Of a DNA stretch of 64,000 bases, positions 1-64,000 are shown in pieces. How positions within the stretch are numbered: position 1 is the first letter of the stretch; the number at the start of each line of letters is the position of its first letter. A program made the translations under genes and the position numbers. Source of the stretch: Escherichia coli (lineage in GTDB: Bacteria; Pseudomonadota; Gammaproteobacteria; Enterobacterales; Enterobacteriaceae); NCBI RefSeq assembly GCF_003018255.1, contig NZ_CP027440.1; one strand, 5' to 3'. The notes beneath the pieces are model-generated. The model ran no database searches. It saw only the letters and a list, made by a program, of their open reading frames with translations, and was not told the origin of the DNA.

Positions 1-744
1 GGTAACCTGACAGCGAAAAAGATGATGGATCGCGCCATTGAACTGGCTGCCGATCACGGTATTGGTCTGGTGGCACTACGTAATGCCAACCACTGGATGC
101 GCGGCGGCAGCTACGGCTGGCAGGCGGCGGAAAAAGGCTATATTGGCATTTGCTGGACCAACTCCATCGCCGTAATGCCGCCGTGGGGCGCAAAAGAGTG
201 TCGCATCGGCACTAACCCGCTGATCGTCGCCATTCCTTCTACCCCAATCACCATGGTCGATATGTCGATGTCGATGTTCTCTTACGGCATGTTAGAAGTT
301 AACCGTCTGGCAGGCCGTCAGCTCCCGGTCGATGGTGGCTTTGATGATGAGGGCAATTTGACCAAAGAACCTGGCGTTATCGAGAAGAATCGCCGCATTT
401 TGCCGATGGGTTACTGGAAAGGTTCGGGCATGTCGATTGTGCTGGATATGATCGCCACTCTCCTTTCTGACGGCGCATCGGTTGCCGAAGTCACCCAGGA
501 CAACAGCGACGAATACGGCATTTCACAAATTTTTATTGCCATTGAAGTAGATAAGCTTATCGACGGCCCCACCCGCGATGCCAAACTGCAACGCATCATG
601 GATTACGTTACCACCGCTGAACGCGCTGACGAAAATCAGGCCATTCGCTTACCCGGCCACGAATTTACTACCCTGCTGGCCGAAAACCGCCGTAACGGTA
701 TTACCGTTGATGACAGCGTGTGGGCAAAAATCCAAGCGTTATAA
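1..744 (+). CDS. yiaK: 2,3-diketo-L-gulonate reductase, C-terminal part (5' end lies upstream of the window)
   Basis: ORF 22..744 stays open to position 1 in frame; translation matches the C-terminal region of YiaK (malate/L-lactate dehydrogenase-like family) as recalled; first gene of the yiaK-sgbE operon order. Confidence 0.8.
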
Positions 745-752
745 GGAGATAA

Positions 753-1223
<471 letters not shown>

Positions 1224-1340
1224 TCGAATAATCGTCTACGCCAGAACGCCTGGGTAATGTTATTGCTCTAACTATATTAATAATTTAGGTTGCTGCACAT
1301 GCAACTTGAATTATGACAGACATAGCCTCAAGGAATAGCT

Positions 1341-1814
1341 ATGAAAAAAATACTTGAAGCAATACTGGCGATTAATCTCGCCGTACTTTCCTGTATTGTG
1401 TTTATAAACATTATTTTAAGATATGGTTTTCAGACAAGCATTTTATCTGTAGATGAATTGTCACGTTATTTATTTGTCTGGTTAACATTTATTGGCGCGA
1501 TTGTGGCTTTTATGGATAACGCCCACGTTCAGGTCACCTTTCTGGTGGAGAAACTCTCCCCCGCATGGCAGCGACGAGTCGCTCTGGTTACCCATTCCTT
1601 AATCTTATTTATTTGTGGCGCACTGGCCTGGGGCGCAACGCTAAAAACAATTCAGGACTGGAGCGATTATTCACCGATCCTCGGTTTGCCCATCGGCCTG
1701 ATGTATGCCGCTTGTCTGCCCACCAGCCTCGTTATCGCATTCTTTGAACTGCGTCATTTATATCAACTCATCACGCGTAGCAATTCTCTAACGTCGCCAC
1801 CGCAAGGAGCTTAA
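1341..1814 (+). CDS. yiaM: TRAP transporter small permease subunit
   Basis: 157-aa hydrophobic protein immediately upstream of the large permease; typical TRAP DctQ-like arrangement. Confidence 0.8.
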
Positions 1815-1816
1815 TC

Positions 1817-3094
1817 ATGGCTGTGCTGATTTTTCTGGGCTGTCTGTTGGGTGGTATTGCTATCGGTTTGCCTATTGCCTGGGCACTGTTGTTGTGCGGA
1901 GCGGCGTTAATGTTCTGGCTGGACATGTTTGATGTCCAGATCATGGCACAAACGCTGGTGAACGGAGCCGACAGCTTCTCCCTGCTGGCGATTCCGTTCT
2001 TTGTGCTGGCGGGTGAAATCATGAATGCGGGCGGCTTGTCAAAACGCATTGTTGACCTGCCGATGAAACTGGTGGGGCATAAACCTGGCGGGTTGGGCTA
2101 CGTCGGCGTGCTGGCGGCTATGATTATGGCGAGCCTTTCTGGTTCTGCTGTTGCTGATACCGCCGCCGTTGCCGCGCTATTAGTGCCGATGATGCGCAGC
2201 GCTAACTACCCGGTCAACCGGGCTGCGGGGCTGATTGCCTCTGGCGGCATTATCGCGCCAATTATTCCCCCTTCCATTCCGTTTATTATTTTCGGCGTTT
2301 CCAGCGGATTATCCATCAGTAAGCTGTTTATGGCGGGCATTGCCCCTGGCATGATGATGGGCGCAACGCTGATGCTTACCTGGTGGTGGCAGGCCAGTCG
2401 CCTTAATTTACCCCGCCAGCAAAAAGCAACGATGCAGGAAATCTGGCACTCTTTTGTCTCCGGTATCTGGGCGCTGTTTCTTCCAGTCATCATTATTGGC
2501 GGGTTTCGCTCCGGTCTGTTTACCCCTACCGAAGCCGGGGCCGTTGCTGCTTTCTATGCGCTGTTTGTCGCCACAGTTATTTACCGTGAAATGACCTTCG
2601 CCACACTTTGGCATGTGCTCATTGGCGCAGCGAAAACGACCTCAGTGGTGATGTTTCTGGTAGCCTCGGCACAAGTTTCCGCCTGGCTGATCACCATTGC
2701 TGAACTGCCGATGATGGTTTCTGATTTACTGCAACCGCTGGTCGATTCACCGCGTCTGCTGTTTATCGTCATTATGGTGGCTATCCTGATTGTCGGCATG
2801 GTCATGGATTTAACGCCGACGGTATTAATTCTTACCCCGGTATTAATGCCTTTAGTTAAAGAGGCAGGAATCGATCCGATTTATTTCGGTGTCATGTTTA
2901 TCATTAACTGCTCAATCGGCTTAATTACACCGCCTATCGGTAATGTGCTTAACGTTATTTCAGGGGTGGCAAAACTCAAATTCGATGATGCAGTCAGAGG
3001 CGTTTTCCCTTACGTCCTGGTTTTATATTCATTATTAGTCGTATTTGTTTTTATTCCCGATCTCATCATCCTCCCTTTGAAATGGATTAATTAA
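1817..3094 (+). CDS. yiaN: TRAP transporter large permease subunit
   Basis: 425-aa polytopic membrane protein (DctM-like), tightly coupled to yiaM. Confidence 0.85.
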   Translation: MAVLIFLGCLLGGIAIGLPIAWALLLCGAALMFWLDMFDVQIMAQTLVNGADSFSLLAIPFFVLAGEIMNAGGLSKRIVDLPMKLVGHKPGGLGYVGVLAAMIMASLSGSAVADTAAVAALLVPMMRSANYPVNRAAGLIASGGIIAPIIPPSIPFIIFGVSSGLSISKLFMAGIAPGMMMGATLMLTWWWQASRLNLPRQQKATMQEIWHSFVSGIWALFLPVIIIGGFRSGLFTPTEAGAVAAFYALFVATVIYREMTFATLWHVLIGAAKTTSVVMFLVASAQVSAWLITIAELPMMVSDLLQPLVDSPRLLFIVIMVAILIVGMVMDLTPTVLILTPVLMPLVKEAGIDPIYFGVMFIINCSIGLITPPIGNVLNVISGVAKLKFDDAVRGVFPYVLVLYSLLVVFVFIPDLIILPLKWIN

Positions 3095-3106
3095 AAGGAA
3101 AATATT

Positions 3107-4093
3107 ATGAAATTACGCTCTGTAACCTACGCATTATTCATTGCTGGCCTGGCTGCATTTAGTACATCTTCACTGGCGGCGCAATCTTTACGTTTCGGTT
3201 ATGAAACCTCACAAACCGACTCGCAACATATTGCGGCGAAAAAATTCAATGATTTATTGCAGGAGAGAACCAAAGGCGAGCTGAAATTAAAACTGTTCCC
3301 GGACAGTACTCTCGGTAACGCACAGGCGATGATCAGCGGCGTACGTGGCGGCACCATCGATATGGAAATGTCCGGCTCGAATAACTTTGCCGGGTTATCA
3401 CCAGTGATGAACTTGCTTGATGTCCCTTTCCTGTTCCGCGATACCGCTCACGCGCATAAAACGCTCGACGGCAAAGTCGGTGATGATCTGAAAGCCTCAC
3501 TTGAAGGTAAAGGACTAAAAGTACTGGCCTACTGGGAAAACGGCTGGCGCGATGTCACCAACTCGCGCGCACCGGTTAAAACCCCCGCCGACCTGAAAGG
3601 GCTGAAAATTCGCACCAACAATAGCCCGATGAATATCGCCGCATTCAAAGTCTTTGGCGCTAACCCGATCCCGATGCCGTTTGCCGAAGTCTATACCGGG
3701 CTGGAAACGCGCACTATCGACGCTCAGGAACACCCGATCAACGTCGTCTGGTCAGCAAAATTTTTCGAAGTACAGAAGTACCTTTCTCTGACGCACCACG
3801 CCTATTCGCCACTTCTGGTGGTGATCAACAAAGCGAAGTTTGATGGCTTAAGCCCGGAGTTCCAGCAGGCGCTAGTTTCATCTGCACAGGAAGCGGGTAA
3901 CTACCAGCGCAAACTGGTTGCCGAAGATCAGCAAAAAATCATCGACGGCATGAAAGAAGTGGGCGTGGAAGTCATCACCGATCTCGACCGCAAAGCCTTT
4001 AGCGACGCACTGGGTACTCAGGTCCGCGACATGTTTGTTAAAGATGTTCCGCAGGGCGCTGAGCTGCTGAAAGCCGTGGATGAGGTGCAATAA
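3107..4093 (+). CDS. yiaO: TRAP periplasmic solute-binding protein
   Basis: 328 aa with an N-terminal signal peptide (…AAFSTSSLAAQ); DctP-like; sits in the TRAP operon. Confidence 0.85.
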   Translation: MKLRSVTYALFIAGLAAFSTSSLAAQSLRFGYETSQTDSQHIAAKKFNDLLQERTKGELKLKLFPDSTLGNAQAMISGVRGGTIDMEMSGSNNFAGLSPVMNLLDVPFLFRDTAHAHKTLDGKVGDDLKASLEGKGLKVLAYWENGWRDVTNSRAPVKTPADLKGLKIRTNNSPMNIAAFKVFGANPIPMPFAEVYTGLETRTIDAQEHPINVVWSAKFFEVQKYLSLTHHAYSPLLVVINKAKFDGLSPEFQQALVSSAQEAGNYQRKLVAEDQQKIIDGMKEVGVEVITDLDRKAFSDALGTQVRDMFVKDVPQGAELLKAVDEVQ

Positions 4094-4096
4094 ACC

Positions 4097-5593
4097 ATGA
4101 CGCAATACTGGCTGGGGTTAGATTGTGGCGGTAGCTGGCTGAAAGCCGGGCTGTATGACCGCGAAGGCCGGGAGGCAGGCGTGCAGCGCCTGCCGCTGTG
4201 CGCATTAAGCCCGCAGCCAGGTTGGGCAGAGCGCGATATGGCAGAACTGTGGCAATGCTGCATGGCTGTCATTCGCGCCCTGCTTACTCATTCTGGTGTT
4301 AGCGGGGAACAAATTGTCGGTATCGGCATCTCCGCACAGGGAAAGGGCTTGTTTTTGCTGGATAAAAACGACAAGCCGCTCGGTAACGCCATTTTGTCCT
4401 CGGATCGCCGGGCGATGGAAATCGTTCGTCGCTGGCAGGAAGATGGCATCCCGGAAAAACTCTACCCGCTGACGCGACAAACCTTGTGGACCGGGCATCC
4501 GGTGTCGCTGTTACGCTGGCTGAAAGAGCACGAACCGGAACGCTACGCGCAAATTGGCTGCGTGATGATGACGCACGACTACCTGCGCTGGTGTTTAACC
4601 GGCGTCAAAGGTTGCGAAGAGAGCAATATTTCTGAGTCCAATCTCTACAACATGAGTCTTGGGGAATATGACCCGTGCCTCACCGACTGGCTGGGGATCG
4701 CTGAAATCAACCACGCCCTGCCACTTGTTGTCGGATCTGCCGAAATCTGCGGGGAGATCACCGCTCAGACAGCCGCACTGACCGGTCTGAAAGCGGGTAC
4801 GCCCGTTGTCGGCGGCCTGTTTGATGTGGTTTCCACCGCACTCTGCGCCGGGATCGAAGACGAATTTACCCTCAATGCGGTGATGGGCACCTGGGCGGTG
4901 ACCAGCGGCATAACCCGTGGTTTACGTGACGGTGAAGCGCATCCGTATGTCTATGGTCGCTACGTTAACGATGGTCAATTTATCGTTCATGAAGCAAGCC
5001 CCACCTCTTCCGGCAATCTCGAATGGTTTACCACACAGTGGGGAGAAATCTCGTTTGATGAGATCAACCAGGCCGTTGCCAGCTTGCCGAAGGCCGGGGG
5101 CGATCTCTTTTTCCTGCCGTTCCTGTACGGCAGCAACGCTGGACTCGAGATGACCAGCGGTTTCTACGGGATGCAGGCCATTCACACCCGCGTACACCTG
5201 TTGCAGGCCATTTATGAAGGCGTGGTGTTCAGCCATATGACCCATCTCAACCGGATGCGCGAACGTTTTACTGATGTGCACACCCTGCGCGTCACTGGCG
5301 GTCCGGCGCACTCCGATGTCTGGATGCAAATGCTGGCGGACGTCAGCGGTCTGCGTATCGAGCTGCCGCAGGTGGAAGAAACCGGCTGCTTTGGTGCGGC
5401 ACTTGCCGCCCGCGTCGGCACCGGAGTTTATCGCGATTTCAGCGAAGCCCAACGTGATTTACAGCACCCGGTACGCACCCTGCTGCCGGATATGACCGCC
5501 CATCAGCTTTACCAACAAAAATACCAACGTTATCAGCATCTCATTGCCGCACTTCAGGGCTTTCACGCCCGCATCAAGGAGCACACATTATGA
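4097..5593 (+). CDS. lyxK: L-xylulose/3-keto-L-gulonate kinase (FGGY carbohydrate kinase)
   Basis: 498 aa, FGGY-kinase-like N-terminus (LGLDCGGS…), position in the operon. Confidence 0.85.
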   Translation: MTQYWLGLDCGGSWLKAGLYDREGREAGVQRLPLCALSPQPGWAERDMAELWQCCMAVIRALLTHSGVSGEQIVGIGISAQGKGLFLLDKNDKPLGNAILSSDRRAMEIVRRWQEDGIPEKLYPLTRQTLWTGHPVSLLRWLKEHEPERYAQIGCVMMTHDYLRWCLTGVKGCEESNISESNLYNMSLGEYDPCLTDWLGIAEINHALPLVVGSAEICGEITAQTAALTGLKAGTPVVGGLFDVVSTALCAGIEDEFTLNAVMGTWAVTSGITRGLRDGEAHPYVYGRYVNDGQFIVHEASPTSSGNLEWFTTQWGEISFDEINQAVASLPKAGGDLFFLPFLYGSNAGLEMTSGFYGMQAIHTRVHLLQAIYEGVVFSHMTHLNRMRERFTDVHTLRVTGGPAHSDVWMQMLADVSGLRIELPQVEETGCFGAALAARVGTGVYRDFSEAQRDLQHPVRTLLPDMTAHQLYQQKYQRYQHLIAALQGFHARIKEHTL

Positions 5594-6252
5594 GCCGACC
5601 ACTTCTGCAACTGGCCCTCGACCACTCATCACTTGAAGACGCACAGCGCGACGTGACGCTGTTAAAAGACAGCGTCGATATCGTCGAAGCGGGCACCATT
5701 CTCTGTTTAAACGAAGGGCTTGGCGCAGTGAAAGCCTTGCGCGAACAGTGCCCGAACAAAATCATCGTCGCTGACTGGAAGGTCGCCGATGCCGGTGAAA
5801 CGCTCGCGCAACAGGCGTTTGGCGCAGGCGCTAACTGGATGACCATCATCTGCGCCGCACCGCTCGCGACGGTGGAAAAAGGCCACGCGATGGCGCAACG
5901 CTGCGGTGGTGAAATTCAGATCGAGTTGTTCGGTAACTGGACGCTGGACGACGCCCGCGACTGGCATCGTATTGGCGTGCGGCAGGCCATTTATCATCGC
6001 GGTCGCGACGCGCAGGCCAGCGGGCAACAGTGGGGCGAGGCCGATCTGGCACGCATGAAGGCGCTTTCCGATATCGGCCTTGAGCTTTCCATTACCGGCG
6101 GGATTACCCCTGCTGACCTGCCGCTGTTTAAAGATATTCGCGTGAAAGCGTTTATTGCCGGGCGAGCACTGGCAGGCGCAGCAAATCCGGTGCAGGTGGC
6201 TGGCGATTTCCATGCACAAATTGATGCCATCTGGGGAGGTGCGCGCGCGTAA
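5590..6252 (+). CDS. sgbH: 3-keto-L-gulonate-6-phosphate decarboxylase
   Basis: 220 aa, start overlaps the lyxK stop (ATGA); KGPDC/HPS-family-like sequence. Confidence 0.85.
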
Positions 6253-7105
6253 TCATCCGTTAGGGATTTATGAAAAAGCGCTGGCGAAAGATCTCTCCTG
6301 GCCGGAGCGGCTGGTGCTGGCAAAAAGCTGTGGCTTTGATTTTGTCGAAATGTCGGTGGATGAAACCGACGAACGGCTCTCACGTCTTGACTGGAGCGCC
6401 GCACAACGTGCTTCGCTGGTCACTGCGATGATCGAAACGGGTGTTGGGATCCCGTCGATGTGCCTGTCCGCACATCGTCGCTTTCCTTTTGGTAGCCGTG
6501 ACGAGGCAGTGCGCGAACGGGCGCGGGAAATCATGAGTAAAGCGATTCGCCTGGCGCGCGATCTCGGCATTCGCACCATCCAGCTGGCGGGCTACGACGT
6601 CTATTACGAAGACCACGACGAAGGCACCCGGCAACGTTTTGCTGAAGGGCTGGCGTGGACAGTCGAACAGGCGGCGGCATCACAAGTAATGCTGGCGGTG
6701 GAGATTATGGATACTGCGTTTATGAACTCCATCAGCAAATGGAAAAAGTGGGACGAGATGCTCGCCTCGCCGTGGTTCACCGTCTACCCGGACGTCGGCA
6801 ACCTCAGCGCCTGGGGCAATGATGTTCCCGCCGAACTGAAACTGGGCATTGACCGTATCGCCGCGATCCACCTGAAAGATACTCAACCAGTCACCGAGCA
6901 AAGCCCCGGACAGTTCCGTGATGTGCCGTTTGGCGAAGGCTGCGTCGATTTCGTTGGCATCTTCAAAACGCTGCATGAACTGAACTATCGCGGTTCTTTC
7001 CTGATTGAGATGTGGACCGAAAAAGCCAAAGAGCCGGTGCTGGAGATTATTCAGGCGCGGCGCTGGATTGAAGCGCGTATGCAGGAGGCAGGTTTTATAT
7101 GTTAG
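6239..7105 (+). CDS. sgbU: L-ribulose-5-phosphate 3-epimerase (xylose-isomerase-like TIM barrel)
   Basis: The ORF-track frame 6155..7105 contains …[12 protein letters not shown]…, matching SgbU/UlaE N-termini; the true start is probably a GTG near 6239 overlapping the sgbH end. Exact start uncertain. Confidence 0.8.
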
Positions 7106-7794
7106 AGCAACTGAAAGCCGACGTGCTGGCGGCAAATCTGGCACTTCCCGCTCACCATCTGGTGACGTTCACCTGGGGCAATGTCAGCGCGGTAGACGAA
7201 GCGCGGCAATGGATGGTAATCAAACCTTCCGGCGTCGAGTACGACGTGATGACCGCCGACGATATGGTGGTGGTTGAGATAGCCAGCGGTAAGGTGGTGG
7301 AAGGCAGCAAAAAGCCCTCGTCCGACACGCCAACGCATCTGGCGCTTTACCGTCGCTATGCCGAAATCGGTGGCATTGTGCATACCCACTCGCGCCACGC
7401 CACCATCTGGTCGCAGGCCGGGCTGGATCTCCCCGCCTGGGGCACCACGCACGCCGATTATTTCTATGGTGCCATCCCCTGCACGCGACAGATGACCGCA
7501 GAGGAGATTAACGGCGAATATGAATATCAGACCGGCGAAGTGATCATTGAAACTTTCGAAGAACGCGGCAGGAGTCCGGCACAAATCCCGGCGGTGCTGG
7601 TGCATTCTCACGGCCCGTTCGCCTGGGGAAAAAATGCCGCCGATGCGGTGCATAATGCCGTAGTGCTGGAAGAGTGCGCCTATATGGGCCTGTTCTCGCG
7701 CCAGCTTGCGCCGCAGCTCCCTGCGATGCAAAACGAACTGTTAGATAAGCACTACCTGCGTAAGCATGGGGCCAATGCCTATTACGGGCAGTAA
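7099..7794 (+). CDS. sgbE: L-ribulose-5-phosphate 4-epimerase (class II aldolase/adducin fold)
   Basis: 231 aa, AraD-like sequence, last gene of the operon. Confidence 0.85.
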
Positions 7795-7825
7795 TCCCTC
7801 ACGCCGGGGCTTCATTGCCCCGGCA

Positions 7826-8641
7826 CTACGAATTGATATGTTCCTTGCTGTAACGTCGCTTCCACGCAGCTGGCGTTAAACCGGTGTGTTTGCGAAAAAT
7901 CTGTCGGAAATAGCCAACGTCATTAAACCCGCACAACGCAGCCACTTCAGTGAGCGATCGCGCTTCGCTAATTAACAGCTTTTCGGCTTCGCGCACTCGC
8001 TGGCGATGAATTGCTTCTGTTAACGTCAGATGAAACACCCGCCGGTAGACGCGCCCAAGATAATCGGCATTGCAGTACAGCTCGCGGGCTAAAAGCGCCG
8101 TAGAAAGCGGGCGATGATATTGCGTGCGAATCAGTTTCTGCGCTTTCCAGGCAAGCGTGGTACCTGCGGCATCGGCCTGTTCATCAAGACGCGCGTCACG
8201 GGTGAGCTGCTGCAAAATCAGCAGCACAATAAACTCCAGCGCCGGAGTGCGTTGATGCTTTTCCTGTTCGCTTAAGAACTGGCGAAACAGGGCCACCAGC
8301 GCCTGCGGATCGGCAACCTTCGTTTGTTGCGGCACGCTAAGATGAGTGAGCCAGCGCGGGTCGCTATCCGGCGCTTTAACCTCAAAATGCAGCCAGTAAA
8401 ATTTGAGATCGGCGGGAAAATCCTCTACCCCAACATGCTGTCGGTTCGGCCAGAGTAATAAACTCTCTCCCGCATCGACCAGAAATATCCGCTCTTCTTC
8501 CTGAATCGTTAATCGACCTTTTTCGACAAAGATAATTTCCCATGACTCCAGCCGCCTTGCCGGGTGCCTCCCTACGCCACGGGAAATAAATAATCCACCA
8601 TTTTGCACTTTAATCGGTAACGTCATGGATAATTCGAGCAT
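7826..8641 (-). CDS. AraC/XylS-family transcriptional regulator
   Basis: 271 aa; C-terminal AraC-type HTH region (…EAIHRQRVREAEKLLISEARSLTEVAALCGFNDVGYFRQIFRKHTGLTPAAWKRR), N-terminal cupin-like sensor; divergent from the symporter gene. Confidence 0.8.
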   Translation of the reverse strand: MLELSMTLPIKVQNGGLFISRGVGRHPARRLESWEIIFVEKGRLTIQEEERIFLVDAGESLLLWPNRQHVGVEDFPADLKFYWLHFEVKAPDSDPRWLTHLSVPQQTKVADPQALVALFRQFLSEQEKHQRTPALEFIVLLILQQLTRDARLDEQADAAGTTLAWKAQKLIRTQYHRPLSTALLARELYCNADYLGRVYRRVFHLTLTEAIHRQRVREAEKLLISEARSLTEVAALCGFNDVGYFRQIFRKHTGLTPAAWKRRYSKEHINS

Positions 8642-8866
8642 TGATATGTAATTTCCCGCTTATTCATTAATGATTAAACACATTACCTTTTGATTATTAA
8701 TCAAAAACATTAATTTCACCTGATCCATTTCACACTTTTAAATTCAGGTCGGAATCGTCACCTTTTTTTACTCTTTTCTCGCCTTGTTGATATTCCCGTT
8801 CACGGCAGAATTAATCAGGTCATTGCAATAAAACTAAAAATTGCTCCCTATTCACGAGGAATATCT

Positions 8867-10267
8867 ATGACCTCTACACCGATTACTGCCGCTGATATCG
8901 CTAAAGGTAAAATTGACGATGCGTTATCTGTACGGGAAAAAATAGGCTACGGCCTGGGTGACGCAGGCGGCACCGTAATAACTTGCCTGATCATGAACTT
9001 TCTCACCTTTTTCTACACCGACGTTTTTGGCTTAACTCCGGCGCTGGTCGGCACGCTGTTTATTGCACTGCGCGTGTTTGATGCCATCTCCGACCCGGTG
9101 ATGGGCGTCATTGCCGACCGGACGCAAAGTCGCTGGGGGCGCTTTCGTCCGTGGCAGTTATGGATTGCCATTCCCATCGGCATTATCGGCATCCTGACGT
9201 TCACCGTGCCAGATGCCAGCATGGGAGTAAAAATCGCCTGGGCGTTCGGTACTTACCTGCTCCTTTCAGTCGGTTATACCGCCATCAACGTACCGTACTG
9301 CGCGCTGATCAACACCATGACCACCCGCCACAATGAAGTGATCTCCTGCCAGTCCTGGCGATTCGTTCTCTGCGGCGTAGCGGGATTTCTGGTTTCGGTT
9401 GGCCTGCCGTGGATGGTGGATCTCTTCGGTCAGGGTAATGCCGCGCGCGGCTATCAACTGGGCGTCGGCGTGCTGTGCGCCATTGCCGTGGTGATGTTCC
9501 TGTGCTGTTTCTTCTGGGTTCGTGAACGGGTGCCACTCTCCACAATGGGGAAATTTACCCTGCGCGAACATCTTGCCGGGCTGCGGAACAACGACCAACT
9601 GCTGCTGATGCTGGTCATGTCTTTCCTGCTGATTAACGTCTTTAATATTCGCGGCGGTGGGTATATGTACTTCATTACCTACGTCTTACAAGGCAGTACG
9701 GGCTACACGTCGCTGTTCTTCACCATGGTCACCTTCGCCTCCATTATCGGCTCGGTGATTGTCAGCCCGTTAACGCGGCGTTTCGATACCGTCAAAATTT
9801 ACTACTACACCAACCTGCTCCTCGCTGCGCTGGCGGTGTTGATGTGGTTCCTGCCTTCTGGCCCGGCTTATCAAACGCTGTGGCTGGCGGTGATCCTCGG
9901 TAATGGCGTGATTCTTGGCTTCACATTGCCACTGCACTTCTCATTGATGGCCTTTGCCGATGACTACGGCGAGTGGAAAACCCGCGTACGTTCTTCCGGC
10001 ATGAACTTCGCCTTCAATCTGTTTTTCATCAAGCTGGCATGGGCCTCCAGCGCCGGGATCATCAGCCTGCTGTTTATTTTTGTCGCCTACCAGCCAGGCG
10101 TGGAAAACCAGACCACCAGTTCGCTTGGCGGGATCACGGCGATGGAAACATTACTGCCTGCGCTATTCCACCTGCTGCTGGCAGGGGCGATCCGCTTTTG
10201 CAAACTCAATAACCCTATGATGTCACGCATTGCTAGCGACCTGCGTCAGCGTCATGTACAGCCTTAA
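8867..10267 (+). CDS. GPH-family (MelB-like) glycoside-pentoside-hexuronide:cation symporter
   Basis: 466 aa, 12-TM-like; GPH signature [13 protein letters not shown] near the N-terminus; GAGGA RBS before the ATG. Confidence 0.8.
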
Positions 10268-10277
10268 GGAGCACAAG

Positions 10278-12257
10278 ATGAACATTTCGGAAGTCGATCT
10301 GCATAAACTGACGGTCAGCGATCCGTTCCTCGGTCAGTACCAACAACTGGTCCGCGATGTGGTGATTCCTTATCAGTGGGACGCCTTGAACGATCGTATC
10401 CCAGAAGCGGAACCCAGCCATGCGATTGAAAACTTTCGCATTGCCGCAGGACTGCAAGACGGTGAATTTTACGGGATGGTGTTTCAGGACAGCGACGTCG
10501 CCAAATGGCTGGAAGCGGTAGCCTGGTCGCTGTGCCAGAAGCCGGATGCCGAACTGGAAAAAACCGCTGACGAGGTGATTGAACTGATCGCCTCCGCCCA
10601 GTGCGAAGATGGCTATCTCAATGCTTACTTTACGGTAAAAGCGCCCGAAGAACGCTGGAGCAATCTGGCGGAGTGTCATGAACTTTACTGCGCCGGTCAT
10701 CTGATTGAAGCCGGAGTCGCCTTCTTCCAGGCCACGGGAAAACGGCGCTTGCTGGAAGTGGTTTGCCGTCTGGCCGATCATATCGACAGCGTATTTGGTC
10801 CAGGTGAAAGTAAGTTACACGGTTATCCTGGTCACCCGGAAATTGAACTGGCACTAATGCGCCTGTATGAAGTGACCGAAGAGCCGCGCTACCTGGCGCT
10901 GACGAACTATTTTGTCGAACAGCGTGGTGCGCAACCGCACTATTACGACCAGGAATATGAAAAGCGCGGGCAGACCTCGCACTGGCACACCTACGGCCCG
11001 GCGTGGATGGTGAAAGATAAAGCCTACAGCCAAGCGCATTTGCCCATCGCACAGCAACAAACCGCCATCGGACATACAGTACGCTTTGTATATCTGATGA
11101 CTGGCGTCGCACATCTCGCGCGTTTAAGTCACGATGAAAGCAAGCGTCAGGATTGCCTGCGGCTGTGGAACAATATGGCCCAGCGTCAGTTATATATTAC
11201 CGGCGGCATTGGCTCACAAAGCAGCGGCGAAGCGTTCAGCAGCGATTACGATCTGCCGAATGACACGGTTTACGCCGAAAGTTGTGCTTCCATCGGCCTG
11301 ATGATGTTCGCCCGGCGAATGCTGGAAATGGAAGGCGACAGTCAATATGCCGATGTGATGGAGCGCGCACTGTACAACACTGTGCTCGGCGGCATGGCGC
11401 TGGATGGCAAACATTTCTTCTACGTTAATCCGCTGGAAGTGCATCCAAAAACGTTAAAATTCAACCATATCTACGATCACGTTAAGCCGATCCGCCAGCG
11501 TTGGTTTGGTTGCGCTTGTTGTCCGCCAAATATCGCCCGCGTGCTAACCTCGATTGGTCATTATCTCTACACGCCGCGTGAAGATGCGTTGTATATCAAC
11601 ATCTACGCAGGAAACAGCATGGAAGTGCCGGTAGAAAATGGCACGCTGCGTCTGCGGGTTAGCGGAAACTATCCGTGGCAGGAACAGGTGACAATTGCGG
11701 TTGAATCGCCCCAGCCGGTGCGTCATACGCTGGCTTTACGTCTGCCGGACTGGTGCACACAGCCGCAGATCATATTGAATGGGGAAGAGGTCGAGCAGGA
11801 TATTCGTAAAGGGTATTTGCACATTACCCGCGAATGGCAGGAGGGCGACACGCTGAATCTGACTTTGCCAATGCCGGTACGTCGCGTTTACGGTAACCCT
11901 CTGGTGCGTCACGTCGCCGGAAAAGTGGCGATTCAGCGCGGCCCGCTGGTGTATTGCCTGGAACAGGCCGACAACGGCGAGTCACTGCATAATCTGTGGC
12001 TGCCCGCCGATGCGCCATTTACGACATTTGAAGGTAAGGGATTGTTCCGCCATAAGATCTTAATCCAGGCACCGGGTTATCGGTATGAACAGAGCAATCC
12101 AGAGCAGCAACCGCTGTGGCATTACGACAGCGCGCCAGCCAAACGCCAGCCGCAAACCCTGACCTTTATCCCGTGGTTTAGCTGGGCCAACCGGGGTGAA
12201 GGCGAAATGCGGATCTGGGTGAATGAGGAAAAGCATTGCCATCCGGAGGTTGGATAA
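10278..12257 (+). CDS. GH127-like (DUF1680) glycoside hydrolase, putative beta-L-arabinofuranosidase
   Basis: About 659 aa from the ATG at 10278 (AGGAGC RBS); cysteine cluster WFGCACCPPN resembles the Cys/Zn catalytic site of GH127 HypBA1-type enzymes; no signal peptide. Confidence 0.65.
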   Translation: MNISEVDLHKLTVSDPFLGQYQQLVRDVVIPYQWDALNDRIPEAEPSHAIENFRIAAGLQDGEFYGMVFQDSDVAKWLEAVAWSLCQKPDAELEKTADEVIELIASAQCEDGYLNAYFTVKAPEERWSNLAECHELYCAGHLIEAGVAFFQATGKRRLLEVVCRLADHIDSVFGPGESKLHGYPGHPEIELALMRLYEVTEEPRYLALTNYFVEQRGAQPHYYDQEYEKRGQTSHWHTYGPAWMVKDKAYSQAHLPIAQQQTAIGHTVRFVYLMTGVAHLARLSHDESKRQDCLRLWNNMAQRQLYITGGIGSQSSGEAFSSDYDLPNDTVYAESCASIGLMMFARRMLEMEGDSQYADVMERALYNTVLGGMALDGKHFFYVNPLEVHPKTLKFNHIYDHVKPIRQRWFGCACCPPNIARVLTSIGHYLYTPREDALYINIYAGNSMEVPVENGTLRLRVSGNYPWQEQVTIAVESPQPVRHTLALRLPDWCTQPQIILNGEEVEQDIRKGYLHITREWQEGDTLNLTLPMPVRRVYGNPLVRHVAGKVAIQRGPLVYCLEQADNGESLHNLWLPADAPFTTFEGKGLFRHKILIQAPGYRYEQSNPEQQPLWHYDSAPAKRQPQTLTFIPWFSWANRGEGEMRIWVNEEKHCHPEVG

Positions 12258-12261
12258 GGCG

Positions 12262-12375
12262 CTCGCGCCGCATCCAACGTAGGGAGCACATTGCCTGATG
12301 CGACGCTTAACGTGTCTTATCAGGCCCACGAGTCGGTGCGAGAGCGTAGGCCAGCCGCACCGACATCCACCGGTA
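12262..12375. repeat. REP-like palindromic element between convergent genes
   Basis: tgcctgatgcgacgcttaacgtgtcttatcaggcc-type imperfect palindrome, typical REP/IRU sequence; likely transcript-end structure. Confidence 0.4.
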
Positions 12376-12377
12376 AA

Positions 12378-13118
12378 TTAAAAACGCCAGCTCACGCCGG
12401 TGACAAAGGTAAAACTCTCATTACGATCAATCATCGGGCTGTCGGTAATCTCTTCCGGCAGCTCGCTGTATCCGGCGCTCGCCATCAATACGACGTGCTC
12501 TCCTATCGGGTATTTTGCCGTCAGGCTGACATAAGGCACCCAGGCATCCTGCGCGGAATAACTTGCCAGACCGCTACGACGGGACTCACTCTCTGAAATG
12601 CCATAGTAATAGTCACTGAAATTCTCGTCATAATAGAGAACGCCCAGCGCAGGTGTCAGCGACAGGCGACCTATCTGCATTTTGTGGAATACCGATAGCT
12701 CCCCCACCCAGCCGTTGCTGTTATCCAGAACGTCCGCAGCCGCAGAGGCTTTCACGGTTCCCCAACGCTCGTGGTGATACCAGGCAACCCCCGCCATAGC
12801 CGTACTATCACGCTTATCAAGCTGTTGCATGGCATAATCGTCATTATCGGTAGGGTCAAATTCCAGCGGCATCCAGGATGCGGTCAGGCTAAGTTCATTT
12901 TTTTCACTTTGCGACAGAATAAAACCTAACGTGGTCTGACGAACATAAAAAGTATCACCTTCATAACTAATCAGCGGAATTGCCTTTGTATTTTCATTAT
13001 AACCGCGATAAGGCGATTCATTATAAGCCGCACCAGCACCAATGGATAATTCAGAAGCAGTTGCGCTTGCCATAAAAGGCAACGCAAATAACGCCACAAT
13101 ATTGCGGTTAATTAACAT
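12378..13118 (-). CDS. yiaT: MipA/OmpV-family outer-membrane protein
   Basis: 246 aa, signal peptide (…ALPFMASATA), aromatic C-terminus (…SWRF) typical of OM beta-barrels; matches YiaT as recalled. Confidence 0.8.
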   Translation of the reverse strand: MLINRNIVALFALPFMASATASELSIGAGAAYNESPYRGYNENTKAIPLISYEGDTFYVRQTTLGFILSQSEKNELSLTASWMPLEFDPTDNDDYAMQQLDKRDSTAMAGVAWYHHERWGTVKASAAADVLDNSNGWVGELSVFHKMQIGRLSLTPALGVLYYDENFSDYYYGISESESRRSGLASYSAQDAWVPYVSLTAKYPIGEHVVLMASAGYSELPEEITDSPMIDRNESFTFVTGVSWRF

Positions 13119-13241
13119 GTCCGGTATTCCATTTTAAAATAAGATAAAAAAGAGTCGGCATAGTAATGCTTACAATTTCTCCGGTGCAAGATTCATATTT
13201 ATATAGTAATATATAAAATTATATATAATTGGGCTGTTGCG

Positions 13242-14216
13242 ATGACAAAATTACAACTTAAGTACCGGGAGTTAAAAATTATCTCGGTAATCGCTGCCAG
13301 TGAAAATATCAGCCATGCCGCGACTGTACTTGGCATCGCACAGGCCAACGTCAGCAAATATCTTGCTGATTTTGAATCAAAAGTGGGTTTAAAAGTCTTT
13401 GACCGAACCACCCGACAGCTGATGCTCACACCTTTTGGCACCGTGCTGTTACCGTATATCAACGACATGCTGGACAGAAACGAGCAGCTTAATAATTTTA
13501 TTGCAGATTATAAGCATGAGAAACGTGGTCGGGTCACTATCTATGCACCAACCGGCATAATTACCTATTTATCCAAACATGTAATCGATAAAATTAAAGA
13601 TATCGGTGATATCACCTTATCGCTAAAAACCTGCAATCTTGAGCGTAATGCCTTTTATGAAGGCGTCGAATTTCCCGATGATTGTGATGTTTTAATCAGC
13701 TACGCCCAACCAAAAGATGAATCGCTGGTTGCCAGTTTTATTACCCAATATGCCGTAACCGCTTATGCCAGCCAGCGCTATCTTGAGAAACATCCCATTA
13801 GCCGTCCTGACGAACTCGAACATCACTCCTGTATTTTGATCGACTCGATGATGATCGACGACGCGAATATCTGGCGCTTCAACGTCGCCGGGAGTAAAGA
13901 GGTGCGGGATTATCGCGTGAAGGGAAATTACGTTTGCGACAACACGCAATCTGCGCTGGAGCTGGCACGAAATCACCTGGGGATTGTGTTTGCGCCAGAC
14001 AAAAGTGTGCAGAGCGACCTGCAAGACGGCACGCTGGTGCCCTGCTTTCAGCACCCGTATGAATGGTGGCTGGATCTGGTGGCTATCTTCCGTAAACGGG
14101 AATACCAGCCCTGGCGGGTCCAGTATGTGCTGGATGAAATGCTGCGTGAAATTCGCCACCAGCTTGCTCAGTCGCAGCAACTGCGGCCTGAACAAGCGGC
14201 GGAAAGCGAAGATTAA
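13242..14216 (+). CDS. yiaU: LysR-family transcriptional regulator
   Basis: 324 aa; N-terminal HTH (…[23 protein letters not shown]…) plus LysR substrate-binding region. Confidence 0.8.
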
Positions 14217-15349
14217 TGATCGAGATAAAGGTAATGCACCCAGCTGGTCATGCGTAACAGTACTTTGCGCATCACCGAGACATGGCTGAAATGATCAGAA
14301 TAGACCGCCACCTGGGCGTAAATACCGTCTGGTAATGCGCTCAAATCAGTATGCTCATCCAGTTCAATGGTCGCGATAACGCCATCTGAACCCGGCGCTG
14401 TGTTTAACGTCTGTAAGGTGCCGGTCGACTGATAAGCTCCACCGGGAACAGCTGGACTAATGGCTGCCAGCTTACCGCTGAACACTTTGCCTGGCAGAGC
14501 GTTAAATACCACTTCCGCATCATCGCCGGGAGCCAGGCGCAGCAAGGAGTTCTGACGGAACTGCGCCACGATTTGTCGTTTCTGATCGGGTATAAACACC
14601 ATCACCGGACGTAGCGGCAGCGACGCGGCATAGGTACCCGGACGAATCAGCACCTGGGTCACATAACCATCGCTCGGCGCACGCACTATCGTCTGCTCAA
14701 GGTTATATTTTGCTTCCGCGAGCTGCGCTTTCAGGCTGGCGATTTGAGAATGTTCACCCAACACCAGGCTATCCAGCTGGCTCTGGATCTGTTTTTGTTC
14801 CGCCGCCGCTGATTTTACGGAGGCTTCCTGCGCCAGATAATTTTGCCGCGCCACATCGATATCGCGTTCTGAAAACGGGTTTACTTTCGCCTGGCTGCCA
14901 CGTGCGTAACGCTGATACTCTTTAGCGAACTTATCCCGCGTGGCCTTTGCCTGCTGAGTATTCGCCGCCATCTCATCTAACTCTGCGCCCAACGCCCGCT
15001 GTTTATGTTCTGCGGTAACGATATCCGCCATCAGCCGATCCACCCGAGCCTGATAACGCGTCGGGTCCAGTCGAAATAGCACCTCACCTTTTTTAATCAG
15101 CGTATTTTTCTTGTCCGTCACTTCGATCACCACGCCTGTCACCTGTGGGACAACAGGAATAGAAATAACCGCTTTTTGCGCTTTAAAGGTATACGGATGG
15201 TTATAGTTCATTAACAGAATTAGACCGCTGACAATAAATATGCCTCCCAGGGCCGCTGTGGGAATGGTCCATTTATTTACAGGAATTTTGAAGATCTTAA
15301 ACATTGCCCATGCGAAAGCCACATAGGTTAAAATAATCAGTAAATCCAT
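14213..15349 (-). CDS. yiaV: HlyD-family membrane-fusion-like protein
   Basis: 378 aa; N-terminal TM, coiled-coil middle, beta-rich C-terminus; about 80% identical to the second copy at 30765..31901. Confidence 0.8.
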
Positions 15350-15354
15350 AAGTA

Positions 15355-15678
15355 TTACTCGGCAGAAGAGGATTTGATGTCAGCGAGCTGTTTCTCCAGC
15401 CCGGCAATACGCTGTTGTAGTTGCACAACGGAGGAGTCATGGTTTTGCATTCCCCATCCACGCTCCGGGCGGTAAAGCGTGGCCCAAATCCACAAAAATG
15501 GCCAGATAACATGTAACGTAAAAAGACTCACCCAACCAGCAACATGAATGGCGTCGGCATGAGGATGATTACGTTTTTTGGCAATCAGGTAGGGAACATC
15601 ATGTAAAATAATAATCCCATAGAATATCACCAGAAATACAAAAATAAGCACTCCCAATGCAAAATAATCCAGGAACAT
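15355..15678 (-). CDS. yiaW: DUF3302-type small inner-membrane protein
   Basis: Start placed at MFLDYF… by analogy with the paralog at 31904..32266 (MFLNYF…); ORF-track frame extends to 15708. Confidence 0.75.
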
Positions 15679-16108
15679 ATTTCCCTCAGAGAATATAGAA
15701 AAGAACAATTAACGCATATTATGAAATACCATAATGCGGTGCAATTTCCTTATTTATATAACGACATATTGTTTTTTATATACTTTCTGAAGTGTGCAGC
15801 CTGGCTTTTCAACAGTGCGAGGCTTATCATATTGAAATAATGGAACTATTGGCCAAACTAATGAATAACTCCAGTAAAACATCCACAGTACAGATTAAGC
15901 GTATTAAACCTTCAATTATCTACCGTTTATTGCTGATTGGCCTCGGAACGCCAATGGTGATTTATGGCCTGGTTCGCCCGCTCACCATCGAAACGCGAGA
16001 TTAAACTCCTGGCAAAACACGCCCCAGAAACGCACTTCTGTTGACGTAGTCTGGGTTATTGCGCACGTAGGTTTAAAACGTAAATTGTAACAACGTGCGC
16101 TTTGTTTA

Positions 16109-16192
16109 TGCCGGATGCGGCGTGTACGCCTTATCCGGCCTACGGTCAGGTCCCCGTAGGCATGATAAGACGCGTAAGCGTCGCATCAGGCA
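16109..16192. repeat. BIME (two inverted REP elements) downstream of aldB
   Basis: gccggatgcggcgtgtacgccttatccggcctac and the inverted copy cataagacgcgtaagcgtcgcatcaggc; canonical E. coli REP sequence. Confidence 0.6.
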
Positions 16193-16222
16193 ATGAATAC
16201 CCAATGCGACCAGCTTCTTATA

Positions 16223-17761
16223 TCAGAACAGCCCCAACGGTTTATCCGAGTAGCTCACCAGCAGGCACTTGGTTTGCTGGTAATGCTCAAGCATCATCTT
16301 GTGGGTTTCGCGTCCGATGCCCGACTGTTTGTAGCCACCAAACGCCGCATGTGCCGGGTAAGCGTGATAACAATTGGTCCACACGCGCCCTGCCTGTATG
16401 CCGCGCCCCATCTTATAGGCAAGATTACCGTTGCGGCTCCAGACGCCCGCGCCCAGGCCATATTGCGTATCGTTCGCCAGCTCCAGCGCTTCTTCCATCG
16501 TTTTGAAGGTGGTCACCGCCAGCACCGGGCCAAAAATCTCCTCCTGGAACACGCGCATATTGTTCTGACCAAACAAAATCGTCGGTTCGAGGTAGTAGCC
16601 GTCTTTCAGTTCACCTTCCAGCAGCTTGCGCCGCCCGCCAGTGAGCACGTCTGCGCCCTCTTTTTTACCGATATCAATGTAGTTGAGGATGGTTTCCAGT
16701 TGCCCGTGAGAAACCTGCGCCCCCATTTGCGTCACGCTGTCGAGCGGGTTACCGCTGCGAATGCTTTCGACACGGCGGATGGCGCGTTCCATAAAGCGTT
16801 CGTAGATAGACTCCTGCACTAAAGCACGGCTTGGACAGGTGCAAACTTCGCCCTGGTTAAAGGCAAACAGTGCAAAGCCTTCCAGCGCTTTATCGAAAAA
16901 GGCATCTTCTTCATCCATTACGTCAGCAAAGAAGATATTTGGCGATTTGCCACCCAGCTCCAGCGTCACCGGAATAATGTTTTGCGTGGCGTATTGCATA
17001 ATTTGTTGGCCCACTTCCGTTGAGCCGGTAAACGCCACTTTGGCGATGCGTTTCGAGGTCGCCAGATATTCGCCAATTTCCCCACCTGCGCCGTTGACCA
17101 CGTTCACCACGCCCGGCGGCAGTAAATCACCGACGATTTCCATTAGCAGCAGTACAGAAAGCGGGGTAAGACGTGCGGGTTTCAGCACCACACAGTTGCC
17201 CGCCGCCAGCGCGGGAGCCATTTTCCAGCTCGCCATCAGCAGCGGGAAGTTCCACGGAATAATCTGCCCCACCACGCCTAACGGCTCATGGAAATGATAG
17301 GCCACGGTTTCGCTATCAACTTCACTGATCCCACCTTCCTGCGCCCGAATACACGAGGCAAAATAGCGAAAATGATCAATCGCCAGCGGCACATCAGCAG
17401 CACTGGTTTCGCGAATGGGTTTGCCGTTATCCCAGGTTTCAGCGGTCGCTAACAGTTCAAGGTTTTGTTCCATTCGATCGGCAATCTTAAACAGAATCGC
17501 CGCACGATCCTGCACCGAGGTGTGCGCCCATTTATCTTTCACTTTGTGCGCAGCATCCAGCGCCAGATCGATGTCTCGTTTGCCCGAAGACGCCACTTCG
17601 CACAGCAGCTGCCCGGTCACCGGCGTCAGGTTCTGGTAATACTCGCCATCGGCAGGCGCTACCCATTCGCCACCGATAAAGTTGTCGTAGCGGGCTTTTA
17701 ATTTGAGGGGGAAACCATACTCGCCGGGCTTAATCTGTGCTGAAGGGGGATTATTGGTCAT
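16223..17761 (-). CDS. aldB: NADP-dependent aldehyde dehydrogenase B
   Basis: 512 aa from [17 protein letters not shown]… (GGAGACG RBS); ALDH-family sequence. The ORF-track frame extends 30 codons further upstream. Confidence 0.9.
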
Positions 17762-17868
17762 GATCGTCTCCTTGCGGTGTGAGGTATAACAAGGGTAGAC
17801 GTGACTGGCGAAATCTTCGCCAGTCGGTAACAGCTTTACGACGGCTATCACGAATTTACGGGCAAAAG

Positions 17869-19164
17869 CTACAGCGGGTAGTGTGCGACGTACACGGCTT
17901 GCTGGTTATTAATTCTTTTCTCTTGCGCGAATCCTTCTTTAACAATTGTCCGTAAATCAGCTCGAGCCGTATTATCAGAGACGCCCAAGCTCGCGCTAAT
18001 TTCAGCAACTGTGTACTCTTTCCCCGGATTGGCGAGCATCACATTCAGGAGCGTTACCTGGCGCGGATTCAGGCGTTTAAGCACACCAGAGCTAAACAGC
18101 ACACTATCGAGTTTTGCGCTTCGTTGTGTAATTTCATCGATATGCTGCTGCCAGTTTTGCAGAGCACGTTTAATGACACCCGCCTGATATTCAAGGAAAT
18201 AAGTCAGATCCATACCATCTGATTCAGTGTACTGGTAGCTGGCGGCATATTTGACCGGTGCAGCATGAAGCAAACGGCTGATGGAAATATATTTAAAGAC
18301 ATCGTAGCCCGATTTCAGCATATACCAGTAAAACAGCGCCCGACTGGTGCGCCCGTTGCCATCGCGAAACGGATGTTCATGGGCCAGCATAAAATGCAGA
18401 ATGCAGGCACGGACCAACGGATGAATATACCCTTCATGGCTGTTTAACCACTGGCAAACTTTTTCCAGCCGTTCCGGTAACAATGCCGCAGCGGGCGGTT
18501 GATGCACTATATTGCCATCATAGTCGGCGATCACAACATCATCTGTTTCACGAAATTCTCCCGGACGATATTTCGCGTCATTGATTCCACCCATACCAAT
18601 GGCATGTAACTGGCGAATAAGCGCAGGTGTCAGCGGTTCTGCGAGTAAGTGCGGAATTTCCGCCATCAGCCGGGCATTTCCCGCAATCATATGCTCGTCT
18701 TCAGTGCGTGGCGACCGCCCTGTTTCCAGCATTTTTCTCGCCACCAGCGTTGTAGTATTCGCACCTTCCAGTTGGGAACTGGTGATCGGCTCTTCCAGGC
18801 GTAACTGACTTAACTCGGCGCCCGCCCCGCGTAACCGTTCAGTCTGATCTTTCAGCGCCAGTGCAGTGGCATGTTTATCAACAAGCTCGCACGCTTCTGC
18901 AATCACCGGCGTAATGTTGAATCCGGCCTGTTCACCCGCTTCATTGCAATAATTAATTCGTTGGATCGCCGCGTTGCGCGCCAGACGGGTAAGCGTCCAC
19001 GCCACATCGACGTTTTCTCCTTTTTTGATGCGGTACTGCAGCTCATCAAAAGGCAGATAACGTCCTTTTTCATCGGTAACCCGGTTAAAGCGCAGGTGGG
19101 CCAGGAGTTCCTCACCCGATAAGTGTGATAAAGGAATAAGTCCGGGAGGTGATTTGATAGCCAT
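17869..19164 (-). CDS. Fic-domain protein (class II, with C-terminal winged-helix-like region)
   Basis: 431 aa; canonical Fic motif [14 protein letters not shown]; candidate inhibitory motif SSQLEG (S/TxxxEG/N) N-terminal to it; about 110 aa of C-terminal extension. Confidence 0.8.
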
Positions 19165-19169
19165 GTGCT

Positions 19170-19248
19170 TATCTCAAAAAAGCGCAATATTGAGATAGTG
19201 TATAGCAGGAAAGAGAAACTATCTCAAAAATCGCAAATTTTGAGATAG
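19170..19248. promoter_or_regulatory. Two tandem palindromes (arms CTATCTCAA/TTGAGATAG, 12-bp spacer, about 49 bp apart) immediately upstream of the Fic gene
   Basis: tatctcaaaaaagcgcaatattgagata at about 19170..19198 and ctatctcaaaaatcgcaaattttgagatag at about 19219..19248; the first begins 6 bp from the Fic start codon. Confidence 0.5.
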
Positions 19249-19251
19249 TTT

Positions 19252-19278
19252 AAAAAATGGCTGACAATTAGACAGCCA
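19252..19278 (-). terminator. Putative rho-independent terminator of yiaY
   Basis: Near-perfect 21-bp palindrome tggctgacaattagacagcca just past the yiaY stop, followed on the minus strand by a T6 run (plus-strand aaaaaa at about 19252..19257). Confidence 0.5.
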
Positions 19279-19293
19279 TTGTGGGAATGATGA

Positions 19294-20445
19294 TTACATC
19301 GCTGCGCGATAAATCGCCATAATTTCTTCGTGAGTTGCCTGAATCGGGTTAGTAAACCCACACGCATCTTTCAGGGCATTGGTTGCCAGCACTGGAATAT
19401 CTTCTTCTTTCACGTTCAGGTCACGCAGGCCTGCCGGGATATTCACTTTCTTCGCCAGTTCACGGATGGCATTGATGCACGCTTCTGCGCCTTCCGCGTC
19501 ATTTTTGCCTGTCACGTTAACGCCCATGGCAGCAGCACAGTCACGCAGACGCGCAGCAGCGACTTTGCTGTTGAACACCTGAACGTGTGGCAGCAGAACG
19601 GCATTACATACACCATGTGGCAGGTTGTAGAAACCGCCCAGTTGGTGCGCCATCGCATGAACATAACCAAGAGATGCGTTGTTGAATGCCATGCCAGCGA
19701 GGAACTGGGCATAAGCCATTGCTTCACGCGCTTTAGCATTGCTGCCATCTTCAACGGCTAACGGCAGGTTTTCGGCAATCATGGTCACGGCTTTCAGTGC
19801 GCAAGCGTCAGTGATCGGCGTGGCGGCAATAGAAACATACGCTTCGATAGCGTGCGTTAAGGCATCCATACCCGTTGCGGCGGTCAGTGACTTCGGCATA
19901 CCGACCATCAGAGATGAGTCATTGACAGAAAGCAACGGAGTTACATGTTTATCAACAATCGCCATTTTGATATGACGCGCTTCGTCAGTGATGATGCAGA
20001 AACGGGTCATTTCAGAGGCCGTACCCGCCGTGGTATTGATGGCGATCATCGGCAGCTGCGGTTTTGCAGAGCGGTCAACGCCTTCGTAATCGCGAATATC
20101 GCCGCCATTGGCTGCCACCAGCGCAATACCTTTTGCGCAGTCGTGCGGAGAACCACCGCCTAAGGAGATCACGCTATCGCAATTATTTTCTTTAAGTAAT
20201 TTTAAACCTTCGGCGACGTTTTCCGTGGTGGGGTTAGGTTGGGTGCCATCATAAATAACGCTAAAAATATTGCGTTCTTCCAGTGCTTTTTGCACATCAC
20301 CCGCCATACCCAATTTCGTTAACATGTTGTCGGTGACAATTAAGGTACGGGTAAATCCATAATCTGCCATCATATTCATTGCATCATTCAATGAATCAGC
20401 ACCAATAACATTCACGGAAGGAATAAAAAAGGTTGAAGCTGCCAT
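19294..20445 (-). CDS. yiaY: Iron-containing (group III) alcohol dehydrogenase
   Basis: 383 aa, Fe-ADH family sequence; position between aldB and selB. Confidence 0.85.
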
Positions 20446-20635
20446 AACACACTCCTGAAAGTGTAAAAAAGGGCGGGCAGCTTACTGAGGATTTTCATTT
20501 GAAAATATGATCAACATTACCGTTTATTAAAATATTTTTAATAAAAAGCACGTTACATTCATTAAATAACGTGCCTTCTTAACATTAATAAGAAATTTTG
20601 TATTAATTCATATTTATTATGAATTAATCATTTCC

Positions 20636-32483: not shown

Positions 32484-32659
32484 GTGATTCAGATCACAAA
32501 GATCCAACAAACCACCAAAACAAAAATGTGACATTAGTCACATTTAAATGCCATTTTTAGCGAAAATCGCCGTCTTGTTGCTTTTTTACACAAGCATTTT
32601 GTGATGAGCATCACGTCAATTACCTCTCTACCCCCTATATTTATGTGACCCATATCACA
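32484..32659. promoter_or_regulatory. Cluster of four CRP-like palindromes (TGTGA-N6-TCACA type) in the mtlA upstream region
   Basis: tgtgattcagatcaca (32484..32499), tgtgacattagtcaca (32527..32542), tgtgatgagcatcac (about 32600..32614), tgtgacccatatcaca (32644..32659); the mtl promoter is known to be strongly CRP-dependent. Confidence 0.5.
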
Positions 32660-32802
32660 CAAAAGGCCGTCGACTGGACAGTTAACCGATTCAGTGCCAG
32701 ATTTCGCAGTATCTACAAGGTCCGGCTACCTCTGCCGCCACATTAACAAAAAACCTCGGGCTTCCAGCCTGCGCGACAGCAAACATAAGAAGGGGTGTTT
32801 TT

Positions 32803-34716
32803 ATGTCATCCGATATTAAGATCAAAGTGCAAAGCTTTGGTCGTTTCCTCAGCAACATGGTGATGCCAAATATCGGCGCGTTTATCGCGTGGGGTATCAT
32901 CACCGCGTTATTTATTCCAACAGGGTGGTTACCGAACGAGACGCTGGCGAAGCTGGTCGGGCCGATGATCACTTATCTCCTGCCGCTGCTGATCGGTTAT
33001 ACCGGTGGTAAGCTGGTAGGCGGCGAACGTGGCGGCGTAGTCGGTGCCATCACCACCATGGGCGTTATCGTCGGCGCAGACATGCCGATGTTCCTCGGTT
33101 CTATGATTGCAGGTCCGCTGGGCGGCTGGTGCATTAAGCACTTCGACCGCTGGGTAGACGGTAAGATCAAATCCGGTTTTGAGATGCTGGTGAATAACTT
33201 CTCCGCAGGCATCATCGGGATGATCCTCGCTATTCTGGCATTCCTCGGCATTGGCCCGATTGTTGAAGCCCTGTCCAAAATGCTGGCTGCGGGCGTTAAC
33301 TTCATGGTTGTCCATGACATGCTGCCGCTGGCGTCTATCTTTGTTGAACCGGCGAAAATCCTGTTCCTCAACAACGCCATTAACCACGGTATCTTCTCGC
33401 CGCTGGGCATTCAGCAGTCCCATGAATTGGGTAAATCCATCTTCTTCCTGATTGAAGCTAACCCAGGTCCAGGTATGGGCGTGCTGCTGGCGTACATGTT
33501 CTTTGGTCGTGGCAGTGCTAAACAATCTGCGGGCGGTGCGGCAATCATCCACTTCCTGGGTGGTATCCACGAAATTTACTTCCCGTATGTGTTGATGAAT
33601 CCGCGTCTGATCCTGGCCGTTATCCTCGGCGGTATGACTGGCGTGTTCACGCTGACTATCCTGGGCGGTGGTCTGGTTTCTCCGGCATCTCCGGGTTCTA
33701 TCCTTGCTGTACTGGCGATGACACCAAAAGGTGCTTATTTCGCTAACATCGCAGGTGTGTGTGCGGCGATGGCTGTCTCCTTCGTTGTCTCTGCCATTCT
33801 GCTGAAAACCAGCAAAGTGAAAGAAGAAGATGATATTGAAGCAGCAACTCGTCGTATGCAGGACATGAAAGCTGAGTCTAAAGGTGCGTCTCCGCTGTCT
33901 GCGGGCGATGTGACTAACGACCTGAGCCACGTACGTAAAATCATCGTTGCCTGTGACGCCGGTATGGGTTCCAGTGCGATGGGCGCAGGTGTGCTGCGTA
34001 AGAAAATTCAGGATGCAGGTCTGTCGCAGATTTCGGTCACTAACAGCGCGATCAACAACCTGCCGCCAGATGTGGACCTGGTCATCACTCACCGTGACCT
34101 GACCGAACGCGCTATGCGCCAGGTTCCGCAGGCACAGCATATTTCGCTGACCAACTTCCTCGACAGCGGCTTGTACACCAGCCTGACCGAACGTCTGGTT
34201 GCTGCCCAGCGCCATACTGAAAACGAAGTAAAAGTGAAAGACAGTCTGAAAGACAGCTTTGACGATTCCAGTGCTAACCTGTTCAAGCTAGGCGCGGAGA
34301 ACATCTTCCTCGGTCGCAAAGCGGCCACCAAAGAAGAAGCGATTCGTTTTGCTGGCGAGCAGCTGGTGAAAGGCGGTTACGTTGAGCCAGAATACGTTCA
34401 GGCGATGCTGGATCGTGAAAAACTGACCCCGACTTATCTGGGTGAGTCTATCGCGGTGCCACACGGTACGGTTGAAGCAAAAGATCGCGTACTGAAAACG
34501 GGCGTGGTGTTCTGCCAGTACCCGGAAGGCGTGCGCTTCGGTGAAGAAGAAGATGACATTGCCCGTCTGGTGATTGGTATTGCTGCCCGTAACAACGAGC
34601 ACATTCAGGTTATCACCAGCCTGACCAATGCACTGGATGATGAATCCGTCATCGAGCGTCTGGCACACACCACCAGCGTGGATGAAGTGCTGGAACTGCT
34701 GGCAGGTCGTAAGTAA
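32803..34716 (+). CDS. mtlA: PTS mannitol-specific EIICBA component
   Basis: 637 aa; membrane EIIC domain followed by EIIB and EIIA domains. Confidence 0.9.
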   Translation: MSSDIKIKVQSFGRFLSNMVMPNIGAFIAWGIITALFIPTGWLPNETLAKLVGPMITYLLPLLIGYTGGKLVGGERGGVVGAITTMGVIVGADMPMFLGSMIAGPLGGWCIKHFDRWVDGKIKSGFEMLVNNFSAGIIGMILAILAFLGIGPIVEALSKMLAAGVNFMVVHDMLPLASIFVEPAKILFLNNAINHGIFSPLGIQQSHELGKSIFFLIEANPGPGMGVLLAYMFFGRGSAKQSAGGAAIIHFLGGIHEIYFPYVLMNPRLILAVILGGMTGVFTLTILGGGLVSPASPGSILAVLAMTPKGAYFANIAGVCAAMAVSFVVSAILLKTSKVKEEDDIEAATRRMQDMKAESKGASPLSAGDVTNDLSHVRKIIVACDAGMGSSAMGAGVLRKKIQDAGLSQISVTNSAINNLPPDVDLVITHRDLTERAMRQVPQAQHISLTNFLDSGLYTSLTERLVAAQRHTENEVKVKDSLKDSFDDSSANLFKLGAENIFLGRKAATKEEAIRFAGEQLVKGGYVEPEYVQAMLDREKLTPTYLGESIAVPHGTVEAKDRVLKTGVVFCQYPEGVRFGEEEDDIARLVIGIAARNNEHIQVITSLTNALDDESVIERLAHTTSVDEVLELLAGRK

Positions 34717-34739
34717 TACAATCTCACCCTCTCCACATG

Positions 34740-35040
<301 letters not shown>

Positions 35041-35080
35041 CCAGCCCTCTCGGGTAAAAACATTGATGAAGGTTAATACT

Positions 35081-36229
35081 ATGAAAGCATTACATTTTGG
35101 CGCAGGTAATATCGGTCGTGGCTTTATCGGTAAACTGCTGGCAGACGCGGGTATCCAACTGACGTTTGCCGATGTCAATCAGGTGGTACTTGATGCCCTG
35201 AATGCCCGTCATAGCTATCAGGTTCATGTGGTCGGTGAAACCGAGCAGGCAGATACCGTTTCCGGCGTCAATGCCGTCAGCAGCATTGGTGATGATGTCG
35301 TTGATCTGATTGCTCAGGTTGATTTAGTCACTACCGCCGTTGGCCCGGTTGTGCTGGAACGTATTGCTCCGGCAATCGCCAAAGGGCTGGTGAAACGTAA
35401 AGAACAAGGTAATGAATCCCCGCTGAACATCATCGCTTGTGAAAACATGGTCCGCGGCACCACACAGCTGAAAGGCCATGTGATGAACGCCCTGCCAGAA
35501 GATGCCAAAGCGTGGGTAGAAGAACACGTTGGCTTTGTCGATTCCGCCGTTGACCGCATCGTGCCGCCTTCGGCTTCTGCAACCAACGATCCGCTGGAAG
35601 TGACGGTAGAAACATTCAGCGAATGGATTGTCGATAAAACGCAGTTCAAAGGCGCGCTGCCAAACATCCCTGGCATGGAATTAACCGACAATCTGATGGC
35701 ATTTGTCGAACGTAAACTCTTCACCCTGAATACAGGTCATGCTATAACCGCGTACCTCGGAAAACTGGCCGGTCATCAGACCATTCGTGATGCGATTCTC
35801 GACGAGAAAATCCGCGCGGTGGTAAAAGGTGCGATGGAAGAAAGTGGTGCAGTATTGATCAAGCGCTACGGCTTTGACGCAGACAAACATGCGGCGTACA
35901 TCCGGAAAATCCTCGGTCGTTTCGAGAACCCGTACCTGAAAGATGATGTAGAGCGCGTAGGCCGTCAGCCGCTGCGTAAACTGAGTGCTGGCGACCGTCT
36001 AATCAAGCCACTGCTCGGAACGCTGGAATATGGTCTGCCACATAAAAACCTGATTGAAGGTATTGCCGCTGCAATGCACTTCCGCAGTGAAGATGATCCG
36101 CAGGCTCAGGAACTGGCAGCACTGATCGCTGACAAAGGTCCGCAGGCGGCGCTGGCACAGATTTCCGGTCTTGATGCCAACAGCGAGGTTGTATCCGAGG
36201 CGGTAACCGCTTATAAAGCAATGCAATAA
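35081..36229 (+). CDS. mtlD: Mannitol-1-phosphate 5-dehydrogenase
   Basis: 382 aa from [17 protein letters not shown] (Rossmann motif); the ORF-track frame extends upstream into the REP array. Confidence 0.9.
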
Positions 36230-36816
36230 TGGTGGACCAGGCGCAGGACACCCTGCGCCCGAATAACAGATTGTCAGATATGCAGGCAACAATGGAACAA
36301 ACCCAGGCCTTTGAAAACCGTGTGCTTGAGCGTCTGAATGCTGGCAAAACCGTGCGAAGCTTTCTGATCACCGCCGTCGAGCTTTTGACCGAGGCGGTAA
36401 ATCTTCTGGTGCTTCAGGTATTCCGCAAAGACGATTACGCGGTGAAGTATGCTGTAGAACCGTTACTCGACGGCGACGGTCCGCTGGGCGATCTTTCTGT
36501 GCGTTTAAAACTCATTTACGGGTTGGGCGTCATTAACCGCCAGGAATACGAAGATGCGGAACTGCTGATGGCATTGCGTGAAGAGCTAAATCACGACGGC
36601 AACGAGTACGCGTTTACCGACGACGAAATCCTTGGACCCTTTGGTGAACTGCATTGCGTGGCGGCGTTACCACCGCCGCCACAGTTTGAACCTGCAGACT
36701 CCAGTTTGTATGCAATGCAAATTCAGCGCTATCAACAGGCTGTGCGATCAACAATGGTCCTTTCACTGACAGAGCTGATTTCCAAAATCAGCTTAAAAAA
36801 AGCCTTTCAAAAGTAA
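36229..36816 (+). CDS. mtlR: Mannitol operon repressor
   Basis: 195 aa, [19 protein letters not shown]…; position after mtlD. Confidence 0.85.
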   Translation: MVDQAQDTLRPNNRLSDMQATMEQTQAFENRVLERLNAGKTVRSFLITAVELLTEAVNLLVLQVFRKDDYAVKYAVEPLLDGDGPLGDLSVRLKLIYGLGVINRQEYEDAELLMALREELNHDGNEYAFTDDEILGPFGELHCVAALPPPPQFEPADSSLYAMQIQRYQQAVRSTMVLSLTELISKISLKKAFQK

Positions 36817-36826
36817 GTACTTTCGC

Positions 36827-37036
36827 TTACTTCTCCTCTACCTGTTTCGGACGATAAAGCTGACGATAATACTCCAGACGTTGTAGATATAACGGCACGC
36901 TTTCATCAGGTATTCCGGACGGAATCGCGTTACGGGGAGGTAGTTTTTTCAGATACTCCCGGAACGCCTGGCTCGATGCCATGAAATCTACGGCTTTATC
37001 GATAAGAAGCGGAACGTTTTCACCTAATTTGCCCAT
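36827..37036 (-). CDS. yibT: Small protein YibT
   Basis: 69 aa, convergent with mtlR; matches YibT as recalled. Confidence 0.7.
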
Positions 37037-37319
37037 GATGATATCTCCGTATTACCCCGCGCCGGGAATGCGCGGCCGCCAATTTTAGTTTAGATCCCGG
37101 TATAAATGACATTAAGGAAAACGTGCTCAATCCTCAATAATCACCTGCTTCTGTTGACTATCTTTTTTCTTTAAATTTCTTAATTAATCAATAAATTGCG
37201 TAGTTTTTAAGCATGTTAATGTTTACGTTATAGAACTATTGCAATGTCATCAGTTGTGAACAAAGCACCTGGTCGCGCATACTAGGGGCTATAAATTTAT
37301 CTTTATCAGAAGCCATCAC

Positions 37320-37682
37320 ATGAAAGAAGTCGAAAAAAACGAAATCAAACGTCTCAGCGATCGTCTGGACGCCATCCGCCACCAGCAGGCCGATCTGTCG
37401 CTGGTTGAAGCCGCAGACAAATATGCCGAACTGGAAAAAGAGAAAGCCACTCTGGAAGCAGAAATTGCTCGCCTGCGCGAAGTTCACAGCCAGAAACTCA
37501 GTAAGGAAGCACAAAAGCTGATGAAGATGCCATTCCAGCGCGCGATTACCAAAAAAGAGCAGGCTGATATGGGCAAGCTGAAGAAAAGTGTTCGCGGACT
37601 GGTCGTTGTGCACCCAATGACCGCGCTGGGCCGCGAAATGGGCCTGCAAGAGATGACAGGGTTCTCAAAGACTGCGTTTTAA
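37320..37682 (+). CDS. yibL: Ribosome-associated small protein YibL
   Basis: 120 aa, charged coiled-coil-like protein; matches YibL as recalled. Confidence 0.75.
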
Positions 37683-38240
37683 GTTCCTTTCTCGTCGCTG
37701 TAATCACAGCCTCTCACCATTTACTCGCTCCTGCTGGCACATGCAGGAGCCTGTTTCAGAGATCGAATATTTATAACGTTCTTAACATTATATATTCAAT
37801 CTCCTCTATTCTTTTTAGCGCACATGCCAGGCTAAATTCTGAAAATCAGGTACAAGTTAAAGAACGATGTATCAATATTAACAATGAATTGCCGCATATC
37901 AATGCTTGAAACATAATTAATTATTTAAATTTTTCTATCAGCATCGCAAACTTCGCAATAAAACATCACTCAACTGAATATTTACCTTTCCCTGCCCTGG
38001 GCCTTTATCCGGTGAAACATTTGACATTGATTGACACCGATCATTAAAATCCGCGCGATTAATATTATTGGCTACAAACCGAAATTGTTTGACACTTAAT
38101 AACATATTCGCACAACCGATTAATACAAAAATTCTCTAACAAATTTATTTGTCGGATATGCTCCACTCTAATCATTCATAAAAAAAATGATTGTGCCGTA
38201 ATTATCAACTGTATCGGGATTATGAAAAGGAATTCATCCT

Positions 38241-38924
38241 ATGAACCTAAAGAAAACACTGTTAAGCGTGTTAATAATAGTGCCTCTCTGCTTATTGGCA
38301 GGGTGTGACTATATTGAAAAAGCGAGTAAGGTCGACGACCTCGTTACACAGCAAGAGTTGCAAAAAAGCAAAATTGAGGCGCTTGAGAAACAACAGGAAC
38401 TCGATAAGCGAAAGATAGAACATTTTGAAAAACAACAAACTACTATCATAAATAGTACCAAGACGCTCGCTGGCGTGGTGAAGGCGGTTAAAGACAAACA
38501 GGACGAATTTGTCTTTACAGAATTTAACCCGGCACAAACCCAATACTTCATTTTAAATAACGGCTCTGTTGGTTTGGCAGGCCGGGTGCTGGCTATTGAT
38601 GCAGTTGAAAATGGCAGCGTTATTCGTATTTCGCTGGTTAATTTATTAAGCGTTCCCGTATCAAATATTGGCTTTCATGCGACATGGGGCAATGAAAGGC
38701 CCACCGATGCCAAAGCTCTGGCAAAGTGGCAACAATTACTTTTCAACACCACACTGAATTCCACTCTGCAATTAATGCCTGGTCAATGGCAAGACATTAA
38801 TCTGACATTAAAAGGCGTTTCGCCTAATAACCTGAAGTATCTGAAGTTGTCCATCAATATGGCCAATCTCCAGTTCGACACTGTTCAATCTGCTGAAACT
38901 CGGCAGCGAAAAAACAAAAAATAA
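38241..38924 (+). CDS. Lipoprotein with N-terminal coiled coil, SadB-like (putative partner of the downstream trimeric autotransporter)
   Basis: 227 aa; lipobox LLAGC; coiled-coil segment QQELQKSKIEALEKQQELDKRKIEHFEKQQ followed by a globular domain; 43 bp upstream of the adhesin gene, same strand. Confidence 0.6.
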   Translation: MNLKKTLLSVLIIVPLCLLAGCDYIEKASKVDDLVTQQELQKSKIEALEKQQELDKRKIEHFEKQQTTIINSTKTLAGVVKAVKDKQDEFVFTEFNPAQTQYFILNNGSVGLAGRVLAIDAVENGSVIRISLVNLLSVPVSNIGFHATWGNERPTDAKALAKWQQLLFNTTLNSTLQLMPGQWQDINLTLKGVSPNNLKYLKLSINMANLQFDTVQSAETRQRKNKK

Positions 38925-38967
38925 ATGCAGCTTCTGCGCTTATATCAAGGAATAGAGAGCATCAATA

Positions 38968-41900
38968 ATGAACAAAATTTTTAAAGTTATCTGGAATCCA
39001 GCGACGGGCAGTTACAGCGTTGCCAGCGAAACGGCGAAGAGCCGTGGTAAAAAAAGCGGGCGCAGTAAGCTGTTAATTTCTGTACTAGTTGCGAGTGGGT
39101 TGTTGTCGTCGTTTGGAGCGTTAGCTAATAACTACGACGGGCAGCCAACTGATTATGGCGATGGCTCAGCAGGTGACGGCTGGGTTGCTATCGGTAAAGG
39201 GGCAAAAGCAAATACCTTTATGAACACTAGTGGCGCGAGTACAGCTTTAGGATATGACGCGATAGCCGAAGGTGAGTACAGTTCTGCCATCGGGTCAAAA
39301 ACCCTTGCAACTGGTGGAGCATCCATGGCGTTCGGGGTTAGTGCAAGAGCAATGGGTGACAGAAGTGTCGCGCTGGGTGCATCGTCAGTAGCAAATGGCG
39401 ATCGTTCGATGGCTTTTGGTCGTTACGCAAAGACGAATGGTTATACATCTCTTGCTATTGGGGACTCCTCCCTTGCCGATGGTGAAAAAACTATTGCGTT
39501 AGGAAATACGGCTAAAGCTTACGAAATTATGAGCATCGCCCTCGGTGATCATGCCAATGCGTCAAAAGAATATTCAATGGCGCTGGGTGCAAGTAGTGCC
39601 GCATCTGCGGCTAACGCGATTGCAGTAGGCCGCAACAGTGCTGCAGCTGGCGTAGACAGCCTCGCATTCGGTAGACTATCCGCCGCCAACGCCGCAAACG
39701 CGATTGCTATGGGTGCAGAGAGCAAAGCTGCTGAAAATGCGACGGCAGTTGGTACTAACGCGGAGGCAAATGGACTTAATAGTATCGCGTTGGGCTCCGG
39801 CAGTATTGCAGATGTCGACAACACTATTGCTCTGGGCAATCAAAGTCAGGCAGTAGCGGCTGGCGCAATTGCCATCGGTCAAGGGAATAAAGCTGACGGC
39901 GCAAATGCTATCGCGCTGGGTAATGGTAGTATTACAGGTGGTGTAAATGCTATTGCTCTTGGACAAGGCAGTTATGCCGGTTTAGAAAATGGCACTGCAA
40001 TTGGTGCTCAAGCCAGTGCTCAGGGGAAAAATTCAGTTGCTCTGGGTGCTGGTTCTGTAGCGACTGACGCGGATACTGTTTCTGTGGGTAACACAACAGC
40101 TCAGCGACAAATTGTCAATATGGCAGCAGGTGATATCAGCACTACCAGTACTGATGCCATCAATGGATCACAGCTTTATGCTATCAGTAAGTCAGTAGCG
40201 GACAATCTTGGTGGGGGGGCTACCGTCAATGCGCAAGGCGTCGTTACTTCCCCAAATTACAGGCTGAAAAGTGGTATTTTCGGCACTGTTGGCGACGCCT
40301 TAACGGGCCTGGACAATAATACGTTACAATGGGACTCCCTTAAAAAGGCATATAGTGCGGCACATGGTACAGATACTACCAGTACCATCACCAACGTTAA
40401 AGACGGCGCTATTTCTGATACCAGTAAGGATGCGGTTAACGGTTCTCAGCTGAAAACCACCAACGATAACGTAGCGACCAATACTGCCAATATCACCACC
40501 AACACTAACAGTATCAATACCCTGACGGATTCCGTTGGCGACCTTAAAGACGATGCCCTGCTGTGGAATGGCACCGCGTTCAGCGCCGCGCACGGCACCG
40601 AAGCCACCAGCAAAATCACCAACGTCAAAGACGGTGACCTGACGGCTGGCAGCACCGACGCGGTTAACGGCTCTCAGCTCAAAACCACTAACGATGCCGT
40701 GGCAGCCAACACCACCAATATCGCCACGAACACCACCAACATCACCAACCTGACTGACGCTGTTGACAGTCTCGGTGATGACTCTCTGCTGTGGAATGAT
40801 GCAGCGAAAGCATTCAGTGCCGCTCACGGTACCGATGCCACCAGCAAAATCACTAACGTCAAAGACGGTGACCTGACGGCTGGCAGCACCGACGCGGTTA
40901 ACGGCTCTCAGCTCAAAACCACTAACGATGCCGTGGCAGCCAACACCACCAATATCGCCACGAACACCACCAACATCACCAATCTGACTGACGCTGTTGA
41001 CAGTCTCGGTGATGACTCTCTGCTGTGGAATGATGCAGCGAAAGCATTCAGCGCCGCGCACGGTACTGATGCCACCAGCAAAATCACTAACGTCAAAGAC
41101 GGTGACCTGACGGCTGGCAGCACTGACGCGGTTAACGGCTCTCAGCTCAAAACCACTAACGATGCCGTGGCAGCCAACACCACCAATATCGCCACGAACA
41201 CCACCAACATCACCAACCTGACTGACGCTGTTGACAGTCTCGGTGATGACTCTCTGCTGTGGAATGATGCAGCGAAAGCATTCAGCGCCGCGCACGGTAC
41301 TGATGCCACCAGCAAAATCACTAACGTCAAAGACGGTAACCTGACGGCTGGCAGCACTGACGCGGTTAACGGCTCTCAGCTCAAAACCACTAACGATGCC
41401 GTGGCAGCCAACACCACCAATATCGCCACGAACACCACCAACATCACCAACCTGACTGACGCTGTTGACAGTCTCGGTGACGATTCCCTGCTGTGGAACG
41501 CTACGGCGGGTGCATTCAGTGCCAAACACGGCACCAACGGTACTGACAGCAAAATCACCAACTTACTGGCAGGCACTGTATCCTCTGATAGCACTGACGC
41601 CATTAATGGCTCACAACTTTATGGTTTAGCTGATTCATTTACGTCATACCTTGGCGGTGGTGCTGATATCAGCGATGCGGGTGTATTAACCGGGCCAACC
41701 TACACTATTGGTGGTACTGACTACAATAACGTCGGTGATGCTCTGGCAGCCATTAACACGTCATTTAGCACATCACTCGGTGACGCCCTACTCTGGGATG
41801 CGACCGCCAAGGGCGGTGACGGTGCGTTTAGCGCCGGTCGCGGAAAAGATAACACGGCCAGCATCATTACTAATGTTGCAGACGGTGCAATTTCCTCTAC

Positions 41901-44220
41901 CAGCAGCGACGCTATTAACGGCTCACAGCTCTATGACACCAGTAAGTACATTGCCGATACTCTGGGTGGTGACGCAGAAGTCAATGCTGACGGCACAATC
42001 ACCGCACCGACTTATGCTATCGCTGGCGGCAGTTACAGCAACGTCGGTGACGCGCTGGAAGCAATCGATACCACGCTCGATGACGCTCTGTTGTGGGATG
42101 CCACAGCCAATGATGGTAATGGTGCATTTAGCGCCGCTCACGGAAAAGATAAAACAGCCAGTGTAATCACTAACGTCGCTAACGGTGCAATCTCTGCCAC
42201 CAGCAGCGATGCCATTAACGGTTCACAACTGTATACCACCAACAAGTACATTGCCGATGCCCTGGGTGGTGACGCAGAAGTTAACGCTGATGGTTCTATC
42301 ACTGCGCCGACTTACACCATTGCAAATGCCGAGTACAACAACGTCGGTGACGCCCTGGATGCGCTCGACGATAACGCTCTGCTGTGGGATGCAACGGCCA
42401 ATGACGGCGCAGGTGCCTACAACGCCAGCCATGACGGCAAGGCCAGCATCATCACAAATGTTGCTGATGGTAACATTGGCGAAGGCAGTACCGACGCCAT
42501 CAACGGTTCTCAGCTGTTTAACACCAATATGATGATCCAGCAGAACAGCGAAATCATCAATCAGCTTGCCGGTAACACCAGCGAAACCTACATCGAAGAT
42601 AACGGTGCGGGTATTAACTATGTACGTACCAACGACAACGGCTTAGCGTTCAACGATGCCAGCGCTTCAGGTATTGGCGCTACGGCTGTGGGTTATAACT
42701 CTGTTGCCGAAGGCGATAGCAGCGTAGCCATCGGTCAGGGCAGCTACAGCGACGTTGATACCGGTATTGCCCTGGGTAGCAGCTCCGTTTCCAGCCGTGT
42801 AATAGTTAAAGGTTCTCGTGACACCAGCGTGTCGGAAGAAGGTGTTGTGATTGGTTATGACACCACGGATGGCGAACTACTTGGTGCGCTGTCTATTGGT
42901 GATGACGGTAAATATCGTCAAATCATCAACGTAGCCGATGGTTCCGAAGCCCATGACGCCGTTACGGTTCGCCAGTTGCAAAATGCCATTGGTGCAGTCG
43001 CTACCACGCCGACCAAATACTTCCACGCCAACTCAACGGCTGAAGACTCACTGGCTGTCGGGGAAGACTCGCTGGCGATGGGCGCGAAAACTATCGTCAA
43101 TGGTAATGCGGGTATTGGTATCGGCCTGAATACTCTGGTTCTGGCAGATGCCATCAACGGTATTGCTATCGGTTCTAACGCACGCGCCAACCATGCAAAC
43201 AGTATTGCAATGGGTAATGGTTCTCAGACCACTCGCGGCGCTCAGACTGGCTACACCGCCTACAACATGGATGCACCGCAGAACTCTGTGGGTGAATTCT
43301 CCGTAGGTAGCGAAGACGGTCAACGTCAGATCACCAACGTCGCAGCGGGGTCGGCGGATACCGATGCGGTTAACGTGGGTCAGTTGAAAGTAACGGACGC
43401 GCAGGTTTCCCAGAATACCCAGAGCATTACTAACCTGAATACTCAGGTAACGAATCTGGATACCCGCGTCACCAATATCGAAAACGGTATTGGCGATATC
43501 GTAAGCACCGGTAGCACCAAGTACTTCAAGACCAACACCGATGGCGTAGATGCTAACGCGCAGGGTAAAGACAGTGTTGCGATTGGCTCTGGCTCTATTG
43601 CTGCCGCTGATAACAGCGTTGCGCTGGGTACTGGCTCTGTGGCAAACGAAGAAAATACGATCTCCGTAGGTTCTTCCACTAACCAACGCCGTATCACCAA
43701 CGTTGCCGCTGGTAAAAATGCTACTGACGCGGTTAACGTTGCGCAGTTGAAGTCTTCCGAAGCAGGCGGCGTGCGGTATGACACCAAAGCTGACGGTTCT
43801 GTTGATTACAGCAACATCACTCTCGGCGGTGGTAATGGCGGAACGACTCGCATCAGCAACGTTTCCGCTGGCGTTAACAACAACGACGCGGTGAACTACG
43901 CGCAGTTGAAGCAAAGCGTGCAGGAAACGAAGCAATACACCGATCAGCGCATGGTTGAGATGGATAACAAACTGTCCAAAACCGAAAGCAAGTTGAGCGG
44001 TGGTATCGCTTCTGCAATGGCGATGACCGGTCTGCCGCAGGCTTACACGCCAGGTGCCAGCATGGCCTCTATTGGTGGCGGTACTTACAACGGTGAATCG
44101 GCTGTTGCTTTAGGTGTGTCGATGGTGAGCGCCAATGGTCGTTGGGTCTACAAATTACAAGGTAGTACCAATAGCCAGGGTGAATACTCCGCCGCGCTCG
44201 GTGCCGGTATTCAGTGGTAA
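38968..44220 (+). CDS. upaG: Trimeric autotransporter adhesin (UpaG/EhaG/SadA family)
   Basis: 1750 aa; extended signal peptide region [20 protein letters not shown]…; YadA-like head repeats (…SIALGxGS…); long repetitive stalk; C-terminal YadA-type anchor ending …[13 protein letters not shown]. Symbol assigned by family and position only. Confidence 0.8.
40549..41478 (+). repeat. Tandem array of about four 234-bp (78-aa) repeats inside the adhesin stalk; copies 2-4 near-identical
   Basis: Unit [78 protein letters not shown] recurs with starts near 40777, 41011 and 41245 (period 234 bp); more diverged copies flank it. Confidence 0.85.
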
Positions 44221-44252
44221 TCATCCATTAACGAATGGGTAAACGCCACATT

Positions 44253-44337
44253 GCCTGATGCGCTACGCTTATCAGGCCTACGGGGTGATTCAGCACTACC
44301 CTGTAGGCCGGATAAGGCGTTCACGCCGCATCCGGCA
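44253..44337. repeat. BIME (pair of inverted REP elements) downstream of the adhesin gene
   Basis: gcctgatgcgctacgcttatcaggcctac … gtaggccggataaggcgttcacgccgcatccggca. Confidence 0.7.
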
Positions 44338-44416
44338 AGATAAGGCGCACCAGATCAACAATCTGAGGGCAATTCTCTGATGGGAATTGCCCTTTTCTTC
44401 ATTACCTCTCTCCCAG

Positions 44417-44433
44417 AATTGGCCCTACCAATT
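44417..44433. promoter_or_regulatory. Putative LldR operator O1 (palindrome AATTGGCCCTACCAATT)
   Basis: Perfect 17-bp palindrome about 200 bp upstream of the lldP start; a second related site lies about 126 bp downstream, matching my recollection of the two-operator lldPRD promoter. Confidence 0.5.
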
Positions 44434-44542
44434 CTTCATTGATCTGACCTCTGGTTCACAATTCCCCAATTAAAACTCACATCACCGTTGCCAATACATA
44501 ACATCTAGTTAACTATTCATTGTCATTATCCCTACACAACAC

Positions 44543-44559
44543 AATTGGCAGTGCCACTT
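44543..44559. promoter_or_regulatory. Putative LldR operator O2 (AATTGGCAGTGCCACTT)
   Basis: Related imperfect palindrome (TGGCA-G-TGCCA core) between O1 and the lldP start codon. Confidence 0.45.
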
Positions 44560-44631
44560 TTACACAACGTGTGACAAGGAGATGAGCAACAGACTCATTA
44601 CACGGCGTGTGTGGACTGCAGGAGACCTGCA

Positions 44632-46287
44632 ATGAATCTCTGGCAACAAAACTACGATCCCGCCGGGAATATCTGGCTTTCCAGCCTGATAGCATCGCTT
44701 CCCATCCTGTTTTTCTTTTTTGCGCTGATTAAGCTCAAACTGAAAGGATACGTCGCCGCCTCATGGACGGTGGCAATCGCCCTTGCCGTGGCTTTGCTGT
44801 TCTATAAAATGCCGGTCGCTAACGCGCTGGCCTCGGTGATTTATGGCTTCTTCTACGGTTTGTGGCCCATCGCGTGGATCATTATTGCGGCAGTGTTCGT
44901 CTATAAGATCTCGGTGAAAACCGGGCAGTTTGACATCATCCGCTCGTCTATTCTTTCGATAACCCCTGACCAGCGCCTGCAAATGCTGATCGTCGGTTTC
45001 TGTTTCGGCGCTTTCCTTGAAGGAGCCGCAGGCTTTGGCGCTCCGGTAGCAATTACCGCCGCATTGCTGGTCGGTCTGGGCTTTAAACCACTCTACGCCG
45101 CCGGACTGTGCCTGATTGTTAACACCGCGCCAGTGGCATTTGGTGCGATGGGTATTCCGATTCTGGTCGCCGGGCAGGTAACAGGCATCGACAGCTTTGA
45201 GATTGGTCAGATGGTGGGGCGTCAGTTGCCGTTTATGACCATTATCGTGCTGTTCTGGATCATGGCGATTATGGACGGTTGGCGCGGAATCAAAGAAACG
45301 TGGCCTGCGGTCGTGGTGGCAGGTGGTTCGTTTGCCATTGCTCAATACCTCAGCTCTAACTTCATTGGGCCGGAACTGCCAGACATTATCTCTTCGCTGG
45401 TATCACTGCTCTGCCTGACGCTGTTCCTCAAACGCTGGCAACCAGTGCGCGTATTCCGTTTCGGTGACTTGGGGGCGTCACAGGTTGATATGACGCTGGC
45501 TCACACCGGTTACACCGCAGGTCAGGTGCTTCGCGCCTGGACACCGTTCCTGTTCCTGACCGCCACCGTAACGCTGTGGAGTATCCCGCCGTTTAAAGCC
45601 CTGTTCGCTTCAGGCGGTGCGCTGTATGAGTGGGTGATCAACATTCCGGTGCCGTACCTCGATAAACTGGTTGCCCGTATGCCGCCAGTGGTCAGCGAAG
45701 CGACAGCGTATGCCGCCGTGTTTAAGTTTGACTGGTTCTCTGCCACCGGTACCGCCATTCTTTTTGCTGCCCTGCTCTCAATTGTCTGGCTGAAGATGAA
45801 ACCATCTGACGCTATCAGCACCTTCGGCAGCACGCTGAAAGAACTGGCTCTGCCTATCTACTCCATCGGTATGGTGCTGGCGTTCGCCTTTATCTCGAAC
45901 TATTCCGGACTATCATCAACGCTGGCGCTGGCACTGGCGCACACCGGCCATGCATTCACCTTCTTCTCGCCGTTCCTCGGCTGGCTTGGTGTCTTCCTGA
46001 CCGGATCGGATACCTCATCTAACGCCCTGTTCGCCGCCCTGCAAGCCACTGCAGCACAACAAATTGGCGTTTCTGACCTGTTGTTGGTTGCCGCCAACAC
46101 CACCGGTGGTGTCACCGGTAAGATGATCTCTCCGCAATCTATCGCTATCGCCTGTGCGGCGGTAGGCCTGGTGGGCAAAGAGTCTGATTTGTTCCGCTTT
46201 ACTGTCAAACACAGCCTGATCTTCACCTGTATGGTGGGCGTGATCACCACGCTTCAGGCTTATGTCTTAACGTGGATGATTCCTTAA
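44632..46287 (+). CDS. lldP: L-lactate permease
   Basis: 551 aa from [18 protein letters not shown]… (GGAGAC RBS); LctP-family polytopic membrane protein. Confidence 0.9.
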
Positions 46288-47063
46288 TGATTGTTTTACC
46301 CAGACGCCTGTCAGACGAGGTTGCCGATCGTGTGCGGGCGCTGATTGATGAAAAAAACCTGGAAGCGGGCATGAAGTTGCCCGCTGAACGTCAACTGGCG
46401 ATGCAACTCGGCGTGTCGAGAAATTCACTGCGCGAGGCGCTGGCGAAACTGGTCAGTGAAGGTGTGCTGCTCAGTCGACGTGGCGGCGGGACGTTTATTC
46501 GCTGGCGTCATGATACATGGTCGGAGCAAAACATCGTCCAGCCGCTGAAAACGCTGATGGCCGATGATCCGGATTACAGTTTCGATATTCTGGAAGCCCG
46601 CTACGCCATTGAAGCCAGCACCGCGTGGCATGCGGCAATGCGCGCCACACCAGGCGAAAAAGAGAAAATTCAGCTTTGCTTTGAAGCAACGCTAAGTGAA
46701 GACCCGGATCTCGCCTCACAAGCGGACGTTCGTTTTCATCTGGCGATTGCCGAAGCCTCACATAACATCGTGCTGCTGCAAACCATGCGCGGTTTCTTCG
46801 ATGTCCTGCAATCCTCTGTGAAGCATAGCCGCCAGCGGATGTATCTGGTACCCCCGGTTTTTTCACAGCTGACCGAACAACATCAGGCAGTCATTGACGC
46901 CATTTTTGCCGGTGATGCTGACGGGGCGCGTAAAGCAATGATGGCGCACCTTAGCTTTGTTCACACCACCATGAAACGATTCGATGAAGATCAAGCTCGC
47001 CATGCACGCATTACCCGCCTGCCTGGTGACCATAATGAGCATTCGAGGGAGAAAAACGCATGA
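46287..47063 (+). CDS. lldR: GntR/FadR-family regulator of the L-lactate operon
   Basis: 258 aa from [16 protein letters not shown]…; start overlaps the lldP stop (TAATG); GntR-type HTH followed by an FCD domain. Confidence 0.85.
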
Positions 47064-48250
47064 TTATTTCCGCAGCCAGCGATTATCGCGCCGCAGCACA
47101 ACGCATTCTGCCGCCGTTCCTGTTCCACTATATGGATGGGGGTGCATATTCTGAATACACGCTGCGCCGCAACGTGGAAGATTTGTCAGAAGTGGCGCTG
47201 CGCCAGCGTATTCTGAAAAACATGTCTGACTTAAGCCTGGAAACGACGCTGTTTAATGAGAAATTGTCGATGCCGGTGGCGCTAGGTCCGGTAGGTTTGT
47301 GTGGCATGTATGCGCGACGCGGCGAAGTTCAGGCTGCCAAAGCCGCGGATGCGCATGGCATTCCGTTTACTCTCTCGACGGTTTCCGTTTGCCCGATTGA
47401 AGAAGTGGCTCCAGCCATTAAACGTCCGATGTGGTTCCAGCTTTATGTGCTGCGCGATCGCGGCTTTATGCGTAACGCACTGGAGCGAGCAAAAGCGGCA
47501 GGCTGCTCGACACTGGTTTTCACCGTGGATATGCCGACACCGGGCGCGCGTTACCGTGATGCACACTCGGGTATGAGCGGCCCAAATGCGGCAATGCGCC
47601 GTTACTTGCAGGCGGTGACGCATCCGCAATGGGCGTGGGATGTGGGCCTGAACGGTCGTCCACATGATTTAGGTAATATCTCGGCTTACCTCGGCAAACC
47701 GACCGGACTGGAAGATTACATCGGCTGGCTGGGGAATAACTTCGATCCGTCCATCTCATGGAAAGACCTTGAGTGGATCCGCGAATTCTGGGATGGTCCG
47801 ATGGTGATCAAAGGGATCCTCGATCCGGAAGATGCGCGCGATGCAGTACGTTTTGGTGCTGATGGGATTGTGGTTTCTAACCACGGTGGCCGCCAGCTGG
47901 ACGGTGTACTCTCTTCCGCTCGTGCATTGCCCGCTATTGCGGATGCGGTGAAAGGTGATATTGCCATTCTGGCAGATAGCGGAATACGTAACGGGCTTGA
48001 TGTCGTGCGTATGATTGCGCTCGGTGCCGACACCGTACTGCTGGGTCGTGCTTTCCTGTATGCGCTGGCAACAGCGGGCCAGGCGGGCGTGGCAAATCTG
48101 CTGAATCTGATCGAAAAAGAGATGAAAGTGGCAATGACGCTGACTGGCGCGAAATCGATTAGCGAAATTACGCAAGATTCGCTGGTGCAGGGGCTGGGTA
48201 AAGAGTTGCCGGCGGCACTGGCTCCGATGGCGAAAGGGAATGCGGCATAG
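47060..48250 (+). CDS. lldD: FMN-dependent L-lactate dehydrogenase
   Basis: 396 aa; alpha-hydroxy-acid oxidase family sequence; start overlaps the lldR stop. Confidence 0.9.
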
Positions 48251-48322
48251 TTGGGGGTGAGGGGAAAAGGCCGTACCAATCACCAATTTTCTGCTATCCT
48301 GCCCCCGCACTAAGGGGGCAGT

Positions 48323-48796
48323 ATGCTAAACATCGTACTTTACGAACCAGAAATTCCGCCAAATACTGGCAACATCATCCGTCTTTGCGCTAATACCGGC
48401 TTTCGTCTGCATATCATCGAACCAATGGGATTTGCCTGGGACGATAAGCGCCTGCGCCGCGCGGGGCTGGACTATCACGAGTTTACCGCCGTTACGCGTC
48501 ATCATGACTATCGCGCGTTCCTCGAAGCAGAAAATCCCCAGCGCCTGTTTGCCCTCACCACGAAAGGTACGCCTGCTCACAGCGCCGTAAGCTATCAGGA
48601 TGGCGATTATCTGATGTTCGGCCCGGAAACACGCGGCCTGCCAGCGAGCATTCTTGATGCCCTGCCCACTGAACAAAAAATTCGTATTCCAATGGTGCCG
48701 GACAGCCGCAGCATGAACCTGTCTAATGCGGTGTCGGTCGTGGTGTATGAAGCCTGGCGGCAGTTGGGGTATCCGGGAGCGGTGTTGAGAGATTAG
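48323..48796 (+). CDS. trmL: tRNA (cytidine/uridine-2'-O)-methyltransferase, SpoU/TrmL type
   Basis: 157 aa; SPOUT-fold sequence (…[17 protein letters not shown]…). Confidence 0.85.
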
Positions 48797-48800
48797 TTAC

Positions 48801-48835
48801 TGTAGGCCGGATAGATGATTACATCGCATCCGGCA
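48801..48835. repeat. REP element between convergent trmL and cysE
   Basis: tgtaggccggatagatgattacatcgcatccggca. Confidence 0.65.
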
Positions 48836-48848
48836 CGATCACAGGACA

Positions 48849-49670
48849 TCAGATCCCATCACCATACTCAAACGTATGGTTAATGCCGTTGAAATGCTGA
48901 TCCATATCCATTGACGGTTTATCGCTATCCGGCTTGCCGACAATGCGTGCCGGAACGCCAGCGGCAGTGGTGTGCGGCGGCACCGGTTGCAGCACCACGG
49001 AACCTGCGCCAATCTTCGCGCCGCGCCCAACTTCAATATTACCGAGAATTTTCGCGCCCGCGCCAATCATCACGCCTTCACGAATTTTCGGGTGACGGTC
49101 ACCACCAGATTTACCCGTACCGCCAAGCGTCACAGATTGCAGAATCGATACGTCGTTTTCAATCACCGCCGTTTCACCCACAACGATGCCCGTCGCGTGG
49201 TCGAGCATGATACCGCGACCAATTTTTGCTGCCGGGTGAATATCAACCTGGAACGTTACAGAGACCTGGTTTTGTAGAAAAATAGCCAGCGCGCGACGGC
49301 CCTGATTCCACAACCAGTGACCGATGCGATACGCCTGCAAAGCATGAAAACCCTTCAGGTATAGCAACGGGGTTGAGTATTTATCCACCGCCGGGTCACG
49401 GGTACGCACCGCCTGAATATCACAGGCCGCAGAGGCGATCATTTCCGGGTCGGCGGCGTAGGCTTCTTCCACCACTTCACGGATAGCAATAGCCGGCATA
49501 ATGGGCGATGACAGCTTGTTCGCCAGCATGTAGCTCAGTGCACTGCCAAGGTTTTCGTGCTTGAGTAGCGTCGCGTGGTAAAAACTGGCCAGCATTGGCT
49601 CACAGTCTGCCAGCGTTCTGGCTTCAGCTTTAATATTGTTCCAGACAATTTCCAGTTCTTCACACGACAT
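48849..49670 (-). CDS. cysE: Serine O-acetyltransferase
   Basis: 273 aa; hexapeptide-repeat (left-handed beta-helix) C-terminal half. Confidence 0.9.
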   Translation of the reverse strand: MSCEELEIVWNNIKAEARTLADCEPMLASFYHATLLKHENLGSALSYMLANKLSSPIMPAIAIREVVEEAYAADPEMIASAACDIQAVRTRDPAVDKYSTPLLYLKGFHALQAYRIGHWLWNQGRRALAIFLQNQVSVTFQVDIHPAAKIGRGIMLDHATGIVVGETAVIENDVSILQSVTLGGTGKSGGDRHPKIREGVMIGAGAKILGNIEVGRGAKIGAGSVVLQPVPPHTTAAGVPARIVGKPDSDKPSMDMDQHFNGINHTFEYGDGI

Positions 49671-49749
49671 TGCTTACTCCACACGATAAGATAATGACCG
49701 GCCCGTTCTGCGCGGGCCGGGTCATAGTGGTAACAAAGGTTCCCTGGGT

Positions 49750-50769
49750 TTAGTGGCTGCTGCGCTCGTCCTTGCGTGCACGACCTAGTAAAGTCAATGC
49801 TGCCTCGCGCGCGTTTTTTCCGCAATATAATACTTGATAAATTTCCTCGGTTATTGGCATTTCAACGCCGAAGCGATGCGCCAGTTCGCGGACTTCTTTC
49901 GTATTGCGGTAGCCTTCCACCACTTGACCAATTTTCTCCTGCGCGCTTTGTACATCCATGCCCTGACCGAGCATCATGCCAAAACGGCGGTTACGCGACT
50001 GGTTGTCGGTACAGGTCAGCACCAGATCGCCCAGCCCCGCCATGCCCATAAAGGTGGCAGGATCGGCACCCAGCGCCGCTCCAAGACGCGACATCTCAGC
50101 CAGCCCACGGGTGATCAGCGCCGTACGCGCATTCGCGCCAAAACCGATACCGTCGGACATCCCCGCGCCAATGGCAATGACGTTTTTCACCGCGCCGCCA
50201 AGCTGCACACCGATGAAATCCGGGTTGCTGTAAACGCGGAAACTTTTGCCACAGTGCAGCAATTGCTGGAGGTCATCGGCAAAGGTCTGGTCCGTCGAGG
50301 CCAGCGAAATGGCTGTCGGTAAACCTGCCGCCAGTTCTTTCGCAAACGTTGGGCCAGAGATAACCGCCAGCGGAATTTGATCGCCTAAGGCCTCACGCGC
50401 TACGTCCTGTAACAGACGTCCGGTTTCTGCTTCCAGCCCTTTGGTCGCCCACACCAGACGCGCATCAGGACGCATCAGCGGTTTAATCTGGCGCAGCACT
50501 TCACCAAAGACATGGCTGGGTACGACGACGAGAATATTACGGCTGGCTGCCAGCGCAGTGGCGAGATCGCTTTCAAGATGGAGCGTATCGGGAAAAGGCA
50601 CATCGGGGAGAAACGCGGCGTTACAGCGGTCGCGTTCAAGCGTTGCGATATGTTCAGGGTCATGGCCCCAGAGGACAACCTCGTGGCCATTTCTTGCCAG
50701 GGTAATGGCAAGAGCGGTGCCGTACGAGCCGGCACCGATCACAGTCATTGAAGCATTACGTTGGTTCAT
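49750..50769 (-). CDS. gpsA: NAD(P)H-dependent glycerol-3-phosphate dehydrogenase
   Basis: 339 aa; N-terminal Rossmann motif [12 protein letters not shown]. Confidence 0.9.
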
Positions 50770-51236
50770 CAGGCATCCTGATGTTCTTCAGTACCTTCGC
50801 CAGCCTGCTGCTGCAAATAGTTCATGAACAGCGCATCGAAGTTAACCGGCGCAAGGTTCAGTTGCGGGAATGTACCGCGGGATACCATGCTGGTGATGCA
50901 CTCACGAGCATACGGGAACAGAATGTTCGGGCAGTATGCACCCAGGCAATGTGCCATCTGGGTGCCTTCGATACCCGCGATGGAGAAAATACCGCCCTGC
51001 TGAACTTCACACAGGAACGCGGTTTCTTCGCCCAGGGAGGCCGTTACGGTAACACGCAGTACCACTTCGTAAACGTCATCTGCCAGTTGAGAAGATGCCG
51101 TATCCAGATCAAGTTTAACTTCTGGCTGCCAATCTTTCTGGAAAACGTGCGGCGCGTTCGGCGCTTCGAAAGAAATATCCTTGGTATAAATACGTTGGAT
51201 CTGGAAAGTCATTTCGGTGTTGTTTTGTTCTGACAT
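50769..51236 (-). CDS. secB: Protein-export chaperone SecB
   Basis: 155 aa, [29 protein letters not shown]…; acidic C-terminus. Confidence 0.9.
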
Positions 51237-51298
51237 GTGTAGAAAACCCTTAAGTGTTGTCCTTAAATACTGCGCAATGTAATGCCAACGTTCACACG

Positions 51299-51550
51299 TT
51301 ATTTCAGCAGGGGATCCAGTCCACCACGTGCATCCAATGCATACAAGTCATCACAGCCGCCAATGTGCTGTGCGTCAATAAAAATCTGGGGAACCGTGGT
51401 GCGACCGCTGCGTTTGATCATCTCTTCACGCTTAGCGGCGTTGCCATCGATCGGCAACTCCTGAAAACTCACGCCCTTGCTGCTCAGCAGTGCTTTCGCA
51501 CGATGGCAATACGGGCAGGTTTCTTTGGTATAGATTTCAACATTGGCCAT
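51299..51550 (-). CDS. grxC: Glutaredoxin 3
   Basis: 83 aa with CPYC active site ([19 protein letters not shown]…). Confidence 0.9.
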
Positions 51551-51691
51551 AACTTAGCTCCTGTTTTTTTACCCTGAAATTTCATGTTGCAGGGCGGCTG
51601 CAAAATGGAGTGTCCCCAGAAGCTTATAACAATAAGTCGCTGGGGGCCTAATTGCAGCTAACGGCCTGCATCATGAAAGACGACAGGTAAA

Positions 51692-52123
51692 TTATTTGCC
51701 GCGCACCAGAGGTAAGTTTTCGCCAGCCCAGCCAGCAACGCCCTCTTTCAGCACGAATACTTGCGCAAAACCAGCTTTCGTCAGCGCGTTTGCAGGCTCC
51801 TGGCACTGCATGCCAGAACCGTCTACCACGATAACCGGTTTGTCTTTGTGCTTCTCAAGCTCACCAACATTGTTGGCTTTGATTTCGCTCGGCAACAGGT
51901 TGATAGAACCTGCGATATGGCCTTTACGGAAGTCATCACGCTGACGTAAATCCACAACCACAGCATCTTCTTTGTTGATCAGACGCGTAGCTTCACCACG
52001 AGTAATCACCTTCACTTTCGAGGTCAGGCTCTTAAACGTAGTCACAATAACCGCCACCAGTAACGCGATCCAGGCGATACTCAGTATGGGATGACGGCCA
52101 ACAAATTGCATAATTTCTTGCAT
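51692..52123 (-). CDS. yibN: Rhodanese-domain inner-membrane protein
   Basis: 143 aa from MQEIMQFVG…; N-terminal TM plus rhodanese-like domain; the ORF-track frame begins 4 codons upstream at a non-ATG start. Confidence 0.8.
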
Positions 52124-52367
52124 GGGGGGTAACAACTCCCGACGTAGTGATTAAAAAAACTAGGAAAGGAGTATACCTGCGCGGTGCAGCAAATACAGCC
52201 AGCGCGTTAACTGGAATGCAATTTTGCGGGGCGCGACGAAAAAAAAGCGCAAATCTGGCATCGGCTTGCTGCGAGCGGTCGTATATTTTGATCTTCAGAG
52301 GCTATTTTATCGATTCAGCTGTAGTAAAATTACGCAAATTTTGACTCTTGAGTATGAGGTTGTCGCA

Positions 52368-53912
52368 ATGTCGGTTTCTAAAAAACCTATGGTACTGGTG
52401 ATTCTGGATGGCTATGGCTATCGTGAAGAACAGCAGGATAACGCCATTTTTAGTGCTAAAACCCCGGTAATGGATGCACTGTGGGCCAATCGTCCGCATA
52501 CCCTGATCGACGCTTCCGGTCTGGAAGTCGGTCTGCCTGACCGTCAGATGGGTAACTCCGAAGTAGGTCACGTTAACCTGGGTGCCGGCCGCATCGTGTA
52601 TCAGGACCTGACTCGTCTGGACGTTGAAATCAAAGATCGCGCTTTCTTCGCTAACCCGGTACTGACTGGCGCGGTAGATAAAGCGAAAAACGCAGGCAAA
52701 GCAGTTCACATTATGGGTCTGCTCTCCGCAGGTGGTGTACACAGCCACGAAGATCACATCATGGCGATGGTAGAACTGGCAGCTGAACGCGGCGCAGAAA
52801 AAATCTACCTGCACGCATTCCTTGACGGTCGCGACACTCCGCCGCGCAGTGCTGAATCCTCGCTGAAAAAATTCGAAGAGAAATTTGCCGCACTGGGCAA
52901 AGGCCGCGTAGCGTCCATCATTGGTCGTTACTACGCCATGGACCGCGATAACCGTTGGGATCGCGTTGAAAAAGCTTATGACCTGCTGACTCTGGCGCAG
53001 GGCGAGTTCCAGGCCGATACCGCCGTTGCTGGTTTGCAGGCTGCTTATGCTCGCGACGAAAACGACGAATTCGTGAAAGCGACCGTTATTCGTGCAGAAG
53101 GTCAGCCAGACGCGGCAATGGAAGACGGCGATGCGCTGATTTTCATGAACTTCCGTGCTGACCGTGCACGTGAAATCACTCGTGCATTCGTAAATGCCGA
53201 TTTTGACGGCTTCGCGCGTAAGAAAGTGGTTAACGTCGATTTCGTGATGCTGACCGAATACGCTGCCGACATCAAAACCGCAGTGGCTTACCCACCCGCT
53301 TCCCTGGTTAACACCTTCGGCGAGTGGATGGCGAAAAACGACAAAACTCAGCTGCGTATTTCCGAAACCGAAAAATATGCCCACGTTACTTTCTTCTTCA
53401 ACGGTGGCGTAGAAGAGTCGTTCAAAGGCGAAGATCGCATTCTGATCAACTCACCGAAAGTGGCTACCTACGATCTGCAACCGGAAATGAGCTCCGCAGA
53501 GCTGACCGAAAAACTGGTTGCGGCAATCAAGAGCGGCAAATACGACACCATTATCTGTAACTATCCGAACGGCGACATGGTAGGTCACACCGGAGTGATG
53601 GAAGCGGCGGTTAAAGCGGTTGAAGCGCTGGATCACTGCGTGGAAGAAGTCGCGAAAGCGGTTGAGTCCGTGGGTGGACAACTGCTGATCACCGCTGACC
53701 ACGGTAACGCTGAGCAGATGCGCGATCCGGCAACGGGTCAGGCACACACGGCACATACCAACCTGCCAGTTCCGCTGATTTACGTTGGCGATAAGAACGT
53801 GAAAGCGGTTGAAGGCGGCAAACTTTCTGATATCGCGCCGACCATGTTGTCGCTGATGGGTATGGAAATCCCGCAAGAGATGACTGGTAAGCCGCTGTTC
53901 ATCGTGGAATAA
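52368..53912 (+). CDS. gpmM: 2,3-bisphosphoglycerate-independent phosphoglycerate mutase
   Basis: 514 aa from [19 protein letters not shown]… (GAGG RBS); the ORF-track frame extends 48 codons upstream. Confidence 0.9.
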
Positions 53913-53945
53913 TCCCTCCCCATGAGGGGAAAGGCGATTAATACC

Positions 53946-55205
53946 ATGACACGGGCCGTGAAACCGCGCAGGTTTGCAATCAGGCCCATCATCTACGCCA
54001 GCGTTCTTAGCGCTGGCGTATTGTTGTGCGCCTTTTCCGCCCACGCGGATGAGCGTGACCAACTCAAATCTATTCAGGCCGATATCGCCGCGAAAGAGCG
54101 CGCGGTACGCCAAAAGCAACAACAACGCGCAAGCCTGCTCGCACAATTGAAAAAGCAGGAAGAAGCGATCTCGGAAGCCACCCGTAAGCTGCGTGAAACG
54201 CAAAACACGCTCAATCAACTGAATAAACAGATTGATGAGATGAACGCGTCGATTGCCAAACTGGAGCAGCAAAAAGCCGCCCAGGAGCGCAGCCTCGCCG
54301 CACAACTAGATGCCGCATTCCGTCAGGGCGAGCATACCGGTATTCAGCTGATTCTCAGCGGTGAAGAAAGCCAGCGTGGACAGCGTTTACAGGCTTATTT
54401 CGGCTATCTCAACCAGGCGCGACAAGAAACCATTGCTCAGTTGAAACAAACGCGTGAAGAAGTCGCTATGCAACGCGCCGAGCTGGAAGAGAAACAGAGC
54501 GAGCAACAAACGCTGTTGTATGAGCAGCGCGCCCAACAGGCGAAGCTGACCCAGGCGCTGAACGAGCGTAAAAAGACGCTGGCAGGGCTGGAGTCTTCCA
54601 TCCAGCAAGGTCAGCAACAGTTGAGCGAGCTGCGCGCCAACGAATCCCGTCTGCGTAACAGCATTGCCCGTGCGGAAGCCGCGGCGAAAGCGCGTGCTGA
54701 ACGAGAAGCGCGTGAGGCCCAGGCGGTTCGCGACCGCCAGAAAGAAGCGACGCGCAAAGGCACCACCTACAAACCGACCGAAAGCGAAAAATCGCTGATG
54801 TCCCGAACTGGTGGCCTGGGTGCGCCGCGTGGTCAGGCATTCTGGCCAGTTCGCGGGCCGACGCTGCATCGCTATGGCGAGCAGCTACAGGGTGAATTAC
54901 GCTGGAAAGGAATGGTTATCGGTGCCTCTGAAGGTACTGAAGTTAAAGCCATTGCCGACGGTCGGGTGATTCTGGCTGACTGGCTGCAAGGCTACGGTCT
55001 GGTGGTGGTGGTTGAGCATGGTAAAGGCGACATGAGTCTTTACGGCTATAATCAGAGCGCACTGGTGAGCGTTGGTTCGCAGGTTCGCGCGGGCCAGCCG
55101 ATTGCACTGGTGGGCAGCAGTGGCGGTCAGGGTCGGCCTTCACTCTATTTCGAAATTCGCCGCCAGGGTCAGGCGGTCAATCCACAGCCGTGGTTGGGAA
55201 GATAA
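53946..55205 (+). CDS. envC: Murein hydrolase activator EnvC (coiled coil plus degenerate LytM/M23 domain)
   Basis: 419 aa from MTRAVKPRRFAIRP…; long Q/A/E-rich coiled coil and a C-terminal M23-like domain. Confidence 0.85.
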   Translation: MTRAVKPRRFAIRPIIYASVLSAGVLLCAFSAHADERDQLKSIQADIAAKERAVRQKQQQRASLLAQLKKQEEAISEATRKLRETQNTLNQLNKQIDEMNASIAKLEQQKAAQERSLAAQLDAAFRQGEHTGIQLILSGEESQRGQRLQAYFGYLNQARQETIAQLKQTREEVAMQRAELEEKQSEQQTLLYEQRAQQAKLTQALNERKKTLAGLESSIQQGQQQLSELRANESRLRNSIARAEAAAKARAEREAREAQAVRDRQKEATRKGTTYKPTESEKSLMSRTGGLGAPRGQAFWPVRGPTLHRYGEQLQGELRWKGMVIGASEGTEVKAIADGRVILADWLQGYGLVVVVEHGKGDMSLYGYNQSALVSVGSQVRAGQPIALVGSSGGQGRPSLYFEIRRQGQAVNPQPWLGR

Positions 55206-55208
55206 GTT

Positions 55209-56168
55209 TTGTTTCCATTTCGTCGTAACGTTCTTGCATTTGCCGCTCTGTTGGCGCTCTCCTCCCCCGTAATTGCTGGCAAGCTTGCCATCGTCATTGA
55301 TGATTTTGGGTATCGCCCGCACAACGAAAACCAGGTGCTGGCGATGCCTTCCGCTATCTCCGTCGCTGTATTACCCGATTCACCGCACGCCAGAGAGATG
55401 GCAACCAAAGCGCATAACAGCGGTCACGAAGTGTTGATTCATCTACCGATGGCACCACTGAGTAAACAGCCGCTGGAGAAAAATACGCTACGCCCGGAGA
55501 TGAGCAGCGACGAAATTGAGCGCATTATTCGTAGTGCGGTCAATAACGTGCCCTATGCCGTGGGGATCAACAACCACATGGGCAGCAAGATGACCTCTAA
55601 CCTGTTTGGTATGCAGAAAGTGATGCAGGCGCTGGAGCGTTACAATCTTTACTTCCTCGACAGCGTAACCATCGGTAATACCCAGGCGATGCGCGCAGCG
55701 CAAGGCACTGGCGTGAAGGTGATCAAACGGAAAGTGTTCCTCGACGATTCGCAAAATGAAGCGGACATCCGTGTGCAGTTCAATCGCGCAATTGATCTGG
55801 CGCGTCGCAACGGTTCAACCATTGCCATTGGGCATCCTCACCCTTCAACGGTACGCGTGCTACAACAGATGGTTTATAACCTGCCGCCAGACATTACGCT
55901 GGTGAAAGCCAGCAGCTTGCTGAATGAACCGCAGGTTGATACGTCTACACCGCCGAAAAACACTGTGCCCGACACACCGCGTAATCCGTTCCGTGGCGTG
56001 AAGCTCTGCAAACCGAAGAAACCGATAGAACCTGTTTATGCTAATCGCTTCTTTGAAGTATTAAGCGAAAGCATCAGCCAGAGCACGCTGATCGTTTACT
56101 TCCAACATCAGTGGCAAGGCTGGGGCAAACAGCCTGAAGCGGCAAAACTTAACGCTAGCGTAAATTAA
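55209..56168 (+). CDS. yibQ: Divergent polysaccharide deacetylase family protein
   Basis: 319 aa with signal peptide; follows envC; 3' end overlaps the waaH 3' end by 14 nt. Confidence 0.8.
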   Translation: MFPFRRNVLAFAALLALSSPVIAGKLAIVIDDFGYRPHNENQVLAMPSAISVAVLPDSPHAREMATKAHNSGHEVLIHLPMAPLSKQPLEKNTLRPEMSSDEIERIIRSAVNNVPYAVGINNHMGSKMTSNLFGMQKVMQALERYNLYFLDSVTIGNTQAMRAAQGTGVKVIKRKVFLDDSQNEADIRVQFNRAIDLARRNGSTIAIGHPHPSTVRVLQQMVYNLPPDITLVKASSLLNEPQVDTSTPPKNTVPDTPRNPFRGVKLCKPKKPIEPVYANRFFEVLSESISQSTLIVYFQHQWQGWGKQPEAAKLNASVN

Positions 56169-57189
56169 AGGCGCTACGCGTAATGCGATGGTGCGACCGC
56201 GTTTTGTCGCGCCATTGCCATAAGCGGAAAGACCACAGTAACGCCTGATAACCCACCTTCACGCTGCGCACATTGGTAATCAGGCGCTTATACATACCGG
56301 AAGTAAATATCTCGGCAATCATCCGTTGGCGGGTAATAATATCCGGCTCTTTGCGCACCGCATGGCAAACACGCAATGCTTCGTAAGTTATTTGCTGATG
56401 AAATTCCGGATAAATCGTAATTTTGTCGGCATAATTTCGATTTAATTTCTCTAGCAGGCGGGTAATCTTAATATAGTGACGTTGATAATTAAGGTTTTTA
56501 TTCCCTTGTCTATTCAACCGACTCACTGACGTATTATGCAGATAATATTTATATAACGATTGCTCGGTATATCGCGCACGCAGCGCATTAAACATAAATT
56601 CTGTTGTCCAGACAATATCCTGATGATGTAATCCGGCAATAAATTTAATGTTATTTTTAACAATAACATCGCGGCGATAAACCCCCATCCAGACAACGTG
56701 AGTCCAACGGCGGGAAGAAAGCCCCATCCGCAACCAATCCGGGCCGGTTAATACGCCGGTTGAGCGAAGGCGATCGGTGGGGATGGATTGCCAGGTTTCT
56801 CCCGTTTCACGAAAACACCAGTCAGCGTTGCACTGCGCCACGTCGAGGTCGTCCTCTAACGCCATGGTCATCAGCGTTTCGTACATGGTGGGATAGACCT
56901 CATCGTCAGCATCGACAAAAGCGACATATTTGCCCGTCGCCACCTCGATCCCACGATTACGCGCTACCGATGCGCCAGCATTCGCCTGATGCAACAAACG
57001 AACGTGCGGATAGTTTTCTGCGTAATGCTTTGCTATTTCAACAGAATTATCCGTTGAACCATCGTTAATAATAATGATTTCCAGAGCAGTCCAGGTTTGC
57101 GTAATTAAAGATTCCATACACGTGCGGAAATCATCGCCCGCATTATATAACGGGATAATAACACTAAGTTTATTGGTGCTGTTCATCAT
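56155..57189 (-). CDS. waaH: Family-2 glycosyltransferase (LPS inner-core glucuronosyltransferase WaaH/YibD)
   Basis: 344 aa; GT2 signature N-terminus (LSVIIPLYNAGDDFRTCMESL…) and DxD motif (FVDADDE). Confidence 0.8.
   Translation of the reverse strand: MMNSTNKLSVIIPLYNAGDDFRTCMESLITQTWTALEIIIINDGSTDNSVEIAKHYAENYPHVRLLHQANAGASVARNRGIEVATGKYVAFVDADDEVYPTMYETLMTMALEDDLDVAQCNADWCFRETGETWQSIPTDRLRSTGVLTGPDWLRMGLSSRRWTHVVWMGVYRRDVIVKNNIKFIAGLHHQDIVWTTEFMFNALRARYTEQSLYKYYLHNTSVSRLNRQGNKNLNYQRHYIKITRLLEKLNRNYADKITIYPEFHQQITYEALRVCHAVRKEPDIITRQRMIAEIFTSGMYKRLITNVRSVKVGYQALLWSFRLWQWRDKTRSHHRITRSAFNLR

Positions 57190-64000: not shown

Follow-up and report, generated by a model that had tools for sequence, protein, structure and literature searches.

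Tandem DALL-neck stalk modules of a trimeric autotransporter adhesin at the UpaG/EhaG locus differ in number between Escherichia coli lineages

That trimeric autotransporter adhesins (TAAs) have repeated stalk modules which recombine is textbook knowledge. Reviews of the family describe UpaG of uropathogenic E. coli (CFT073 type, 1778 aa), EhaG of enterohaemorrhagic E. coli (1588 aa) and SadA of Salmonella enterica as characterised positional orthologues, and attribute adhesion to extracellular-matrix proteins, aggregation and biofilm formation to UpaG and EhaG. The surface display of SadA requires a second protein, SadB (reviewed previously). In BadA of Bartonella henselae, and likewise in AtaA of Acinetobacter sp. 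Tol 5, the stalk consists of repeated coiled-coil, DALL-neck and FGG modules, and the number of neck/stalk repeats in BadA varies between strains through recombination, with long reads being needed to resolve it. The “highly repetitive nature” of these adhesins has been presented in reviews as a route to rapid adaptation. Our literature search for TAA tandem repeats, copy number and stalk length retrieved nothing specific to E. coli.

Herein we analysed a 64,000-nucleotide stretch of E. coli DNA (hereafter the window), which carries an ORF of 1750 codons with Pfam matches to an ESPR extended signal peptide, many YadA_head repeats, YadA_stalk (15 hits) and a C-terminal YadA_anchor (Table 1). 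Judged from these domain matches, this layout is the defining architecture of a TAA (type Vc secretion), and the product would probably form a homotrimer on the cell surface, given its homology to SadA and AtaA, whose crystal structures are trimeric. Over its 5253 bp the gene is 100% identical to the copy in the complete genome of E. coli JNE112863, the surrounding 23 kb being six SNPs apart, and the identical protein is present in RefSeq (WP_073569135.1, product “YadA-like family protein”).

Comparison with the known E. coli systems gave a single BLASTP alignment to UpaG that runs from end to end (residues 1-1750 vs 1-1778, 79% identity), and an alignment to EhaG in which identity is 78% for the C-terminal 1200 aa and 59% for the N-terminal part. 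The likeness to both extends to the order of the domains (ESPR, YadA-like head, repeated stalk, further heads, anchor) and to the slot on the chromosome, from a sadB-like gene to lldP. The genes here are ordered mtlA-mtlD-mtlR, yibT, yibL, a DUF3251 lipoprotein gene, the adhesin and lldPRD, and the same order (yibL, sadB-like, adhesin, lldP) is found where RefSeq names the adhesin upaG (strain N12, 1778 aa) and ehaG (28RC1, 1588 aa). Given the end-to-end UpaG alignment, the EhaG alignment and the shared slot, the gene is therefore, by sequence and position, an allele of the UpaG/EhaG locus. Strictly speaking it is neither UpaG nor EhaG, since the NCBI naming rule assigns it neither name and RefSeq leaves the product at its family-level name. 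NCBIfam yielded no UpaG or EhaG model, and the only models matched, from adhesins outside the family (Ata, Vomp, EmaA, BimA and YadA), all scored far below their cut-offs. With respect to the repeats described below, UpaG of N12, equal in length to the published UpaG, has an array of this kind made up of 76, 78, 78, 71 and 71 aa units, whereas the window allele has no heptad-deleted units and differs from UpaG at 35-41 of the 234 nucleotides of each unit. EhaG is almost entirely without the 78-aa array, and the window allele is an intermediate one.

The SadB-like gene immediately upstream stops 44 nt ahead of the adhesin gene and matches the solved structure of Salmonella SadB (Table 1); its orthologues are annotated as “DUF3251” or “SadB/YajI family lipoprotein” in other E. 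coli records, and its product gave no match in NCBIfam. The putative sigma-70-like promoter ahead of it may serve a sadB-adhesin operon, and past the adhesin gene lies a terminator-like hairpin. Laboratory expression of the gene is listed in a review table as H-NS-repressed. At some alleles of the locus the lipoprotein or adhesin gene is interrupted by internal stops or frameshifts.

Table 1. Features of the adhesin locus, with positions counted from the first nucleotide of the window.
Feature	Position	Strand	Basis or remark
Putative sigma-70-like promoter, TTGACA-18-TAAAAT (11/12), upstream of the SadB-like gene	38021..38050	+	Consensus match only
SadB/YajI-family inner-membrane lipoprotein gene, DUF3251, 227 aa	38241..38924	+	PDB 4c47 match, E=7e-69
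Trimeric autotransporter adhesin gene, 1750 aa, upaG/ehaG positional orthologue and allele	38968..44220	+	ORF, Pfam domains, gene order
ESPR extended signal peptide, aa 1-48	38968..39111	+	Pfam PF13018, E=4e-15
u0, diverged stalk unit, 76 aa	40321..40548	+	Nucleotide identity to core units 67-68%
Antisense ORF, 401 codons, GTG start, not a gene	40324..41529	-	Codon-aligned shadow of the array
u1, 228 nt, 76 aa	40549..40776	+	94.7% identical to u2; near-identical from ~40576 on
Nested 21-bp sub-repeat, one heptad NTTNIxT, in each unit	40708..40747	+	Tandem Repeats Finder
u2, 234 nt, 78 aa: DALL connector, neck, ~five coiled-coil heptads	40777..41010	+	5 synonymous SNPs vs u3
u3, 234 nt	41011..41244	+	
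u4, 234 nt	41245..41478	+	1 nt apart from u3 (D to N)
Second repeat class, three ~300-nt (~100 aa) units: DALL connector, neck, FGG-type insert	41479..42369	+	Starts 41479, 41779, 42079
YadA-like membrane anchor, aa 1690-1750	44035..44217	+	Pfam PF03895, E=1.3e-19, whole 60-position model covered
Terminator-like hairpin and T-run, 145 nt past the adhesin stop codon	44365..44394	+	Consensus match only

The original prediction, made from the window alone, placed three near-identical 234-bp units in the stalk of this adhesin, with more diverged copies on either side and a second, longer repeat class behind them, and each of these elements was recovered. Tandem Repeats Finder assigned positions 40579-41498 a period of 234 nt with 3.9 copies, 97% matches and zero indels (score 1742), and the units starting at 40777, 41011 and 41245 are identical at 229/234, 228/234 and 233/234 positions in pairwise comparison (97.4-99.6%), where 228 or more matches out of 234 would be expected by chance with P ~1e-127. 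Five of the six differences among these three core units fall at third codon positions, and the remaining one changes D to N. Together with u1, which is shorter owing to a 6-nt deletion near its start, they form an array of 76, 78, 78 and 78 aa that lies in frame within the adhesin ORF. The outer copies (the unit at 40321 and the first 234 nt past the array) share 67-69% of their nucleotides with the core units. The nested 21-bp sub-repeat listed in Table 1 has further copies at 40942-40981, 41176-41215 and 41410-41449, and a weaker one at 40477-40516. The second class (41776-42359 in Tandem Repeats Finder: period 300, 1.9 copies, 78% matches) comprises units at 41479-41778, 41779-42078 and 42079-42369, of which the second and third share 79.9% of their nucleotides; the identity of the first to these two is 64-66%. 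The adhesin arrays are the strongest tandem repeats of the window. Only one further repeat of the window scores above 80, an intergenic one of 135 bp at 34727-35013.

The position of the array within the stalk, assigned above from the Pfam layout, is borne out by structure matches. A single unit aligned to the solved DALL-neck fragments of SadA (2ynz, E=9.6e-14 over 69 residues; 3zmf, 5e-13; 2yo2, 4.6e-12), the first of which is given in a review listing as the reference DALL structure, and to the AtaA fragment 3wpo (E=6e-13). With these matches and with the DxLLW and NGSQL signatures present in its sequence, the unit is a DALL-neck module. Read along the sequence, it comprises an 18-residue DALL part, which leads from helix to strand, and a 22-residue neck, which leads from strand back to helix, and the other 35 residues can be read as five heptads with L, V, I, I, V at the a positions and T, N, N, L, L at d, asparagine occupying two of the d layers. 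This register was set by eye rather than computed, and is compatible with both the 7-codon period of the nested 21-bp repeat and the 7-aa-deleted units of UpaG. In the 100-aa class an FGG-type insert takes the place of most of the coiled coil, and this insert aligns with fragment 3wpa of AtaA as well as 2yny and 2yo2 of SadA. We estimate that one 78-aa unit would add ~6-9 nm to the fibre, on the basis of 35 coiled-coil residues at ~0.15 nm each plus the connectors, and bracketed by the 108 nm quoted in a review for SadA with its 1461 aa. BadA and AtaA share the module types but differ from the window adhesin in that they have far more modules (30 in BadA), belong to different organisms and resemble it at the level of motifs only.

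To place the array among other strains, the 234-nt unit was searched for in 5426 complete E. coli genomes, and it was found in 648 of them, always on the chromosome and with 1-8 matching places in each (median 4). Full 78-aa units were then counted in fetched representative loci. None is present in ST648, where the gene is annotated as a frameshifted pseudogene; STLEFF_47 and 22AR0750 have one (in the latter a 243-nt variant with an extra NTT), CLSC36 and 13P477T two, GPEC657 and W13-16 three, as in the window, elppa4 five, and E300010 seven. The gene lengths seen were 4552, 4785, 4794, 5019, 5253, 5256, 5730 and 6198 nt, and they differ by multiples of 234 nt, give or take small indels. In CLSC36, 13P477T and 22AR0750 the flanks of the array are 99.6-100% identical to those of the window and yet the arrays hold one or two units; unit gain or loss has therefore taken place with the rest of the allele left as it was. 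The alleles with zero, five or seven units are more distant. That such arrays expand and contract, altering the length of the stalk, had been part of the original prediction, along with the proposal to compare repeat number among strains; the occurrence of 0, 1, 2, 3, 5 or 7 units in complete genomes, in frame, upholds it. In this respect the E. coli locus, polymorphic in both sequence and unit number, contrasts with SadA, which is reported to be highly conserved among Salmonella strains.

Variation between lineages is accompanied by stability within them. At least 60 complete genomes contain the three-unit gene with a length of 5252-5255 bp (5253 bp in 56 of the 60) and at least 99.7% identity, and these best 60 matches came from human, poultry, pig and water isolates; the two-unit architecture was found in 21 genomes at 99% identity or more. 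Copy number is thus stable inside lineages and different between lineages. Since dozens of genomes that share one allele agree in copy number, the array cannot be called hypervariable, and the differences may be neutral ones of long standing. A phase-variable contingency locus, in which short repeats shift the reading frame and switch a gene on and off, was considered and rejected, since 234 and 21 nt are both multiples of three and every intact variant examined stays in frame.

The arrays also carry signs of exchange between their units. Within five of the seven arrays (window, CLSC36, 13P477T, W13-16 and UpaG of N12) units differ from one another at 0-6 of 234 positions, while in E300010 and elppa4 the differences rise to 20-22 because each of these arrays contains a second unit type. 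Against the much larger distance between window and UpaG units given above, units are therefore alike within an array and unlike between alleles, a pattern that at the sequence level is concerted evolution. Six consecutive units of E300010 are identical, which would indicate a recent amplification. The third unit of CLSC36 is a chimera in which 5' variants of u2 from the window are joined to 3' variants of u3, the product expected of an unequal crossover. Between the window and the common three-unit allele there are 12 SNPs, five of which are clustered within 166 bp of u2 in what looks like a conversion-like tract. At the smaller scale, UpaG of N12 has two 213-nt units in which the nested heptad repeat is short by exactly 21 nt.

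From these observations we consider it highly probable that the repeats are in-frame tandem stalk modules of the passenger of a UpaG/EhaG-family adhesin, and that they vary by recombination or slippage. Each unit would act as one rigid segment that moves the N-terminal YadA-like head farther from the outer membrane. Unequal homologous recombination or replication slippage would gain or lose whole units, given the stretches of more than 200 bp over which the copies are nearly identical, and gene conversion would keep the copies of an array alike, while the nested 21-bp repeat would allow the same change at the scale of one heptad. Frame and coiled-coil register would be preserved at every event, so that fibre length and the count of repeated surface motifs would change without the gene being switched on or off. 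The present data establish which gene and module type this is, the copy-number polymorphism, the concerted evolution and the chimeric units. We infer the route of rearrangement (RecA-dependent crossover or slippage) and its rate from the patterns between strains, and the selective value of length and the gain in nm per unit are to be read in the same way.

Whether the number of units matters to the cell is a separate question from how it changes. The differences in copy number might be by-products of recombination that are neutral to selection and functionally without effect, a reading that we regard as a serious possibility, if somewhat on the unlikely side. It would fit with the fixation of copy number inside lineages and with the presence of pseudogenes among the alleles of the locus, and a paper on Brucellaceae argues for non-adaptive evolution of such adhesins. 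On the other hand, all variants remain in frame and keep the heptad register, with changes in multiples of 234 or 21 nt (the exception being the 9-nt insertion of 22AR0750). Moreover, purifying selection acts on the sense frame of the units: of the 49 nucleotide columns that vary among 28 units from nine strains, 35 are sense third-codon positions, and 12 of the 78 residues vary.

The same conservation at the protein level (12 of 78 residues variable vs 49 variable nucleotides) would also suit a role of the units mainly as ligand-binding or self-association modules instead of spacers, in which case copy number would set how avidly fibronectin, laminin or other cells are bound, as has been proposed for the DALL-neck motifs of BadA. 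Fibronectin binding by BadA maps to the repeated DALL-neck and coiled-coil motifs of its stalk and rises with their number, and UpaG is reviewed as binding fibronectin and laminin and mediating aggregation. The BadA motif, however, differs in sequence from the E. coli unit, and ligand-binding and spacer roles are mutually compatible. We judge it unlikely that binding or self-association is the main role. By analogy with the masking of SadA function by LPS and fimbriae (described in a review) and with the cumulative fibronectin binding of BadA, reach and avidity would be two plausible and compatible consequences of unit number. A more specific proposal is that the number of units (0-7) and the single-heptad indels together provide length tuning at two scales, which would match the reach of the adhesin to the thickness of the O-antigen or capsule of each lineage. 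We offer this as a speculation with a low chance of being correct; if true, copy number should covary with surface polysaccharide type and should not drift neutrally.

The original prediction had regarded the true copy number as uncertain. The near-identical stretch of ~0.9 kb exceeds short-read length, and arrays of this kind in BadA were resolved only with long reads, which would suit a collapsed, expanded or over-polished repeat. We nevertheless reject an assembly artefact as very improbable. In addition to the identical gene in JNE112863, 59 further complete genomes from many laboratories and hosts share the gene length of 5252-5255 bp at 99.7% identity or more, and the other copy-number classes are each found in several independent genomes. 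The units further bear distinct SNPs, with the same unit types recurring in other strains, and a collapsed assembly would not show such unit-specific SNPs. On this point the original caution was not sustained.

Long antisense ORFs in this interval had been predicted to be by-products of the repeats, which holds with a refinement of the cause. The adhesin gene has 35 sense TTA, CTA or TCA codons, which read as stops in the codon-aligned antisense frame, and none of them lies between 40324 and 41563 or within the four units, which is the proximate reason that the opposite strand stays open, and the repeat multiplies a single stop-free unit fourfold. A second antisense ORF at 43048-43935 has the same codon cause and yet lies outside the repeats. 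That the ORF at 40324-41529 on the minus strand could be a real overlapping gene, as its length and GTG start might suggest, is next to inconceivable, given that it is exactly codon-aligned with the sense frame and bounded by sense TTA codons at 40324 and 41563, that its product would be a glycine-, valine- and arginine-rich sequence of low complexity, that 35 of 78 antisense residues vary across the 28 units from nine strains vs 12 of 78 in the sense frame, and that RefSeq annotates nothing on that strand there; we rejected it on the codon alignment and the residue variability. The antisense ORF should stay unannotated.

The phenomenon is already known in kind and is ordinary for this class of protein, and it has little importance beyond good annotation. 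The gene can now be placed as an allele of the UpaG/EhaG locus, its three full units are a genuine architecture shared by a lineage, and the locus is length-polymorphic across the 5,426 complete E. coli genomes surveyed. This is of relevance to vaccine work, UpaG being a candidate antigen, and to strain typing from short reads, which may misjudge the gene.

Across the gene for the UpaG/EhaG-type trimeric autotransporter adhesin, the window differs from the common three-unit allele of GPEC657 by 12 SNPs, five of which fall in a 166-bp stretch (40818-40983) of the 234-nt stalk unit u2. Since these five clustered SNPs agree with the unit type found in strain CLSC36, the interval suggests a tract of gene conversion or recombination. 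The adhesin locus also varies in its integrity, as the loci of CLSC36, W13-16 and ST648 show: the gene of the SadB-like lipoprotein carries an internal stop or frameshift in some strains, and ST648 has a frameshift in the adhesin gene itself. The adhesin/SadB-like locus is decaying in some lineages.

Other features of the window are listed in the table below. Two overlapping ORFs (24803-25141 and 24916-28950) make up a split RHS core gene, which carries a frameshift annotation in the near-identical genome JNE112863. Because its unit holds the REP-like palindrome GCCTGATGCGCTACGCTTATCAGGCCTAC, the tandem repeat between mtlA and mtlD appears to be a repetitive extragenic palindrome (REP) cluster.

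Additional features of the window and their coordinates
Feature	Window position (nt)	Strand	Setting	Details or basis
Fic family protein gene	about 17869-19164	minus	between aldB and yiaY	annotation of the near-identical JNE112863 record
RHS core gene region	24803-30308			ORF pair, then small ORF and immunity gene
Small ORF	29008-29418		after split RHS core gene	
Imm57-family immunity gene	29787-30308		after split RHS core gene	
Tandem repeat, 135-bp unit	34727-35013		gap between mtlA and mtlD	2.1 copies, 96% identical

Stalk units of other lengths were found in two further strains. The sole full unit of 22AR0750 (adhesin residues 604-684) measures 243 nt, its coiled-coil segment containing an additional NTT (9 nt), and these three inserted residues disrupt the heptad register; this unit may be a real variant or a sequencing error. 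Units 4 and 5 of the UpaG allele of N12 are 213 nt (71 aa) each and lack exactly one heptad at a 21-bp nested repeat, which is found in all units of the window. The loss of precisely one heptad from both N12 units implies that stalk length can change in single-heptad steps.

Follow-up and report, generated by a model that had tools for sequence, protein, structure and literature searches.

Two palindromic sequences, 126 bp apart in the region upstream of lldP, are almost certainly the LldR operators O1 and O2 of the lldPRD promoter, an ordinary feature whose identical sequence has been described before in this species. The window, that is, the whole 64,000-nucleotide stretch of Escherichia coli chromosomal DNA analysed here, contains the following two sites:

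44417..44433, unstranded: LldR operator O1, AATTGGCCCTACCAATT, at -105 to -89 from the presumed transcription start; the high-affinity site, required for lactate activation
44543..44559, unstranded: LldR operator O2, AATTGGCAGTGCCACTT, at +22 to +38, within the 5' untranslated region of lldP; the weaker of the two sites, needed for repression

The original prediction had placed a pair of operator-like palindromes here, on either side of the probable lldP promoter, and this observation was confirmed. Both strings were read directly from the sequence at these coordinates, the distance was recomputed as 126 bp (start-to-start and centre-to-centre, with 109 bp between the sites), and the two palindromes flank the promoter of lldP, whose RefSeq start lies at window position 44632. 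O1 consists of perfect 6-bp arms (AATTGG/CCAATT) around a 5-bp spacer, and O2 of 8-bp arms with a single mismatch (AATTGGCA/TGCCACTT). Scored against the idealised palindrome AATTGGN5CCAATT, O1 matches at 12/12 and O2 at 11/12 positions, and these are the only two sites in the 64-kb window that reach at least 11/12. First-order Markov simulations contained on average 0.26 such sites per 64 kb, with two of them within 200 bp of each other in 0/200 simulations, and the observed count was reached in 0/100 shuffles, a test in which the pattern was derived from O1 and O2 themselves. When the degenerate LldR box from the literature was used as the query, with up to three mismatches allowed, O2 was missed and O1 was returned together with one unrelated site, which is the level expected by chance. 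Given this search and the self-derived pattern of the shuffle test, O2 is supported by conservation and experiment and not by in-window statistics.

The experimental evidence comes foremost from genomic SELEX (Anzai et al. 2023; PMC10272880, Table 1), in which two LldR boxes, AAtTGGcCctACCAaTT and AAgTGGcactgCCAaTT, are listed for the lldP promoter. Sequence comparison showed that the former equals O1 and that the latter is the reverse complement of 44543..44559, so that both 17-mers are identical to the experimentally bound sequences; the LldR box used for comparison was AAnTGGTCnGACCAnTT. In the same study O1 was scored as an LldR box at 12/14 and O2, as its reverse complement AAGTGGCACTGCCAATT, at 10/14, the two boxes were said to be in agreement with both binding sequences given by Aguilera et al. 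2008 (J Bacteriol 190:2997), and lldP gave both the strongest LldR peak (62.9) and the highest-affinity gel shift (PMC10272880). O1 has also been quoted as the 17-nt sequence needed for LldR binding (PMC3582500). The predicted correspondence to a dual operator, with one LldR site on either side of the transcription start, is likewise found in the literature, where repression needs both sites and lactate-dependent activation needs the upstream one (PMC3424551); a further account describes sites flanking the start, repression by both and activation via the upstream site, and adds a looping model (PMC5412874).

Binding of these sequences by LldR is well supported, and LldR probably binds O1 and O2 in this strain too, to judge from their identity with the K-12 sites. 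The operators also agree with the numerical coordinates that have been given for them. In the 2008 abstract of Aguilera and colleagues, transcription reportedly starts 110 nt before the ATG, with O1 covering -105..-89 and O2 covering +22..+38. From this start site we take +1 to be position 44522 (44632 - 110), and simple arithmetic then puts the two intervals on 44417..44433 and 44543..44559, exact to the base. Because both coordinate pairs fit exactly, the placement of +1 at 44522 is itself supported. Published coordinates out of register with the palindromes had been named as the outcome that would speak against the assignment; the two align, the numerical values being those reportedly given in the 2008 abstract.

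The lldPRD locus and its probable core promoter

The operators are embedded in the following features, with RefSeq annotation for the genes and with the promoter hexamers assigned from conservation and spacing:

38968..44220: gene for a YadA-like trimeric autotransporter, 1750 aa (RefSeq annotation)
44222..44346: REP-like repeats, with sub-threshold naRNA4 (RF02564) matches
44365..44394, plus strand: terminator-like hairpin with a T-run, 13-pair stem, conserved in K-12
44488..44493, plus strand: probable -35 hexamer TTGCCA, -34..-29
44508..44525, plus strand: putative ArcA-box-like sequence GTTAACTATTCATTGTCA, overlapping the -10 and +1
44511..44516, plus strand: probable weak -10 hexamer AACTAT, -11..-6, with a 17-bp spacer
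44522, plus strand: presumed start of lldPRD transcription (+1), 110 nt before the lldP ATG, a distance reportedly given in the Aguilera 2008 abstract
44632..46287, plus strand: lldP, L-lactate permease (RefSeq; Pfam Lactate_perm, E = 1e-235)
46287..47063, plus strand: lldR, GntR/FadR-subfamily regulator (RefSeq; Pfam GntR and FCD)
47060..48250, plus strand: lldD, quinone-dependent L-lactate dehydrogenase (RefSeq; Pfam FMN_dh, E = 4e-127)

An intact lldR, which encodes the cognate regulator, lies in the same operon as O1 and O2. Its product scores 498 bits against the NCBIfam LldR equivalog (cut-off 311) and differs from K-12 LldR by three conservative substitutions, at residues 124, 142 and 248, none of which falls within the Pfam GntR (DNA-binding) match (residues 8-71). 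Downstream of lldD follow trmL, cysE and gpsA. On the other side, the terminator-like hairpin closes off the adhesin gene that lies upstream and thereby keeps the lldP promoter insulated. The adhesin gene is preceded by a DUF3251 gene; in K-12 the adhesin gene is absent and yibL occupies its position. The REP-like repeats, situated after the stop codon of the adhesin gene and before the terminator hairpin, explain the approximately 38 places per E. coli genome that were hit in megablast searches.

A sigma-70 consensus scan of 44150..44700 returned no promoter at threshold, because the -10 is poor. Such a poor -10 fits an activator-dependent promoter. The -35 and -10 hexamers, which we infer, coincide with invariant positions of a 10-species alignment, namely the TTGC of the -35 and the TAAC block at the -10. 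Around them, the block 44499..44535 is 80-100% conserved across genera and contains the ArcA-box-like GTTAAC...ATTGTCA. This agrees with published work in which lldPRD is a directly ArcA-repressed operon (PMC3798270), in which the ArcA operator lies between O1 and O2 (PMC8689689), and in which the -35, the -10 and the ArcA operator are all placed between the two LldR sites (PMC5412874, PMC8689689).

A further conserved element, GGTTCACAA, was observed at 44451..44459 (about -71..-63), between O1 and the -35. Its TTCACA is 90-98% conserved across 81 loci and its neighbours are poorly conserved; the block resembles a CRP half-site (TCACA), with a weak partner half-site.

Conservation of the operators and of their positions

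Within E. coli, the promoter of the window was compared with that of K-12 MG1655, and O1, O2, the 126-bp spacing and the distances to the ATG were found to be identical, as is the lldP-lldR-lldD order. The two loci differ by 8 substitutions in the 109 bp between the operators, by a 6-bp indel just upstream of O1, and by the neighbouring gene, a YadA-like adhesin in place of yibL. One of the substitutions, at 44514, falls in the presumed -10, which reads AACCAT in K-12 and AACTAT in the window. Among the divergent E. coli alleles that were sampled, the operators vary only by A/G at position 1 of O1 and by G/A at position 11 of O2, and the spacing is always 126 bp; in E. albertii it is 125 bp.

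The lldP promoter region is present once in 5420/5426 complete E. coli genomes. The allele of the window is rare: at least 99% identity over the 171 bp from 44405 to 44575 was observed in 2/5420 complete genomes, most of the others being about 95% identical, and the differences from other E. coli lldP alleles over this interval lie between the operators. The promoter region is 100% identical to that of E. coli strain JNE23-011. Operator polymorphism was seen in strains EC6868, K12a and DETEC-P836 (loci L083, L084 and L085), at the positions aligned to 44417 and 44553, and the A variant at position 11 of O2 is nearer to the ACCA consensus than the G variant.

Conservation across Enterobacteriaceae had been proposed as a check of the operator assignment, and here the sites held throughout. 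An LldP scan of a species-representative genome collection identified 80 loci from about 30 enterobacterial genera, or 81 together with K-12. Exactly two TGG-N5-CCA boxes are found upstream of lldP in 81/81 loci, and in both boxes T4, G5, G6, C12, C13 and A14 are invariant. Of the 81 loci, 57 have an O1-O2 spacing of 126 bp and 20 have one of 125 bp, with a range of 123-127 bp and a standard deviation of 0.61 overall; the distance from O2 to the ATG ranges from 57 to 94 bp with a standard deviation of 9.2. In 80/82 loci lldR follows lldP; contig ends interrupt the remaining two. The Buttiauxella/Cedecea group keeps a spacing of 124-125 bp even though the upstream half of its inter-operator DNA can scarcely be aligned.

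That the two palindromes arose by chance in an AT-rich intergenic region is virtually impossible in our estimation. The yield of the degenerate consensus, O1 and one unrelated site, would be in keeping with chance; against it stand the simulations, none of which produced a comparable pair, and the retention of both boxes in every locus across some 30 genera. This reading was rejected on the grounds of conservation and of the published binding data (PMC10272880).

Two groups of loci deserve separate description. In L073-L078, L080 and L082 (Cedecea, Dryocola, Enterobacter sp. R1(2018) and Buttiauxella) the leader is about 30 bp shorter, so that O2 starts 57-61 bp before the ATG, compared with 84-94 bp elsewhere; in the majority of them O1 and O2 are both nearly identical TATTGGTCCTACCAATC-type boxes, nearer to the PdhR/LldR consensus. 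The other case is L005 (CALXDF010000207.1), from a metagenome-assembled genome labelled 'uncultured Oscillospiraceae bacterium', in which LldP is 100% identical to that of E. coli and both operators are identical as well; most likely this represents E. coli contamination of the bin.

Besides protein binding, the palindromes could be read as RNA hairpins, with O1 belonging to a minus-strand small RNA (Rfam STnc380) and O2 forming a stem-loop in the lldP 5' untranslated region. On the minus strand, STnc380 (RF02055) has a match at 44357..44458, the family consensus shows AAUUGGUAGGGCCAAUU as a hairpin, and a similar weak match (20.2 bits) is found upstream of lldP in Salmonella diarizonae. The match in the window, however, scores 25.9 bits against a gathering score of 60 and so stays below threshold, as did every match of the Rfam scan (STnc380 antisense over O1, and naRNA4/REP-like). 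Among 28 distinct O1 sequences, moreover, the core pairs are invariant, and changes in the outer pairs are not compensated: only 9/28 keep pair 1-17 complementary, and double-sided changes are absent at pairs 2-16 and 3-15. An invariant core with uncompensated outer pairs therefore points to base-specific protein contacts and not to an RNA stem, and binding of protein has been shown experimentally (PMC10272880). The RNA-hairpin reading, which we regard as very improbable, was rejected on the invariance of the arms and the lack of covariation.

The consensus of STnc380, a Salmonella small-RNA candidate, contains the O1 reverse complement drawn as a hairpin together with the adjacent terminator hairpin, and the Rfam family appears to have been built over the antisense strand of the lldP upstream region. 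When STnc380 was looked up in the literature, the sole result, STnc3800, was a false match.

When the O1-O2 interval was divided at the core promoter in 78 loci, the distance from O1 to the -35 was 69-72 bp and accounted for all of the variation in O1-O2 spacing. The distance from the -35 to O2 was 55 bp in 76/78 loci, and that from the -35 to the TAAC of the -10 region was 22 bp in 78/78. No compensating indels between the O1-promoter and promoter-O2 segments were found among these 78 loci, and the conserved spacing is therefore explained equally well by each operator being held in a fixed position relative to RNA polymerase. The genome comparison thus supports a functional positioning of both sites and would be compatible with looping as much as with separate action, without deciding between the two.

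Proposed looping, possible independent action and a possible role of PdhR

The original prediction had associated this layout with repression by DNA looping. The layout itself stands: the two operators bracket the lldP promoter, both have been reported as necessary for repression (PMC3424551, PMC5412874), and looping is the published model. The loop has the status of a proposal, and no direct demonstration of an O1-O2 loop was found among the papers examined here. According to the model, LldR dimers would occupy O1 and O2 when lactate is absent and would interact with each other, and the resulting loop of about 126 bp would enclose the weak sigma-70 promoter and the ArcA site and keep basal transcription low. 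Binding of L- or D-lactate would change the conformation of LldR, repression via O2 would be lost, and LldR at O1 would then activate transcription. The paralogue PdhR might also occupy O1 and so link the operon to pyruvate. On the whole, we infer that O1-O2 looping contributes to repression with a confidence somewhat better than even.

Looping is described in the literature as dependent on angular orientation, and removal of 10 bp between O2 and the -10 abolished induction (PMC8689689). The spacing of 126 bp corresponds to 12.0 turns at 10.5 bp per turn and to 11.15-11.45 turns at 11.0-11.3 bp per turn, and the phase argument accordingly depends on the helical repeat that is assumed. The PDB holds no structure of E. 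coli LldR, the nearest solved relatives being PdhR and NanR.

The two sites might instead act independently of each other and without a loop, the spacing merely following from the attachment of each site to the core promoter. LldR at O2 (+30) would then block open complex formation or promoter escape, and O1 (-97) would be a lactate-dependent activator site only. The segment distances given above, with their lack of compensating indels, are in favour of such independence. So are the results of a massively parallel reporter assay on lacUV5 (Yu et al.; PMC7804116), in which proximal LldR sites gave no repression and LldR sites showed no distal-proximal synergy, periodic or otherwise, and on which the authors comment that LldR may not use looping. 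Deletion of lldR, moreover, lowered lldP promoter activity, and LldR was described as mainly an activator (PMC10272880). On the other side, the assay employed a foreign promoter, a proximal site at +12 and chromosomal LldR levels (PMC7804116). A lone operator at +30 would be a poor roadblock, and strong HU dependence is typical of short loops. Mutation of O1 is also said to have raised basal transcription in the work of Aguilera and colleagues (abstract, 2008), with helical-phase mutants reportedly behaving like O2 mutants (paraphrased in PMC8689689), which counts against independent action. We consider independent action to be rather unlikely.

Looping between O1 and O2 could involve an architectural protein. 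Transcript levels of lldP were raised 49.6-fold in hupA and 17-fold in hupAB mutants in exponential phase (PMC2634741, Table 5), which provides indirect support for a protein-assisted short loop and could also be an indirect effect. A specific form of this idea would be a GalR-like repressosome, in which LldR dimers on the two operators would close a 126-bp loop dependent on DNA bending by HU, and PdhR would compete at O1; we hold this to be speculative and improbable in its full form. The near-invariant geometry (69-72 bp from O1 to the -35, and 55 bp from there to O2) is compatible with a repressosome and no proof of one. The comparison is drawn with the gal operators OE and OI, which are 113 bp apart: in both systems the operators flank the promoter at a distance of about 11-12 turns, the regulator is dimeric and the dependence on HU is strong. 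In gal, the loop, the HU site and the requirement for supercoiling have been demonstrated, whereas lldPRD is likened to it from operator geometry and HU dependence. Furthermore, GalR sites are synergistic and LldR sites were without synergy in the reporter assay (PMC7804116), and LldR, unlike GalR, also activates from its upstream site.

Evidence for a second regulator centres on O1, which may be a PdhR operator or an operator shared by PdhR and LldR, with pyruvate and lactate both exerting control. O1 agrees at 13/14 positions with the PdhR box AATTGGTnnnACCAATT of the pdhR-aceEF-lpd, ndh and cyoA promoters and is among the sites bound by PdhR in genomic SELEX, from which O2 is absent; in a pdhR mutant the level of lldPRD mRNA rose 3.3-fold (PMC7660256). 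Among its paralogues LldR is closest to PdhR, and position 7 of O1 is T in 19/81 loci, including some that match all 14 positions of AATTGGTnnnACCAATT (for example L075). Against a PdhR operator proper, the genome-wide LldR SELEX signal peaks by a wide margin at lldP (PMC10272880), and PdhR would in any case add to LldR binding and not replace LldR. Classically, PdhR exerts simple repression from one site immediately downstream of the start, whereas lldPRD has two sites 126 bp apart and a dual-role LldR. Reportedly, according to the 2008 abstract of Aguilera and colleagues, a pdhR mutation had no effect on lldP-lacZ expression. The literature is thus divided on PdhR at lldP because the effect on lldPRD mRNA stands against this reported null result, and a role for PdhR at O1 appears to us to be a serious possibility, its chances only slightly short of even.

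Relation to other LldR systems and significance

The LldR regulators of Corynebacterium glutamicum and Pseudomonas aeruginosa (FadR-type TNGTNNNACNA) belong to the same subfamily as that of the window and share with it a palindromic core of the TGG/CCA type and lactate as the effector. In these two species LldR acts through a single operator and by simple derepression. The enterobacterial promoter is unlike them in having two operators and an activator function of LldR.

Annotation of O1 and O2 marks the control region of L-lactate utilisation in this strain, in which both operators and their spacing are unchanged despite an unusual set of substitutions between them. If a loop assisted by HU were indeed formed, it would explain both why lldP is derepressed about 50-fold in hupA mutants and why bare LldR sites fail to repress a foreign promoter, and if PdhR competes at O1, pyruvate would be a second input to the operon. 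As a small comparative addition, the placement of the operators with respect to the core promoter varies by no more than 1-2 bp across about 80 species, while the length of the leader varies by more than 30 bp. The lldPRD promoter is widely reused in lactate biosensors, and these conserved distances are the ones that designers of such sensors should not alter.
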